64,000 bases of DNA, taken from Candidatus Latescibacterota bacterium. Lineage in GTDB: Bacteria > Latescibacterota > UBA2968 > GCA-2709665. The DNA lies in the NCBI GenBank assembly GCA_965205485.1, contig OZ242180.1, positions 608,001 to 672,000 on the forward strand, in the 5' to 3' direction. The notes beneath the pieces were generated by a model. The model worked only from the letters and a program-made list of their open reading frames with translations. It did no database searches and was not told the DNA's origin. The translations under genes and the position numbers were made by a program. Shown piece by piece: positions 1 through 64,000 of this stretch. Numbering within the stretch: position 1 is the first letter of the stretch; every line of letters begins with the position of its first letter.

Positions 1-937
1 CAGCGAGTTGACGCCTGTCCTGGGGCCGCCTCCGACGTTCGGCGAGTTGCTGCCGTCACCCATGGGCGACCCCTTCCAACCCAACATATATGTCTTTGAC
101 GATCGCTTTGAAAACCCGCGGACGATCAGCCTCAACGCGGGTATCGAGCACGAGTTTCAAACGTCGGGGCTTGTGGGTTCCATCGACTATACCTACGCCC
201 GTACGGACAATCTCACGCGTTTCGTCAACCGCAACGATGCCGCTTTCGGATCTCCCTGGTCAACCGGTCTGGGACCTGACGGGGTCAACGGCATCGGCAA
301 CCTCACCGTTGCCGAAAGTACGGCACGGTCGCGATACCGCGGCCTCAGTCTGGGGCTGCGGCAGATGGCGAACGACAAGCTGCAGTTCCAGGCGAACTAC
401 ACGATGTCCTGGGACAGGTCTGACGACGACAATGAACGTGACCCGTTCACTTACCGCTACGTCGATCCGACCCGGCTGGATAGGGAATGGGGCTGGTCCG
501 ACAGGGACCAGCGCCACCGCTTCAATGCCTGGGCGCTGGCCGTACTGCCCGGCGAGGTCTATATGAACAATCGTATGAGCTTCCATTCACCGCAACCGGT
601 CTCGGCGGCCTGCGGCGGCAACAACCGGGCTTCTTCGAGTCACACGACGAATCCGTGGGGGCCCTCGTCCGATCGCATCTGCGCCGACGGCAGCATCGTC
701 CAGCGCAACACCCTGCGCAGGGAAAACGGGTTCTTCTCGTGGGACGTGCGCCTCACCCGTCCGTTTCCGATGGGTAAAGGTACGCTGGAAGGCATCGTGG
801 AAATCTTCAACCTGCTCAACACGGACAACTACCGCGATCCCTCTACCGCCGGCCTGCTGTTCAACTTCGACGGCACGGTCCAGTCCGGCCTCGGCGACCC
901 CCGCGAAGTCCAGATCGGGATGCGATACGTGTTTTAG
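1..937 (+). CDS. TonB-dependent receptor (Oar-like), C-terminal part, 5'-truncated by the window
   Basis: Beta-barrel-type sequence (FENPRTISLNAGIEHE, QFQANYT, DRDQRHRF, EIFNLLN) ending in terminal aromatic motif QIGMRYVF. Confidence 0.85.
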   Translation, partial: SELTPVLGPPPTFGELLPSPMGDPFQPNIYVFDDRFENPRTISLNAGIEHEFQTSGLVGSIDYTYARTDNLTRFVNRNDAAFGSPWSTGLGPDGVNGIGNLTVAESTARSRYRGLSLGLRQMANDKLQFQANYTMSWDRSDDDNERDPFTYRYVDPTRLDREWGWSDRDQRHRFNAWALAVLPGEVYMNNRMSFHSPQPVSAACGGNNRASSSHTTNPWGPSSDRICADGSIVQRNTLRRENGFFSWDVRLTRPFPMGKGTLEGIVEIFNLLNTDNYRDPSTAGLLFNFDGTVQSGLGDPREVQIGMRYVF

Positions 938-1157
938 CCTCTTTTCACCGCCCAGCATCACACTGACAATTCGGATTCCACATTTCTTTCGATGATGTCG
1001 TACAAGACTTCGCTGAATTTACCGAGATACAGCCTGTCACCCAACGCAACCACCGATATTCGTCGATAATTCGCCATAGGTGTATACAACGTTAGCAGAT
1101 GTCCGGTCCGTACAATATGTCACGTCGTGTCGATAACCTGATAGATTGAGGGAGAAC

Positions 1158-2261
1158 ATGATGACAACGCTGAAGAACGTGGAGATAAAGGGTTTTCGGT
1201 CGATCAAGGAAATGGAATTGGAACTCAGACCGCTCAATGTCCTCATTGGCGCCAATGGAGTCGGCAAGAGCAATCTCATCGCCTTTTTCAAGCTGGTGAA
1301 TGAACTGATGGGAGGACGCCTCCAGCAACACATCGGCACGACGGGTCGTGCCGCGGGTATTTTGCATTTCGGCCCCAGAGTGACCCCGCAGCTGGAAGCG
1401 AAAATGGTGTTCGAGGTGGAGAACGGAATGGACACCTACCATATGAGACTCTTCCACGCCGCGGGCGACTCTCTCATTTTCGCGGAAGAAACGGTTGCGT
1501 TCCATCAGGAAGGTTATCCCAGCCCCAAGACGGTAGAGCTTGGCGTCGGGCATCTGGAAACGAAGATTGGAGAATTGGCGGAACGGGGCGAACCCACGGC
1601 GAGAACGCTCAGGGCATTGTTGAATCGTTGCCGCGTCTATCACTTTCACGATACGTCGCCGACTTCGAGAGTGCGTCAATACGGTTACATGGGAGACAAC
1701 CGCTGGCTCAAGCCCGACGCGGGCAACCTCGCGGCGATGCTTTACGCGCTCAAGTCCACCAGCGAAACCGATTACCGGCGGATTGTCACCACAATCCGTC
1801 AGGTGGCCCCGTTCTTCGATGACTTCGATCTGGAGCCCGCGGAGACGAGAGACATCATCCTCAACTGGCGGCATCGCGAGTCCGACCTTGTCTTTGGCCC
1901 GCACCAGCTTTCGGACGGCACCCTGCGCGCCATCTGTCTGATTTCGCTCCTGTCGCAGCCTGCCGAGAAATTGCCGACCCTGATTGTGGTGGACGAACCC
2001 GAACTCGGACTGGACCCCTGCGCGGTGGACGTGATCGCTTCCCTGTTTCGTTCCGTGAGCCAATATGCCCAGGTGCTCGTCAGCACGCAGTCGAGCGCAT
2101 TCGTCGACAGCTTCGACGCTGACGATATCGTGGTCGTGCAACGAAATCAGGAAGCGACGGAGTTTGAACGACCCCAGGCCGAAGAACTCGACTCTTGGAT
2201 TGAGGAATACGCGCTCGGAGAAATCTGGGAAAAGGAAAGTGCCGGCGAAGAGACGGAGTGA
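1158..2261 (+). CDS. AAA_21/SMC-like ABC ATPase (defence/TA-associated type)
   Basis: Walker A GANGVGKS, signature LSDGT, Walker B VVDEPE, STQS motif; ATG at 1158 after GGAG. Confidence 0.85.
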   Translation: MMTTLKNVEIKGFRSIKEMELELRPLNVLIGANGVGKSNLIAFFKLVNELMGGRLQQHIGTTGRAAGILHFGPRVTPQLEAKMVFEVENGMDTYHMRLFHAAGDSLIFAEETVAFHQEGYPSPKTVELGVGHLETKIGELAERGEPTARTLRALLNRCRVYHFHDTSPTSRVRQYGYMGDNRWLKPDAGNLAAMLYALKSTSETDYRRIVTTIRQVAPFFDDFDLEPAETRDIILNWRHRESDLVFGPHQLSDGTLRAICLISLLSQPAEKLPTLIVVDEPELGLDPCAVDVIASLFRSVSQYAQVLVSTQSSAFVDSFDADDIVVVQRNQEATEFERPQAEELDSWIEEYALGEIWEKESAGEETE

Positions 2262-2320
2262 GGGTACGAATTCTGCAGGAGGATCGAACAGAGTATCTCA
2301 GGAAGGGAATTGCGCTCGAC
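2258..2320 (+). pseudogene. Possible N-terminal remnant of a TOPRIM/DUF4276-like partner of the ATPase
   Basis: GTG overlaps the ATPase TGA; MRVRILQEDRTE resembles a TOPRIM first strand plus acidic motif, then runs into the antisense of the next gene. Confidence 0.35.
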
Positions 2321-2745
2321 TATTCTCGCAAGGCGCCCAAACGACACGCCTCATCCATTTTCGCACGATGGGCAGCGAAGTCACAGTATCGGGAAACCGC
2401 GTACCCTTCACGTGTCGTTGTCGCCGCCAGATCACGGGAAAGGACACGTATGCCGTCGCGCAGCACGTGGTAGTACAGAGCCGGTGGGGCCTGGTTGAGA
2501 ATCAGGAGATCGATGTCGTTGCTATGGAGGCCGGCCATGAGCTCCGTGATGAGTTGCGCCCGATATCCGAATGCGCCCTCTTCAGCGAGTGATTCATCGA
2601 TGTAAACCGCAACGTCGATATCGCTGTGGGGCTGCGCCCGGCCGAGCGCGTGAGATCCGAACAGATACGCCTCAAGAACCTCCGGGCGAGGTTCGAGCAC
2701 CCTCGCGATTCGCTGTTCCAGGTTCTGGCAGGACTTTATTCGCAT
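2320..2745 (-). CDS. Minimal nucleotidyltransferase (MNT/MntA-type antitoxin), no HEPN partner
   Basis: AYLFGS...SDIDVAV and IDLLILNQAPPAL motifs; probable ATG at 2745. Confidence 0.85.
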   Translation of the reverse strand: MRIKSCQNLEQRIARVLEPRPEVLEAYLFGSHALGRAQPHSDIDVAVYIDESLAEEGAFGYRAQLITELMAGLHSNDIDLLILNQAPPALYYHVLRDGIRVLSRDLAATTTREGYAVSRYCDFAAHRAKMDEACRLGALRE

Positions 2746-3021
2746 AATGACAGTCTGTATCGGAAGCGGAAGCCCTTGCCGTAGTGAATTGGGAATGAGT
2801 GGCCAGGGAGTTCGAAAGGCCGACGCCGAATAACTCGACACATGGTTGTAGGATTAGGCGAACGGGGAGACCTCGGAAGAGAACGCCGTCGGAGAAGGGC
2901 CGTATTGAACGTCCTTCCGCAATCGGTACCTATCTAGCATGTCATGAATTCACTTGGCAAGTAAGCGATGAGAATAAAGGGCATTCTGTCGATGTCCATA
3001 CGCGTTGCGACTTGATTTGTT

Positions 3022-3204
3022 ATGAAAAAACTAAAGCCTGACCCGATTATCGCCGAAGTCCGTGCTGTGAGGGATGAACACGCGGCGAGATTCGGCTACG
3101 ATGTCGAAGCCATATTCAAAGATATCCGAGCAAGACAAGGGGCTTCCGGACGCAAGTACGTGCGCTACCCTGCTCGGCGCATATCCACTGAGACGGATAT
3201 ATAA
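3022..3204 (+). CDS. Small antitoxin-like hypothetical protein, family usually next to a PIN toxin
   Basis: DPIIAEVRAVRDEHAARFGYDVEAIF motif. Confidence 0.65.
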   Translation: MKKLKPDPIIAEVRAVRDEHAARFGYDVEAIFKDIRARQGASGRKYVRYPARRISTETDI

Positions 3205-3458
3205 TCGTCCGCTTAAGTCGAGGAACGGATTTTGCGGACGAACACGCGACTTCTCGACGCAAGGTATTGTCGATTGTGACAGTTCACTCCACGGAAAGGG
3301 AGTACCTGTGACATCGGGTGACGGCGTGAACGAAGTTATTTCAGACGAGCAACAACATCGGCGAAACGTGTTGAGAAATACGTTTTTGTGAAATTGCGTT
3401 TCGGTGAGTAAACAGATCGGTTTCTGGGTCGTGACGGAATACGTTAGACGAGGTCGTA

Positions 3459-3677
3459 ATGGGTGCAGGCACTGTTTTTCTGGGATGGATCAATCGAGTA
3501 GTAAGGGGTGGTGAACGTCCGGAGGACGTTATTGCGGAATTTGAAGAGGATAACTCGTGGGAGGGGAGACGGGGCAAACATCTGATGAAAGAATATCGCA
3601 AGGGTAGGATAAAGATGCTTTCGGCAGACGAGACAAGGAAAGTCATTGATGATTTAAGGCGTAAGTGGTCTTCCTGA
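3459..3677 (+). CDS. Small hypothetical protein, putative antitoxin
   Basis: GAGGT RBS; 72 aa; TGATG coupling to a RelE-like start. Confidence 0.45.
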   Translation: MGAGTVFLGWINRVVRGGERPEDVIAEFEEDNSWEGRRGKHLMKEYRKGRIKMLSADETRKVIDDLRRKWSS

Positions 3678-3769
3678 TGGCCCTGTATACGTTGTCGGAC
3701 CGGGCCGTGAAAAATCTTGGAAAGATGTCGCAAAAGGATGCCGTGGACAAGCCAAGGGATTTGGAATAG
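3677..3769 (+). pseudogene. Truncated RelE/ParE-like toxin fragment
   Basis: Reads MALYTLSDRAVKNLGKMSQKDA, then stops after 30 codons where it meets the opposite-strand gene. Confidence 0.45.
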
Positions 3770-4096
3770 CCTCCAAGCCGCCAGCTTTGTAAGTGAAATA
3801 CCCAAGTAATAGGATATTGCAGATTTTTCTGACGGATCGAGGCTCTTATATGCCTCAGTTTTCTCAAGTCTTCCCTGAATCGAAGGAGTCACGTTTGAAG
3901 AAAGAATGGCGGTACGGTAGATCATCTCTAATAGGGATTCATAACCATGTTGAATTACTTCGGTCCAACTCTTACGTCCTACCGTAATTGCCGCCCAGAC
4001 TAACTCAGCCATCGAAATCTCTAACGAATGTGGGCCATTAAGTGGCGACCCCACTTCACCAGTAAATCCAAGCGCGGTATAATCGAGTTTCGGCAT
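3743..4096 (-). pseudogene. 3'-truncated conserved hypothetical protein
   Basis: First ~118 aa look like a real protein (YKSLDPSEKSAISYYLG...PWLVH); the rest of ORF 3341..4096 is antisense of the 3459-3769 genes. Confidence 0.5.
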
Positions 4097-4249
4097 TGTT
4101 CTTGCTTTAAACTTTCAAGAATCAAGCAGGTGTACCCGGCACTCGAGATTTTCGTGTACCATTAATCCAACATCCATCGGCTCGACTATGTCTTCGACAG
4201 GAGCGCCTGCCACTCGTGTTATCGCTCCGGGTCTTCGCTGTTCCGCAAT

Positions 4250-4511
4250 TTACGGATACTCGATCCACTGCCTTCCATCCAGCGTATTGCCACCCGCTAT
4301 CGGCGTTCGTCCGCCCCATTGCTTGAAGAAAAAGGCCACGTGTTGGGTTTCGCACTGATCCCGTAATTCTCGCACCCACTGCGCCTCAACTGGACGAGCT
4401 CTGGGTCCGCTCTCCCCACCCGCAATTACCCAGTGGATGTTTTCCAGATCGACCGTACCCACCGAGCCGAGTAATGGCTCGAATGAGACGAAGCGTACAG
4501 ATGCGTTGGTC
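4250..4511 (-). pseudogene. 3' fragment of a DUF5131 (phage Gp37/Gp68-family) gene
   Basis: NASVRFVSFEPLLG...GGESG...FFFKQWGG; 4253-4511 aligns without gaps to 6976-7234 (about 35 mismatches in 259 nt by hand). Confidence 0.9.
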
Positions 4512-4678
4512 AGGTTGGCCCGATTATCGCCGAAGACCGAGCTATCGGGCATCGGAATTGACGCTGGGTTCTTATTACACGATCGACTTCTCGCCAATAT
4601 TTATCTCCTCTCCGTCCCCTGGCCTTGTTTTCTTGATCAATACGGCATATCTTTTTGTAAAATGGGAGGAGCTGTGTT

Positions 4679-5224
4679 ATGGTGTGGCTTTTTCTATTCA
4701 GTTTAGGAATTGTAGAAGCAAGATGGCATATTCATGGCAGTAGCGATTGGAGCGATCATACTGGAACGCCACGTAGGTCTGTTACTTGCACGACTTGGGA
4801 AAAAGGTCTAAGTGACAAATGGGATCGACCCGTTCTGACCATTTTCAAACAAATGAACGAAGGAAAAATCGACTTGCATGTTATGATGACATCACAGCAT
4901 AGATTAGGTTCATTGGATTCGTATAAGAATAGAGAGCAGCCTGCCGAAGTGTCTTTACAATTCGGTAATGAAACTCCTTTAGTGTTTACAGATTGGACAG
5001 GTATCGTGGTCCTGGGTGTGCCGAATGTTGAATTTGAATGGGTGCATGAGAAATACCGTTGTCCTGATCGATTTATCCCTGAAATCTTGGATAAATTGAA
5101 CACAAATAACTATCAGACATTGCTATTTCAAGTGACTTCTCCCTTTAATCAGCGGAAATGGAAGGTTGAATTTGATGTTCGTAATAGTCGACGTCCGCTC
5201 CGTCGAATTGGATGGAGACAATGA
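4679..5224 (+). CDS. Hypothetical exported protein, low GC
   Basis: GGAGG RBS, hydrophobic N-terminus, 181 aa, AT-rich relative to flanks. Confidence 0.6.
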   Translation: MVWLFLFSLGIVEARWHIHGSSDWSDHTGTPRRSVTCTTWEKGLSDKWDRPVLTIFKQMNEGKIDLHVMMTSQHRLGSLDSYKNREQPAEVSLQFGNETPLVFTDWTGIVVLGVPNVEFEWVHEKYRCPDRFIPEILDKLNTNNYQTLLFQVTSPFNQRKWKVEFDVRNSRRPLRRIGWRQ

Positions 5225-6138
5225 TCTTACTTCTATTGATTATAATTATTGGTGGATCTTGGAGTGAAGAATCAACTTTCGAAGCAGGTGTTTTCAGGAT
5301 ATTTGGAAAAGGGAGCGACAGAATCCCGGAATTAGTGGCGATGGGAGAACGAGCTTTCGAAGAAGCAGTCTTTGCGTTAAATTACCGAGGTTCTGGATTT
5401 CATTCTTCACATGCAATACGTGTGCTTAAAGCATGGATACAGCAAGAAGATAGCTTTCTTCATGCCGACTCAACAAAGCGAGCAATTGCCAGAGAAGCAC
5501 TAATAAGGGCAGCCGCCGCCTATGATCCACACTTAAGGGGCACAGCTGTTGATGCTTTGAAGTATTTCACTGATCCGAAAATTCGCCACATACTGGAATA
5601 CATCAATAAGAATGACCCTGAAATTCGAAGTTGGACAGAACGCGCGCTTGAATACTACAAGGTATATAGTCAACCATTGTCCACGCTAGAGCGCGACTTG
5701 CCCGAGGAATTTCGAATAGATCCAGAGAGTCTACTTGCAGGGTTTCATTCTAGTGCAAAAAGAGTTGGTGAATATCTGAATGAGTTTGCGGATTTTACGG
5801 AAATGCTTGCGCAATATTCAGATTCAGAAAAAATACGAAATTTCGGCAATTTTACATTTCCTGTGTCCAACGATACATTGACGATTAAAGTGCCGGTTGA
5901 TCGACTGGAAAAATACGAAGTCTTAGGATGGACAATACAGAACATCGGATTTCATAATTTGGCATTGGGAGTTGAGGGATATTATCTAGCGACCAAGAAA
6001 GAAATTTTAAAATTGCAGATCGAAAACATGATCTTACGAAATGCTGATGCTGACACTATTCGTCAAATGCAATCCCATTATCGCAAGGCCAAGAGGGAAC
6101 TTGACTATTTCATAGCAACGAACAGCTGGTCGGATTAA
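5212..6138 (+). CDS. Hypothetical exported protein with a HEAT-like helical segment, low GC
   Basis: 308 aa; signal-like ILLLLIIIIGG; DPHLRGTAVDAL...DPEIR HEAT-like pattern. Confidence 0.65.
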   Translation: METMILLLLIIIIGGSWSEESTFEAGVFRIFGKGSDRIPELVAMGERAFEEAVFALNYRGSGFHSSHAIRVLKAWIQQEDSFLHADSTKRAIAREALIRAAAAYDPHLRGTAVDALKYFTDPKIRHILEYINKNDPEIRSWTERALEYYKVYSQPLSTLERDLPEEFRIDPESLLAGFHSSAKRVGEYLNEFADFTEMLAQYSDSEKIRNFGNFTFPVSNDTLTIKVPVDRLEKYEVLGWTIQNIGFHNLALGVEGYYLATKKEILKLQIENMILRNADADTIRQMQSHYRKAKRELDYFIATNSWSD

Positions 6139-6159
6139 TCCAGGAAGAGGACGGCAGCC

Positions 6160-6717
6160 ATGGCTATCTCCAATCCTGTGGTCAAATTTACCTACCAGGA
6201 CTATCTGAATGCGCCGGAAGACAAACGCTTTGAGCTATTGGACGGAGAGTTGATAACGCCCCCCATTCCTGGAGAACTGCACCAGAGTGTTTCCGCCCAG
6301 CTGGGGTGGAGAATGGTCCAATTCGCATCTGAGAACAAGCTGGGACGGGTATACCATGCACCCTTTGACGAAGTGTTATCGGACTCGGACGTCGTGCAGC
6401 CCGACCTGCTCTTCGTCTCGCATGAGCGCAGCCAGATTATTACTCCCGAGAACATACAGGGTGCGCCGGACCTGGTTGTCGAAATCCTTTCACCATCCAC
6501 GGCCACACGTGACAGGACATTCAAACGCACCCTCTATGCCAGGCATGGCGTGAAAGAGTACTGGATGGCGGACACCACCGAAAAAGACGTAGCGGTCCTG
6601 CTGCTAGGCGATCCAGGGTTCGAGGTCGTGGAAGTCTACAGCAGAAGTGAAGTGTTGACTTCGCCCACGTTGCCGGGCTTCAGATTAAGGCTCTACGATA
6701 TATTCGTAACAGCGTGA
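6160..6717 (+). CDS. Uma2 (DUF820) family endonuclease
   Basis: RFELLDGEL, VQPDL, GAPDLVVEILSPST, YARHGVKEYW motifs. Confidence 0.95.
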   Translation: MAISNPVVKFTYQDYLNAPEDKRFELLDGELITPPIPGELHQSVSAQLGWRMVQFASENKLGRVYHAPFDEVLSDSDVVQPDLLFVSHERSQIITPENIQGAPDLVVEILSPSTATRDRTFKRTLYARHGVKEYWMADTTEKDVAVLLLGDPGFEVVEVYSRSEVLTSPTLPGFRLRLYDIFVTA

Positions 6718-6915
6718 GGTCGTGTATCGAGGATTCAGCGGGTCAAGGGTCCCGAAACTGAGACGACGAGGGACCGGTTAATGGTCCCACGTCTCTCGTC
6801 GATCCTTCTGGAAAACGCTTCTCATTCAAATCATCAACAACAAAACCGGGGCTATGCAGTCCCGGCTTTATTAGTAATTCACCCACGGGCCAACATTGAT
6901 CACCTCGAATATGCC

Positions 6916-7689
6916 TTAGACAGGCGCGCCTGCGGCTTGTAACCCTGCACGGAATGGTCTCCCGCGTTCAATCTCCGGAAATTCCATCCACTGCCTTCCA
7001 TCCAGCGTATTCCCGCCCGCTTTTGGAGTTCGCCCACCCCATTGCTTGAAGAAAAAAGCGACTTCCTGGGTTTCACACTGATCCCGTAATTCGCGCACCC
7101 ACCGCGCCTCGACCGGACGGGCTCGAGGTCCGCTTTCCCCACCCGCAATTACCCAGTGAATATCGTCCAGATCGACCGTACCCACTGAACCGAGAAGCGG
7201 CTCGAATGAGACGAAGCGGACCGATGCGTTGGTCTCTTTGAGATGCCTGAGCCGCGTGAGTGCCGCGTCGTTCTCTATGGAGACGCCGAGCCAGATATGT
7301 GACGGCGCGAACCCTCCCGGGTAGCGCTCCCGGACAAAGCGGCGCATCAAGGAACTGCGCTTGGTGAGCACCTGGTAGACGTGCCAGTCGGCGCGTTCCA
7401 TGGTGTCGAAAACGCGATGGATGTACTCCACAGGAATTTCCTTGTGGAAGAGATCGCTCATCGAATTGACGAAAATGAGCTGGGCACGACGCCATTTCAG
7501 CGGCTGTTCCAGGCGCGCGGGTCGCAGGGTCAGATCGAATCCGGTCTCGAACGGATGCCCTTTGACTCCGCGAAAACGCTCGGAAAGCCGTTCTGCATAG
7601 CAATTGTCACAGCCAGCGCTGACCTTCGTGCATCCGGTCACCGGATTCCAGGTGCCGTTGGTCCATTCAATGGCGCTATTGCGGGACAT
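6916..7689 (-). CDS. DUF5131 / phage Gp37-Gp68 family protein (three-Cys motif)
   Basis: IEWTNGTWNPVTGCTKVSAGCDNCYA, FVNSMSDLFH, GGESG, FFKQWGG; ATG at 7689. Confidence 0.93.
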   Translation of the reverse strand: MSRNSAIEWTNGTWNPVTGCTKVSAGCDNCYAERLSERFRGVKGHPFETGFDLTLRPARLEQPLKWRRAQLIFVNSMSDLFHKEIPVEYIHRVFDTMERADWHVYQVLTKRSSLMRRFVRERYPGGFAPSHIWLGVSIENDAALTRLRHLKETNASVRFVSFEPLLGSVGTVDLDDIHWVIAGGESGPRARPVEARWVRELRDQCETQEVAFFFKQWGGRTPKAGGNTLDGRQWMEFPEIERGRPFRAGLQAAGAPV

Positions 7690-7716
7690 GGAGACTCCAT
7701 CTGCGTCAGACAGGAA

Positions 7717-7742
7717 ACATGGATGCACAGGATGAACAGGAT
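7717..7742 (+). repeat. Short dispersed repeat ACATGGATGsACAGGATGrACAGGAT, copy 1
   Basis: 24/26 match to the reverse complement of 10667-10692. Confidence 0.75.
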
Positions 7743-7890
7743 CACACCCGTCCAAGATCGTCTTTTCAAAATAAACGTGGGCAGTGGTGATCGGACCTGA
7801 AAGTCCTACCTTGCGGGCGGCCGCTGAACCTGGCGAAAACCCGAAGGCGTTATTCAGGACACGAGCGCCGTGTGACCGAAGGCAATCTGC

Positions 7891-8152
7891 CCGCCATCAC
7901 GGCATGATCAACCCGTAACCGGAACGAGGGCATCCTGCCCTCGTACTTCGCGTTACCTACCCCAATTCGCGTCGAGGGCAGGATGCCCTAGCTCCCGGGA
8001 ACGCCAACGACACCGGTCCCAAATCGGTTCCTGTCCTGGACAGCCGTGGCCAAAACAAGGTGACCCGCATTGGCATTGTAATACGACTCTCAAGAAAACC
8101 CGGCACTTACGCATCCAAGATCGTCTTTTCCAGTTTATCGTGGACAGCAGTG
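7891..8152. repeat. Dispersed repeat family C with REP-like palindromes, copy 1
   Basis: Colinear with 55924-56258; contains GAGGGCATCCTGCCCTCG and its inverse; ends TGGACAGCAGTG. Confidence 0.85.
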
Positions 8153-8159
8153 TTCAAAA

Positions 8160-8200
8160 ATACTGCACATCAGTATAGTATTTTTCGAGCCTTCTGTCAA
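8160..8200 (-). promoter_or_regulatory. sigma70 promoter for DUF5131 with an overlapping operator-like palindrome
   Basis: Minus strand TTGACA (8200-8195), 17 nt, TATACT (8177-8172); ATACTG-N5-CAGTAT at 8160-8176. Confidence 0.75.
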
Positions 8201-8260
8201 GGTGGGGATTTGTACGATGTGGAAGAACGAGGACTATGAATTTTCGTAATGGGCAGGATA

Positions 8261-10390
8261 CTAAAGATTTTCGTCGAACCAGTCGAGGATGGCGTTGCAG
8301 AGATGCTCGAATTTCGAGCGTTCCCACTCCGGCGTGAAATGGTCTGCCCCTTCATATTGAATCCATTCGACCTTCCGGCCGAGTCTCAGCAGGCCGCTGT
8401 AGACTTCGGCGGCTTGCCCGGCCGAAGCTGTATCCTCACTGCCATTCACGAGTAATACGGACGCCTGAACTTTATCCAGGAAGAACAATGGAGAATTGCG
8501 GACGTACGCATCGGGATCGCTCCACGGCGGCTTCCCCAGGCCACCCTGTCCACTCTCGAACCAGAACCAGCTGCCACGGCCGTAAAAGCTCGACAGATTC
8601 GCAATTGGGGCGTTGGATACGGCAGCCCGGAACAGATCCGAGCGGGTGATCAGCGCCAGGACGGAGTACGCGCCATAGCTGTGACCGTAAAGCCCGATCC
8701 GATTGGGATCTATGATTCTCCGGTCGATCAAGTGTTCGATCACAGGCGTTGTCCTGTCTACGATCTGATCCATCGGGTCCCCGTCTGAAAGCTCGGTATC
8801 GGGGTAAACCACAGCGTATCCACGGTGTGCCAGAAAGTGGGCATTGTCTTCGGATACCGACCACGTAAATCCGAATCGGTTAATGTCTTCCGAGTATGAG
8901 TAGTCACCGTAGACCACGGTGATTGCCGGAAGAGGATGCCTGCCATCGTAACCAGGAGGCAGCATCAGGGCCGCCTTGAAATCCTGTCCGCCATTCTCAA
9001 ATTCAACAAGCCCCGGCGTGCCGAATTCAACGGAATCGATGGAAGACAGCGGCTTGAATACGCGCTTAGTCTCGCCATCTCTGCTTACCTTGATGACTTC
9101 AGGAGGTTCTGTCGCAGACTCCCTGGCAATGAATATCTTATCGCCATCGCTGGTCGCCTCATTGAGCAGCGTGCACGGCTGGATTGCACCATCTATCGTG
9201 AGCTTTACTCGAAAAACTCCGTTTTCAAGATCCAGTTCAGCAATATGAAGCGTCTGGTCTCTTCCGGTTACTGCAAGGGGCACCCTTGCCGAACTCAACA
9301 TGGGCGTCTCTTGCGGGAGAAGCCAGGTGGATACCGTGTAATCTTCAGGTACCGTTACCTTCCGTTGACATTCCCCGGATGCCCCAAAAATCCAGATGCC
9401 ATTGGGTACAAGTAGATATACGGCCTCTGAATCCGGACGCCACCTCGGAGGCGGTTCATAGAAGGCATCGACTTTCCTGACGTAAACGCCGCTCTCGCCT
9501 GTTAAATCAACCTGACCGCTCCCTCCGTCTTTCCCAACCACAAACGGATGACCGGAGTTCTCCCCTCCCCAGGTCATATAGCACAGTCGCGTTCCATCCG
9601 GCGACCAGCTGAACGCGGTCGTGTACGACTGGCCGATCCCGCCCGCAACACAAACAGTCTTTCCGTCGGCGACGTCGACAACCATCAGATCGCACATGTT
9701 CTTCCCGGATACCTCGTCGTGTTCGCTTAGACGAAGGCAGGCAACGTGCGATCCATCGGGCGACGGCCGCCAACACCTGAGCAACCAATCTTCGGCCAGC
9801 AGTGCGACTTCCCCTGAACGCACGTCTACGGATACCAGGTTCGCGCGTTTCTCTGTTTCTTCGACCGGGACGACGCCCGACGCGTTAGACGTTCGTCGCT
9901 GAATGCCACTGTCATCGGGTTTGCCAATCATAACATCCGGCTTGCCGGGTTCCATCTTCATCAGAATCAGTCGTCCGTCGTCAGTCCATCTGGGAACCTC
10001 AAAAGCATAGTCGCCAACATATTTTGCGTTGTAGTGTACTCTCATGTCCGAAGTACGCCTGTCCCATATCGCCAGGCACGCGGGGTTGTCGTTTTCCTGA
10101 AGAAAGGCTGCAAGATAACGACCGTCAGAGGACCATTGCGACCCCCAGGACACGTTTGTTTCACCGAATGGATTGACGAAACTCGAGTCCTCGGTGTTGA
10201 CCACCACGACCGAAGGCCGCATGACTTCCTGTGGAACATTGGTAGATTCTCCCGATCTCAATACCGTTGGGTTGCTGCCGACGCACACCATCGTAAGACC
10301 CAGAAAACGCCCATCGGGGCTCAGATCGAATGGTATACGTGCAGCGGGCACCTTCAACTGAAGCAGATGATCTGCGGTAAAGCGCAACAT
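8261..10390 (-). CDS. S9-family (prolyl oligopeptidase/acylaminoacyl) peptidase
   Basis: WSPDG propeller repeats; nucleophile GHSYG; Asp in GSED; His in GADH. Confidence 0.9.
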   Translation of the reverse strand: MLRFTADHLLQLKVPAARIPFDLSPDGRFLGLTMVCVGSNPTVLRSGESTNVPQEVMRPSVVVVNTEDSSFVNPFGETNVSWGSQWSSDGRYLAAFLQENDNPACLAIWDRRTSDMRVHYNAKYVGDYAFEVPRWTDDGRLILMKMEPGKPDVMIGKPDDSGIQRRTSNASGVVPVEETEKRANLVSVDVRSGEVALLAEDWLLRCWRPSPDGSHVACLRLSEHDEVSGKNMCDLMVVDVADGKTVCVAGGIGQSYTTAFSWSPDGTRLCYMTWGGENSGHPFVVGKDGGSGQVDLTGESGVYVRKVDAFYEPPPRWRPDSEAVYLLVPNGIWIFGASGECQRKVTVPEDYTVSTWLLPQETPMLSSARVPLAVTGRDQTLHIAELDLENGVFRVKLTIDGAIQPCTLLNEATSDGDKIFIARESATEPPEVIKVSRDGETKRVFKPLSSIDSVEFGTPGLVEFENGGQDFKAALMLPPGYDGRHPLPAITVVYGDYSYSEDINRFGFTWSVSEDNAHFLAHRGYAVVYPDTELSDGDPMDQIVDRTTPVIEHLIDRRIIDPNRIGLYGHSYGAYSVLALITRSDLFRAAVSNAPIANLSSFYGRGSWFWFESGQGGLGKPPWSDPDAYVRNSPLFFLDKVQASVLLVNGSEDTASAGQAAEVYSGLLRLGRKVEWIQYEGADHFTPEWERSKFEHLCNAILDWFDENL

Positions 10391-10666
10391 TGCGTTTCTC
10401 GTTTGTAGTGCGTTGAACGATCCCGCCGGAATGACCGCAGCAAATATAGCTTGTTTAACAACACGAGGAAACCCGCGATGTTAAATTCGGTCGTCGAGCA
10501 TCTCTCCAACACGCGATCCACAACTCCGCGGCACTGATCTACGTGAATCCGGTCCTCCTGGTTCCAGGTACCGTCGGTCCACTGGAATGCGTTCTGCCGT
10601 GTTATTGCTCCACTTGAACATCGTGATTGCCGGGTCTATTGTTTTAATTTCGGTTTTTCCGCCTTT

Positions 10667-10692
10667 ATCCTGTCCATCCTGTCCATCCATGT
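10667..10692 (-). repeat. Short dispersed repeat, copy 2
   Basis: ATCCTGTCCATCCTGTCCATCCATGT, inverse of 7717-7742. Confidence 0.75.
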
Positions 10693-10871
10693 AAGTCTTG
10701 TTTCGTGTTCCCGCACCCGCCCGGGTCGCGATCCGATGTTTCGGGTTGACAGGGTGTCCTCCCCGCCGTAATTTGCCATCCGTCCCGCCATTTTTTAAAA
10801 CTTCCGGGTCCCCCGTGTTGCGCAGGTGTGACAGGCGCGTATCGCCGGGTCCGGCTCATTCTGGAGACGAC

Positions 10872-12161
10872 ATGTTTCGACTCGCCACCTTTCAATCCGA
10901 CGTAACGCCGCCGCTGGGTTTTCCGCTCTGCGCGGGGTGGTATCCGCCGGCCAAAGGCATCCTGGACCCGCTTGCTGCCCTCGGGCTGGTGATCGTGCCG
11001 GACGACCAATCGCCCATGGTCCTGTGCGCACTGGACTGGGCTGAGTTGAGCAACGGCGATTACGACCGTTGGCGCGAAGAATTGGCCGTGGCCGTGGGAA
11101 CGGATGCCGATCGGGTGGCCGTACACTGCACGCACGCGCACGACACCCCCTGGCCCGACCGCGATGCCCAGGACGTTCTCGACGCCTATGGCCACCCAGA
11201 TGTCATTATGGCCGGATACTGGGCCGAAAACGTGAGGGCACAGGCGGCAAGAGCCGCTGGCGAGGCTTTGGACAGGCTGCAGCCCTGCACGCATATCTCC
11301 ACAGGCGAAGCCAGGGTGGACCGGATCGCCTCCAACCGGCGGGTGATGGGGCCGGACGGAAAGGTGGCCCACGTGCGCTGGACCAAGACGCCAGACCCGG
11401 AAGTGCGGGCAGCGCCCGAGGGCGTCATCGACCCCATGCTCAAGACGATCGGCTACTACAATCAGGAGACACCGCTCGCCCTCGTTCATTACTATGCCAC
11501 CCATCCCACCAGCATGGACGGCACCGGGCTGGTCACGCCCGAATTCGTCGGCCTGGCGCGGAACCGCCGCACGGAGGAAAGCGGGGTGCCGCACATCTAC
11601 TTCACCGGCTGCGCCGGTAACGTCACCGCGGGCAAGTACAACGACGGCGTGGCCGACAACCGCGAATTGTTTACCGGGCGCATCCACACGGCCATGCTGG
11701 AAGCCGAGCAGGCCAGCACGCGCCAGCCCCTGGAACGCGTGGCCTGGACCGTGGAGCCCGTGCGGCTGCCGCCGAGAGAGGACCTGGACGAGGAAGACCT
11801 GCTGGCGAAGATTGCAAGGGTACGCAGAGGGGCAAAGGTTCACAGCAAGAACGCCCTCATGCTGACATACGTGCGCCGCCGCGAGCGCCCGATTCCGTTT
11901 ACCTGCATGCGTCTCAACGAGCGGGTGGCGGTGGTCAATCTCCCGGGCGAGATCTTTATCGAATACCAGTTGCACGCGCAGGCCAGCCGCCCGGACGCCT
12001 TTGTCGCCGTGGCGGGATACGGAGATCTCGGGACGGGGTATATCACCATGGAAACTTCCTTTGAGGAGGGAGGATACGAGCCGAATGACGCCTTCGTGTC
12101 AGGGAAGTCGGAGAAAATCGTCCGCGCCGCCATCGACAGGGTTCTTCGGGAGACAGGATAA
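10872..12161 (+). CDS. Neutral/alkaline ceramidase-like metallohydrolase
   Basis: DVTPPLG, HCTHAHDTP, YATHP, GCAGNV, LPGE motifs; ATG 10872 after GGAG. Confidence 0.7.
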   Translation: MFRLATFQSDVTPPLGFPLCAGWYPPAKGILDPLAALGLVIVPDDQSPMVLCALDWAELSNGDYDRWREELAVAVGTDADRVAVHCTHAHDTPWPDRDAQDVLDAYGHPDVIMAGYWAENVRAQAARAAGEALDRLQPCTHISTGEARVDRIASNRRVMGPDGKVAHVRWTKTPDPEVRAAPEGVIDPMLKTIGYYNQETPLALVHYYATHPTSMDGTGLVTPEFVGLARNRRTEESGVPHIYFTGCAGNVTAGKYNDGVADNRELFTGRIHTAMLEAEQASTRQPLERVAWTVEPVRLPPREDLDEEDLLAKIARVRRGAKVHSKNALMLTYVRRRERPIPFTCMRLNERVAVVNLPGEIFIEYQLHAQASRPDAFVAVAGYGDLGTGYITMETSFEEGGYEPNDAFVSGKSEKIVRAAIDRVLRETG

Positions 12162-12433
12162 TCCCATCAACTACATGAATTGCATCTAAAATCCAGGTCC
12201 CCGTTGCGCGACGTGTCCAGGGCGTGCCGAGTCAGATCAAGATATCCGAGGTCTCTGGCGGAAACGTAACTTAAGGCCGGCTTGTTGCTGGTCTGTCCGA
12301 TAAAGCTCCATGTCGACGTAACAGTTCAGAAGCCAGATTCTTCAGACGGGGTTTCAAAAGCGGATTTCGACGATTCATCCTCTTTTTTGTTACTTTTTTG
12401 TTCTCTAACAGAAAACATACTGAATGAACTTTG

Positions 12434-12461
12434 TTGACAAATAGAGATCTTTGGGTAAATT
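12434..12461 (+). promoter_or_regulatory. sigma70 promoter of the TA operon (likely leaderless mRNA)
   Basis: TTGACA 12434-12439, 16 nt, TAAATT 12456-12461; ATG 6 nt downstream with no SD. Confidence 0.6.
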
Positions 12462-12467
12462 TAGTTA

Positions 12468-12728
12468 ATGTACGAAGTCCGCTACCAGAGGCAGGCCGCA
12501 CGCCGGCTCTTTGGCATGCCGAGCAGCACCGCCCGGCGTATCTGCACCAGGATCGACGCGATTGCGGCGGACCCGTATGGCAGACATCCGAACGCCACAC
12601 AGATTCAGGGCAGAGACAAAGACTTTCGGCTGAGGTTGGGAAGCTGGCGCGTGATTTACTCGATCAACGACGAGCAAAGGGTGCTGCTGGTCGCGAAAAT
12701 CGACACGAGGGGACAGATATACCGATGA
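12468..12728 (+). CDS. RelE/ParE family toxin
   Basis: FRLRLGSWRVIY and TRGQIYR; 86 aa. Confidence 0.9.
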   Translation: MYEVRYQRQAARRLFGMPSSTARRICTRIDAIAADPYGRHPNATQIQGRDKDFRLRLGSWRVIYSINDEQRVLLVAKIDTRGQIYR

Positions 12729-13183
12729 ATGAACAGGACGTGCAGATCATTGTCAGGGACGGGGCGCCCGAATACGCGGTTATTCCGATCGAGGCGTACC
12801 GCCGTATGGCCGCCGCGCTCGAAGATGCGGAGGATTCCGCGGCCATCGACAGAGCCTGGACGGACGACGCCGCGGGCGAAACGGTTCCCGGCGAAGTTGT
12901 ACGGGGTATACTGGATGGTGGATCGCCCTTGCGCCTTTGGCGCAAATACCGCGGGTTGACGCTGGCCTCGCTGGCCGGTCAGGTTGGCGTTTCGAGGGGG
13001 TACCTGTCGCAGATCGAGAACGGGCACAAGTCCGGAACGCTCGAGGTTTTTCGCAGACTCTCAGGTGCGCTTGACGTGTCGATGGACCAGCTGGTCGAAC
13101 CGGTGTCGGACGCGGTCACAGACCGGGATGGGTCCGAGGCGACAGGCTCTTCTTCTGTCACGCTACCGACAGAAGGACAATGA
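12725..13183 (+). CDS. XRE-type HTH antitoxin
   Basis: ATGA overlap with toxin; PEYAVIP; LRLWRKYRGLTLASLA...SRGYLSQIENG. Confidence 0.9.
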   Translation: MNEQDVQIIVRDGAPEYAVIPIEAYRRMAAALEDAEDSAAIDRAWTDDAAGETVPGEVVRGILDGGSPLRLWRKYRGLTLASLAGQVGVSRGYLSQIENGHKSGTLEVFRRLSGALDVSMDQLVEPVSDAVTDRDGSEATGSSSVTLPTEGQ

Positions 13184-13187
13184 CGCC

Positions 13188-13212
13188 GGCAGACAGGAAT
13201 GTCTGCCCCACC
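13188..13212. repeat. REP-like palindrome
   Basis: GGCAGACA-GGAA-TGTCTGCC-CCACC immediately after the antitoxin stop. Confidence 0.55.
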
Positions 13213-13270
13213 TTCAATTCGGCATCCCCACCAGGACGGTATTTGCCATAGAAACGAGACAGGAGCAGCG

Positions 13271-13756
13271 GTGTTACGGCAATTCATCCATGGCGCGTTT
13301 GTGTTCGCGGTGGCGTTTCTCCTGATGGGTCCGTTTTCGCACGCCATGGTCGGGAAGTCGGGCTGGATTCACGCGATGGGGTTGGGCCTGGGATGGGGGC
13401 TGGCGCTCGGACTGATCGTGGGCATGGGCAGCGACATCAGCACGGGCATCGGCATGGTGCTGGGCCTTGGCGCCGGGGCCGGAGTCTACTGGGGCCCGTT
13501 TGACGGGGTGATCATCGGGTTTGTCGCGGCCATCCCGGCGGCCATGGGCGTCGGCCTGGTGTCGGTACTGCTGGACTGGAGTCTCGGAGCCGGGCTTTTC
13601 TGGGGCCTGTCGCTCGGCATCAGCGCCGTATTGCTCGTATTGCTGGAGGGCGGATGGGTGGTTTTTGCCTCCGCCGCCGCAGGATGCATAACGGGCCTTG
13701 GCGCGCGGGTTCTGCTGAGGCTGTGGTCGGCCCGGCCCGGGTATGAGAAGGAATGA
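13271..13756 (+). CDS. Glycine-rich membrane protein
   Basis: AGGAG then GTG at 13271; several hydrophobic GxxxG segments. Confidence 0.65.
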   Translation: MLRQFIHGAFVFAVAFLLMGPFSHAMVGKSGWIHAMGLGLGWGLALGLIVGMGSDISTGIGMVLGLGAGAGVYWGPFDGVIIGFVAAIPAAMGVGLVSVLLDWSLGAGLFWGLSLGISAVLLVLLEGGWVVFASAAAGCITGLGARVLLRLWSARPGYEKE

Positions 13757-13888
13757 CTCAGGTCTTTCCGAGCCGGAATACCATGTTGAGGAAATACCGC
13801 CGTACGCGCACGTTCGATGCGCCGTCAACCAGTGGATCGCTGACTTTTTTCGATACCGGGAACCTCATCAACCTGTCAGGAGGACAGG

Positions 13889-16573
13889 ATGCGCCCACTT
13901 GCTATCTGGTTCATTCACATCTTCATTATCTGCATATTGGCCGTAACTGTACAGGCGGAAGAAACCAAACCTGACACCACGGCAGCGGACACCGCGAAAG
14001 TCAAGGCCAAAGAGACAAAGGCAGACACGACCGCGAAGAAGGAGAAGAAGAAAAAGAAGAAGACCTTCGAAGAGATCACGAAGGACTTCGAAGTCGTCCC
14101 GGGGCTCTTTACGATTTACCGAAAGGACGACGAAGCCAAAGTCTACATGGAGATCCGGCCGAGACAGTTAGACAGGCTCTTTCTTTGCGCCGTTACCCGC
14201 GAGGCGGCCGACGGTTATTTCTTCGACGCAACGGCCCTGATTCCAAGCTTTATGAATTACGGCTTCCCTTTCATTCTCAAACGTGTCGGAAAGAACGTCC
14301 AGTTCCTGCACAAGAACCTTTACTTCCGGGCGGATGAAGACGCCCCGATCGCCGGCGCGTTGGCGCGCAGCGTCACAAATTCCATCCTGAGCGTTGCGAA
14401 AATCGTGGACAGCCAGCCACACCCTGAAAGGAAGAGCATCCTTGTGGATGCGAGCGGCTTTTTCCTGCAGGACCTGGCAATGGTGGCTGCCGCGTTCAGA
14501 GATCGAAAGACGAAGTATCGTTTCGACGGCAAGAACAGCTACTTCGGAAAGGTGAAGTCCTTCCCGCTGAACACCGAGATCGAGGTTGTCCTGCACTTCA
14601 ACACGTCCAACCCTGATTTTGAAGCGTACACCTTCCCCGATCCCCGCAGTTTTCAGCACGTCTATCGCTTCAGCCTTTCAACCCTGCCCCGGACGGGTTA
14701 TCAACCCCGGCTGGGGGACGACAGGGTGGGCCACTTCCTCACCATGTACCAGGACTACAGCACGGTACAGAAGGAGACGCCCTACAGACGTTACGTGGAG
14801 CGGTGGCACCTGGAGAAGGAGAATCCGCGGGCAAGGCTCTCGAAACCCAGGAAACCGATCGTATTCTGGCTGGAAAATACGGTACCTGTAGAATACAGGA
14901 AAGCGTTGAAAAAAGGCCTCCTGATGTGGAATGCGGCCTTCGAGCGCATCGGCTTCAAGGAAGCGATTGTCGTAAAACAGCAACCTGACGACGCGGAATG
15001 GGATGCCGCCGACGCGCGTTACAACATGGTCCGCTGGTTTGTGAATCCGCGAAGGGTATATGCCCAGGGGCCCTCCCGCGCCAATCCGCTCACCGGCGAA
15101 CTGTTCCACGCGAGCATTCGCTTCAGCGCCGATTTTCCGCGTTCGATATTCCGCGAATACGAGGAATTCGTGGATCCGCTGTCTGAAGCCGGCGGCCCGT
15201 TTCCGGAGCATGATCGAACGCGGGACTATTCGCGGGGATTCTGCGACTACGCGGAAGGCGCCGCACACCAGGCCGCGTTTACCGGAAACCTGCTGGCGGC
15301 CCGGGGAGAAATCGACCTTGCGGGGGAGGACGGACAGAAATTCATCAACGACTATCTGACGATGATCGCGGCGCACGAAATGGGGCACACCCTGGGCCTG
15401 CGCCATAATTTCCGGGCCAGCACCCTGCATCCCACGGACCGCCTGCAGGACAAAGAAGCGGTGAAGGACGTGTCGAGCTCGGTGATGGACTACCTGCCTC
15501 CCAATATCGCGCCGGAGGGACAACCGCAAGGCCACTTCTTTCCCACCACACTGGGCCCCTACGACAAGTGGGCGATCGAATACGCCTACAAACCCATCGA
15601 CGCGGAGAGCCCGGAGGGGGAACTGAAAGAGCTGAACGGAATCGCCGCCAAAGTCGCCGACCCCAGAGTCGCCTACGGTACGGATGAAGACGCATTCGGC
15701 GCGCCCCGCGGCATCGATCCGTGGGTCAATCGATGGGACCTCGGCGCCGACCCGCTGGCCTACCACCGGAATCGCATCGGCCTCGCGAAGGAACTCTGGC
15801 GAAAAATGGAAGGCGAGTTCGAGGTTCCCGGCAGGCGTTACCAGAAGCTTCGTAGGGTGTTCGGCCAGGGCCTCACCGAGTATTTCCTAGCCGCGCGAAA
15901 CATTACCAAGTATATCGGCGGCATCCATCACCGGCGCGACCACGTGGGCGACCCCGGAAACCGCCTGCCGTTCGAACCGGTGGAGGCAGCCAGACAGCGG
16001 GAGGCATTCGACTTCCTCAAAACGCACGTCTTCGGACCGGATGCCTTCGAATTTTCCCCCGCGGTGATGCGGAAACTCGCGCCTGAACGCCTCTGGGGCT
16101 TCACAGGCGCGGTCTGGCGCATGCAGCGCCTGGACTATCCGATCCACAGCCGGATTCTGAGCATACAGCGGGGTCCCTTGAGCGCGCTGTACCATCCGCT
16201 GCTGCTGGGCAGGCTGCAGGACCTGGAACTCTGGGCAGGCGAGGACGTATTCGGCATGTCCGAACTCTTCGACGGCCTGCGGCAATCCATCTGGGCGGAA
16301 CTGGAAACCGCCGCAAACATCAACAGCTTCCGTCGAAACCTCCAGCGCCTGCACCTGGACCACGTCGTCGCCCTGGTCGTGAAACCGCCCCGCGACGCAC
16401 CGGCCGACGCCGCCTCCCTGGCCCGCGCCGACCTCGCTGCCCTCGCGAGCGCCATCCGGAGCGTCCTTTCCGAGGAGGGGCTGGAACGCCAGACCCGCGC
16501 GCACCTGGAGGAGAGCGTTACCCGCATCGACGCCGCTCTCGAAGCAGGTGTTCAGCGCCACCTGGGCGGATAG
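13889..16573 (+). CDS. Secreted zinc-dependent metalloprotease (DUF5117/DUF4953 type)
   Basis: Signal peptide; HEMGHTLGLRHN zinc motif; SVMDY Met-turn; KPIVFWL. Confidence 0.92.
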   Translation: MRPLAIWFIHIFIICILAVTVQAEETKPDTTAADTAKVKAKETKADTTAKKEKKKKKKTFEEITKDFEVVPGLFTIYRKDDEAKVYMEIRPRQLDRLFLCAVTREAADGYFFDATALIPSFMNYGFPFILKRVGKNVQFLHKNLYFRADEDAPIAGALARSVTNSILSVAKIVDSQPHPERKSILVDASGFFLQDLAMVAAAFRDRKTKYRFDGKNSYFGKVKSFPLNTEIEVVLHFNTSNPDFEAYTFPDPRSFQHVYRFSLSTLPRTGYQPRLGDDRVGHFLTMYQDYSTVQKETPYRRYVERWHLEKENPRARLSKPRKPIVFWLENTVPVEYRKALKKGLLMWNAAFERIGFKEAIVVKQQPDDAEWDAADARYNMVRWFVNPRRVYAQGPSRANPLTGELFHASIRFSADFPRSIFREYEEFVDPLSEAGGPFPEHDRTRDYSRGFCDYAEGAAHQAAFTGNLLAARGEIDLAGEDGQKFINDYLTMIAAHEMGHTLGLRHNFRASTLHPTDRLQDKEAVKDVSSSVMDYLPPNIAPEGQPQGHFFPTTLGPYDKWAIEYAYKPIDAESPEGELKELNGIAAKVADPRVAYGTDEDAFGAPRGIDPWVNRWDLGADPLAYHRNRIGLAKELWRKMEGEFEVPGRRYQKLRRVFGQGLTEYFLAARNITKYIGGIHHRRDHVGDPGNRLPFEPVEAARQREAFDFLKTHVFGPDAFEFSPAVMRKLAPERLWGFTGAVWRMQRLDYPIHSRILSIQRGPLSALYHPLLLGRLQDLELWAGEDVFGMSELFDGLRQSIWAELETAANINSFRRNLQRLHLDHVVALVVKPPRDAPADAASLARADLAALASAIRSVLSEEGLERQTRAHLEESVTRIDAALEAGVQRHLGG

Positions 16574-16631
16574 GCATTCACAAGGCGGTAATGGCACGAC
16601 GACTCTACGCGTGCCGATCAACGGAGCGACT

Positions 16632-17984
16632 ATGCCAGCATCGTCCGATATTCGCATCCGCAACGTCGAACTCGACTTTGAGGCATATCCCTACCGCACA
16701 CCTCTCAAGTTCGGCGGCGTGGTTACAACGCACTGCAAACTGATGAACGTAACCGTCGACGTGGAAAACGGCGCCGGTGTCCGGGCGTCCGGGTTCGGAT
16801 CCATGCCCCTGGGGAATGCCTGGTCCTTTCCATCCCGGACCGTCGGCTTCGATGAGTCCATGCAGGCGATGGTCCGTCTCGGTGAACGGATGGTCGCCTG
16901 TACCCACAGCTACTTGGATCTCGGTCATCCTGTCGACATCATGGCCGACCTGGAATCCCGGTTTCTCGAACTCGCCGTGGAAACCGGCGCGGAGCTGAAC
17001 CTGGCGGAACCGATTCCCAAACTCTGTACCCTGGTCACCGCGAGTCCGATCGATGCCGCGCTGCACGACGCCTACGGCAAGGTCAACGGGATCAACGCGT
17101 ACGACGGTCTCTCAGCGGCATGGATGAACCACGATCTGGCCAGTTATCTGAACGATGACTTCAAAGGCGAACACCTGGACCGTTACACCCTGCGCGAACC
17201 CAAACCCCGGATGCCGCTCTACCATCTCGTTGGCGCCCTCGATTCACTCTCAGACGCGGACATCGGTCAGCGGCTCGACGACGGCCTGCCCGAAACCCTG
17301 CCCGAATGGATCCGGGCCGACGGCCTGACCCACCTCAAAGTCAAACTCAACGGGGACGACCTGGCATGGGACGTAAACCGCGTGTGCGGCATTCACGCCG
17401 TCACTGCCCACACGCAGGGCGAACGCGGCGTTTCGAATTGGGCCTACTCACTCGACTTCAACGAACAATGCCGTGACGTGGCCTACCTCCTGGACTTCCT
17501 CGCGCAGATCCGGGAAAAGAGCGGCGGCGCCTTCGAACGCGTGGCCTACATCGAACAGCCCACGGCCCGCGACCTCCGCGCCAACCCGGAGAACAAAATG
17601 CACGAAGCCGCCGGAATCCGGCCCGTGGTGATCGACGAGTCCCTGGAGGACTTCGAAAGCCTGCTGCTCGCACGCGATCTGGGCTATTCCGGCGTCGCGC
17701 TCAAGACCTGCAAGGGTCAGTCACAGGCCCTCCTCATGGGAGCCGCGGCGGAGAAATACGGCATGTTCCTCTGCGTGCAGGACCTCACCTGCCCGGGGGC
17801 CTCGTTTCTGCACTCCGCCGGCCTCGCCGCGCGGGTGCCCGCGGTGACGGCCATCGAGGGCAACGCACGACAATACTGCCCGGGTGCCAATGGCGACTGG
17901 GCGGATCGATATCCCTCGGTTTTCGACATAACCGACGGCACGGTGGATACATCCGGGCTGACGGGAATCGGGCTCGGACATTGA
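16632..17984 (+). CDS. Mandelate racemase/muconate lactonizing enzyme (enolase superfamily)
   Basis: LKVKL, LDFNE, IEQP, IDES motifs; ATG 16632 after GGAG. Confidence 0.85.
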   Translation: MPASSDIRIRNVELDFEAYPYRTPLKFGGVVTTHCKLMNVTVDVENGAGVRASGFGSMPLGNAWSFPSRTVGFDESMQAMVRLGERMVACTHSYLDLGHPVDIMADLESRFLELAVETGAELNLAEPIPKLCTLVTASPIDAALHDAYGKVNGINAYDGLSAAWMNHDLASYLNDDFKGEHLDRYTLREPKPRMPLYHLVGALDSLSDADIGQRLDDGLPETLPEWIRADGLTHLKVKLNGDDLAWDVNRVCGIHAVTAHTQGERGVSNWAYSLDFNEQCRDVAYLLDFLAQIREKSGGAFERVAYIEQPTARDLRANPENKMHEAAGIRPVVIDESLEDFESLLLARDLGYSGVALKTCKGQSQALLMGAAAEKYGMFLCVQDLTCPGASFLHSAGLAARVPAVTAIEGNARQYCPGANGDWADRYPSVFDITDGTVDTSGLTGIGLGH

Positions 17985-18024
17985 CGCGCCTGTTACCCTG
18001 CCATCCGGTGAGAAGGATACGCTC

Positions 18025-19035
18025 ATGAAGGCCAGACAGCTTGTATTTCCGGATAGGATGAAAGTCGAAACGGTCGACGTCGATATTCGGGACACCCCCG
18101 GACCCGGCGAAGTCCTGGTCGAGAACCGGTACGGCCTGATCAGCCCCGGCACCGAACTGGCGATGTTCACACAGACACACGTGGGTTTCACGCGGGTGGA
18201 CTTCGGCTACGCCAGTTTTCCCTTCCACCCCGGTTATGCCTCGGTGGGCCGCGTCCTCCTTACCGGCCGGGACGTGGATGGCGTACACGAAGGCGATCTG
18301 GTCTACGTGAGGGGGAAGCATGCCTCACATGCCCTCGTGCCTGCCGGCGGATCTCTGTTGAGACTTCCTGAGAACCTGTCGCTCCAGCATGCGCCGTTTG
18401 CGGTCATCGCGAAGATCGCGCTCACCGCGGTCCGCCTTGCAGACGTCCGGCTGGGGCACACGGTCGCCGTTTTCGGGCAGGGCCTGGTGGGCAATCTCGC
18501 CGCTCAGTTGATGAATCTGGCAGGCGCCCGTCAGGTCATCGGCATAGACGCGGTTCCGGAGCGGCTCGCCATTTCCAGAACCTGCGGCATCGACGCCTGC
18601 GTCAATCCGGAAGTGGAGGACCTGGCGGACCGCGTCAACGCCATCACGAACGGAGAGGGCTGTCAGATCGTCGTCGAGGCAACGGGCAACCCGGAAGTCG
18701 CCCCGCCGGCGATCAGAACCGCGTCACAGATGGGACAGGTTGTCCTTCTGGGCAGCCCGCGCGGCAGCGCCGAAATCGACCTGTATTTCGACCTTCACCG
18801 CACCGGCGTGTCCGTTATTGGCGCGCATGGTTCCAGACAGCCCGATGCGTCGCAATTCGGAGATCCGGACCCCGATGAACTCATGCTGGACTATATCGCC
18901 CGCGAACGCCTGAAGGTTGCCCCCCTGCTTACCCACGTCCTGCCGGCCTCGCAGGCCGACGCGGCATACCGCGGACTCCTCAATAAAAAAGGCGCCTTCC
19001 TCGGCGTCCTCCTCGACCTTACCCGCTGGGAGTAA
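18025..19035 (+). CDS. MDR-superfamily dehydrogenase
   Basis: ISPGTE, PGY, GQGLVG Rossmann motif, EATG. Confidence 0.85.
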   Translation: MKARQLVFPDRMKVETVDVDIRDTPGPGEVLVENRYGLISPGTELAMFTQTHVGFTRVDFGYASFPFHPGYASVGRVLLTGRDVDGVHEGDLVYVRGKHASHALVPAGGSLLRLPENLSLQHAPFAVIAKIALTAVRLADVRLGHTVAVFGQGLVGNLAAQLMNLAGARQVIGIDAVPERLAISRTCGIDACVNPEVEDLADRVNAITNGEGCQIVVEATGNPEVAPPAIRTASQMGQVVLLGSPRGSAEIDLYFDLHRTGVSVIGAHGSRQPDASQFGDPDPDELMLDYIARERLKVAPLLTHVLPASQADAAYRGLLNKKGAFLGVLLDLTRWE

Positions 19036-19042
19036 CGCGCGC

Positions 19043-20326
19043 ATGCGAATCGTGCACGCCGATCTGGAAATACAGCGTCAACCCTTCGCGAGACCGTTCG
19101 CGTTCAAGGGCGCCGCCTTCCACGAAAAATGGAACCTGATCGTTCGCCTTGTAGAAGAAGACGGTACCGAAGCCGTGGGCGTGGGCGGCACGGCCGTGCT
19201 CTGGTCCGACGCCGACGTGTTTTCAAACCATACCGAAGTCGGCGGCAACATCCTCATGGCCGCGCTTCTGGAGTTCGCGCTTCAGCAGGCGGTGGGCCGG
19301 GAGTTCCCGGACCCGCCCTCCTTGTTGGAGGATCTCTTGCCGCCAGTGCACGAATATGGCGGAGAAGTTACCCGGAACCGCGGACTTCGACTCACGTTCA
19401 CGCTGATCGCGATGGTCGCCCTCGACAATGCCGCGTGGATGCTATATGCGAAGCGCAACGGAATCAGTACGTTCGATCAACTCATACCCGTTACCTGCCG
19501 ACCCTTTCTTTCGGACCGCCAGTCCCATATCGGCCTTGCCCCGGCCGTCGGCTACGGGATGCCCGTCGATGAACTGCAGGCCATCCTGGACACGGGCGTT
19601 TACATCCTGAAGATCAAGATCGGCCAACCCGGCGCCGAGGATGACATGGTCCGGAAGGACATCGAGTGGCTCGACCGCATCCATCGCGTTGCCGCGCGAT
19701 ACAATACGCCGATGTCGGATTCTGGAAAAGTCCTCTACTATCTCGATGCGAATGCCAGATACGCAAAAAAAGAAACCATGTGCCGTCTGCTGGACCACGC
19801 CATCAACACCGGTATACACGAGCACATCGTCCTCATCGAAGAGCCTTTTCGGGACCCCGATGAATTCGACGTGGGCGACCTGCCGGCCAGGTTCGCGGCC
19901 GACGAGAGCGTTCAGACGGTGGAGGACGTGGACACACGGGCCGGCCAGGGTTACGGGGCCATCGCCATCAAGCCTGCCGGCAAGACCCTCTCGCTCGCGT
20001 TCCGGATGGTGCGCGCCGCGGCGGAATCCCGCGTGCCGAGCTTCGTGGCGGATAACGGGTGCATTCCCCTCCTCGTCGAGTGGAACAAGAACGTCGCGGC
20101 CCGCCTGCCGGGATTCCCGGGAATCCGGGGTGGGCTGATCGAATCCAACGGTCCCGAGAACTACGGCAACTGGGCCGACATGCTTGCGGCGTACCCAATG
20201 CCCGACGCGCCCTGGCTCACGCCCCGATCGGGCGCATTCGTCCTGGACGAAGGCTACTACCGGAACAGCGGCGGCATATTCCTGGATCCCTTACCCTATT
20301 CGGCGATGTTCCGCACCAAAGCCTGA
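19043..20326 (+). CDS. Second enolase-superfamily enzyme (epimerase/dehydratase-like)
   Basis: LKIKIG, YLDAN, IEEP, ADES, IKP motifs. Confidence 0.8.
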   Translation: MRIVHADLEIQRQPFARPFAFKGAAFHEKWNLIVRLVEEDGTEAVGVGGTAVLWSDADVFSNHTEVGGNILMAALLEFALQQAVGREFPDPPSLLEDLLPPVHEYGGEVTRNRGLRLTFTLIAMVALDNAAWMLYAKRNGISTFDQLIPVTCRPFLSDRQSHIGLAPAVGYGMPVDELQAILDTGVYILKIKIGQPGAEDDMVRKDIEWLDRIHRVAARYNTPMSDSGKVLYYLDANARYAKKETMCRLLDHAINTGIHEHIVLIEEPFRDPDEFDVGDLPARFAADESVQTVEDVDTRAGQGYGAIAIKPAGKTLSLAFRMVRAAAESRVPSFVADNGCIPLLVEWNKNVAARLPGFPGIRGGLIESNGPENYGNWADMLAAYPMPDAPWLTPRSGAFVLDEGYYRNSGGIFLDPLPYSAMFRTKA

Positions 20327-20403
20327 TTCACTACGCCCTCTCAGACCCGAACGGCGCATGGTGACGGAATGCCCTGAGCGGTTCGGGATTTCCGGAGAAC
20401 GCC

Positions 20404-22041
20404 ATGCAATCGCCACATGGTATCGGCCACCACGCGTTTCGTCCATCCGTGATGGGAAAAAACGGGCTCGTCGCCTCCGGCCATCCCCTGGCATCCCAGG
20501 CAGGCATCACCACGCTGATGGCCGGCGGAAACGCCATCGACGCCGCGGTGGCGACGGCCGCGGCGCTGGGCGTGGTCGAGCCCGCGGCATCGGGCGTGGG
20601 CGGCGACGGCTTTCTGCTCATCTACCGGGCCGATACCGGCGCCGTTTCCGCCGTCAACGCCACCGGCGCGGCGCCTCAGGCGGCCACTCGGGAGTTCTAC
20701 CTGGATCGCGGCGGAATTCCCATGAGAGGTATTCTGAGCGTCTCTGTTCCCGGACTCGTGGACGGCTGGCTTATCGCCCACGAGCGCCACGGCCTCCTCG
20801 GACTCGACCGGGTCCTGGAGCCGGCCATCTCCCTTTGCGAAGAGGGGTTTCCCGTCAGCCACAAGCTGTCCGGCAGCCTCACCGGCTGGAGCGGGAACTT
20901 CGCATCCGACCCGTTCGCCCGGAATGTGTTTACGAAGAACGGCCTGCCCTTCGGACCCGGCGACGTCCTTCGCCAGAGCGACCTGGGCGCCACGCTGCGA
21001 CGGGTCGCCGCGGAAGGCCGGGCGGCCCTGTACGAGGGCGACGTTGCGGAGGCCATCGTTGCATTCAGCCGTTCCAGGGGCGGCCTGCTGACCATGGAAG
21101 ACCTGACGAACCACCATGCCCACTGGGCAGACCCGATTCACACTTCGTACAGGGGCCACGCGGTGTATGAAACGCCGCCCAATTCCAGCGGCCACATCCT
21201 GCTTCAGGAGCTCAACATCGTCGAGCGCTTCGACCTGCAATCCCTTGGCTGTAACACGGCCGAATGCATCCATCTGATGGTGGAAGCCAAAAAGCTCGCG
21301 TTTTCCGACAGGGAAGCCTTTGTCGCCGATCCGGACTGGCTGGATATCCCGCTCAGGGGCCTTCTCTCCAAGTCATACGCCGAACAGCAGGCGCGGCGCA
21401 TCCGCCCCGATCGCGCGTCAACTGACGTGCCGGCCGGGCGTCCCGAGTCCCACGAGGACACCACGTGCTTCTGTACGGCGGACCGGTGGGGAAATGCCGT
21501 CTGCGTACTGCAGTCCATCCAGTCCGGGTTTGGCGCCGGCCTGATTGCGGGAAATACCGGTATCCTTCTCAACAACCGGATGACGTACTGGCATCTGGAG
21601 GAGGACCACCCCAACTGCCTCATGCCCGGGAAACGGGTGCGCCACACCATGAACCCGGTCATCGTCACCCGGGACAACAAGGCCGTACTCGTCTGCGGTA
21701 CGCCGGGTGCGGATACCCAGGTACAGACCAATCTTCAGCTCATCACCCATATTCTGGATTTCGGGATGTCCCCGCAGGAAGCGGTGGAGGCCCCCCGCTG
21801 GCGCAGTCTGCAGAACCCGATGGAATCCACCGTACCGCATGCGTGCGAAGACATGCTTCAGCTCGAGGGCAGGTTTTCCGAAGAGGTACGTGAAGGCCTC
21901 GCCCGGCGCGGCCACGACCTCCGGATCCTGGGCGACTGGGACGGTCCCGGGAGCGCCCAGGCGATCGCCATTCATCCGGAATCCAACACGCTCATCGGCG
22001 GGTCGGACCCGCGCCGGGACGGCTATGCCGCAGCCTGGTGA
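20404..22041 (+). CDS. ggt: Gamma-glutamyltransferase family protein
   Basis: GGNAIDAA, TPPNSSG, nucleophile DTT, LLNNRM, SDPRRDG. Confidence 0.92.
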   Translation: MQSPHGIGHHAFRPSVMGKNGLVASGHPLASQAGITTLMAGGNAIDAAVATAAALGVVEPAASGVGGDGFLLIYRADTGAVSAVNATGAAPQAATREFYLDRGGIPMRGILSVSVPGLVDGWLIAHERHGLLGLDRVLEPAISLCEEGFPVSHKLSGSLTGWSGNFASDPFARNVFTKNGLPFGPGDVLRQSDLGATLRRVAAEGRAALYEGDVAEAIVAFSRSRGGLLTMEDLTNHHAHWADPIHTSYRGHAVYETPPNSSGHILLQELNIVERFDLQSLGCNTAECIHLMVEAKKLAFSDREAFVADPDWLDIPLRGLLSKSYAEQQARRIRPDRASTDVPAGRPESHEDTTCFCTADRWGNAVCVLQSIQSGFGAGLIAGNTGILLNNRMTYWHLEEDHPNCLMPGKRVRHTMNPVIVTRDNKAVLVCGTPGADTQVQTNLQLITHILDFGMSPQEAVEAPRWRSLQNPMESTVPHACEDMLQLEGRFSEEVREGLARRGHDLRILGDWDGPGSAQAIAIHPESNTLIGGSDPRRDGYAAAW

Positions 22042-22069
22042 GATCAGGGAGAGACAAGAGGAACACCCC

Positions 22070-22879
22070 ATGGCACGCCACGAAGATTACCTGCGCGACG
22101 GCTACGTTATCCATCCGCAATCCTTGATTCCCGCAGAACTCGTGCAACGCTGCATGGTTGGCATGGATGACGTGCTGGCCGGGCGATACGAGACCGGCAT
22201 TCCCCCGCAGCCCTCTTATTGGAACCCCGGCGACGACCCGAACAAGCTGGGCAAGGTCGAAATGCCCCAGCTTGCCAATAGCGCCATTATGGAGCTTGTC
22301 AGCCATCCCGCTATCGGACGGCTTGCAGCGGAAGTCACCGGCGCGAGGAGGGTACAGGTCTGGTGGGTCCAGCTCCTTTCCAAGCCGCCCGTAAGAACGG
22401 AATCCGGGACCGGCGTCAGCGTCGGATGGCACCAGGACCGGCAGTATTGGAAGACCTGGAAGGAGGGCAGCGAGCTGTTCACCGCGTGGGTCGCCGTGTC
22501 CGACGTGAGCGCTGACACCGGCCCCATGGCCTTCGTGAAGGGTTCGCACAGATGGGGACTGCTCAACCAGGGCGATTTTTACTTCGACGACATCGAGATT
22601 CAGCGAGAGCAGATCACCCTGCCTCCAGGCGAAACGTGGCGTGAAGAGGAAGCGATCCTTCCGCCGGGGGGCGCCTCGTTCCACCACTGTCTCACCTTCC
22701 ACGGAAGCCGCCCCAACCGCTCCGGCACGCCCCGGCGGAGTTTCGCCATCCATATGCGCACGGAAAACTCGTGCCCCGTCGCCCCGTCGGAAGGCACCCT
22801 CGCACAGTTCATTCACAGGCAGGACCACTGCCCGGTCGTGTACGACGCCGATAGACCCGATTTGCCTCCGCTCGGCTGA
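22070..22879 (+). CDS. Phytanoyl-CoA dioxygenase (PhyH) family Fe/2OG dioxygenase
   Basis: WHQD and FHGSRPNRS...RRS motifs; GAGGA RBS. Confidence 0.9.
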   Translation: MARHEDYLRDGYVIHPQSLIPAELVQRCMVGMDDVLAGRYETGIPPQPSYWNPGDDPNKLGKVEMPQLANSAIMELVSHPAIGRLAAEVTGARRVQVWWVQLLSKPPVRTESGTGVSVGWHQDRQYWKTWKEGSELFTAWVAVSDVSADTGPMAFVKGSHRWGLLNQGDFYFDDIEIQREQITLPPGETWREEEAILPPGGASFHHCLTFHGSRPNRSGTPRRSFAIHMRTENSCPVAPSEGTLAQFIHRQDHCPVVYDADRPDLPPLG

Positions 22880-22910
22880 CGCGCCGTTGCGCCATCCCCC
22901 GATGCAAATG

Positions 22911-22952
22911 AAAAAAACGCAACGGCAATACATCCTGCCGTTGCGTTTTTTT
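22911..22952. terminator. Bidirectional intrinsic terminator
   Basis: AAAAAAACGCAACGGCA-8 nt-TGCCGTTGCGTTTTTTT, perfect 17-bp inverted repeat between convergent genes. Confidence 0.9.
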
Positions 22953-23005
22953 GGTTCCGTGAGAACCGACGCGGCGGTCCGGCCCGCGCCAGTCTCATTC
23001 CCGTT

Positions 23006-23173
23006 CTCGTGTTCTGTCCCGGAAATAAGTTGCCTGAATTCGACCGCTGAGTCGCCCGACTCGCAAGGCGCCCGAGCGCAGGCGACCTGTGTAAGGTCGG
23101 CGAGCGAGGGGAACGTAGCGAGACGGGATGAATCGGCGGTCGAATGGTGAGGAATTTTCGGGACAGGACACTA
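23006..23173 (-). mobile_element. MITE family A, copy 1
   Basis: Termini GTGTTCTGTCCCGGAAAT...ATTTTCGGGACAGGACAC; inverted copy at 26453-26621; non-coding. Confidence 0.85.
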
Positions 23174-25822
23174 ATAATGGAAGCTGTATTTCGCGTACCA
23201 GAACGCGCCGCCGAATCCGAACGGGCTGAACTGGCTGTACCTGTTGCCCGTCCTGTCCCTGGCCTTCTCGTGTTCGTCGGGATAGGTATTGAAGATGTTC
23301 TGCGCGCCGATCGCAATCTTCGACCTGTAGTCGTCAAACGAGACGCTGGTCTCGGCGTCGATCAGGACCTTGCCGCTGTAGACCTGATCGTCTTCGGAGT
23401 CGTACCACTCGCCGAAATAGCTGATGCGGCCCAGCACGTCCCATCGGCTCGTGAGCGTCTGGGTGATGGTCAGGTTCCCGCGCTGTTTGGGAAGATTCTC
23501 CTCCAGTTCCCTCAGCCGCAGATCGTCCAGGATTTCCGGATTGTGTTCCGTAACCTTCGTACCCGTGTAGTTGTACGCGATGTTCATCACGCCCAGACCC
23601 ACCGGCGCCGAAATCACAACGTCGATCCCCTGGGTCTTGGAGTTGAAGTCGTTGGTGAAGAAGCGGAATTCCTGCAGGCCGGCCGCGCTGGTGAGGCCCT
23701 CCCTGATGAGTTGCTCCCTCTCAGGATCGGTAAGCGCAAAGTCCTGCGAAACCGTCAGGCGGTCGTTCACCCTGATGTCGAAGTAATCGACCGTCATGCT
23801 TGCACTGCCCAAATCCAGGACGACACCCAGCGAGAGGTTCTTGGACTTCTCCGGCACCAGAGGCTTGGCCCCTTTCAACGCGGCCGCCCGGCTGGTGGAG
23901 GGGACAGTTCCGTTGTTCACCAGGTCGTTCTTCTCGAAGTTGAACTCGGTGGTGATGTTGAAGGCGCTCTGCTGGCCCGGCGTGGGCGCCCTGAAGCCGG
24001 TGCTGTAACTGCCGCGCACCCTGGCGTCCTCGGTTAAACCAATGTTGAAAGCAGCCTTGTAGTTGCTGGAATTGTACGTCTCGGATGTCAGCGGCGGCGT
24101 ATTCGACAACGTCTTCAATTCGTCGAAACGCTCCTGGCGCAAAGCAAGGGAAAATGACGCCCGGTCCGAGGGCTGAATGTCCCCTTCCGCGTAAACCGCT
24201 ATGTTCGGTCTCGACCACCTGCCGGCGGCCACTTTGCTGAAGCCGGAAAAGCCGTTCGTCGCCGGCTGAAATCCCTGGCTGGCCAGCGGCTGGCCGATAA
24301 TATAGGACTCGATCTGGCCCTCGACGATCTCAAACGTTTCTTTCCGGTATTCCAGACCCGCCGCAAGGAAGACCTGCGGGTTCACAGGATAGGTCACGCC
24401 CAGGTCCACGGTGACGTCCGACTGGACGTAGGAACCCGGATCGAAATACGTGGGCGTTGCGGGACCCATGGATGCGTTCACGGTATTGAAGATGAAGTAG
24501 TCCGCCTCGTGACGCCCGTAAGACATGCTCAGGTCCCACGATCCTAGCGCCTGCGCCCCGATTCCGGTGCCCTTGATGCCCATAAGAATCGATTCATCGG
24601 TTGTAAACGCGCCGAATCGCGGCGTGAATCCCCCGGGAAACATCTTCAGGAAGGAGAAGCAATTGGGATCGTCGCGAACCTGGAGCCATGCGTTCTGTTC
24701 GGGTCTGTTGTCAATGATGGGGACCGGCGCGCATTCGCTGCCCTGACCCACGCCGTCGAGATCGCCGACCAGCAGGGATGGCGTTTCGGCCTCGCCGTCC
24801 CCGTCCAGGTCGATCAGCGGCCCCTTGAACACGCCGCTGCGGGTATGCGGATTCCGGAAATAGAACCCGCCCTCCGTCTCCTTGTCGGCATAGTTCGCGT
24901 GACCGTAGAAATCGACGCTTTCGCCCAGGGTGGCGCCGTAGTTGGCGAAGATCTTCAGGTCATCCCGAACGAATGGCTGACCCCAGATCTGGGCGGGATT
25001 CGCCACCTCTGTGTTGCCCGCCGAAATCAGCCCCGCGGCGTCATTGCGCTGCACGGAACGGATCGTTTCACCGGTATTGCCATATTCCAGGCTGAGGTTG
25101 GCCCAGGTGTTTTCATTGCCCAGACCGATGTTGAACGCGGCCGTGAACATCTCGCCGTCGCCCAGGAACTTCCCTTCTCCATCCTGAAAGCTCCCCACTT
25201 TCACGTCCGCGGCCATTCCCTCGTGGCTGTCTTTCAGGCGGAAGTCCAGCACGCCCGCGATCGCATCGGATCCGTATTGCGCCGAGGCGCCGTCGCGCAG
25301 GACCTCCACGCGTTTCAGGGCGATGGCGGGGATGGCGGTGAGGTCGGGGCCCTGCGCGCCGTCCGCGACGCCGTTGCCCAGCCAGTGGATCACGGCCGCC
25401 CGGTGCCGGCGCTTGCCGTTGACGAGCACCAGCGCGTGGTCGGGCGCCAGGCCTCGCAGGTTCGGCGGACGGACCACCGTTCCGGCGTCGCTGATGGGCT
25501 GCGTGTTGACGTTGTAGGAGGGAATCACGTTTCTCAACAGGTCGGTCATGTCCGTGCCGCCCTGCTTGACGAAATCCTCGCTGGTGACCACGTCGATGGG
25601 CACGACCGATTTCGTCGCCGAGCGCGGTCTGCGAGACCCGATCACGACCAGCTCTTCCAGTTCGACGATCTCATCGAGGATGATTTCCGAGGAATCGGAA
25701 TCGGCCGTCCCCTCGGTTTCCTGCGACTCCGAGACACCGGTCGTCAAATGAAGGATGGATATTGCAAACACGACGGGCCACATAACGAACTTCGTCATTT
25801 TGAAACTGAAACTGGATTTCAT
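23171..25822 (-). CDS. TonB-dependent receptor
   Basis: Signal peptide, LEELVVIGSR TonB-box region, plug motifs LVLVNGKRRH and RVEVLRDGASAQYGSDAIAGV, terminal aromatic YSFHY. Confidence 0.95.
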   Translation of the reverse strand: MKSSFSFKMTKFVMWPVVFAISILHLTTGVSESQETEGTADSDSSEIILDEIVELEELVVIGSRRPRSATKSVVPIDVVTSEDFVKQGGTDMTDLLRNVIPSYNVNTQPISDAGTVVRPPNLRGLAPDHALVLVNGKRRHRAAVIHWLGNGVADGAQGPDLTAIPAIALKRVEVLRDGASAQYGSDAIAGVLDFRLKDSHEGMAADVKVGSFQDGEGKFLGDGEMFTAAFNIGLGNENTWANLSLEYGNTGETIRSVQRNDAAGLISAGNTEVANPAQIWGQPFVRDDLKIFANYGATLGESVDFYGHANYADKETEGGFYFRNPHTRSGVFKGPLIDLDGDGEAETPSLLVGDLDGVGQGSECAPVPIIDNRPEQNAWLQVRDDPNCFSFLKMFPGGFTPRFGAFTTDESILMGIKGTGIGAQALGSWDLSMSYGRHEADYFIFNTVNASMGPATPTYFDPGSYVQSDVTVDLGVTYPVNPQVFLAAGLEYRKETFEIVEGQIESYIIGQPLASQGFQPATNGFSGFSKVAAGRWSRPNIAVYAEGDIQPSDRASFSLALRQERFDELKTLSNTPPLTSETYNSSNYKAAFNIGLTEDARVRGSYSTGFRAPTPGQQSAFNITTEFNFEKNDLVNNGTVPSTSRAAALKGAKPLVPEKSKNLSLGVVLDLGSASMTVDYFDIRVNDRLTVSQDFALTDPEREQLIREGLTSAAGLQEFRFFTNDFNSKTQGIDVVISAPVGLGVMNIAYNYTGTKVTEHNPEILDDLRLRELEENLPKQRGNLTITQTLTSRWDVLGRISYFGEWYDSEDDQVYSGKVLIDAETSVSFDDYRSKIAIGAQNIFNTYPDEHEKARDRTGNRYSQFSPFGFGGAFWYAKYSFHY

Positions 25823-26414
25823 AGCGCAATTCCTTATGTTTCGGGTTTCGCGAATCGGGCTGATGATGGGTTTGATTTGCCGTGAATGCTGCCGCCGGCA
25901 GCGGCATCGTTTGCGGTGAATTGGCTAATGACGACCCAAATGGACTCAAACCTGGAGTTGTCCGTCACGACCCGGACCGTGTGACTACCGGATCCCGGTC
26001 GTTATCGCGACAGAAGTGCGTACAAACGACTCCTCCCTCATCACCATAGGCAGTTTCTCCTATTGCGGTGTGACAGGATGTCATCGAGTGTCTCTTGACC
26101 GCAAAGAGATTCCAGGGGAGGTGGTACCTGGCGCGTTTCGGAAATGAGAGCCCTCGGGGAAAACCGCGCCGAGTAGGCCGAAATACTGCAATTCTGTTAC
26201 TAATATAGTAAAATCGCCGCAAATGGCAATGAAGGAGCGAAAAAATTTCCGGTATTTTGCGCAATTCAAGGCCGAATTGCGGCTGGCGATGACCGGCCCG
26301 CGGTCCCACGGGCGCGAGTGATCCGCCGGATATTCGAATCAAGCCGTCGCCTGTCCGATAGTCCGGCTTGTTTCCGGTTGTCACCGGGGCGGTTGTACCA
26401 ACAGTCGTCGCTTC

Positions 26415-26443
26415 TTGACTTGCAAAGCCGAAAGAAATATACT
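26415..26443 (+). promoter_or_regulatory. sigma70 promoter of the dehydrogenase/uronate isomerase operon
   Basis: TTGACT 26415-26420, 17 nt, TATACT 26438-26443. Confidence 0.75.
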
Positions 26444-26452
26444 ACTGCTCTG

Positions 26453-26621
26453 TAGTGTCCTGTTCCAAAAATTCCTCACCATTCGACCGACGATTCATCC
26501 CGTCTCGCTACGTTCCCCTCGCTCGCCGACCATACGCAGGTCGGCTTGCGCTCCGGCGCCTTGCGAGCCGGGCGACTCGGCGGTCGAATTTAGGCAACTT
26601 ATTTTCGGGACAGAACACCAG
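26453..26621 (+). mobile_element. MITE family A, copy 2
   Basis: TA-GTGTCCTGTTCCAAAAAT...ATTTTCGGGACAGAACAC; reverse complement of 23006-23173. Confidence 0.85.
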
Positions 26622-26731
26622 GACCGCGGAGTCGTGCTTCCGGTGCGGCCGGGAGGCGATTCCATTCGCAAACCTGAACGCGACGCCGCCCAATCGTCGT
26701 CCTTTCGTTTTGCGCTCCATGAGGGATTGCA

Positions 26732-27700
26732 ATGTCAACCGTTAAAGTCGTCATGATGGCCGGCCCCTGGACCGAATGGCAGGAACAGCTCGAATCCGTT
26801 TCGCCGCGCGTGAAGGCGGTTGCCGCGCATACCGACGAGGATCTGCTGCGGGAAATCCGGGAAGCGGAAGTCGTGTACGGTCGGCTGCCGCGAGCGCCTT
26901 TTCTCGAGGCCGGAAAACTTCGATGGGTCCAGAGTATCGGCGTGGGATTCGAAACCATGCTCTATCCGGAAATGATAGAGAGCGACGTGGTCATCACCAA
27001 TACCGCGGGCGCATTCGACGCCGCGATGGCGGAACAGGCCCTTGCATTCATGCTCGCCCACGCGCGCGGGCTCATGCGCTACGAACGCGACAGGAAGGAC
27101 CGCATCTGGGACCGGCATACGGACACGGTCTTCCAGATCCACGGGAAAACGGCATGCGTACTCGGCCTGGGTTCCATCGGACGCAGCATCGCGGCCCGGC
27201 TCAACGCCCTCGGACTCGCGGTGACCGCTGTAGACGCCCAGGTCACGACGCCGCCCACGGGCGTTGAACGCCTGTACAGGGCCGATGAACTACTGCATGC
27301 CATCGCCGATGCGGACTACGTCGTTGTGGCGCTTCCGCAGACCGAAAATACCACAGGCCTTATCGACGAGACCTGTTTCAGCCGGATGAAGGAATCCGCC
27401 TTTCTGGTGAATATCGCGCGCGGACCCATCGTCAACGAAGCCGACCTGGTCCGCGCCCTCCAGGAGAAACGAATCGCCGGAGCGGGCCTGGACGTTTTCG
27501 AAGAGGAACCGCTGCCGGATTCCAGCCCGCTATGGGACATGCCCAACGTGTTGTTCGCTCCCCACTCCGCCGGCTACTCCCCCGAGGGTCGCGGAAATAT
27601 CCTTCGCATCTTCAAGGAGAACCTTCGGCGCTACCTGGCTGAAGAACCCCTCATGAACGTGGTGGACAAGCACAAGGGATATCTCATACAAACATCCTGA
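26732..27700 (+). CDS. D-2-hydroxyacid dehydrogenase
   Basis: GLGSIG, NIARG, LDVFEEEPL, PHSAG. Confidence 0.93.
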   Translation: MSTVKVVMMAGPWTEWQEQLESVSPRVKAVAAHTDEDLLREIREAEVVYGRLPRAPFLEAGKLRWVQSIGVGFETMLYPEMIESDVVITNTAGAFDAAMAEQALAFMLAHARGLMRYERDRKDRIWDRHTDTVFQIHGKTACVLGLGSIGRSIAARLNALGLAVTAVDAQVTTPPTGVERLYRADELLHAIADADYVVVALPQTENTTGLIDETCFSRMKESAFLVNIARGPIVNEADLVRALQEKRIAGAGLDVFEEEPLPDSSPLWDMPNVLFAPHSAGYSPEGRGNILRIFKENLRRYLAEEPLMNVVDKHKGYLIQTS

Positions 27701-27794
27701 AAGCCGGTTCCGGAAAGCCATTCCATTCGGCAATGTGCGACCGCCCTGGCTCTTGCATGACCAGGGTTTCGGCCACTCCAATTGAGGAAGCCTG

Positions 27795-29063
27795 ATGTCA
27801 TCCCCTGCCGCCTTCTCCGTGGGCGAAGCGGTCGCCCGCGCTTTCGAAGATCAGCCGATCGTCGATATCCATACCCACCTCTATCCGACTCAAATGGGTC
27901 CGCTCTGTCTGATGGGGCCGGACGAACTGCTTACCTACCACTACCTCAAGGTCGAAACCTGCCGCCAGCTTTCATCCGGGACCTCCGTCGCACAGTTCAA
28001 TGCGCTGTCGAAACCCCGCCAGGCCGACGTCGTCTGGCGCACCCTCTTCGCGGGGACCGGCAGCCCGCTCTCCGAAGCCCAACTCGGCGTGGTGACCGTC
28101 ATGTCGACGCTGGGCCTGAACCCCCGGTCGGACAACCTGGCCGAATTCCGCGCATTGTTTTCGGAGACAAACCCGGAAGACTACGTCGATCTTGTCTTCC
28201 GCAAGTCCGGCGTCTCCCGCGTCTATATGACCAACGACCCGCTGGACGACCTGGAGGGTCCGGCCTGGATCGCAGGATTCGAGCGGGACCCCCGTTTTGA
28301 AGCCGCCCTCCGGCTGGACAGCGCCCTGGCCAGGTGGCCCTCGCCAGTGGCGAAATTAAAGGCGTTGGGTTACAAAGTGGAAGACGATCTCTCGGCCCGG
28401 ACAGTTGAGGGACTTCGGCGTTACCTCGCCGACTGGATCGAGAGAATGGATGCCCGCTACCTTGCCATCTCGCTCCCGCCAGACTTCGCCTATCCTTCTG
28501 AATCCGCTGTTTCGAAACTTCTGGACGTCGCAGTCTTCCCCACGGCCCGTGAACGTGGAATTCCGGCAGCCATGATGGTCGGCGTCAGACGCGGAGTCAA
28601 CCCCCTGTTGCGGGACGGTGGCGACGGCATGGGGAAATGGAACGTCGCCTTTCTCGAGAACATCGCCCGGGAATGGCCCGATGTGAACTTCATCGTCACG
28701 CTGCTTTCCCGCGAGAACCAGCATGAACTCTGCGTGGCCGCCAGGAAATTCCCCAATATCACGCCTTTCGGCTGCTGGTGGTTCCTGAACAACCCCAGCA
28801 TCATCCGGGAAATCACTGCGGAACGCCTTGAATTGCTCGGATCCGGATTCGTGCCCCAACACTCCGACGCCCGGGTGCTGGACCATTTGCTCTACAAATG
28901 GACCCATTCCATCAGAGCCATCGCCCCGGTATTCGTCCGCAAGTACGAAGCGCTCAGGAACACGGGCTGGCCGCTGACCGAACAGGATATCCAAAACGAC
29001 ATCGCCCGGATGTTCGGCGGCGGCTCGCTCTTTGCACAGGAACCGGAAGGAGAGTCGGATTGA
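27795..29063 (+). CDS. uxaC: Uronate (glucuronate) isomerase, divergent amidohydrolase type
   Basis: DIHTH, LLTYHYL, MTNDP, GCWWFLNNP, PQHSDARVL. Confidence 0.85.
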   Translation: MSSPAAFSVGEAVARAFEDQPIVDIHTHLYPTQMGPLCLMGPDELLTYHYLKVETCRQLSSGTSVAQFNALSKPRQADVVWRTLFAGTGSPLSEAQLGVVTVMSTLGLNPRSDNLAEFRALFSETNPEDYVDLVFRKSGVSRVYMTNDPLDDLEGPAWIAGFERDPRFEAALRLDSALARWPSPVAKLKALGYKVEDDLSARTVEGLRRYLADWIERMDARYLAISLPPDFAYPSESAVSKLLDVAVFPTARERGIPAAMMVGVRRGVNPLLRDGGDGMGKWNVAFLENIAREWPDVNFIVTLLSRENQHELCVAARKFPNITPFGCWWFLNNPSIIREITAERLELLGSGFVPQHSDARVLDHLLYKWTHSIRAIAPVFVRKYEALRNTGWPLTEQDIQNDIARMFGGGSLFAQEPEGESD

Positions 29064-29701
29064 TGAAAATGAAAGCGGTGACCGCCGCCAGCCTTCTGGC
29101 AAACGTCGTCCTGCTCGCCGTTCTGCTGTCGAACGGCGACGTCAGGGAGGAGCGATGGCGGACGGTGGCGGGCGACAGCGCGGATCTCTTCGACGGGGAA
29201 ACGCTGGAGGGGTGGTGGCCGCTCTCGGAACAGTGGACCGTTCAGGATGGAGCGATAACGTGCGCCACCTCGAATCGGATACACTACCTGATATCCGAGA
29301 GGATCGTCGACCGGCCGTTTCGACTCCGCTACCAGATTCTGCTCCTCGAGCGGTCAAGGAGCGACGGCAAGATCGTTGGATTCGTCGACGCCGCGAACGA
29401 CAACATGCTGGTGGCGATAGATGACGACAATCCGCACACGATTCAGATCGACAGCGGCCGCAAGGTCTTCGACGAATCCGGTATCTACGGACCCTGGAAG
29501 GTCGAATCCAATGCGGATTTTCAGATCGAAGCCGGCCGATGGTACGACGTGGTCTGCACCGTGGACGGGTCGGACTTCACGGTCAGTGCCGGCAACGTGC
29601 AGATGAGTCATCCCTACAAACCTGAGTTTCCCGTATCGATCTGGCTGGAAGTGCAGCGCACCGGCGCAAAATACCGGAATCTGACGGTCGAAAAACTGTA
29701 G
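29063..29701 (+). CDS. DUF1080 (3-keto-disaccharide hydrolase-like) exported protein
   Basis: TGATG coupling; signal peptide; LFDGETLEGW, WTVQDGAI, YRNL. Confidence 0.75.
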   Translation: MKMKAVTAASLLANVVLLAVLLSNGDVREERWRTVAGDSADLFDGETLEGWWPLSEQWTVQDGAITCATSNRIHYLISERIVDRPFRLRYQILLLERSRSDGKIVGFVDAANDNMLVAIDDDNPHTIQIDSGRKVFDESGIYGPWKVESNADFQIEAGRWYDVVCTVDGSDFTVSAGNVQMSHPYKPEFPVSIWLEVQRTGAKYRNLTVEKL

Positions 29702-29775
29702 GTGCCCGCTGCCGGCCTGCTTTCAGGAACGCGCTGGCGGTTTGGCCCCCCGTATCCGGTGACCGCGTTGCCGGT

Positions 29776-30963
29776 TCAACGAAGCCACGACCACCGCGCG
29801 GTTACCTCGTCCTCCTCGCCGTGCCGTTCTCTGAGCATCGCTTTTTCGGCAGGCGGCGCCGCGAGCAGCCCCACCAGCCGGTCGCACGTCAGTTCCACCT
29901 CTTCGTCCGTCATTTCCATCGCATCCACGGTAAAATATCCCTCGTCCGTATGGTGCGCGCGAAGACGGATGGACGGATCTCCCTCCATCATCGCGAGGTT
30001 GATCACGGATGCGTTCAACCCCGTTTTCTCCGCATCCACGGTCACCCTTGCGCGGCTGAACGGGTTGCCGTTGGGATCCGGATCCACGCTGAGACCGACG
30101 CCGTCAAAACCTTCAAGGCGCGCCATCACCCGTTCCATCTTCCGGTTCTGCTCCGCCTCCCAGCCCGCCACGTCCAGACGCATCCGATATTCCAGCGCCG
30201 CCATCACGCCGAAGATTCCCTCCTTGCCCACCTTCATCGGCCTCCCGATCCCCCGGTTCTGAAGGTTCAGCGCCCGCACGAGATCCTCCCGGCCGCACAC
30301 CACGCCGGCCGTGGTTCCCGAGAGATACTTGTGGCCGCTGCAAACGACCAGGTCCGCGCCCGTGTCCAGGATCTTCCTGATCACGAACGATTGCGCCGCC
30401 GCGTCGACGATCACGGGCACGCCGTGATCGTGCGCAATCTCGACCACCCGCGACAGCGGCAGGGCGCCGTACCGGACGGTATGGTGCGACACCACGAAGA
30501 CCACTGCCGCCGTCCGGTCGCCCATGGCGTGCCTCAGATGCTCTTCGGTGGAACGGTGCACCGTGCCGATCTCCACGGCGACGGCGCCGGCCAGCCGGAT
30601 CATCTGCGTTACCGGAGCGCCGAAGTTCACCGCGTGGCCCTTTTGAATCACGACTTCGTTGGCCATCCCGGTTGTGTCCGGCAACTGCCAGACCCGGCCC
30701 AGGTCGTTTCCGGTCATCGACGCGGCCACGCCCAACGTGATGCCTGCCGCTGAACAGGCGGTAACGCAACCCCATTGCGCGCCCGTGGCGCGTACGATCA
30801 CCTCTCCCGCGCGCTCCTGGAGCTCATCCAGATCGTAGAAACAGCCCATCGCGTGCGTCACCTCTTCGATCACCTCGGGCAATACGACAGCCCCCGCCAG
30901 ATGCGTCATTTTCCCGCAGGCGTTGATGACGCGGGTCAATCGATACTTCTCATACAGATCCAT
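29776..30963 (-). CDS. SelA-like PLP enzyme (DgaE/D-glucosaminate-6-phosphate ammonia-lyase family)
   Basis: RVINACGKMT, VIVDAAA, SGHK PLP lysine, GIGRPMKVGKE. Confidence 0.85.
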   Translation of the reverse strand: MDLYEKYRLTRVINACGKMTHLAGAVVLPEVIEEVTHAMGCFYDLDELQERAGEVIVRATGAQWGCVTACSAAGITLGVAASMTGNDLGRVWQLPDTTGMANEVVIQKGHAVNFGAPVTQMIRLAGAVAVEIGTVHRSTEEHLRHAMGDRTAAVVFVVSHHTVRYGALPLSRVVEIAHDHGVPVIVDAAAQSFVIRKILDTGADLVVCSGHKYLSGTTAGVVCGREDLVRALNLQNRGIGRPMKVGKEGIFGVMAALEYRMRLDVAGWEAEQNRKMERVMARLEGFDGVGLSVDPDPNGNPFSRARVTVDAEKTGLNASVINLAMMEGDPSIRLRAHHTDEGYFTVDAMEMTDEEVELTCDRLVGLLAAPPAEKAMLRERHGEEDEVTARWSWLR

Positions 30964-31061
30964 TTTCGTTCCTCCGTACAGAAAGATAGCGAGCGACGAT
31001 CCCGATCGCCCGCCATTTCTCATGACTCATACCGTTTCGACCCGACGGGCTGGGCTTCCCG

Positions 31062-32444
31062 TCAAACTACTGCAGCCTGGTCCACGGCCTCGTCCACCGA
31101 CTCTCCCAGAACCGCCAGCCCGTCGGCCACGGCGTCTTCGGTTATGGTGAGCGGCGGCGAAATCTTTACCGTCTGCCCCCAGGACCCCACCGGCGCGAAG
31201 AACAGCAGGCCCTTGTGAAAGCAGCGTTCCACCACGTCGAATGCCAGGTCAGGATCGGGCTCCTTCACACCCGGCCTGACCATCTGCAACCCCGCAACCA
31301 GTCCCTTCCCCGTACAATTGCCGATCACGCGCGGATGACGCGCCTGAATCGCTCGCAGTCCGTCCATCATCACCGGCTCCATCCTGGCGGCGTTGCCCGC
31401 CAGGTCGTCCCCCACGATTTTCTTCAGGCTGGCCAGCGCCGCCGCCGCGCAGACCGGATTTCCGGTATGGGTGCTGGTCATGGACCCGGGCGGATATTGA
31501 TCCATCACTTCCGTCCGGCCGATCACGCCGGAGAGCGGAAGGGAACTGCTCACGCCTTTACCGAACGTAATCATGTCCGGAGTAACGCCGTAGTGCTCGA
31601 AACCCCACATGGTTCCGGTTCGTCCAAACCCCGCCTGGACCTCGTCTAAGATCAGCAGAGCCCCGTGAGCCCGGCACCATTCGGCCAGAGCCCGCGCGTA
31701 TTCGACCGGCAGGAAGTCCGGTCCCACGCCCTGGTAGGTCTCCACGATCACTCCGGCGACGTCGTCGGCCTTCATTCGCTTTTCGTTCAGGGTTGTGCAG
31801 AAATGGTCGAAATCGATATTCCCGGTCCAGTATCCGTCCGGAAAAGCGGCCTGTACGATGGCGGGATCCTCATTGACGATCCAATCCTTCTGTCCGGGCA
31901 TGCCGCCGGCCTGCTGCGCCCCCAGCGTCCGTCCATGGAACCCGCGCTCAAATCCCACGATCCCGATCTTTCGGCTCCCGCCCTGTGCGATCCCCCACGT
32001 ACGCGCCAATTTGATCGCATTTTCAGTGGCTTCCGAACCCGTTGTCAGCAGAAACACCTTGTCCAGCCCCTCCGGCGCCAGCCCAACCAGAAACTCGGCG
32101 AGCTCAGCCCTCGCGGCGTTGGGGAACACGTAACTGTGCAGAAGTCCGTTGTTGACCTGATCCAGAATCGCCTTCCTCACCTCCGGCATCCCGTGGCCCG
32201 CGTTGGTCACCAGCACCCCGGAACTCCAGTCCAGCCACATGTTTCCGTACCTGTCGTAAACGCGGACGTCCTCCGCCCGATCCCATACGACAGGCGGCTG
32301 CCCCCGCATGGAAGTGGGCTCGAAAGTTCGCAACGCCTCGAGCACGGGAACCGACTCCGGATGCGGCAATCCGGAAACGATTCGCCTGTATTTCGTGTCA
32401 ACGCGGGGAACGTCCCGGGGTGTGATATCGAACTCCCTTCCCAT
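31062..32444 (-). CDS. Class III aminotransferase
   Basis: TGSEATE, FHGRT, LILDEVQAGFGRTG, FGKG; AGGAGG RBS. Confidence 0.92.
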   Translation of the reverse strand: MGREFDITPRDVPRVDTKYRRIVSGLPHPESVPVLEALRTFEPTSMRGQPPVVWDRAEDVRVYDRYGNMWLDWSSGVLVTNAGHGMPEVRKAILDQVNNGLLHSYVFPNAARAELAEFLVGLAPEGLDKVFLLTTGSEATENAIKLARTWGIAQGGSRKIGIVGFERGFHGRTLGAQQAGGMPGQKDWIVNEDPAIVQAAFPDGYWTGNIDFDHFCTTLNEKRMKADDVAGVIVETYQGVGPDFLPVEYARALAEWCRAHGALLILDEVQAGFGRTGTMWGFEHYGVTPDMITFGKGVSSSLPLSGVIGRTEVMDQYPPGSMTSTHTGNPVCAAAALASLKKIVGDDLAGNAARMEPVMMDGLRAIQARHPRVIGNCTGKGLVAGLQMVRPGVKEPDPDLAFDVVERCFHKGLLFFAPVGSWGQTVKISPPLTITEDAVADGLAVLGESVDEAVDQAAVV

Positions 32445-32472
32445 CGCATCCTCCTGAAAAGCTTCCTGAATT

Positions 32473-32534
32473 GAACAGCGGGCCGCAAGCTGCCGTCCGA
32501 ACCCGTCGGCACGGCGTCTCACGGCCCGCTGTTC
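32473..32534. other. Long intergenic hairpin
   Basis: GAACAGCGGGCCG/CGGCCCGCTGTTC perfect 13-bp stem enclosing a nested imperfect stem. Confidence 0.6.
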
Positions 32535-32545
32535 CCCTCCCCTAT

Positions 32546-32674
32546 CAGTCCGTTGATAAAGTCGCTCTGCAGGCGAGGCATGGTGTCCCATCCCTCGATT
32601 CGGCGAGGGAGCGCAACGCAGTATTTCGACCGCAAGGGCCGGCCGTAGCCCGGATGGGCTTTTTCAACGGGCTG
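32546..32674 (-). mobile_element. MITE family B, copy 1
   Basis: Termini CAGTCCGTTGATAAAG...CTTTTTCAACGGGCTG, flanks CTAT/CTAA; homologous to 40496-40594. Confidence 0.85.
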
Positions 32675-33958
32675 CTAAATCGGCTTTTCGTAAATCCGCT
32701 GAAAGACCGCCTCCGGCCCCTCGTCTATCCTGCAGGGATCGATAATGGTGATGCCGTCTTCGCCGAACCGGGCCGTCACCGGCGTCCCCTTGCCTTCCTG
32801 CAGATGCTTGAAGTTCAGATCCCGCACCCGCCTCGCCGCGTCCACGATCGCAACCGTAATCCGCCCGTCCGCCGCGGTAGGGTAGATCCCGTCCACGTCC
32901 TCGCGCGTCTCCCCCATGAACTTGATGCGGCAGGCGGCGACCAGCCCAACCGTGATGCTGTCCACGCCGTAGCCGATATACGCCTCCGAGCCATCCGGGC
33001 GCCTGACGTCACGCGTCATATGGTTGTTCACCGTACGGCTGCCGCCCCCGTTGTACCAGAAACGTAGTCCCCGGTACTGCTGATCGGACTCCACCTTGCC
33101 GTCGGTACCCACGATTTCATGGCCCTGGTTCACCGGTCCCTCGAAATCGTCGGGCGTGATCCAGTTGTTGTGGAAATAGATGCTCATACCATTATCAAAC
33201 TCCACGCGCACCTGAACCGCGTCGTAGGCGTCGATGCCTTCGCGAACCAGCCGTTTCTTCTGCCCGACAGCGGAAAGCGCGACCGGTTTGCTCCTGAAAT
33301 AGTTGTAAATCAGGTCCGTCCAGTGTGGGCCGACATAGCTGAACGGGTCGCTCTGCTCGGCCCATTTGAACGTACTCGTGGACACCTCCAGCGGCTCTTC
33401 GAGTACTGCCTGCCCGTAGAGCGGATCTCCGATGCGGCTGGAGAGATCGTGCTGGACGCGCAGATGGTCGGGATCGTATCGCTTGTGCATATCCACGCAG
33501 ACCACCAGCCCTTTCGCGTCGGCAAGTTCGATGATCTCGTCCGCCTCCTCGATCGACAGGCACATCGGCTTTTCCATGACCACGTGCGTTCCGTTCCGCA
33601 GTGCGGCCAGCGTCACCTCGGTATGCAGATGGTCCGGAGTGACCACAGCCATGACGTCCAGATCGGGAACGTCGCGCAGCACGTCCTCCCACGGCTTTTC
33701 TCCCCAGTAGGCGCGCGGCTCGCGCCCCGTTGATTCCCTGAAGTTCTCCCGCGCCCGTTCCGCGGACGACCGGGACCGCGTGGCCACCGCCACCAGGTCG
33801 AACTGTATATCGGCAAGGTCCCGCGCCCACGGATCCAGACCGACCCGCCCGAGGTTTCCACTGATTCCCATCCGCTGCAGATCGGCGAATGCTCTGGCGT
33901 GTACGTCGCCGCCGAACATCCCCGCGCCGATCAGCGCGATCTTCATCGTGCGCTGCAT
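32675..33958 (-). CDS. Gfo/Idh/MocA family oxidoreductase
   Basis: LIGAGMFG, TPDHLH, MEKP, HKRYDP. Confidence 0.9.
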   Translation of the reverse strand: MQRTMKIALIGAGMFGGDVHARAFADLQRMGISGNLGRVGLDPWARDLADIQFDLVAVATRSRSSAERARENFRESTGREPRAYWGEKPWEDVLRDVPDLDVMAVVTPDHLHTEVTLAALRNGTHVVMEKPMCLSIEEADEIIELADAKGLVVCVDMHKRYDPDHLRVQHDLSSRIGDPLYGQAVLEEPLEVSTSTFKWAEQSDPFSYVGPHWTDLIYNYFRSKPVALSAVGQKKRLVREGIDAYDAVQVRVEFDNGMSIYFHNNWITPDDFEGPVNQGHEIVGTDGKVESDQQYRGLRFWYNGGGSRTVNNHMTRDVRRPDGSEAYIGYGVDSITVGLVAACRIKFMGETREDVDGIYPTAADGRITVAIVDAARRVRDLNFKHLQEGKGTPVTARFGEDGITIIDPCRIDEGPEAVFQRIYEKPI

Positions 33959-34080
33959 TCGCTACCTCGCTTTTCCGTTTTGCCGGTCCTCTTCCGGTGG
34001 CCGGCATTACCGGTATATCGCTTCATCGTTTCAAGCCGTCTCCACAGGCACGCGTCCGGAAACGGGCGACTCGTGACGGG

Positions 34081-34815
34081 TCATCTCGTAAAGACGGTAC
34101 CCCTCACGTAGTCCGCATCGTCCGAAACCAGAAACGCCAGCACCCTGCCCACACCTTCGGGCTTTCCCAGCCCCGCTCTCATTGTTTCCAGACACCGCCC
34201 CTCCCGGTCCGCCTGCTTCCTGAGTACTTCCATCTTCAGCGGGGTATCGAGGCTTCCGGGACACAGCGCATTCACCCGGATTCCTCTGGAGGCCAGCTGC
34301 GGGGCGAGCACGAGGGAAAGCCCGTGTACGCCGCCTTTGCTCGATCCGTATGCCGCCGAAGAACTGCCTCCCCGCACCCCAGCGCCTGAAGACACGAGCA
34401 CCAGCACCCCCCCACCGGACCGCTCCAGAACCGGCGTCACGTGTTTGCACAGCAGAAAACTGCCCTTCAGATTCACGTCCAATACGCGATCCCATATATC
34501 CGCTTCGAACAGGTCGACCGGGACCAGCGCCCCTTCGAGAATCCCTGCGGAGTGAATCAGACCATCGATGCGTCCGAACCCACGGGCCACGCTATCCACC
34601 ATCGTCCGGACCTCGCCCTCCGCGCGAACGTCAACTCCGAATCCCCGGGCTTCGCCCCCCGAACCGTCGATTTCACGAACCGTTGCCGCAACTCCGTCCC
34701 TGTCGCAATCCGCCACCGCCACCCGCGCGCCTGCCCGTGCACAGCAGACCGCCGCAGCGCGACCGATGCCCGAGGCGGCTCCGGTTATCAGAATCACCTT
34801 CCTCTTCAGAGACAT
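34081..34815 (-). CDS. SDR family oxidoreductase
   Basis: TGAASGIG, YGSSK catalytic motif, VNALCPG. Confidence 0.92.
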   Translation of the reverse strand: MSLKRKVILITGAASGIGRAAAVCCARAGARVAVADCDRDGVAATVREIDGSGGEARGFGVDVRAEGEVRTMVDSVARGFGRIDGLIHSAGILEGALVPVDLFEADIWDRVLDVNLKGSFLLCKHVTPVLERSGGGVLVLVSSGAGVRGGSSSAAYGSSKGGVHGLSLVLAPQLASRGIRVNALCPGSLDTPLKMEVLRKQADREGRCLETMRAGLGKPEGVGRVLAFLVSDDADYVRGTVFTR

Positions 34816-34871
34816 CTCAGCCTCAAGGGTCGCGATAGGACTACCGGGCAAGGCATCATTGCCGCCGTGTT

Positions 34872-36299
34872 CTATTCAGCTATAGCGTAAAGCGTATTCC
34901 GGGTCCCGATGTACAACACGCCGTCTTTCGCAACGGGTGTTGTGTACACCGCGCTGCCCATGTTGATTTCGTTGATTTTCTCGAGCTTCTTCGATGCCTT
35001 GAAGATCATCACGTCACCGTCTTCGTCGCCAATGTAGACCTTTCCGTCCGCCACAAAGGGCGATCCCCAGATGGCGGCGTAGGCATCGTAGGTCCAGTGG
35101 GGCTTTCCCGTCTTCAGATCAAGGCAATAGATGAATCCGCTCAGGTCCGCCGCGTAAAGCAGCCCGTCGTGGATGGCGACAGTTGACATCGTCCGGTTGA
35201 AATCCCTGCCTCCCAGATGCCAGACGGCGTGGGTGCCGGTGACGTCGCCCTTTCCGGTGGCGTCAATCGCCCAGAGATGCCCCACCCCTTCGCCGTGCTC
35301 GGGATCCTGTCCCACGCCGATAAAGACCTTGTCGTCGAATATCACCGGCGTGGCGATGATCGCGTTGCGCGTGCCCCGTCCGCCAAGCTCCCACACGGAG
35401 TCCTTCGGATTGCAATCGAACTTCCAGATCAATTCGCCTGTCTTCGGCGCCACCGCGTAGACCCAGCCGTCCCCTCCCGGAAGGATGACCTGAGGCGCTC
35501 CGTTGATCTTTCCGTAGGCCGGGTTGGACCACTGCCCGTGCAGGATATTCGTGCCGGGATAGGCCTTCTCCCAGACGAGCTCACCGGTCTTCAGGCTGAG
35601 TGCGAGAAAGCTGGGCGCAAACGGCGAAGGGATGGCCACGTGGCCTTCATCCACCCCGTTGCTGGTTATCACGAACAGCATCCCGTCCGCGCCAACAGGC
35701 GAACAGGTGGCCAGGTTGTGCGGGAACACATCCAGCTCCTCCATCATATCGTATTCCCAGACAATATCCACGCCATTGGCGCCTGTAACGTCTTCGCTCC
35801 GGTACGGGCCGTCGTTTTCCGCGTCCAGAAAACCCTCGGTATCGGCGCAGACCACCCGGCCCTGGTTGGAAACGTAGAACAGACGATCGCCCTGGATAAA
35901 CGGCGTCGAGCAAACGCCCTGCAGCGGCCAGTCGTTCACCCGTCCCGCGGGCAGCTTAGGGTGGGCCGACTGCCACAGGAATGCCCCGTCGGATTCCCGG
36001 AATGCCATCACCACGCCGCGATCGCCCTTGATATCGGGATTTCGTTCGGCGTGGTTGTTGGTCCCCATAAACACCTTGCCGCCCAGCAGAACGGGCCCCG
36101 CGTAGGATTGCGAGCCGAGGGCGGCCTTCCATTTGACATTCTCTCCCGTCTCCGTATTCCAGTCCGCTGGCAGATTCTTCTCGTTCGACACAAGGTTTCG
36201 GGAGGGTGTAAATCCCCACATCGCGGTCTCCTGGGCGCACGCGCCCGAAGCCGGCCAGAACAGCGAAAATGCGACCAGGTATATCCATCCAGATGTCAT
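34872..36299 (-). CDS. PQQ-like (BamB-type) beta-propeller protein, exported
   Basis: Signal peptide; repeated TGELVW/TGELIW blades; SPFVADGKVYIG. Confidence 0.85.
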   Translation of the reverse strand: MTSGWIYLVAFSLFWPASGACAQETAMWGFTPSRNLVSNEKNLPADWNTETGENVKWKAALGSQSYAGPVLLGGKVFMGTNNHAERNPDIKGDRGVVMAFRESDGAFLWQSAHPKLPAGRVNDWPLQGVCSTPFIQGDRLFYVSNQGRVVCADTEGFLDAENDGPYRSEDVTGANGVDIVWEYDMMEELDVFPHNLATCSPVGADGMLFVITSNGVDEGHVAIPSPFAPSFLALSLKTGELVWEKAYPGTNILHGQWSNPAYGKINGAPQVILPGGDGWVYAVAPKTGELIWKFDCNPKDSVWELGGRGTRNAIIATPVIFDDKVFIGVGQDPEHGEGVGHLWAIDATGKGDVTGTHAVWHLGGRDFNRTMSTVAIHDGLLYAADLSGFIYCLDLKTGKPHWTYDAYAAIWGSPFVADGKVYIGDEDGDVMIFKASKKLEKINEINMGSAVYTTPVAKDGVLYIGTRNTLYAIAE

Positions 36300-36405
36300 T
36301 TTTGTCTTGTTCTCCGGGTATCGTTGTTCTTGTTGACGCCAATCTGGCGATTGACCCGACGTCCGGATGAATGCCCTTAGTCTTCGCATCCGGCCGGATG
36401 CCCGT

Positions 36406-38580
36406 TCAGTACACGCTTACGTTGTCATAGTAAATGTTCGCCGGCGAGTACCCGTAGAGCCCGGGACTTCCTTCCCGAATGGGAAGCGGGTCCTCCGCCT
36501 CGATCGTCCATGTGTCCGGCTCCCTGTCGCTCCGCTTCCAGACCTTTCCCCTTACAATCGCCCGACCGCCATCGATATCCACCCGCATCTTCATGGTATA
36601 CCAGACGTCCGGTTCCCATTCAAAAGCCACGCGATGAACCATCCTCAAATCAGACGACCAGGACCGCACTTCCAGTCGCTTGTAGGCGCCCTGCAGATCC
36701 AGGATGTATCGGTGAGCGACCAGGCCCATGTCCGGCAGCCAGCGTCTGCGTCTGCCGCCCATCAGGTCAGCCTGGACGGTATATCCCGACATTTCAGGCG
36801 GTCCGATGTACAGATTGGACCGGTCCAGTCCGCGCGCCGCGGGCGGCTTCACCAGGACCTTGTTTCCTTCCTTTTCCTCGACCCTGAACCCCCGGCCTCC
36901 CCATACCCAGTGGCGCGGATTCTTGCCGTCAGGGACCCCCTCGAAGTCCTCGGTCCAGGGTGGCTCGGGCGCCACCCGTACCCATGCCCTCGCGGTCAGC
37001 CCCCCGGTCGCGGCAACCACCCATCCGGCCTGTCCCCGTTTCGCCGGTGAAAACCGGCCGTTCTCAATCCGTCCGTCCAGCGATTCGAGGGACCACGTCA
37101 CGTCAACCTCTCCAATCAGCCGGCCCAGGTCGTCGTACGCCCGTGCGCTGAGTGGCAGCACCTCGTCAGGCGTGATTGTTCTCTCCGCGGGGACGACAAG
37201 AATCGTCGCCGTTTTGCCGCCCGACGGCGCCCGGGGGCGCCTTACAGACGGAGTGGACCCGGTCGCGAACGACCCATCCTTGTCGCCCAGGCAGAACAGT
37301 CCCGCTTCGGTTGCGAAGTAGACCCGACCGTATGCGACGGCGACCGAACCGTAGATCTCTGCGGGCCTGCCGGCGGGCATCATGATCTTCCTGTCATTCA
37401 GTACCCGCGCACCTACAGCCCCCACCTTGAGAATCCGGAATCCGCCGTTGACTTCGGTGACGTATAATTTACCGTCGGCCCAGGTGGGAGAGCCCTTGCC
37501 CACCGTACCGACGTTCTGCTCCCAGTATTTCCGCCCGGACTCCGCGTCAAGGCAGTGTACGTTCGCCGAATTGTCAATGACGTACAGACGCCCGGCATGA
37601 AGGGCCGGAGAAGCATACCCCGCGGCGATCCCGTCCTGGCGCCAGATCTCTCTTCCCGTTCCGGCGTCGAGGCAGACAACCCGACCCATCGTCGTATTGT
37701 CCACGTTCTCTTCGCTGTGGGTCGCGTACACGCGATTGTCAGCCGCAACCGGAGATGTGTTGATACCCCGCCTGCTCAAGGGGAACCCCCATACCACTTC
37801 ACCCGTCGCGGCCTTGAAAGCGAATATCCCGCCGTTTCCGTTCCCTGCGATCAACAGCCTCCGGCCGTCGACGGTCGTCGCTATCGGCGTGGAATATACA
37901 GTCAGGTCGGCCTGTCCGCCCCCGCCCGGCCGCGCCATCCAGACGGTCTCTCCAGTGCGCTTGTCGAAGGCCATGTACCGGTGAGACGGAGGACGGTCCG
38001 CCCAACCCCGGTTTCCCATGCTGATGACGACCAGGTCTCCGTCTACCACCGGCGTATGCAACCTGCCGCCATAGCCCGAAAACCTGTTGAATTCCTCGGT
38101 CAGTGACCTGCTCCAGAGGATCCGTCCATCACCGTCGAAACACAGCAGGAGGCCGTTCACCAGGTGCGCGTACACATTGCCGGTTTCCCCGTCGGCGCCA
38201 AGGTTCGCCCAGCCCAGGCGGTTGAACGTAATGGTGGAGTGCCATACGTTGAACTTGCGTTCCCATACCAGCCGGCCGTCCTCCGCATCGAAACACGCGA
38301 CGTGTTCCTGCCTGGTTACCCCCTCCCCTGTTCTTCCGATCACGTAGACCCGCCCATTCAGGATCACCGGCGTGGACCGGCCGATGAACTCCGACCGCCA
38401 GACCAGGTTTTCACCGTCCGGAGACCAGCTGGAAATCAGGCCGGTTTCCGGAGACGCGCCGGTCTGCATGGGCCCTCGCCAGTGGGTCCAGTCCGACGCC
38501 CCGGCCGGCATAGACCAGACCATCGGCAGGGCGCCGACCAGGCAGGCCGCGAGAATGCGATTTTTTGTCCATGCGTACAT
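36406..38580 (-). CDS. PQQ-like beta-propeller protein with C-terminal lectin-like domain
   Basis: Signal peptide then DWTHWRGP; TGETVW/TGEVVW/TGREIW blades; C-terminal YYDNVSVY. Confidence 0.85.
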   Translation of the reverse strand: MYAWTKNRILAACLVGALPMVWSMPAGASDWTHWRGPMQTGASPETGLISSWSPDGENLVWRSEFIGRSTPVILNGRVYVIGRTGEGVTRQEHVACFDAEDGRLVWERKFNVWHSTITFNRLGWANLGADGETGNVYAHLVNGLLLCFDGDGRILWSRSLTEEFNRFSGYGGRLHTPVVDGDLVVISMGNRGWADRPPSHRYMAFDKRTGETVWMARPGGGGQADLTVYSTPIATTVDGRRLLIAGNGNGGIFAFKAATGEVVWGFPLSRRGINTSPVAADNRVYATHSEENVDNTTMGRVVCLDAGTGREIWRQDGIAAGYASPALHAGRLYVIDNSANVHCLDAESGRKYWEQNVGTVGKGSPTWADGKLYVTEVNGGFRILKVGAVGARVLNDRKIMMPAGRPAEIYGSVAVAYGRVYFATEAGLFCLGDKDGSFATGSTPSVRRPRAPSGGKTATILVVPAERTITPDEVLPLSARAYDDLGRLIGEVDVTWSLESLDGRIENGRFSPAKRGQAGWVVAATGGLTARAWVRVAPEPPWTEDFEGVPDGKNPRHWVWGGRGFRVEEKEGNKVLVKPPAARGLDRSNLYIGPPEMSGYTVQADLMGGRRRRWLPDMGLVAHRYILDLQGAYKRLEVRSWSSDLRMVHRVAFEWEPDVWYTMKMRVDIDGGRAIVRGKVWKRSDREPDTWTIEAEDPLPIREGSPGLYGYSPANIYYDNVSVY

Positions 38581-38699
38581 CGATACAATACCCCCGAATG
38601 TCCTTTCCCGGTCAGATTCCAATTCTCCCAAAGATCCTTCCCTCCGTGAACCGCTGCCTGGGCTCAACTTCTCCGTGCAACCCTGTCCATGTCGCCTGA

Positions 38700-39158
38700 T
38701 CAGCGAAACGTGCCCTCCGCAATATCCGATTCACCGACGAATTGCTTGAGATGTGCTATAGCCCTCGCCAGATCGCTCCTCACCCACGGATCTCTCTCCG
38801 TCCGCATCGCGAGTTCAAGGACGGCAATGGCTTCGGGCTGTTCGATATGCATGATTGCGACGGCGGCCTGCTGGCGTAACCGGCGGCTGCCGTCTCTGAG
38901 GAACGGCACCAGATCGGGAAGCGCTTCGCCGGCGCCCAGCATGCCCAGCGCCCAGACAGCCTTGGCCCGCACTTCCGGAACCGTGTCTCGCAGTGCCTGT
39001 CGCAGATGGGGAACCGCACCGGGTATGCGGTGCGCACCCAGATAAACAGCAGCATCCTCGCGTTCTCGCGGCGTTCCGGCTCTGAGCCGCGTAAAGTGAT
39101 CGCTGCCGCCCCCGCACGCCGGCAAACCGAGCAACAATATGAGGATTACGCCACGCAT
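38700..39158 (-). CDS. HEAT-repeat lipoprotein
   Basis: Lipobox-like LGLPAC; repeats [10 protein letters not shown] and LRQQAAVAI. Confidence 0.75.
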
Positions 39159-40435
39159 TCTTTCAGGGCCGTGTATTGCGCTTTAACCGTTCGGTCTATA
39201 TCCTCGTCGGTATGCGCCAGCGAGACAAACGTGGCTTCGAACTGGGAGGGCGCCAGATACACGCCCTGCTCCAGCATCCGACGGAAGTAACGCGCGAAGG
39301 CGTCCTGGTCGCACGCCACGGCGGCTTCGTATCGTGTCACCGCGCGGTCCGTAAAAAACAGCGTCATCATCGACCCGACCCGGTTAAGGCGAAAGGGCAA
39401 TCCGAGCGACTTCAGGTTTTCCCGGAAACCGGCTTCAAGCGCGACTGACTTACCCTCGAGCGCCTCATAGGCGCCCGGTTCACGGAGTTGCCGGAGCGTC
39501 TCGTAACCGGCCGTCATCGCGAGAGGATTTCCCGACAGCGTCCCGGCCTGCGATACCCCTCTGCCCAGCGGCGAAATGTGGGACATGATCTCGCGCCGGC
39601 CGCCGAACGCGCCCACCGGCAGGCCCCCGCCGATGATCTTCCCGAGCGTGGTCAGATCCGGCGTAATCCCGTACAAACCCTGGGCGCCGCCCGGATGAAT
39701 GCGGAAACCCGTAATCACCTCGTCGAAAATCAGCACGATGCGAGACTCGACAGTGAGTTCCCGCAGCCCCTGCAGGAACCCCTCCGCCGGCGGAATCACC
39801 CCCATGTTTCCGGCAACCGGCTCTACGATGATCGCCGCGATCTCGTCCGGGTTCTCCGCCACGATCCGCTCGACCGCCTCAATGTCATTGAAGGGCGCCG
39901 TGACGGTACCCGACGCCGTTCCGGCGGTCACGCCGGGGCTGCTGGGCACTCCCGTGGTCAGCGCCGACGACCCCGCCTGAATCAGGAAGCTGTCCGCGTG
40001 CCCGTGCCAGCAGCCTTCGAACTTGATCACCTTCTCCCGTCCCGTATACCCCCTGGCCAGGCGTACCGCGGACATCGTGGCCTCCGTGCCCGAGTTCACC
40101 ATGCGCACCATATCCACGCCGGGCACGAGTTTGGTGACAAGCCCGGCCATTGCCACCTCGATTTCCGTGGGCGCGCCGAAACTCGTTCCATGTTCGCAGA
40201 CCTTCCTGATCGCCTCGACGACGACAGGCGGCGCATGGCCGAGAATCAGCGGGCCCCACGAGCAGACATAGTCGATATATTCCCGCTCGTCCGCATCGAA
40301 AACCTTCGATCCGCGTCCTCGCGTCACAAAAAGCGGCTGGCCGCCCACCGGGCCGAACGCCCGCGCCGGGCTGTTCACACCGCCGGGAATCACCCGCTGC
40401 GCCGCTTCGAACAACGCTGCCGAACGGTTTCCCAA
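39146..40435 (-). CDS. hemL: Glutamate-1-semialdehyde 2,1-aminomutase
   Basis: [45 protein letters not shown]. Confidence 0.97.
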
Positions 40436-40495
40436 GTAACACCCCCGTCTTTATGTCGGCTGCCGGATCATTCCTTGTTCCACACCAGCCCTTAA

Positions 40496-40594
40496 CAGCC
40501 CGTTGAAGAAGTCCATCCGGGCTGCGGCCGCCTCTTGCGGCCGAAATACTGCGTTGCGCGCCCTCGCCTGCAGAGCGACTTTCTCAACGGACTG
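40496..40594 (+). mobile_element. MITE family B, copy 2 (internally shorter), TTAA target duplication
   Basis: TTAA-CAGCCCGTTGAAGAAG...CTTTCTCAACGGACTG-TTAA. Confidence 0.85.
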
Positions 40595-40597
40595 TTA

Positions 40598-40669
40598 ATT
40601 TTCAGATTTTGACCGCCAATGTCAAGTGGCGATTTTTGGGCTTGCGACGCGGCCCGCGCGACGTATATT
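40598..40669. promoter_or_regulatory. Divergent sigma70 promoters for hemL and the tRNA-like gene
   Basis: Minus: TTGACA 40625-40620 with weak -10 GAAAAT. Plus: TTGCGA 40642-40647, 16 nt, TATATT 40664-40669. Confidence 0.6.
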
Positions 40670-40683
40670 TCGACGTCATTTTC

Positions 40684-40749
40684 GCGGCAGCAGCTCAGCA
40701 TCCGGCTTTGGACCGGACGGTAGGGGTTCGAGTCCTCTCTGCCGCACCA
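40684..40749 (+). tRNA. Atypical tRNA-like gene, anticodon TTG (Gln), lacking the D-arm
   Basis: Acceptor GCGGCAG/CTGCCGC plus A-CCA; anticodon arm TCCGG-CTTTGGA-CCGGA; T arm AGGGG-TTCGAGT-CCTCT; only CAGCTCAGCA between acceptor and anticodon stems. Confidence 0.85.
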
Positions 40750-40754
40750 TCCGG

Positions 40755-40780
40755 AGCCCCGGTCATCCGACCGGGGTTTT
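40755..40780 (+). terminator. Intrinsic terminator after the tRNA-like gene
   Basis: CCCCGGTC-ATCC-GACCGGGG-TTTT. Confidence 0.75.
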
Positions 40781-40796
40781 GCCTCCCCGATCCGGC

Positions 40797-43568
40797 ATGC
40801 CACCCGCCAACGAAGCGATCCGCATTAGAGGCGCCCGCCAGCATAACCTGCGGGACCTCAATCTCGACATTCCCAAGAACCGGTTCGTGGTCATCACGGG
40901 ACCGTCCGGCTCAGGGAAATCCTCGCTTGCATTCGACACCATCTACGCCGAAGGACAACGCAGGTACGTCGAGGCGATGTCCGCCCACGCGCGACGGTTC
41001 CTGGAGGTGATGGAACGACCGGACGTGGACAGCATCGACGGCCTTTCTCCCGCAGTCGCGATTCAGCAGCGCCGTGCCTCGGGAAGCGCCAGGTCCACGG
41101 TCGGGACCCTTACGGAAATCCACGACCATCTGAGAATCCTGTTCGCGCGTGCCGGTCGGCCGCATTGCCCGAACTGCGGCGAACTCCTTGCATCCCAGAC
41201 CGTGGGCGAGATTGTCGACGCCGTACTGGCCCTGCCCGACGGCGCGCGTCTTCGGATTCTGGCGCCACGGATTCGAGAACGAAAGGGTGGTTTCGATCAG
41301 GAACTGGAACGTCTTCGGCGAGACGGATACGTACGCGTGCGAATCGACGGAGACGAACGCGCCCTGGACGAAGAAATCCGCCTTGACCCAACGAAACCGC
41401 ACACGATCGAAGCGATTGTAGACCGCCTGGTCGTCCGCCAGAAGATTGAACGCCGGCTGGCCGACTCACTGGAAACCGCCCTTTCGCTTTCCGGTGGTAC
41501 GGTCGTCCTGGATATCCTCGAAGGCCGCGAGTTGCACTTTTCCACCCGGCTGATCTGCAGAAACTGCGACATCGGCTTTGTTGAACCGTCCCCTCGTCTG
41601 TTCTCGTTCAACGGTCCGCACGGCGCCTGTCCGGCCTGTAACGGAATGGGCGTGAGGACAGAAATCGACCCCGATACCGTCGTCCCGGACCCGCGCCGAT
41701 CCATCGCCGAGGGCGCCATTGCGCCCTGGGGCGTCCCCAAGGGCCGTGCGACCCTCGATCTGCTCAAACGGCTTTCGGAACGATTTCGTCTCGATCTCGC
41801 CGCGCCGTTCTCGTCCCTGCCGCCCGAAGCGAAGGAAGCCATTCTGTCGGGCGATCGCACTCTGGGCTACGAAGGCGTAATCCCTTCCCTGAAAAAAAGG
41901 CTTGCGGATGCCGGGTCGGACAACGCCGGATCGAGGCGGGACCCGTATGCCCGTACCGTCGACTGTTCCGACTGCGGCGGCGCCAGATTGAGAGCGGAGG
42001 CCCTCGCGGTCAGGATCGAGGGCATGAACATCGCGCAGGTCTCTGCCCTGAGCGTCGATGAAGCCATTGATTTCACGGATCGCCTGGAGGGCAGATTACA
42101 TCCTCGTGACGTCGTTGACCCCATCCTTCTCGAGATCCGCAACCGGCTGGTCTTCCTTAGGGAGGTGGGCGTGGGCTATCTCACCCTGGAACGAAACGTC
42201 GCCTCGCTCTCGGGCGGCGAAACACAGCGGATCCGCATGGCCACGCAGATCGGCGCCCGCCTGTCCGGAGTACTCTACGTTCTGGACGAACCCAGTGTCG
42301 GGTTGCACCCCCGGGACAATCGGAAGCTGATCCATACGCTCGAAACGCTCCGCAACCAGGGCAATACCGTTCTGGTGGTGGAGCACGATCGGGAAACCAT
42401 GCTGGCCGCGGACCATCTGATCGACCTCGGTCCGGGAGCGGGCGAGCAGGGCGGCGAACTGATGGCGGAAGGCGCGGCCCGGGATATCATGGCCGCAGGA
42501 GAATGCCTCACGGGCGCGTATCTGTCCGGACGGAAGACTATTCCTCCGCCTCCCGACAGACGGAAACCCACCGGCAGGATCGTATTAAAGGGCGCGAGAG
42601 GTCACAATCTCAAGTCCATCGACGTTTCCCTCCCGCTGGGCATTCTTGTGTGCGTCACCGGGGTTTCCGGGTCGGGCAAGAGCACGCTGATCAACGGGAC
42701 GCTTTACCCGGCACTGGCGAACATGCTGCACAACGCCTCCGCCGAACCTCTTCCGCACGACGGTATCGAGGGCCTGTCGCAAATCGACAAGATCATTCGT
42801 ATCGATCAGGCGCCCATCGGCCGCACGCCCAGGTCGAACCCGGCCACCTACACCGACCTCTTCTCGGACATCCGCGACCTCTACGCGCAGTTGCCGGAAT
42901 CCAGGGTTCGTGGCTATACACCCGGTCGTTTCAGTTTCAACCTCAAGGGCGGCCGCTGCGAGCCCTGCCAGGGCGACGGCCTCAGACGGATCGAAATGCA
43001 CTTCCTTCCCGACGTCTACGTGACCTGCGAGGCCTGCGGCGGCAGCCGGTACAACAGGGAAACCCTGGAAATCCGTTACAAGGGCTGCACGATCGCCGAC
43101 GTTCTGAATATGACGGCGGAGAGGGCGCTCACCTTTTTCAGGGACATACCGGGCGCAAGCCGGAAACTGAAGACGCTTTCGGAAGTCGGCCTGGGATACA
43201 TCCGTCTGGGCCAATCGGCAACCGCCCTCTCCGGAGGCGAGGCGCAACGCATAAAGCTGGCCGCCGAACTTTCCCGTGTGGCGACCGGAAAAACCATGTA
43301 TATTCTGGACGAACCCACAACCGGGCTGCACTTCGAGGACATCCGGTCGCTCATTGCCGTTCTCGACCGGCTGGTGGACAGGGGCAACTCCGTCGTTGTC
43401 ATCGAACACAACCTGGATGTGGTGAAACGGGCGGACTGGATTGTCGACCTCGGCCCCGACGGCGGCGATTCCGGCGGCCGGATTGTTGCCGAGGGTCACC
43501 CGGAACGCATCACCGCGGCGCCGGCCTCCCACACGGGCCGCTTTCTTAAAGAGGTGATCGAATCATGA
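40797..43568 (+). CDS. uvrA: Excinuclease ABC subunit A
   Basis: GARQHNL, two GxSGSGKS Walker A motifs, two LSGGE signatures, LDEP, zinc fingers. Confidence 0.97.
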   Translation: MPPANEAIRIRGARQHNLRDLNLDIPKNRFVVITGPSGSGKSSLAFDTIYAEGQRRYVEAMSAHARRFLEVMERPDVDSIDGLSPAVAIQQRRASGSARSTVGTLTEIHDHLRILFARAGRPHCPNCGELLASQTVGEIVDAVLALPDGARLRILAPRIRERKGGFDQELERLRRDGYVRVRIDGDERALDEEIRLDPTKPHTIEAIVDRLVVRQKIERRLADSLETALSLSGGTVVLDILEGRELHFSTRLICRNCDIGFVEPSPRLFSFNGPHGACPACNGMGVRTEIDPDTVVPDPRRSIAEGAIAPWGVPKGRATLDLLKRLSERFRLDLAAPFSSLPPEAKEAILSGDRTLGYEGVIPSLKKRLADAGSDNAGSRRDPYARTVDCSDCGGARLRAEALAVRIEGMNIAQVSALSVDEAIDFTDRLEGRLHPRDVVDPILLEIRNRLVFLREVGVGYLTLERNVASLSGGETQRIRMATQIGARLSGVLYVLDEPSVGLHPRDNRKLIHTLETLRNQGNTVLVVEHDRETMLAADHLIDLGPGAGEQGGELMAEGAARDIMAAGECLTGAYLSGRKTIPPPPDRRKPTGRIVLKGARGHNLKSIDVSLPLGILVCVTGVSGSGKSTLINGTLYPALANMLHNASAEPLPHDGIEGLSQIDKIIRIDQAPIGRTPRSNPATYTDLFSDIRDLYAQLPESRVRGYTPGRFSFNLKGGRCEPCQGDGLRRIEMHFLPDVYVTCEACGGSRYNRETLEIRYKGCTIADVLNMTAERALTFFRDIPGASRKLKTLSEVGLGYIRLGQSATALSGGEAQRIKLAAELSRVATGKTMYILDEPTTGLHFEDIRSLIAVLDRLVDRGNSVVVIEHNLDVVKRADWIVDLGPDGGDSGGRIVAEGHPERITAAPASHTGRFLKEVIES

Positions 43569-44206
43569 TCCGCATCGACTTCGGCACCCTGTACGAATTT
43601 GAACGGGAAGACAATAATCGCCGGCGGGAAAACCGGAAAAAGATCCAGGACTTTCTCAGCCTGTGCGAGACCCACCAGGCCACCATTGTCGAGCAGCGGG
43701 ACTGGAACACGCGCGACCTCATCCACTTCCTGGGCATCTCGCCCAACCTGGTCTTCACCATTACGATATCGGAAAAATACCTGGGCGTTCAAACCAGCCA
43801 GATTCGCGAGAAATTTCAGACGTTCCGGGCCGAATACGTCTCCGTACCGGACCGGCAGGCGATATCTCTCGAGCAGCCACCGGCGGAAAAGCTGGGCCTT
43901 CACGACGTTGTGAACTGCCCGTCCTGCGGGAAGAACACGCCCTACGACGGGTACTTTCAGCACTGTGTGCGCTGCGGCGAAAAGCTGGATACGATGGTGA
44001 AGTCATGCAAAACCTGCACGAACGGCGTCCTCTATCATCCCTCGTACGCCTGCTGCCCCATCTGCGGCAGTGAATTGCAACCGGATTACGACAGCCCCCC
44101 TCTGAACGAGCTGGACCCCCACGGCCTGATCTGGGGCATCTCGAACAAAGAAGAAACCGCCGAAGAGGGCGAAGACCTCTTCGGCGGCGGCGGTCCGCTT
44201 GGGTAG
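43565..44206 (+). CDS. Double zinc-ribbon protein
   Basis: ATGA overlap with uvrA; CPSC, CVRC, CKTC, CPIC. Confidence 0.75.
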   Translation: MIRIDFGTLYEFEREDNNRRRENRKKIQDFLSLCETHQATIVEQRDWNTRDLIHFLGISPNLVFTITISEKYLGVQTSQIREKFQTFRAEYVSVPDRQAISLEQPPAEKLGLHDVVNCPSCGKNTPYDGYFQHCVRCGEKLDTMVKSCKTCTNGVLYHPSYACCPICGSELQPDYDSPPLNELDPHGLIWGISNKEETAEEGEDLFGGGGPLG

Positions 44207-44239
44207 GATCGGTCCGAACCCGTCATTCCCGCTTCCCTT

Positions 44240-44812
44240 TCACAAACCCTCGCCCATATCGAATTCGAAGTTATTCTCTGCGTCGGCAAGCGCTGGGAGT
44301 TCCAGGTCCTTTCCTGACAGGATCGGATCGGATACCGGCCAGTCGATGCCGACGGCCGGATCGTTCCACAGGATGCCCCGGTCCAGGTCGGGCGCAAACT
44401 CCGCCGTGACCTTGTAGACAAACTCCGCCTCGTCGCTCAGCACGCAGAACCCGTGCGCAAAACCCTCCGGAACGTAGAACATCCTGAAATTCCCTTCCGA
44501 CAGCACAACCCCCTCCCACTTTCCGAAGGTGGGCGCATTCCTGCGGATATCCACGGCAACGTCGAACACCTCGCCCCTGACAACCCGCACCAGCTTGGCC
44601 TGCGCCGCGGGATGCAGTTGATAGTGCATTCCCCTCAGAACGCCCCTTTCCGAATGGGAATGGATATCCTGTACGAACTCGGCGGCAATTCCGTTGGCCT
44701 CGAAATCCGACTTCTTGTAGGACTCCATCAGAAAACCGCGACTGTCCTCGAAGACCCGGGGTTCAACCAGAATAAGGCCGGAAATTCCCAGTCTTTCGAA
44801 CCTGAACGGCAT
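44240..44812 (-). CDS. rfbC: dTDP-4-dehydrorhamnose 3,5-epimerase
   Basis: DSRGFLME, GVLRGMHYQ, DVAVDIR, VPEGFAHGF. Confidence 0.97.
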   Translation of the reverse strand: MPFRFERLGISGLILVEPRVFEDSRGFLMESYKKSDFEANGIAAEFVQDIHSHSERGVLRGMHYQLHPAAQAKLVRVVRGEVFDVAVDIRRNAPTFGKWEGVVLSEGNFRMFYVPEGFAHGFCVLSDEAEFVYKVTAEFAPDLDRGILWNDPAVGIDWPVSDPILSGKDLELPALADAENNFEFDMGEGL

Positions 44813-44848
44813 ACAGTTTCCTTTCGAGGCAAGTCCGCACGACCCGGA

Positions 44849-45883
44849 TCATGACTTCCGGGACGTCGCCTGCTTCCATTCTTCCTCGTCCACGTCCAGA
44901 CGTTTCAGCAGAGGTTCCCACCACGCCCGGTTATCGGTGTACCAGAGCACCGTCTCTTTGAATCCGCGTTCAAATGAAATTTCCGGACGCCAATCGAGTT
45001 GCGTGCGCAGCTTGTTCGAATCGAGAAGGTATCTGCGGTCGTGTCCGGGGCGGTCCGGAACGTAGACCTTGTGGGATCGGTCCAGCCCGAGTACATCCAG
45101 AATGGTGTCCGCGATCGTCTCCACGTCCACCTCCATGCCGCTGCCGACGTTGTACGTCTCCCCGATTATACCCCGTTTCAGGATCAGGTCGATCGCCCGG
45201 CAATGGTCCTCCACATGCAGCCACTCCCGCTTGTTCCGGCTGCTCTTGTAGAGCGTCATCTTCTTTCCGTCGAGCAACTGCGTGACGAACAGCGGGACTA
45301 CCTTTTCCGGGAACTGATACGGCCCGTAGTTGTTCGCGCAATTGGAAATCGTAACCGGCAACCCGAACGTGAGATGGTACGCCCGAACCGCCAGATCGGC
45401 CGCCGCTTTCGATGCGTTGTAAGGCGTACGCGGCTGATACGGGTCCGTCTCCGAAAAGCTCGCTTCAGAGTCCAGCGGCAGGTCCCCGTAGACCTCGCAG
45501 GTGGAAATGTGGTGAAACCTGGGCACTCCTGCGTCGTGAGCCGCCCGCAGGAGACGCTGGGTCCCAAGCACGTTGGTTTCGAAGAAGACGTCGGGATTGA
45601 CCACAGCGCGGCTGTTGTGCGACTCGGCGGCGAAGTTCACGATGCAGTCCGGCTTGTGCCGCTCGAGAAGGTCCCGCGTCATCCCGTAGTCGCCGATATC
45701 GCCCTGAACGAACTCGTACCTGCCGGCACAGGCGCCGGCCACGTCGGCCAGGTTTTCCGGAATCCCCGCGTACGTGAGCAGATCGTAATTGATGACGGTG
45801 TCGTCCGGGTACCTGGACAACCAGTACCGAATGAAGTTCGATCCGATGAACCCTGCCCCGCCCGTCACGAATATCCTGCCCAT
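44849..45883 (-). CDS. rfbB: dTDP-glucose 4,6-dehydratase
   Basis: TGGAGFIGS, LTYAG, FAAESH, YNASK, YQFPEK, DRPGHDRRY. Confidence 0.95.
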   Translation of the reverse strand: MGRIFVTGGAGFIGSNFIRYWLSRYPDDTVINYDLLTYAGIPENLADVAGACAGRYEFVQGDIGDYGMTRDLLERHKPDCIVNFAAESHNSRAVVNPDVFFETNVLGTQRLLRAAHDAGVPRFHHISTCEVYGDLPLDSEASFSETDPYQPRTPYNASKAAADLAVRAYHLTFGLPVTISNCANNYGPYQFPEKVVPLFVTQLLDGKKMTLYKSSRNKREWLHVEDHCRAIDLILKRGIIGETYNVGSGMEVDVETIADTILDVLGLDRSHKVYVPDRPGHDRRYLLDSNKLRTQLDWRPEISFERGFKETVLWYTDNRAWWEPLLKRLDVDEEEWKQATSRKS

Positions 45884-45892
45884 ATTGGACCC

Positions 45893-46870
45893 CTATAAGA
45901 ACAATACCCCGGTTAAAGCCAGGTACGCCCCGTACATCGCAAGCAACACGACGCCCTCGAGCCGGGTCAGCCGGTGCCCTGTGCGCATCATGATGAGCAT
46001 CGCGAAGACGATCACCAGCATCGCTGGAAATGAAAAGTGGATTACCTTTTGCGTCACCACGAGCGGATTGACCACCGCGGATGCGCCGGCGATCCAGCAG
46101 ATATTCAGGATATCCGCTCCCAGGATATTGCCGACCACAATCTCGCCGTGCCCTCTCCTGGCAGCCGTGACCCCGGTGGCGATCTCCGGCAACGACGTGC
46201 CGATGGCAATCACCGTAAGCGCAATCACCGCTTCGCTGACGTCCAACGCCTTGGCGATGACCACGGCGGATTCCACGATAAAATGACTCGAAATCAGCAC
46301 CCCCACCAGCCCCACGCAGAACCAGAGCATCAATGTCCCGAGACCTCGACCCTCAATGGACGCTTCGATCTCCCTGAGATCCTCCATTCGGTTCCCTTCG
46401 GCCTTGGATGAACGACTGCGCGTGACATAGGTAAAGACCGTGTATGCCACGAAGAGCAGGAGCAGTACGCCGCCCTCGATCCGGTCCAGAGTACCGTCGA
46501 ACGCCATCGCGTAAGCCGCCAGGTCCACGACGATCAGGAAGATCCCTGTCGTCCACAGCAGAAATGGATTGATGAGGATGGGCGACCCGGCCACGAGGAC
46601 GCCCAGCGCGAGCGCGACGCCGTCGTCCACGATCACCGACCCAATGGCGTTTCCAAGCGCCATTTCAGGATGGCCCTCGAGTGCGGCAAGCACGGAAACG
46701 GCCAGTTCGGGCGAGGTCGTCGCCAGGCTCACCAGCACGATGCCGATCAGCATTTTCGGCACATTCAGGTACTCGGCAATCCCTACGGCTCCGTCCACAA
46801 ACCAGGACGCGCACTTGGAAAGCACCACGAAACACACCGCCAGAACGCCGACTGCAACCGTTATACTCAT
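45893..46870 (-). CDS. Calcium/sodium antiporter (YrbG/CaCA family)
   Basis: Two alpha repeats TTSPE...GNAIGS and GTSLPE...GNILGA; start 46870 or 46903. Confidence 0.92.
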   Translation of the reverse strand: MSITVAVGVLAVCFVVLSKCASWFVDGAVGIAEYLNVPKMLIGIVLVSLATTSPELAVSVLAALEGHPEMALGNAIGSVIVDDGVALALGVLVAGSPILINPFLLWTTGIFLIVVDLAAYAMAFDGTLDRIEGGVLLLLFVAYTVFTYVTRSRSSKAEGNRMEDLREIEASIEGRGLGTLMLWFCVGLVGVLISSHFIVESAVVIAKALDVSEAVIALTVIAIGTSLPEIATGVTAARRGHGEIVVGNILGADILNICWIAGASAVVNPLVVTQKVIHFSFPAMLVIVFAMLIMMRTGHRLTRLEGVVLLAMYGAYLALTGVLFL

Positions 46871-46955
46871 ATAAAACAATCCTTTATTAGTCCAAACAGA
46901 CACTCACCATCTGGCCCGTGCAGGGGGCTCCGACGACGGTGGCGAAACGCGCCGC

Positions 46956-49277
46956 TCATCTGCCGGCCACCCGCGCCACCCAGATGCTGAATTCGTAGAG
47001 CAGCACCAGCGGCAGCGCCATCATCAGCTGGGAGATCGGATCCGGCGGCGTGAGCAACGCCGCCAGTACAAAGCCGATCACCACTGCATACCTCCTGCCG
47101 CGGCGCATCAGTTGCGCGGTCAGCAGGCCGATCCGGCTCAGGAAGAACGCCGCCACCGGCAGCTCGAACACGACGCCGAAGGCAACCAGCAGTCTCAACA
47201 CGAAACCGATGTAGAAGCCGATGTCGAACTGCGGGTCGACTCCGGTCCCTTCGCCGATCAGAATCAGGAATCGAAAGGACAGCGGCACCACGCTCACGTA
47301 AGCGATAGCGCCACCCAGGACAAAACAGATCGACGATGAAAAGACGATGAAAGATACGTACCGCCGCTCGGTTGTCAACAGACCCGGCGCAACGAAGATC
47401 CACAGTTGATACAGGAGAACCGGCAGCGCCAGGACCGCGCCGCCAACAAGGGCGATCTGAAGTTTAACGAGAAACATCCCCATTGGTTTCAGATAAATCA
47501 GCTTGACAGGCGGCTCAACGGGCGCCACCCCCAACAGCTTCATGACCGGGGTCGCCTCCCGGACCGGCAACACGAGCCACCCAAGTATATTGTCAGAAAA
47601 TATCCCGCAGATCACCGCGCCCACAGCGAGCGCGGCCAACCCCTTCAGCAGACGCCAGCGGAGTTCCTCCAGATGGTCCAGAAAGGGCATCGGTCTGTCG
47701 TCTGCGCCCGAAGCCGGTTCCGGCGCGGGTTCCGCGGACATGTCCGAATCGGGGGGCAGAATGGAATGCTCTGCAACCACCGCGCGACGCCGGAAGGCCA
47801 TCAACACCAGGACCGCGCCCAGGACCAGGCAGAGCTGCGAGAAAAGGTCTCCGTTTCTCGTATAAAATGTCTTTGCGGTTCGCGGCGTCACCCCCTGAGT
47901 CAAAACTGCCGGATGGAAGATCCCCGTTGTCCCCGACTTCCGTCCCCATGCGTCGATAAACGTGGAAACGCCGGTGTTCGCGCAGCGCACAACCGCCCGC
48001 CGGTTCTCAATGGCGCGAAATACCGCGGCCTCGGCGTGCTGAAAGGGTCCGGAGGTCCGACCGAACCAGCCGTCGTTGGTGATGATCACCAGGAATTCAG
48101 CGCCCAGATCCACGAATGACCTGACGAATCCCGGAAAGACCGAATCGTAACAGATCAACGCGGAAAATCGCGCGCCGGGGCCGTTGAAGACCGTGCGGGT
48201 CTCTCCGGAATCCCAGTTCCCACCCACGAATCCGCCGCCGGTGAACCGGATTTTTCGCAAAAAGGGAAGTATTTCCGGGAACGGCGCCCGTTCGCCGAAG
48301 GGCACCAGGCGAGTCTTGTCGTAGTATCCGGAGATCCCCTTTCCGGGCACGAACAGAAAAGAGGAGTTGAACACCTTCACCGGTTCGCCGGCTTCCAGTC
48401 TGTAGGCACCCGTATAAAGGTAGATGCCGAGCGAGTCCACCATGGCCTGCACCCGCTCGCGATGGCGCCGGTACAGCTCCCCTTCAAGGTAACCGACCGC
48501 CGTCTCGGGCCACACGACCAGCCGTGCCCCCTGACTCGCGGCTTCCGCGGTCATCGGCTTCAGTTTGCCGAAATTATAGTCGAATCCCCGGTATTCCTTG
48601 GCCACCGGGGGCATATCCGGCTGGACCAGGCCCACCGCCACGGCCTGTTCGTCCGGATCGTTCTTCAACGCCAGATACCCGTTCGCCGCCGGTCCCGCAA
48701 AGAGTACGGCCAATGCGGCTGCCCACACCCGGCGCCGCGCCCGGTTCCTCCAGAGCATCATGATGCTCAGATTGACAAGCACAATCCAGAACGACACCCC
48801 GTACACGCCCGTAACTTCCGCGTACTGGATCAGCCTCAGATAGGCCGTCTGCGAGTTTCCCAGCACCACCCAGGGAAACCCCATGTCGCCCAGAGAGTTG
48901 AAATACTCGAACCCGACCCAGAGGAAGGGCGCGCTCCACATCCCCGCAATGCCGTACCGCCTGACCACGCGGGCGAACGTCCACAGGAACAGTCCGCGGA
49001 ACAGGGACATGTAAATCGCCGCCCCGGCCATGCCTGGCGGCGTGATCGATCCGATCCAATAGAGTGTCGTCCCGTAGAAGAAAATCCCCTGGACGAACCC
49101 GGCGCCGAAGGCCTCCCGGCCGCGCACCCGTTCCGCGGAGAACAACAGCGGAATCAGCGCGACGTAAGACAGGAAGCCCAGAGGCAGCGGTGGAAACGCC
49201 GCGCCGAGGACAAGGCCCGAGACCGCAGGAAACAACACCATCCATTTCCAGTCCGTTCCCTGTCGTGCCTCGGTCAT
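46956..49277 (-). CDS. lnt-tatC: Fused apolipoprotein N-acyltransferase (Lnt) and twin-arginine translocase subunit TatC
   Basis: Lnt motifs GFPW, WPET, YDKTRLVPFGE, LICYD, TNDGWFG, RAIENRR, ANTGVS; then MPFLDHLEELRWRL, QLWIFVAPGL, FELP, LTPPDPISQ, LYE of TatC, all in one frame. Confidence 0.93.
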   Translation of the reverse strand: MTEARQGTDWKWMVLFPAVSGLVLGAAFPPLPLGFLSYVALIPLLFSAERVRGREAFGAGFVQGIFFYGTTLYWIGSITPPGMAGAAIYMSLFRGLFLWTFARVVRRYGIAGMWSAPFLWVGFEYFNSLGDMGFPWVVLGNSQTAYLRLIQYAEVTGVYGVSFWIVLVNLSIMMLWRNRARRRVWAAALAVLFAGPAANGYLALKNDPDEQAVAVGLVQPDMPPVAKEYRGFDYNFGKLKPMTAEAASQGARLVVWPETAVGYLEGELYRRHRERVQAMVDSLGIYLYTGAYRLEAGEPVKVFNSSFLFVPGKGISGYYDKTRLVPFGERAPFPEILPFLRKIRFTGGGFVGGNWDSGETRTVFNGPGARFSALICYDSVFPGFVRSFVDLGAEFLVIITNDGWFGRTSGPFQHAEAAVFRAIENRRAVVRCANTGVSTFIDAWGRKSGTTGIFHPAVLTQGVTPRTAKTFYTRNGDLFSQLCLVLGAVLVLMAFRRRAVVAEHSILPPDSDMSAEPAPEPASGADDRPMPFLDHLEELRWRLLKGLAALAVGAVICGIFSDNILGWLVLPVREATPVMKLLGVAPVEPPVKLIYLKPMGMFLVKLQIALVGGAVLALPVLLYQLWIFVAPGLLTTERRYVSFIVFSSSICFVLGGAIAYVSVVPLSFRFLILIGEGTGVDPQFDIGFYIGFVLRLLVAFGVVFELPVAAFFLSRIGLLTAQLMRRGRRYAVVIGFVLAALLTPPDPISQLMMALPLVLLYEFSIWVARVAGR

Positions 49278-49419
49278 CGTGCCTTTTCCTCCGAACCCGC
49301 CTGCCGGAACGTCGCCGGCAGCGGTCTGAAGATTCAGATTGGATTAAAGAAAAACCGGTTGGCCGCAAGCTGTGAGTCCCGCCAACCGGAATGGTTGAAC
49401 CCCACCCAAAAATCACGTT

Positions 49420-49503
49420 AGAATATAAACGAACGGACCCTTTTGTCAAACCGGTACCATGGCCTCCCCTTTGCTTGACAAGCCAGGGGGATTTCCATAA
49501 TTT
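49420..49503. promoter_or_regulatory. Back-to-back sigma70 promoters for lnt-tatC and bioF
   Basis: Minus TTGACA 49449-49444 with TATATT/TATTCT; plus TTGACA 49475-49480 with CATAAT/TAATTT. Confidence 0.6.
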
Positions 49504-49553
49504 CCGTCCACATTTCATCCCCATTAACCCTGTGATTCATCGGTATCCTGACA

Positions 49554-50717
49554 GTGCTTCCCCATCTCGACACGGAGCTGGACAGTCTCAGATCCCACGG
49601 GCTCCACCGCAGCCTCCGCCTCGTGGAGGGTGCGCAGGGTCCCCGGGTCCGCATCGACGGCAAAGAACGCCTCCTTTTCTGTTCCAACAACTACCTCGGG
49701 CTTGCAAACCACCCGGCGCTCAAGGACGGCGCGGACGCTGCGCTGCATTCGTACGGATTGAGCGCTGCTGCCTCCCGGCTCATATCCGGAAACATGGAAC
49801 CCCACCGGATACTGGAACACCGGATGGCGCATTTCCTGGGTACGGAATCCGCACTCTGCTTTCCCACCGGATACATGGCGAACCTTGGCGTCGTTAGCGC
49901 CCTCGTCGGCGCTGAAGACGCAATTTTCAGCGACCGACTGAACCATCGCAGCATCATCGACGCTTGCCGGCTCTCCCGGGCGAAGACGTTCGTCTATCGC
50001 CACCGGGACGTGGACCATCTGGAATGCCTTCTCGGTTCCCAGCGTGAGTACCGGCGCCGGCTGATCGTCAGCGACGGGTTGTTCAGCATGGATGGAGACC
50101 TGGCGCCTCTCCCGGGGCTCGTGGAGGCAGCCCACCGGCACTGTGCCATCCTGATGGTTGACGACGCCCACGGGACCGGGGTCCTGGGCGCTTCCGGCCG
50201 GGGCATACACGAACACTTCGGCATCACGCAAGGCATCGACGTTCTGACGACCTCCGGCAGCAAGGCCCTCGGCGCGTACGGCGGATTCGTCGCCGGAAAC
50301 GAGAAACTCGTCGACCTGCTGATCAATCGGGCCGCGGCATTTATCTTCACCTCGGCCCTGCCGCCCGACGCCTGCGCGGCAGCGACGACTGCATTGGCGT
50401 TGATCGAAACCTGTCCGGACCTTCGGGAAGACCTCTGGCGTAACGTCCATACCGTACAAGACGCCCTGGATGACCTCGGCTTCGATATCATGGACTCCCG
50501 ATCCCAGATTGTTCCGGTCCTTATCGGCGACGCGGCACGTACGATGGCGATTTCCGACCACCTCTTCGAGGAGGGCGTCTACCTCAGCGGCATCCGGCCG
50601 CCAACCGTACCCGATGGTGAGAGCCGCCTCCGGCTTACGCTGATGGCCGACCACAGCGATGATGATATCAACCGTCTCATCCATGCGATGGCAGATGTTC
50701 GTGAGGCCTTTTTTTAA
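49554..50717 (+). CDS. bioF: 8-amino-7-oxononanoate synthase
   Basis: FCSNNYLGL, TGYMAN, FSMDGD, VDDAHGTG, SKALG, IRPPTVP. Confidence 0.92.
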   Translation: MLPHLDTELDSLRSHGLHRSLRLVEGAQGPRVRIDGKERLLFCSNNYLGLANHPALKDGADAALHSYGLSAAASRLISGNMEPHRILEHRMAHFLGTESALCFPTGYMANLGVVSALVGAEDAIFSDRLNHRSIIDACRLSRAKTFVYRHRDVDHLECLLGSQREYRRRLIVSDGLFSMDGDLAPLPGLVEAAHRHCAILMVDDAHGTGVLGASGRGIHEHFGITQGIDVLTTSGSKALGAYGGFVAGNEKLVDLLINRAAAFIFTSALPPDACAAATTALALIETCPDLREDLWRNVHTVQDALDDLGFDIMDSRSQIVPVLIGDAARTMAISDHLFEEGVYLSGIRPPTVPDGESRLRLTLMADHSDDDINRLIHAMADVREAFF

Positions 50718-51909
50718 TGTTCTCGCGGGCTTTTTTTTATTGCACCTCGTTCCGGCGCCCGCGAACCCGGCGACGCTGACCGGCACGGTACGGGACAGCG
50801 CGACGCGTGCGCCATTGCCGTACGCGACGGTCGTTCTGCCTGGTTTGAAGCGTGGTGACCACACGGACCTCTATGGTCGCTTTTCCTTCACGGATCTTCC
50901 TCCTGGCCCGATCCGCGTTCAGATTTCGTTTGTCGGTTATCGGACCGTGCGCGGTGAGATCGTAGTTCCCGGCGCCGCCGGAAGCCGGCCGGACATCCTG
51001 CTTTCCCCGTCTCCGATGTCCCTCAAGTCCCACGTTGACATGCCGCGCCCGTCCCTGGACGCCCTTCTCGAAAAAATCGGTCGGGAACCCCGTGAAAACG
51101 TCTTCCACACGCGCTACGCGGACCTCGAGTCACATCGATTCGCATTGAACGGGACCCAGACCCTGTACGCCCACAACCGAGCAGGCGCTCACGTCCTGGC
51201 GCGGATCGACTACGACGGTCGGGGATTCTATCGGAACCCGGGGGAGATCGTCCAGGACATCACGGCGTACCGGTCGCGTCACGCGCCGGCGCAGCAATTC
51301 GGCATGCATCCCGGCGTCATCATCAACATCCGCAGCGGCCGCCTCAACGGCCGGGATTTCGACGTGGGTCCTCTGCCGCTGGAGACGGACGCCAGGCGGG
51401 ATTACCGCTATCGTCTTGTCAGTACCGTGCAGATGGGCGACGTGGCGGTGCACAAGATTCACGTCGAACCACGGAAAAGGCGACGCCCCGGACTTGAGGG
51501 GGCCATCTGGGTTTCCGCGAACGACTTTTCGCTGGTGGGCTACGACCTGCGCCTGAACAAAAAGGGCCGACGTCCGCTCGGCGTCCGGGAACTGCGCACC
51601 TATCAACAGAACGCGCTGTACTACGACCGATACTGGCTGCCGGTTCTGCAAACCGTGCGCATTACGACCGAGTCCGGCGCCCTGGCAGAACAGACCACGC
51701 GCATCGGCGGTTATACGTTGAATCCCGCGCTTGAAGACTCCCTCTTCAACCGGGACGCCTTTTCGATGCGTCCGGATGCGACCCGGCGAGGCGCGGCTTA
51801 TTGGAACGTCCGCGACGACAGCCTGGAGACCGCGCAGAGGCGGTCAGTGGAGATGCTGCTCGAGACAAATACCGTTCCCCAGGGTTGGAAACGCCTGTTG
51901 AGCCAATAG
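50695..51909 (+). CDS. Exported protein with carboxypeptidase-regulatory-like domain (DUF5686-like)
   Basis: Signal peptide; LTGTVRDSAT..PLPYATV...SFVGY; YRYRL...HKIHVEP...GAIWV. Confidence 0.7.
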   Translation: MFVRPFFNVLAGFFLLHLVPAPANPATLTGTVRDSATRAPLPYATVVLPGLKRGDHTDLYGRFSFTDLPPGPIRVQISFVGYRTVRGEIVVPGAAGSRPDILLSPSPMSLKSHVDMPRPSLDALLEKIGREPRENVFHTRYADLESHRFALNGTQTLYAHNRAGAHVLARIDYDGRGFYRNPGEIVQDITAYRSRHAPAQQFGMHPGVIINIRSGRLNGRDFDVGPLPLETDARRDYRYRLVSTVQMGDVAVHKIHVEPRKRRRPGLEGAIWVSANDFSLVGYDLRLNKKGRRPLGVRELRTYQQNALYYDRYWLPVLQTVRITTESGALAEQTTRIGGYTLNPALEDSLFNRDAFSMRPDATRRGAAYWNVRDDSLETAQRRSVEMLLETNTVPQGWKRLLSQ

Positions 51910-52013
51910 TTGACCGGCCGCGTGAACGGCGCGCCGGTTATCAGGCTGACGCGATACCGGATCGTGCCTCCAAAGGATGACCGCAGGCTGTGAGATCAAA
52001 CGAGGAACAACAG

Positions 52014-52775
52014 ATGCTGCAACAGACGACCGCACCGGAAGTACTCAACCGGATCCGCGTTGTCCTGGCAGGCGCCAAGGAGCCCGGCAACGTCGGGTCC
52101 GTAGCGCGCGCGATGAAGAATATGGGACTCTCGCGGCTCTACCTCGTGGATCCGCCGGACCATACCTGCGGCGACGCGCGAAAGATGGCTCACGGCTCCG
52201 GTGAGGTGCTCTACGGCGCCACCGTCTGTGAATCGCTCGAAGAGGCCCTTTCGGGAACGGTACTCTCTGTGGGCACAACGCACCGGAAACGGGAGCACTT
52301 CGACGTCCTGTACGGCCCGCGGCACGCGGCGGAAAAGCTGGTCTCCCTGCCCTCGGAAAAAGAAGCCGCCCTCGTTTTCGGCCGGGAGGAAAACGGTCTG
52401 ACCAACAATGAACTGGGTCTTTGCAGCATAGTCGCCAATATCCCCACCGCACACAGATATCCCTCGCTGAACCTCTCGCAGGCCGTCCTCATCTTCGGCT
52501 ATGAACTCTACCGCGCGGCTGCGAAGCCGGTCGAGCAACCGGAGCTGGATCTGCCGACGTTTGAAGAGATGGAATCGCTCTACGCCCACGTCGATTCCGC
52601 ACTGGACAAGCTGGGCTTCCCCGCCGACTATATGCCCAAGGCGTTCCCCCGGTCCATCCGGCGCCTCTTCGGCCGCACATCCATGGATCGTCGGGACGTT
52701 GCCACGCTGCACCGCATCTTCCGCCAGATCGACAAGTTCGTCGCCGTACACAAATCAGACGCGGAATCAAGATGA
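52014..52775 (+). CDS. trmJ: TrmJ/LasT family SPOUT RNA methyltransferase
   Basis: PGNVGSVARAMKNMG, VFGREENGL, YPSLNLSQAV. Confidence 0.92.
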   Translation: MLQQTTAPEVLNRIRVVLAGAKEPGNVGSVARAMKNMGLSRLYLVDPPDHTCGDARKMAHGSGEVLYGATVCESLEEALSGTVLSVGTTHRKREHFDVLYGPRHAAEKLVSLPSEKEAALVFGREENGLTNNELGLCSIVANIPTAHRYPSLNLSQAVLIFGYELYRAAAKPVEQPELDLPTFEEMESLYAHVDSALDKLGFPADYMPKAFPRSIRRLFGRTSMDRRDVATLHRIFRQIDKFVAVHKSDAESR

Positions 52776-52833
52776 TCCCACGTCCAAATGTGTGCTCCCT
52801 GCGTGCTCCGTCACGCAGTCGCCCGATTTTCCA

Positions 52834-53329
52834 CTACTTCCCCACGACTCTGCTTCGCCGTTCCATCAGGACGACGTCTCGCCAGACCCCGTTGAGCTTC
52901 CCCAATCGTTCCTGCCTGCCGACCTCCCGGAACCCGAATGCCCTCTGGAGCGCGATGCTGGCGGCGTTCTCCGGAAACACCCCTCCCTGAAGGGTCCAGA
53001 TCCCCTCTCGCTCTGACGCGTCGACCAGTTCCCGCATCAGGGCCTTGCCGACGCCCTCTTCCCCTGAAGCCGGATCCCACGTACACGCTGACTTCCGCGA
53101 CGCCCGAGTGGACGCACCGGCTCGAGACCGGACTCAGGGCGGCCCACCCCGCAATCTCGCCGTCTATCCGGGCGACAAGCCGGCACACCTCCAGATGACT
53201 GCTGTCCCAGGCGTCCCAATCGGGGACTTCCGTGTCGAATGACGCATGTCCCGTGGCGATGCCATCCTCGAGAATCCGGCGCACTGTCTCCCAGTCTTCA
53301 GGTATCATTGGCGTTACGATAGGATTCAT
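52834..53329 (-). pseudogene. GNAT N-acetyltransferase (phosphinothricin acetyltransferase-like), +1 frameshift
   Basis: N-half ...AEVSVYV..FRGRG and C-half VGKALMREL...WRDVVLMERRS are in different frames; extra G at 53054-53056. Confidence 0.88.
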
Positions 53330-53354
53330 CGGCGAGTTTCCCGTCGCGTGATGA

Positions 53355-54251
53355 TTAAAGGCGGTGGGGCAAGTACCTGAAGAGATGCGTCTGCCACTGC
53401 GAAAGGGGGCTCCTGCCGGTCCTTTCGTAGAACGCCAGGGAATCCCCCGCATTCATGGCCTGAGAGCGTCGTAATGGATTGCAGAATTCGTACTTGAACC
53501 CTCCCCTGGACTCTTCTCTCGCGTACACCTTCAGGGCGTTCAGAAGGTCGGGTCGCCCGAGGTCGAAAGGGACGCACGCGCTTCTTGCCAAGATTCCTTC
53601 GTGGAAGAACCCCGGGACGTCGCGCTCCAGCCCCGCAATCCTTCGACGGCCGTATTGATACGAAATGCTGAGGAAGACCAGGCCGCCGTCGCGCAGAAAC
53701 TCCCGGGCGCCCCGCAGGACCGTCCGTCTGTATCCGAATCCGTCATCGTCTTCGCTCGAAATTGGGTTGGCGATCAGGAAATCTGCGCGGCCCTTGAGCG
53801 ATTCGAGAGTACGCCTGTCGCCATCCGCGAACGGCGCGTAGGAATCCGACCGCATGAACTCTACTCTTCCTCCGACGCCGTTCAACCTGGCGTTCCTACG
53901 GGCGACGGACACGTTGGTTTCGTCGATTTCCAGCCCGACGACGCGGGTTACCCCGGGTGTCCGCGCGGCCATGATGGACAGGCATCCGCCGCCGCTTCCC
54001 CAGTCGATGCCTGATCCCTCGAGCAGGTGTCCGTGGCCGGCGATCGCTTCAATGGAAATCATGCTGGCCGGCGTAATGGGCGTGGTGCCCGGTGGATGCA
54101 TGAGCGTGATCTCGCCAAGGCCAGCCGTGACCTCGTCGCCCAGCGTCGTCTCATTACTCTTTCGCGGAAAGGAATCATCACTGCCGGAAGCCGTTCGTTC
54201 GTTTCTCCCACGCTTCGCCATCAATTTCATCTCCCAACTGAATTCATCCAT
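53355..54251 (-). CDS. Class I SAM-dependent methyltransferase
   Basis: IDWGSGGG motif I, GLEID, IANP. Confidence 0.8.
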   Translation of the reverse strand: MDEFSWEMKLMAKRGRNERTASGSDDSFPRKSNETTLGDEVTAGLGEITLMHPPGTTPITPASMISIEAIAGHGHLLEGSGIDWGSGGGCLSIMAARTPGVTRVVGLEIDETNVSVARRNARLNGVGGRVEFMRSDSYAPFADGDRRTLESLKGRADFLIANPISSEDDDGFGYRRTVLRGAREFLRDGGLVFLSISYQYGRRRIAGLERDVPGFFHEGILARSACVPFDLGRPDLLNALKVYAREESRGGFKYEFCNPLRRSQAMNAGDSLAFYERTGRSPLSQWQTHLFRYLPHRL

Positions 54252-54269
54252 GTGTCTGTCGAATTCTGA

Positions 54270-54652
54270 CTACCCGCTGGTACCGTCGTTTCTACGATGG
54301 ATGCAGAGCAGGTTCCCCCACGGGTCCTTGATCCAGGCCATGCGGCAACTTCCGCTATCGGCCGGCTCCATCACAATCCTGACGCCCTTCCCGCGCAATT
54401 CTTCCACCGCCTCGTCCACGTCGTCCACCGCAAGCGCGATCCCAGGTCGTCCCGCCTCCTCGTCCCATCGGACCAGCGCCAGGCTGACTGGACGCGTGTC
54501 GAATTCCGTCCACGTGTCCCGGCTTCCGTCACCCTCGATCACACCGTCGTCGATGAAATCCTGATCGATCCCAAGACTTCGCGATAGAAACGAACCGCCT
54601 CTCTCGTATCGGTCACGTGGGAAATTACGAAGTCGATCGCCTTGACTTTCAC
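54270..54652 (-). pseudogene. VOC/glyoxalase family protein, -1 frameshift
   Basis: GGAGGAG RBS then GTG: MKVKAIDFVISHVTDTREAVRFYREVLG; shifts at 54570-54572 into ...AVDDVDEA...DPWGN. Confidence 0.8.
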
Positions 54653-54703
54653 GGATCGCACCCTCCTCCGAGACTGTCGCGTCGCACAGCGCCCTGACAT
54701 TCC

Positions 54704-55187
54704 TCAACTCTTCAGCTTTCTTCTCCATCATGATGACGTCCCGCACGATCCCGCAGGACAACCGTTCCGGAGACCGGCCTGCCTCTGTGTATCCGTTGGC
54801 GCGGTAGAAGCGGGGCGCCGCGACGTTGTATTCCGTATAACACAGCCGGGCGGTGTGATGACCGGCGAGCTGAATCTCCTCCTCGGCCACCTGCAACAGT
54901 ATACTCCCGATGCCGCGTCTCTGGAAGGAGGGATGAACCCACAGATCGGCGACTTCGCGGCCGTCTGTGCTCGTCAGACCGAGAATTCGTGACTGGTGTT
55001 CCGCGACCGTGACCTTCGGCCAGATTTCCGGAAACCGCGTCCGTTCGAAATCACCCTCGATCCAATCGCGCACAGCCTCGATCGGCGCCAGTTCGCAGTT
55101 TCCGGACAGCCAGGACCGCTGCGCCAGGTCGATAAGCGCCGGTACGTCCGCATCAACCGCGCGACGGGTCTCAACCGCGAGTTTCAT
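54704..55187 (-). CDS. GNAT N-acetyltransferase; native stop apparently bypassed by a +1 A
   Basis: LWVHPSFQRRGIGS, APRFYRANGY; removing one A at 54717-54719 gives ...MEKKLKS* with TGA at 54706-54704. Confidence 0.75.
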
Positions 55188-55903
55188 TGACTTCTCTCCG
55201 CGTGTGCCAGCTGTTTCATCAGAACGGTCCATAGGCCCGGGATGCCGAGGACTTCGGCGTCCTTGGGACAAGCCTTCATCTGCCGTAATTCGACGACCGC
55301 GAAATAGCGCTGCAATATGCCTCTCAATCGATCTTCAGAGTAGCCGATGCCCGGGGGCATCTCTCCACGTTTGTATATTTCCCGGTCTTCGACGGGCTGA
55401 CCGCCAGTCGTGTCGAAGCAGGCCATGCCGAAGAATCCATCCGGCTGCAGCACCCGCCGAACCAGGTCGAGATAGTATTGCCTTTGATGAGGCTGAAGAT
55501 GATGAAACAGACCGGAATCATACGCGATGTCATAATGGTTCTGTGGTAACGATACGTCAAAGACCGACCCGACGATGAACTTGACGCGAACCCGCCCTTC
55601 CCCTGCGGCCTGACGACCTCTCGTAATCGCCGTCCGCGACAGATCGATGGCGTCAACCCGGAAGCCTGCTTTCGCCAAATAGATCGCGTTCCGGCCGATC
55701 CCGCATCCCAGATCGATTGCCCTTCCGGACTCGAGGCGCCCCTGCTCTACGAATCCGACCAGATTCTCATCCGGGACATTCCTTAGAAATGGCGGCGTCC
55801 GCGTACCCTCTGCGTAGAAGGACTCCCAGTCCACCTTCGTGGCAAGAGAATGATCGAGAAACGCCGTGGTTTCATTTTTAGGATTTGGTTTCCGGGCACA
55901 CAT
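55184..55903 (-). CDS. Class I SAM-dependent methyltransferase
   Basis: IDLGCGIGRNA, AIDLS, YDSGLFHH; start uncertain because a repeat lies just upstream. Confidence 0.88.
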   Translation of the reverse strand: MCARKPNPKNETTAFLDHSLATKVDWESFYAEGTRTPPFLRNVPDENLVGFVEQGRLESGRAIDLGCGIGRNAIYLAKAGFRVDAIDLSRTAITRGRQAAGEGRVRVKFIVGSVFDVSLPQNHYDIAYDSGLFHHLQPHQRQYYLDLVRRVLQPDGFFGMACFDTTGGQPVEDREIYKRGEMPPGIGYSEDRLRGILQRYFAVVELRQMKACPKDAEVLGIPGLWTVLMKQLAHAERSQ

Positions 55904-55923
55904 GTCCAAAATCGTCTTTCCCA

Positions 55924-56258
55924 CCGCTATCACGACATGATCCACCTGTAACCGGAGCGAGGGCATCCTGCCCTCGAACTTCGCATCATCTATCCCTATT
56001 CGCGTCGAGGGACTGACGCGTCCATTCAATCCGACACCGGTTCACGGAAAACACCGTGTGCGACGAATTATCCGACGTCGAGGGCAGGATGCCCTCGCTC
56101 CCGGGAACGCCAACGACACCGGCCCCAAATCTGTTCCTGTCTTGGACAGTCGTGGCCAAAAGAACGGAACCTGCATTGGCACTTCGAGACGACTTTCAAT
56201 AAAAACAGGTACTTACGCATCCAAGGTCGTCCTTCCGAACCTATCCTGGACAGCAGTG
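55924..56258. repeat. Dispersed repeat family C, copy 2 (about 70 bp longer)
   Basis: Colinear with 7891-8152, including REP-like palindromes and the TGGACAGCAGTG end. Confidence 0.85.
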
Positions 56259-56309
56259 CTCGCCAATGTTCAATTTGAACCGCGTTCAGTTCGTCGCGAG
56301 TTGCGCGTT

Positions 56310-57032
56310 TCAACATGAGTTGTTCGACAATTCGGGTGCGAAAGGGAATTCTCCCCGATCCAGCCGATCCGAACAGTCGATCATGAAATCGATCAACCGG
56401 TGTCGGCTGCTGCCTGTAAACGGATTGCACATTTGGCTTTCCCAATAGGTGGCCGGCGCGTTGTCTTTGAGGTGATCCACCAGGGCAAGAAGATTTCGTG
56501 CGGCGGGCGATGCCTCAAACGCCTCACGATCTTCTTCGTTCATCATGTCGTCAAGCGCCATACCCAAGAAGTGCGCCATGGCGATCAGGCTGTTTCTCCG
56601 GTCGTGTTCCTCCGCAGACATCCGCTGGAATCTGACGCCCCTTCCGGCGATAAATTCGAGAATTCGGGGATCGGGATCGCCAAAGCATCCGCCGGCGTGC
56701 ACCCCGAACCAGCGACACTTCAAATTCCGCATCTTGTACTCAGCAGAAATCCTTGCGGAACACATGTCGAACACACAGGCATCCCTGCCTATGCAACGAT
56801 TCAGTCGTTGGACGTAACCCTCAAGAGCAAAAACGGGAACGGCGAGGAAGACATAGTCGGAACTCGCCGCACAGGAATCGAAATCCGTCACAGGCGTGCA
56901 ACCCGATTTCGCAATGTCGTCTCCAACGTCCCGAAGGGAGTAGACGTGAACATCGAACCCTCGGGTGAAGACCTTCGCAAACTTCCGCCCCATCCTGCCG
57001 TAGCCGACAACCATCAGCTTCGATTTCGACAT
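56310..57032 (-). CDS. Prephenate/arogenate dehydrogenase-like protein
   Basis: VVGYGRMG, FLAVP, DMCS, MSAEEHDR. Confidence 0.7.
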   Translation of the reverse strand: MSKSKLMVVGYGRMGRKFAKVFTRGFDVHVYSLRDVGDDIAKSGCTPVTDFDSCAASSDYVFLAVPVFALEGYVQRLNRCIGRDACVFDMCSARISAEYKMRNLKCRWFGVHAGGCFGDPDPRILEFIAGRGVRFQRMSAEEHDRRNSLIAMAHFLGMALDDMMNEEDREAFEASPAARNLLALVDHLKDNAPATYWESQMCNPFTGSSRHRLIDFMIDCSDRLDRGEFPFAPELSNNSC

Positions 57033-57261
57033 CGAATTTTCTCCTGAAGATGCCGACCCATGTCCGCTTTCTTGATCTGCGCAGCGCCTGGATATTCAGA
57101 TCCAAAACGTCACTCGGGGATGCTTGCCGGCCGATTCAAGTCCAGCCAAAACATGCAACCCCGAGATTTCATTACCCTAATCATCATGACACTGGTAAAC
57201 GCTGGCGATCGCCGCCAGAGCCGGACGACTCCGTAGTAAGTGGTCCGGCACAATAGCGAAT

Positions 57262-57591
57262 CTACCCGGCGGGGAAGACCCGCACCACCTGACCAGGTCG
57301 AATTCTCGAAAGCACTCGTTCGAGTTCCGGTACGACCTGAATCAGGTCGTCAAGCGCTTCGCTGGATGTACGCAATACCGCCACGGCCAGGTCGAATTGT
57401 CGAACCGGCTGTTGATAAGGTAGATTGTCGTCCATTGTAACCAGAACATCGAAATGTCGTTGAGCTACACGAAGTAATTCGCCGTTTTTCAACCCCTTCC
57501 AGCCCCGGTACTCCACGGTTTCGACCTCTACTTCCGAACGAAAGTAGAGCCGTAAGCCTACGGGTATATCTTCAACGAGAAGCACCCGCAT
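57262..57591 (-). CDS. DUF5615 PIN-like toxin
   Basis: GWKGLKNGELL, FDVLVTMDDNLPYQQ. Confidence 0.85.
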   Translation of the reverse strand: MRVLLVEDIPVGLRLYFRSEVEVETVEYRGWKGLKNGELLRVAQRHFDVLVTMDDNLPYQQPVRQFDLAVAVLRTSSEALDDLIQVVPELERVLSRIRPGQVVRVFPAG

Positions 57592-57832
57592 TCTGCATCC
57601 TCAAGTGATCCAATCCCTCCGCCGAGAGTTCGAGATATGATTCGATCTGCCATCGCTGTACCGAAGGAAATTCCTTGAGATACTCCTCGATCGAATACCC
57701 CCCTTTAAGATAACACACAAGGCTGCCTACCGGAACACGCGTGCCTGCGAAAACGAGGTCCCCACTGTGAATTTCAGGATCACGTGAAACGACCTTTTGC
57801 AAGTTGATCGTGTTTCGTTCTCGATCCGCCAT
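57572..57832 (-). CDS. DUF433 antitoxin
   Basis: DPEIHSGDLVFAGTRVPV...SIEEYLKEFPSV. Confidence 0.92.
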   Translation of the reverse strand: MADRERNTINLQKVVSRDPEIHSGDLVFAGTRVPVGSLVCYLKGGYSIEEYLKEFPSVQRWQIESYLELSAEGLDHLRMQNAGASR

Positions 57833-57971
57833 TGCGCAGTCTCCGATTCCAGTCAACTCGATTGTCAGACGTCTGAAATGCCCTGAAAATATACGGTCCG
57901 TCGAATCAAGATACAAGGGGCCAGGACAATTATTCGAGAGGAATCCCGTTCTCCACTGGCAACTCACACCA

Positions 57972-58691
57972 CTACCAATGCGAATCCCCGAGATGGCCCT
58001 TCATATCGAGATTGAGCGCGCCGGCGATTCTATGCGCGAAGGCGCGTACACCGGGCAGTTCGGTATAGTTGTGTGAATACACCAATACGTTGACGTCTTT
58101 ATATTTCGAGTACTCCAGGAGGTAGAGATTCGTCTCCCCGGTGACGTAGAGGTCGATATCGTGACTCAGCGCATCTCTTACAAGCGTGGTATAGATTCCC
58201 GCGCCGGTTGCCGCTGCCACCCTCAGCACAGGACGGCCGGCGTCGTGCATTCTGCAGGGCTCTTCGGACAACAGTGATGTGAGGCTCGCGCGCACCGTAG
58301 CCAGACTGCCGGGTTCGGAGAATTCGCCCACTCTCGCTTCAGCATGAGGCAATACCGCCACCTGAGAACAACCCAGCTCCGACAGCAGCGTTGCGGAGGT
58401 CCCGAAATCCGCAAGGTCCAGAGGGAGGTGCGCCCACACGTGCGTGAGTCGGTATTCCTTCAACAGGGATTGGACCTCGTCCCGCTGCTCGAACATGAAA
58501 TCCCACGCGTCGTGGTGAGTGACGATGAGGTCCACGCTCAGTTCGACGGCCGTCCGAATCGTCTCAGGCGTAATCGTCGTCGCATAGCCCACGGTGGAGG
58601 GGTGGTCGCAATAATCGGCAATTCCCCATTCATCCGGGTGGGCGTCAAGCAGTTCCCTGCCGAACAGGTCATCCAGAATCTCGCTGATCAT
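57972..58691 (-). CDS. Nif3-like dinuclear metal protein (DUF34)
   Basis: LIVTHH, AHLPLD, YVTGE, HNYTE. Confidence 0.85.
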   Translation of the reverse strand: MISEILDDLFGRELLDAHPDEWGIADYCDHPSTVGYATTITPETIRTAVELSVDLIVTHHDAWDFMFEQRDEVQSLLKEYRLTHVWAHLPLDLADFGTSATLLSELGCSQVAVLPHAEARVGEFSEPGSLATVRASLTSLLSEEPCRMHDAGRPVLRVAAATGAGIYTTLVRDALSHDIDLYVTGETNLYLLEYSKYKDVNVLVYSHNYTELPGVRAFAHRIAGALNLDMKGHLGDSHW

Positions 58692-58764
58692 AAGTTCGCC
58701 CCGTGTTTTCCCGGTCCATCTCCCGCAGCCCGGGTACCGATCTGTACCCCAACCGACGAACCAT

Positions 58765-58806
58765 AGAAACAAGACCACACACACAAGTGTGTGTGGTCTT
58801 GTTTCT
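58765..58806. repeat. Perfect 20-bp inverted repeat with 2-nt spacer
   Basis: AGAAACAAGACCACACACAC-AA-GTGTGTGTGGTCTTGTTTCT. Confidence 0.9.
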
Positions 58807-58814
58807 CCCCTGTT

Positions 58815-59702
58815 TCACAGCACCATCCACACGCCACCCACACAGAGTACCACGCCCGCCACCAGCGGCAGCGTCAGCTTCTCCTTGAGCAGGAACACCG
58901 ACATCAGCATCCCCAGGACCGGAGACACAGACGCCAGGGTGGCCATCTTGGCGGGGCCGATCCGGGCGATCGCCATCACATACAGCAATGACCCGGCGCC
59001 CACGCCCACAATCCCGCTTGCGGCAACGACCAGCAGCGCCCGCCGGTCGATATCCCGGATGCGCATAACCGGACCCGCCCATGCCCGTGTCAGGAAGAGA
59101 ACCGCGGCCGTGAGCGGCACCCGGACGCTGTTGGCCTGTACCGACGTCATATTCGCAATCGCCGGTTTGAGCATCACCGTACTCAGACCCCAGAGCAGGC
59201 AGGCGAACAGCGCGAGGAAAACGCCAAGGACGAGCCGGTCCGGCCGCTCGCGCTCAGGCTGTCGAGACCGGCTGGATAGAAAGATGACCCCCACGGCCAC
59301 CAGGCAGATCCCGAGAAAGAAGCGACGGCTGAACGGGTTGTCGAGCAGGGCCCACTCGAAGAAAAAAGTGGACAGAGGGAAGGTTCCCGACAGCGCCATC
59401 GCGCGCGATACGCCGATCTCCCTGATCGCCGCGAGGTACATCGTTTCGCCAACGGCCATTCCGATCAGCAGGCCGCCCAACAGAAGGGCCCATTCCGTTC
59501 CGGTTACCAGCACGTAGCTGGAAAGCGGCGGCCCGAACGGAAGCAGCATCCAGAAGAAGACTGTGGCCACGGCGCACCGGATGCCGTTCATCATCGCCGG
59601 CGGAATGGCCTGCGACTGCGTGCGGACCATCAGGCTGTTCACCGCCCAGACCAGCGAACAGGACAGGCCAAAGATCTCACCCGCTGAGATTGAGAACCCC
59701 AA
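58815..59702 (-). CDS. DMT/EamA family transporter
   Basis: About 10 TM helices in two repeats; AIREIGVSRA and AIARIGPAK; start approximate (TTG). Confidence 0.88.
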   Translation of the reverse strand: MGFSISAGEIFGLSCSLVWAVNSLMVRTQSQAIPPAMMNGIRCAVATVFFWMLLPFGPPLSSYVLVTGTEWALLLGGLLIGMAVGETMYLAAIREIGVSRAMALSGTFPLSTFFFEWALLDNPFSRRFFLGICLVAVGVIFLSSRSRQPERERPDRLVLGVFLALFACLLWGLSTVMLKPAIANMTSVQANSVRVPLTAAVLFLTRAWAGPVMRIRDIDRRALLVVAASGIVGVGAGSLLYVMAIARIGPAKMATLASVSPVLGMLMSVFLLKEKLTLPLVAGVVLCVGGVWMVL

Positions 59703-60094
59703 TTTGAAGCCCCACGCGAGTTCTGATGTATCAGTACCTGGCCAGTAAGGGAGGTGATTTCGAGATTCGTTACCGGATGACAGTCGGATTGGCCACAAAA
59801 AGCCTGAATGCGGGTAGAGGGTAGACCAAAGGCGGTGAGACGGTAGCCGGTAGAGGGTAGAGATTACCTGCCTTGTGAGGCTTCTCTTCGTGCCGGAGGC
59901 AAGGAGGGATAAATTCGCCGGCAAGGATATCTTCTACCGTCTTACGTCTCCCGTCTACCCGCTTCTGAGGTGACGGGGGGGAGAGGTTCCGAACATGCCC
60001 AGCGACCTGGTGTATCCTGATAATCCGCGGTCAAATCGCCTTTATCAACTTGCCTGTATTCGAATTAACGTCCACGAAGACTGCCGAATCCTGG

Positions 60095-60502
60095 TCAGAC
60101 TTCGTACTTCCGGGTCGTGTCAGGGCCGCCGGGCTCGTTGGCGATAACGTAGAAAACCAGATCCTCGGAGTCGCTCCCATTCCGGATCCGGTGCCGGGTG
60201 CCGGCGGGCTGCATGAAGCAGTCTCCGGCGACGGCTTCGGTGGATTCGCCTTCACGATCGACCACGGCTCGGCCCGATACGACGATGAAGAACTCCCACA
60301 TCCGGGCGTGTGAATGCACGGGGCATGGGCGCGCGCCGGGGGGAAGACGCGTCAGTTCCACGTCGAATGGATGTGGCGATTCCGGGGTGTTCCCCAGTGC
60401 GACCGAGACATGGCGACGATAGCGTTCGTAGTTTCCGGTGCTCCAGGTCCATTTCTGATGTTCTTCAGGCACGTCGTCCAGATTGATCTTCCACGGCGTC
60501 AT
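60095..60502 (-). CDS. Cupin domain protein
   Basis: HSH...EFFIVVSG and PAGTRH motifs; AGGAGG RBS. Confidence 0.88.
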   Translation of the reverse strand: MTPWKINLDDVPEEHQKWTWSTGNYERYRRHVSVALGNTPESPHPFDVELTRLPPGARPCPVHSHARMWEFFIVVSGRAVVDREGESTEAVAGDCFMQPAGTRHRIRNGSDSEDLVFYVIANEPGGPDTTRKYEV

Positions 60503-60536
60503 GAGTCGCGCACCTCCTGGTGTGGTTTGTTGTTTT

Positions 60537-60965
60537 TCAATCGGACTCCTCCGAAAAGGTCTCCTCGCCACGTTCTCTCTGTTTCCGTCTGATCTCCGTG
60601 ATGTCTTCGTCGGTCAATCGTTCATGGTCCGATACGATCGTCTTTTCGATGAATTTCAGTTTCAATTCACGCCTGGTGAGCCACTCCCAGCCGTCCGCGT
60701 TCGCGGCGTGGGGATGCGGATAGATATCCTCAGGGCCGATCTCCTCGGAAACAGTATAGAGAAACCCCGGTGTGACGCCATTGTGCTTCACCCGATAATC
60801 GTCAGACAGGAACTCCCCCGGGCAAACCCTGCTGACAAGCGAGGGTCTATGCGAAAACGCCTTAGCGAGGTCGCGGATCTGCGTGATCGAACTGCCAACG
60901 CGAAGTTCCGTCAACTTTTGCTGGGAACCATGGTACCATGTCTGACTGAAGTCACAATCTGACAT
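60537..60965 (-). CDS. Hypothetical protein, possibly ADP-ribosyltransferase (Arr-like) fold
   Basis: WYHGS...L..GS, GFLYTV, WEWLT; GAGG RBS. Confidence 0.55.
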   Translation of the reverse strand: MSDCDFSQTWYHGSQQKLTELRVGSSITQIRDLAKAFSHRPSLVSRVCPGEFLSDDYRVKHNGVTPGFLYTVSEEIGPEDIYPHPHAANADGWEWLTRRELKLKFIEKTIVSDHERLTDEDITEIRRKQRERGEETFSEESD

Positions 60966-61053
60966 TAAAGTCCTCAACTCCCGAGTCGTACGGAAACCGC
61001 AATCAAAAACGCCGGATAAATCCTACATAAACCTCGTAAAATTAAACATTTGT

Positions 61054-61809
61054 CTATCTAGGCGCATCCACGTCCTTCTGCATCAGAAAGCCCGCGTCAC
61101 GGCGGTCACGACGATAGGTCGTACAGTACAGAATCCCGAAACCCGCCGCAGTCAGTTCCTCGCGATATCCCTCCATGCTCTGTGAGCGGCCCATCAGGAA
61201 TACACTCTTGCCATTCACGGCCTCCCAACGGTCTCCCTGGCGCTTCTGGAGAGGGACGCCGGACGTATTGGCGCCCGTCTTCCTGCAGAATTCGACGAAC
61301 GACCCCACCGGGCCCTCGCAGGCGTCCGGGTCATGCGAACCGAAAAGGATTAAATGACCTCCGTCCCGCATGGCCCGTCTCACGTTTCCAAGGTAGTCTT
61401 TCCTGTGCGCGTCGACAACCAGCATATTTAAGCAATAGCAGTCCAGGACGATGTCGAACCCGTATGCCGGCAAGGTATCCGGATCCAGCGCATTCGCAAC
61501 CTCGAATTTCGCACGTGCACCGGCTTCCGCACACCGCTGTCTTGCGCGTACGATGGCTACCTCCGAGATGTCGATACCCAGGTATCGATATCCCAGCCCG
61601 GCCAGGATGAGTCCGACCGTGCCGTCCCCGCATCCCACGTCCAGTATCCGGGTTTCCGGCGGCGAATGCGTGATTTTTCGGAGCATTCCCTCCAGGCGCC
61701 GAAGTACCCCCTGCGATCCCCCTTCACCAAGAAACGCCAGACCTTCTGCATACGCGACGCGATAGTTGTGATCGTATGCCTTATAGTACGACCTGTCGTC
61801 GAATTCCAT
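61054..61809 (-). CDS. Class I SAM-dependent methyltransferase
   Basis: ILDVGCGDG, GIDIS, FDIVLD. Confidence 0.88.
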   Translation of the reverse strand: MEFDDRSYYKAYDHNYRVAYAEGLAFLGEGGSQGVLRRLEGMLRKITHSPPETRILDVGCGDGTVGLILAGLGYRYLGIDISEVAIVRARQRCAEAGARAKFEVANALDPDTLPAYGFDIVLDCYCLNMLVVDAHRKDYLGNVRRAMRDGGHLILFGSHDPDACEGPVGSFVEFCRKTGANTSGVPLQKRQGDRWEAVNGKSVFLMGRSQSMEGYREELTAAGFGILYCTTYRRDRRDAGFLMQKDVDAPR

Positions 61810-61846
61810 ATGACATTCCGGTTGCCAACAGGCCAGCGTACGGAAC

Positions 61847-62125
61847 TCAGCCGCTTTTATCTATCCGAGAGTATGAGGTGGACACGCTCCTGTTCCCGAT
61901 GATCGCTGACAGAATTCCAAGGAACAGGGCCAGCTTCAGGGACGCAAACCACGAGATTTCACCCGCGATGAGCCCCTGTTCCACCGCACCGGGAAAGAGA
62001 TCTGGAATCGTCCACGCCCAGAGGATCTTGATGAGAAACAGGGCGGCAAAGATGAGCCCTGCCGCCAGAAGGAGAAATCCCTGAAGCGCTGCCGCGAGGC
62101 CCGCCGCGAGCCATCCCTTTTTCAT
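61847..62125 (-). CDS. Small membrane protein
   Basis: GGAG RBS; hydrophobic helices; LWAWTIPDLFPGAV. Confidence 0.65.
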   Translation of the reverse strand: MKKGWLAAGLAAALQGFLLLAAGLIFAALFLIKILWAWTIPDLFPGAVEQGLIAGEISWFASLKLALFLGILSAIIGNRSVSTSYSRIDKSG

Positions 62126-62317
62126 ATTCGTCTCCGTTTGAAATGAGATCTGTCGAGATTTGCGGTTTACGATCCTGACTTCAACACAAAAGCGACCTCG
62201 ACGTGAGGCCGCTTCTTCTCTTCCCAATCCGGAATATCCGACCCTGGAGATCGGGCCAAATGGCTCATCCAGTTACCCTGTCTACGGAGTCGATCCGCGC
62301 CGCCTGCGGTGAGTCAC

Positions 62318-64000
62318 CTACAGCTCGACGGGTTTCAGGGAATGGGTACGGGATTCAAACTCACACCCGGTAAGCAACCTGGAAAGCGTGTTGGTCATCC
62401 GGACGACAATGCGGTTTTTCCCGGGTTTCAGCCATTCCGTCCTGGCCGTCCACTTGAACGGCGCCCATGCCCTCGTCCCGAGGGAGCGGCCGTTGATGGC
62501 CACCTCAACAATATCGGTAACGTCCTTGAGTTCCTCCTCGAGCGAGAAGACGAACTGATCGGACTCGGGGGGCTCGGCAAACGTCATATCCTTTGTATAC
62601 ACAACCGTGCCCGCATAATACGGCATTTTCTGATCGTCGAGTTCGCCTGGGAAACCACGGTCGACCGGAGCGACCATTCGCAGATTGTGGTTCAGCCAGC
62701 GCCTGACGCCGAATTTTCCGAAGAGATAGAAGGCGTCGACCAGGCCCTGATTGAGATCGTCGAGCTCCACCCGGATTGCAAGGACGTTCCTGCCGGTGTT
62801 TACGCGGCGCACAACCGCGCAGGTGACGTTGTTGTGGTCGTAACGAAACGTGGGACGGAAGGCCTTTCCCGGCAGGCGGACACCGTTCAGATAGATCTGG
62901 TAATCTCCCAGAATGGCGCTGCGGTCCATCACGAGTGAGAGCTTGGACGGCACGACGTCGGCTGAGAATGCCGTCCTGAACCAGCAGACCAGTGGAAACT
63001 CGATGCCCGGACCCGCCTTCTTGCCCGGGCCGGCGCTATTGAACGTAAAGGGCAGGCCGGAAAGGGACGGTAGATCGCCGATCTGTTCAACCACCGGTTT
63101 GGGAGTTACGGACGTCCAGCGGTTGTCTCTGTAGCCGGGTTTGTGCCAGCCCTGTTCGATCCCCTTGTTCTGCGGATCGAGTTGCATCTGGAACCTGTCC
63201 ATACGCAGACAGTTGTCCTCTTCGGCATCGACTTTCCACGCGCCATTCGCGTCGGGACGCAAAACGACCGCCGTTTCCGATTCCGGCAGCGACTGGGGTT
63301 TGTCTTCCGTTACGACGATCAGGTGGGATTGCAAGCGATCGAAGTTGAGATTGAACTTTAACCGATCGGCGTCCCGCTCCGTCGTCAGCGGGGTCCGGCG
63401 GCCGGTTTCCAGGTCCCAACGTTCCACCTTTCGCCGATGAGACGCCACACGTACCGCGACCCTGGACGTGAAGGCGTTTTGGTCCGTATTCGTAAAGAAA
63501 AACAGATCTCCGTTTGACGTTTCTCTCCTCTGCGACATAACCGCCGACCCGTTCTTCTTGTCGGTCTCCACGATCACGTCGGGAGGAAGGATTCGGTGGA
63601 GTAGATCGGCCAGCATTCGCGCGCCGCGGTTCTTTTCGACGGAGCCCCCTGTTCTGATAAAGTAGAGGTCGCCTCTCTGAATGAGATGTACGCCCAGTTC
63701 GTGGCCGATGTAGTCGCGCCTCATTCTTCCGGGTTCCATGTCGGTCAGGCGGGAGAATGCCTCCACGACCGAGGGGCCTTCCTGGATGTCTTCGATGGGA
63801 AGCAGGCCGAGACAGATGACTTTGCCGCCTGCATTGATAAACTCCCGGATGCGCTCAAACGCGTCTCGCTCCAGGTTTGTAATGGGCGGCACGATGAGCA
63901 CATCGTAGCTGGCTGCCTCGGTCTGAAGTCGGCTTCCGGCAACGCGCGCCGCCGCCAGGGTTTCCGGATCCAGGGAGTCGAAATCGCGCTGCATCTGGCA
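62318..64000 (-). CDS. Large glycoside hydrolase (GH106/GH2-like), C-terminal part, 5'-truncated by the window
   Basis: GATase-like middle region (YDVLIVP, GGKVI); YYAGTVVY, AINGRSLG..WAPF, GKNRIVVRMTNT. Confidence 0.65.
   Translation of the reverse strand, partial: CQMQRDFDSLDPETLAAARVAGSRLQTEAASYDVLIVPPITNLERDAFERIREFINAGGKVICLGLLPIEDIQEGPSVVEAFSRLTDMEPGRMRRDYIGHELGVHLIQRGDLYFIRTGGSVEKNRGARMLADLLHRILPPDVIVETDKKNGSAVMSQRRETSNGDLFFFTNTDQNAFTSRVAVRVASHRRKVERWDLETGRRTPLTTERDADRLKFNLNFDRLQSHLIVVTEDKPQSLPESETAVVLRPDANGAWKVDAEEDNCLRMDRFQMQLDPQNKGIEQGWHKPGYRDNRWTSVTPKPVVEQIGDLPSLSGLPFTFNSAGPGKKAGPGIEFPLVCWFRTAFSADVVPSKLSLVMDRSAILGDYQIYLNGVRLPGKAFRPTFRYDHNNVTCAVVRRVNTGRNVLAIRVELDDLNQGLVDAFYLFGKFGVRRWLNHNLRMVAPVDRGFPGELDDQKMPYYAGTVVYTKDMTFAEPPESDQFVFSLEEELKDVTDIVEVAINGRSLGTRAWAPFKWTARTEWLKPGKNRIVVRMTNTLSRLLTGCEFESRTHSLKPVEL

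Follow-up and report, generated by a model that had tools for sequence, protein, structure and literature searches.

A fusion of the lipoprotein enzyme Lnt with the Tat translocase subunit TatC in Candidatus Latescibacterota

Related systems and the architecture of the fusion gene

Lipoproteins are processed by Lgt, then by LspA, which removes the signal, and then by Lnt (PMC4941574). Whether these enzymes and the export machinery form an organised assembly is of interest; channelling between processing enzymes has so far only been suggested (PMC8689077). The E. coli Lnt (TIGR00546; structures 5N6H and 5XHQ) needs W237, Y388 and E389 (PMC3850990); its E389A variant still makes the acyl-enzyme, and a role in the lipoprotein step has been proposed for E389 (PMC5500890). 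In mycobacterial Lnt-Ppm1 (Rv2051c / BCG_2070c), Lnt comes first and its partner is C-terminal; the two are fused in some species and encoded by neighbouring genes in others, and the active Lnt retains five of the seven required residues (PMC3850990). Streptomyces, a monoderm, has two Lnt enzymes and exports about 20% of its lipoproteins via Tat, the passages of PMC4941574 reporting neither linkage nor fusion to tatC. On the translocase side, TatC (PF00902, TIGR00945, 4B4A) forms a trimer with TatB or TatA, in which the membrane is thinned and cargo crosses at the periphery (PMC13323110), two-component Tat systems contain one bifunctional TatA (PMC13186574), and engineered and mutant TatB-TatC fusions exist (PMC5102672). 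No description of an Lnt-TatC fusion or of lnt-tatC linkage was found in the literature at the level of titles and abstract openings, mostly not of subscription papers, and the fusion thus appears to be undescribed, as an initial annotation of this DNA had surmised.

The fusion gene lies on the minus strand at 46956..49277 of the window, that is, the whole 64,000-nt stretch of contig OZ242180.1 that was analysed, and encodes 773 residues without an internal stop. The Lnt half (residues 1-497; 47787..49277, minus strand) comprises a membrane domain, a periplasmic nitrilase-fold domain and a final helix (478-495). The TatC half (residues 530-773; 46956..47690, minus strand) opens with the Met at 47690 of MPFLDHLEELR and contains six helices and the motifs HLEELR, PGLxxxE, FELP and TPPD. 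The cytoplasmic linker between them (residues 498-529; 47691..47786, minus strand) has 32 residues, seven of them D/E and six P, and its region is free of stops in all three minus-strand frames, as had been reported. Pfam matches cover LNT_N (20-170), CN_hydrolase (216-448) and TatC (534-756), the last over all 208 positions of PF00902, and the protein scores 318 bits against TIGR00546 (cut-off 132.9) and 198.8 bits against TIGR00945 (cut-off 132.7). These matches confirm the earlier reading that a complete Lnt and a complete TatC are joined in one gene.

The catalytic triad that had been read from the motifs WPET, YDK and ICYD is borne out by alignment, in which Glu258 (48504..48506), Lys321 (48315..48317) and Cys376 (48150..48152, all on the minus strand) correspond to E267, K335 and C387 of E. 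coli Lnt. Cys376 is followed by Tyr377 and by Asp378, the equivalent of E389, and E329 takes the place of E343; the triad and E343 are invariant in 76/76 Lnt rows. The TatC motifs HLxELR, F-x-x-PGL-x-x-x-E, FExP and PD, which serve in signal binding, are all present when aligned to A. aeolicus TatC, and are retained in 56/56 fused rows. Of the best 120 protein matches, 105 combine LNT_N, CN_hydrolase and TatC, and these fusion proteins are publicly named as Lnt only, so that TatC is hidden in the annotations of the whole order.

The likeness to E. coli Lnt thus covers the full-length match, the triad with E343 and the fold; the fusion differs in its C-terminal TatC, in having no W237 equivalent and D for E389 across the order, and in a gene position away from ybeY-corC. 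Its TatC half resembles known TatC in profile coverage, signal-binding motifs and helix number, but bears a whole membrane enzyme at its N-terminus and is encoded outside a tat operon. Whereas the partner in Lnt-Ppm1 is a mannose-donor synthase with no link to export, here it is an oligomerising polytopic translocase subunit; the C-terminal part of the fusion is TatC, and no polyprenol-phosphomannose synthase domain was found there.

An AlphaFold2 model built from an 84-row alignment had a mean pLDDT of 85 and a single long low-confidence stretch, residues 499-527 (pLDDT <50), which is the linker. In Foldseek comparisons, the Lnt half matched E. coli Lnt with a TM(target) of 0.82-0.85 and the TatC half matched A. 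aeolicus TatC (4b4a) with 0.89. The model helix 478-495, following the nitrilase domain, is the last helix of Lnt, which presumably brings the C-terminus back to the cytoplasm, the sidedness being taken as in E. coli Lnt. With this helix present, both joined ends would be cytoplasmic, and the topology appears compatible with the fusion, as proposed initially. The protein is thus predicted to consist of two well-folded domains and a disordered linker. A complex prediction for the Lnt half with the TatC half scored 0.00 in both runs, with the controls unfolded, and mutual-information covariation over 195 Lnt/TatC pairs (effective depth ~47) yielded no coherent between-domain set; neither result speaks for or against contact between the halves.

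Read support across the linker was assessed with assembled contigs from 4 of the 22 listed runs (X1, X2, X5 and X6). In none of the four runs was an insertion or deletion seen inside the ORF, and four contigs bridged the linker. An X1 contig (47640-48102) and an X2 contig (47196-48164) did so with zero differences, and a single X5 contig, gapless but differing by 127 substitutions, spanned the whole stretch; of the four runs, X5 and X6 have the greater independence, since X1 and X2 may be source material. These contigs, together with the fused relatives across the order, rule out an assembly artefact and supply the support that the initial annotation had called for. Among six genus-level relatives, all six with a fusion of 773 residues, dN/dS was 0.08-0.10 for the Lnt half, 0.03-0.07 for the TatC half and 0.28-0.60 for the linker. 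These ratios indicate purifying selection on both halves, relaxed in the linker, and the fusion protein is very probably real, with both halves functional.

Conceivably, though it is very unlikely, the single frame yields two products, either through an additional or even predominant start of TatC at the Met of MPFLDHLEELR or through cleavage of the linker after synthesis. TatC and Lnt may be required in unequal amounts, the linker is predicted to be exposed and disordered, and the Met is present in 54 of 55 fused relatives, with anti-SD pairing of -5 or better before it in 15 of 54 (median -3.0). However, G053 has Ile at this position, 41 of the 55 fused linkers contain no in-frame ATG, and the pairing energy in the present genome is -1.8, compared with -9.5 before the lnt start, where the Shine-Dalgarno sequence GGAGG lies at 49288..49292 (minus strand). 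Moreover, this Met also lies inside TatC where it is unfused, and the pairing there is stronger (median -5.2; 17 of 33 at -5 or below), which argues that it is a structural residue. These results agree with the earlier statement that no clear Shine-Dalgarno sequence precedes the internal Met, since no conserved internal ribosome-binding site was seen. A stop in the linkers of relatives, or production of TatC from an internal start only, had been named as grounds for rejecting the fusion; the linkers of the fused relatives contain no stop, and an internal start is unsupported.

Genomic context, distribution and history

The genome is a single contig, 97% complete, and its sole TatC match and sole Lnt match above cut-off are both the fusion gene. 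A stand-alone tatC or lnt, for which a search had been advised, was thus not found in it, nor was an Lnb-type acyltransferase, for which a control genome gave a match. The observation that tatA and tatB are not adjacent also holds, the single TatA-family match lying about 3.1 Mb from the fusion gene. Such a lone match is found in most members of the phylum, whether or not their lnt and tatC are fused, and fits two-component TatAC systems, which resemble this one in having a single TatA-family gene (PMC13186574). The genes lgt, lspA and lolA are single-copy and elsewhere, lgt and lspA being 1.5 and 2.7 Mb from the fusion. A phoH-pgpH-ybeY-corC string, in which phoH and pgpH are assumed from sequence features, is present without lnt after it; in E. 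coli, lnt follows ybeY-corC.

The tatC regions of 120 of 162 genomes were compared. In the class, the 96 regions comprised 55 with lnt and tatC fused (counting G165 and G029 despite a frame break in Lnt), 33 with the genes adjacent and 8 with them not adjacent. All 23 sampled regions of the order were fused, whereas the sister families were mixed: f3 had 32 fused, 31 adjacent and 7 not adjacent, and f4 had 2 adjacent and 1 not adjacent. In other classes, lnt was near tatC in 0 of 24 regions, these being fetched 5-kb regions, some shortened by contig ends. The 52 order relatives have a single TatC match apiece. In 51 of them, the open frame that contains it spans 713-841 residues; in the remaining one, the frame is cut by a contig end and still joins Lnt and TatC. 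No reversion to split genes was found among the 53 genomes of the order.

Wider searches gave the same picture. In a set of 79 loci, 18 of the 20 fused ones were titled Ca. Latescibacterota, and no lnt was found within 3 kb of tatC in 56 loci from other groups (Calditrichota, Marinimicrobia, Zixiibacteriota, KSB1 and others). An Atlas cluster of 53 members with both domains is commonest in Ca. Latescibacterota. A profile search of 1.84 billion representatives gave two full-length fused rows, and no fusion outside the class, among the best 150; of 322 long TatC proteins, the search for fusions outside the class covered the best 120. Long TatC frames in G062, G085 and family f10 proved not to be Lnt fusions.

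In relatives without the fusion, the stop codon of lnt lies directly against the start of tatC or overlaps it, with an ATGA overlap in at least 10 of 33 pairs, and in 7 of 33 adjacent pairs, including all four unfused g27 members, the genes are split only by an in-frame stop. In addition, unfused TatC has an acidic, proline-rich tail of its own before MPFLDHLEELR. These features indicate that the linker, which ranges from 16 to 116 residues across the fusions with no shared sequence, was inherited rather than invented, and that it is equivalent to the short C-tail of Lnt plus the native acidic N-tail of TatC.

Trees of concatenated Lnt and TatC without the linker needed four changes under all three methods used, with the whole order, part of g27, g12 and part of g31 as fused groups and with unfused rows both basal and as sisters of fused groups. 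Rows with a broken or truncated Lnt (G165, G129, G099, G041 and G029) were left out, as were 17 of the 25 fused g27 rows from the first tree and 36 and 27 rows from the other two. The AU test rejected a grouping of all fused rows in one clade (p 9e-6), and with it a single origin of the fusion, as well as one clade of the f3 fused rows (p 3e-6) and, weakly, one clade of the g12 and g31 fused rows (p 0.021); one clade of the unfused f3 rows was likewise rejected (p 4e-10). Change counts alone do not separate gain from loss, but since the f4 and basal f3 rows are unfused, the simplest history would be that the fusion arose three to four times independently in the class, the range reflecting the weak rejection of the g12 and g31 clade.

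Repeated fusion of this kind could be neutral: a rearrangement would have placed lnt before tatC in the class ancestor, and fusions would have drifted to fixation, the two halves acting independently and with no benefit from proximity. A single small mutation is enough to join genes that overlap or that are parted only by an in-frame stop as above, the ends to be joined are both cytoplasmic and would tolerate it, and the linkers share neither length nor sequence. Other Lnt fusions exist, including mycobacterial Lnt-Ppm (PMC3850990), and alpha/beta hydrolase, SNase, LEA_2 and PAP2 partners were found at Lnt ends; as these ends accept many partners, fusion alone proves little. Conversely, lnt-tatC linkage persists in 88 of the 96 class regions despite flanking genes that differ between the order and the sister family, and reversions are zero among the 53 order genomes. 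Weighed together with the Lnt copy numbers and the Tat cargo described below, we regard neutral fusion as a possible but doubtful account.

Lnt copies, residue changes and Tat cargo

With at most 10 candidates scored per genome, one lnt match was found in 52 of 53 genomes of the order and in 34 of 36 of other classes, whereas two or more were found in 62 of 76 f3 genomes and 2 of 3 f4 genomes. In having two Lnt enzymes, these sister families resemble Streptomyces (PMC4941574). The extra Lnt forms a separate long-branched clade (support 100). The fused Lnt and the tatC-linked f4 copy fall together (support 84), close to the lone Lnt that other classes have; the linked copy thus clusters with the phylum's ordinary single Lnt and is not a new duplicate, which favours neutral fusion. 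On the other hand, most f3 and f4 genomes keep the tatC-linked copy beside a second Lnt, which speaks against neutrality. The stand-alone Lnt follows ybeY-corC in 12 of 26 f3 loci. For G058, G097 and G098 (the last two fragmented assemblies), only the stand-alone type was found and tatC is retained, which indicates that the linked Lnt is dispensable; in G058, three of five Tat signals have a lipobox. Judging from these sequences, either Lnt copy can apparently stand alone, the order having the fused one only and these three genomes the stand-alone one only. That the class keeps an Lnt belonging to the Tat translocase, linkage and then repeated fusion having given the export site a lipoprotein-finishing enzyme of its own, to which the sister families add a separate housekeeping Lnt, is put forward tentatively and may well not hold.

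The equivalent of W237 is absent in 9/9 order rows and present in 67/67 other rows, that of E389 is D in 9/9 order rows, and that of Y388 (Y377 here) is F in 8/9. Since the active mycobacterial enzyme has five of the seven required residues, W237, Y388 and E389 are not family-defining. The changes at W237 and E389 in the order may shift substrate preference, and they count against the bifunctional reading favoured below.

For the present genome (4040 genes by our own gene calling), a Sec-type lipobox was found in 116 proteins, compared with 12-22 in shuffles. TIGR01409 detected seven twin-arginine signals, six of them above cut-off, and three of the seven have a lipobox; twin-arginine cargo homologues include PhoX, DctP, molybdopterin oxidoreductases, a dioxygenase and an NMT1-like protein. 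A regular-expression count of 20 Tat signals was no better than shuffles (12-17), and the HMM matches were used for this reason. The count of Tat-lipobox substrates that the initial annotation had proposed therefore stands at 3 Tat-type against roughly 100 Sec-type lipoproteins, both figures being rough since the TIGR01409 HMM misses divergent signals. On this rough estimate, Tat lipoproteins would be ~3% of the enzyme's likely substrates and 3/7 of the detected Tat cargoes, a small share of the lipoproteins and a large share of the Tat cargo, which differs from the situation in Streptomyces.

Across the class, 61 of 159 Tat signals have a lipobox, so that Tat lipoproteins make up about two-fifths of the detected Tat cargo. 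In other classes the figure was 3 of 23, from top matches with 23 signals resolved and 7 of 30 loci unresolved; limiting the class to the top four matches per genome gave 35 of 91 (hand count). This contrast, which uses top matches only, represents a single evolutionary event. Fused and unfused members were compared under one lipobox rule, over 11 fused and 13 unfused genomes whose rows are not independent, and the lipobox followed the Tat signal in 37/88 and 24/71 cases, respectively (Fisher p 0.33). Sister contrasts were divided: g27 (15/26 fused vs 6/26 unfused) and g31 (6/11 vs 4/14) were in favour of a fusion effect, whereas g12 (4/20 vs 4/10) and the order against f4 (12/31 vs 7/16) were not. 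An earlier lipobox rule had given 22/53 fused and 8/45 unfused but missed lipoboxes in unfused genomes, and most of the difference was gone with the uniform rule and more genomes. Family f10 has 79-98 Tat matches per genome and no lnt-tatC linkage. Thus, linkage accompanies lipoprotein-rich Tat cargo in one evolutionary contrast, and fusion adds no clear signal. The absence of an excess of Tat lipoproteins in fused genomes is as expected for neutral fusion.

The initial annotation proposed a coupled device for the export and maturation of folded Tat lipoproteins. Part of this stands: the lnt-tatC linkage, the repeated fusion and the second Lnt of the sister families, where two Lnt clades exist and one is tied to tatC, are all in favour of a link to the Tat route. 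In the strict form of the proposal, a Tat lipoprotein would be passed within one assembly from TatC to a Tat-specialised Lnt, with Lgt and LspA probably recruited. The suggested channelling among processing enzymes (PMC8689077) is consistent with it, as are the changes peculiar to the order at W237 and at E389, a residue with an implied role in lipoprotein binding (PMC5500890). However, the TatC-held signal peptide is removed before Lnt acts (PMC4941574), so that direct hand-over would need Lgt and LspA, which are encoded 1.5 and 2.7 Mb away. As the sole Lnt in 52 of 53 order genomes, the fused enzyme must serve the larger Sec pool, and the device as proposed is too narrow. Moreover, a disordered linker without conservation joins the halves, and the share of Tat lipoproteins does not follow fusion, with two contrasts for and two against. 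Strict hand-over is therefore improbable.

The tether might instead aid transport. Lnt releases lyso-PE (PMC8689077), and the Tat core makes the bilayer thinner, with transport taking place along its rim (PMC13323110). Released beside the translocase, this lysophospholipid by-product might ease the passage of folded cargo through the thinned membrane, and the lack of a Tat-lipoprotein excess in fused genomes would then be accounted for. By our own reasoning, however, a single lysolipid for every lipoprotein amounts to little and would soon diffuse away, and lineages without the linked copy still have Tat cargo. Such a role is hardly to be expected, the least probable of the readings considered here.

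Proposed tethering of Lnt at Tat sites and the upstream region

With modest confidence, we favour loose co-location, in which a flexible tether within one bifunctional protein keeps Lnt at Tat sites. The fusion would be one bifunctional inner-membrane protein with both parts working, arisen three to four times in the class by loss of the stop in an overlapping, translationally coupled lnt-tatC pair, with TatC's own acidic N-tail as the flexible cytoplasmic tether that joins the halves. Lnt and TatC would be produced 1:1, and the C-terminal half would serve as the cell's TatC, partnered with the single, probably bifunctional TatA. Since TatC forms trimers with cargo crossing along their rim, an export site could have as many as three Lnt units beside it, each kept by the 32-residue disordered tether within perhaps several nanometres of the translocase rim. 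Tat lipoproteins would meet this nearby Lnt after Lgt and LspA had acted, by co-location rather than hand-to-hand channelling, and in the order the same Lnt would also finish all Sec lipoproteins. The fusion is thus a recurrent new architecture from two known families, whose functional link is plausible and unproven.

If the class does keep an Lnt that belongs to the Tat translocase, the fusion would be a natural protein translocase that physically bears a post-export modification enzyme. It would then show directly, by genetics, that the membrane brings Tat export and lipoprotein maturation into one organisation, which Lgt and LspA might join by non-covalent contacts. The fusion also implies that a TatC trimer tolerates a large membrane enzyme at each N-terminus, which constrains models of how TatA gathers and how cargo crosses at the rim. 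Because fused and split forms occur within the genera g27 and g31, and genomes with one and two Lnt enzymes are available, coupling is testable with natural sequences.

Upstream of the fusion gene is a bioF-like gene that is oriented away from it. A putative sigma-70-like promoter, TTGACA-16-TATATT, matches at 11 of 12 positions at 49422..49449 (minus strand), and the same elements are visible in five of six genus-level relatives. The leader, which matches no Rfam family, contains a 9-bp hairpin with a 17-nt loop followed by a T-run (49346..49389, minus strand), and 13 of the 14 genus members have a match to the hairpin motif upstream of the fusion gene.

Residue changes in the Lnt half and partners of the stand-alone Lnt

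Throughout the source genome's order, in which lnt and tatC are fused, the Lnt half has lost the tryptophan equivalent to E. coli W237 (residue 228; window 48594-48596, minus strand) and carries Asp in place of Glu at the E389-equivalent position (residue 378; window 48144-48146, minus strand). In the Lnt alignment, the two changes co-occur in all nine rows from the order, whereas none of the 67 other rows has both.

In several genomes of the sister family f3, the stand-alone Lnt ends in a C-terminal alpha/beta-hydrolase-like domain (L476:2206-4641, L481:2113-4578, L491:2629-5001, and L493:2623-5007). A separate hydrolase gene follows lnt in genomes G054, G056, G058, G114, G117, and G124. The hydrolase partner may be a lysophospholipase coupled to the Lnt by-product.

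The distant Lnt homologues P0207, P0217, and P0230 represent further fusions, PAP2-Lnt, Lnt-SNase, and Lnt-LEA_2, and about 330 additional residues in proteins P0160 and P0170 had no Pfam match.

Leader hairpin and promoter-like sites

A terminator-like hairpin followed by a T-run (window 49346-49389, minus strand) lies between a promoter-like site and the fusion gene. Motif matching found it kept in 13 of the 14 genomes of the genus, and only scattered two-mismatch matches beyond the genus. The hairpin matched no Rfam family; it is possibly an attenuator or a short RNA. Inside the TatC half, another promoter-like site (window 47351-47378, minus strand) precedes the gene for the Na/Ca exchanger as well as rmlB and rmlC.

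tatA neighbourhood and unusual TatC proteins

The tatA gene belongs to a conserved gene series that runs truA, HtrA-like protease, (psd), pssA-like, DUF4321, tatA, and gatA (L247, G000:C1:3789000-3808000; loci L238-L252). This series is located 7-12 kb upstream of lnt-tatC in f3 and distant from it in the order of the source genome. Phosphatidylethanolamine (PE), the product of psd and pssA, is the acyl donor of Lnt.

In G085 (L113), a ferredoxin-like, RnfB-type frame continues into TatC. The genome is 57%-complete and the joined frame is absent from its four fetched congeners; the frame is probably an assembly join.

TatC of loci L131-L135 (family f10, which lacks lnt-tatC linkage) and of genomes G071 and G076 bears an acidic N-terminal extension of 150-200 residues containing a conserved SIHPLG motif, and genomes with this extended TatC have 79-98 Tat-signal matches. 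The f3 TatC (L049, L045, and other f3 tatC loci) contains an insertion of ~40-70 residues past the first helix, which, by analogy, would lie on the periplasmic side.
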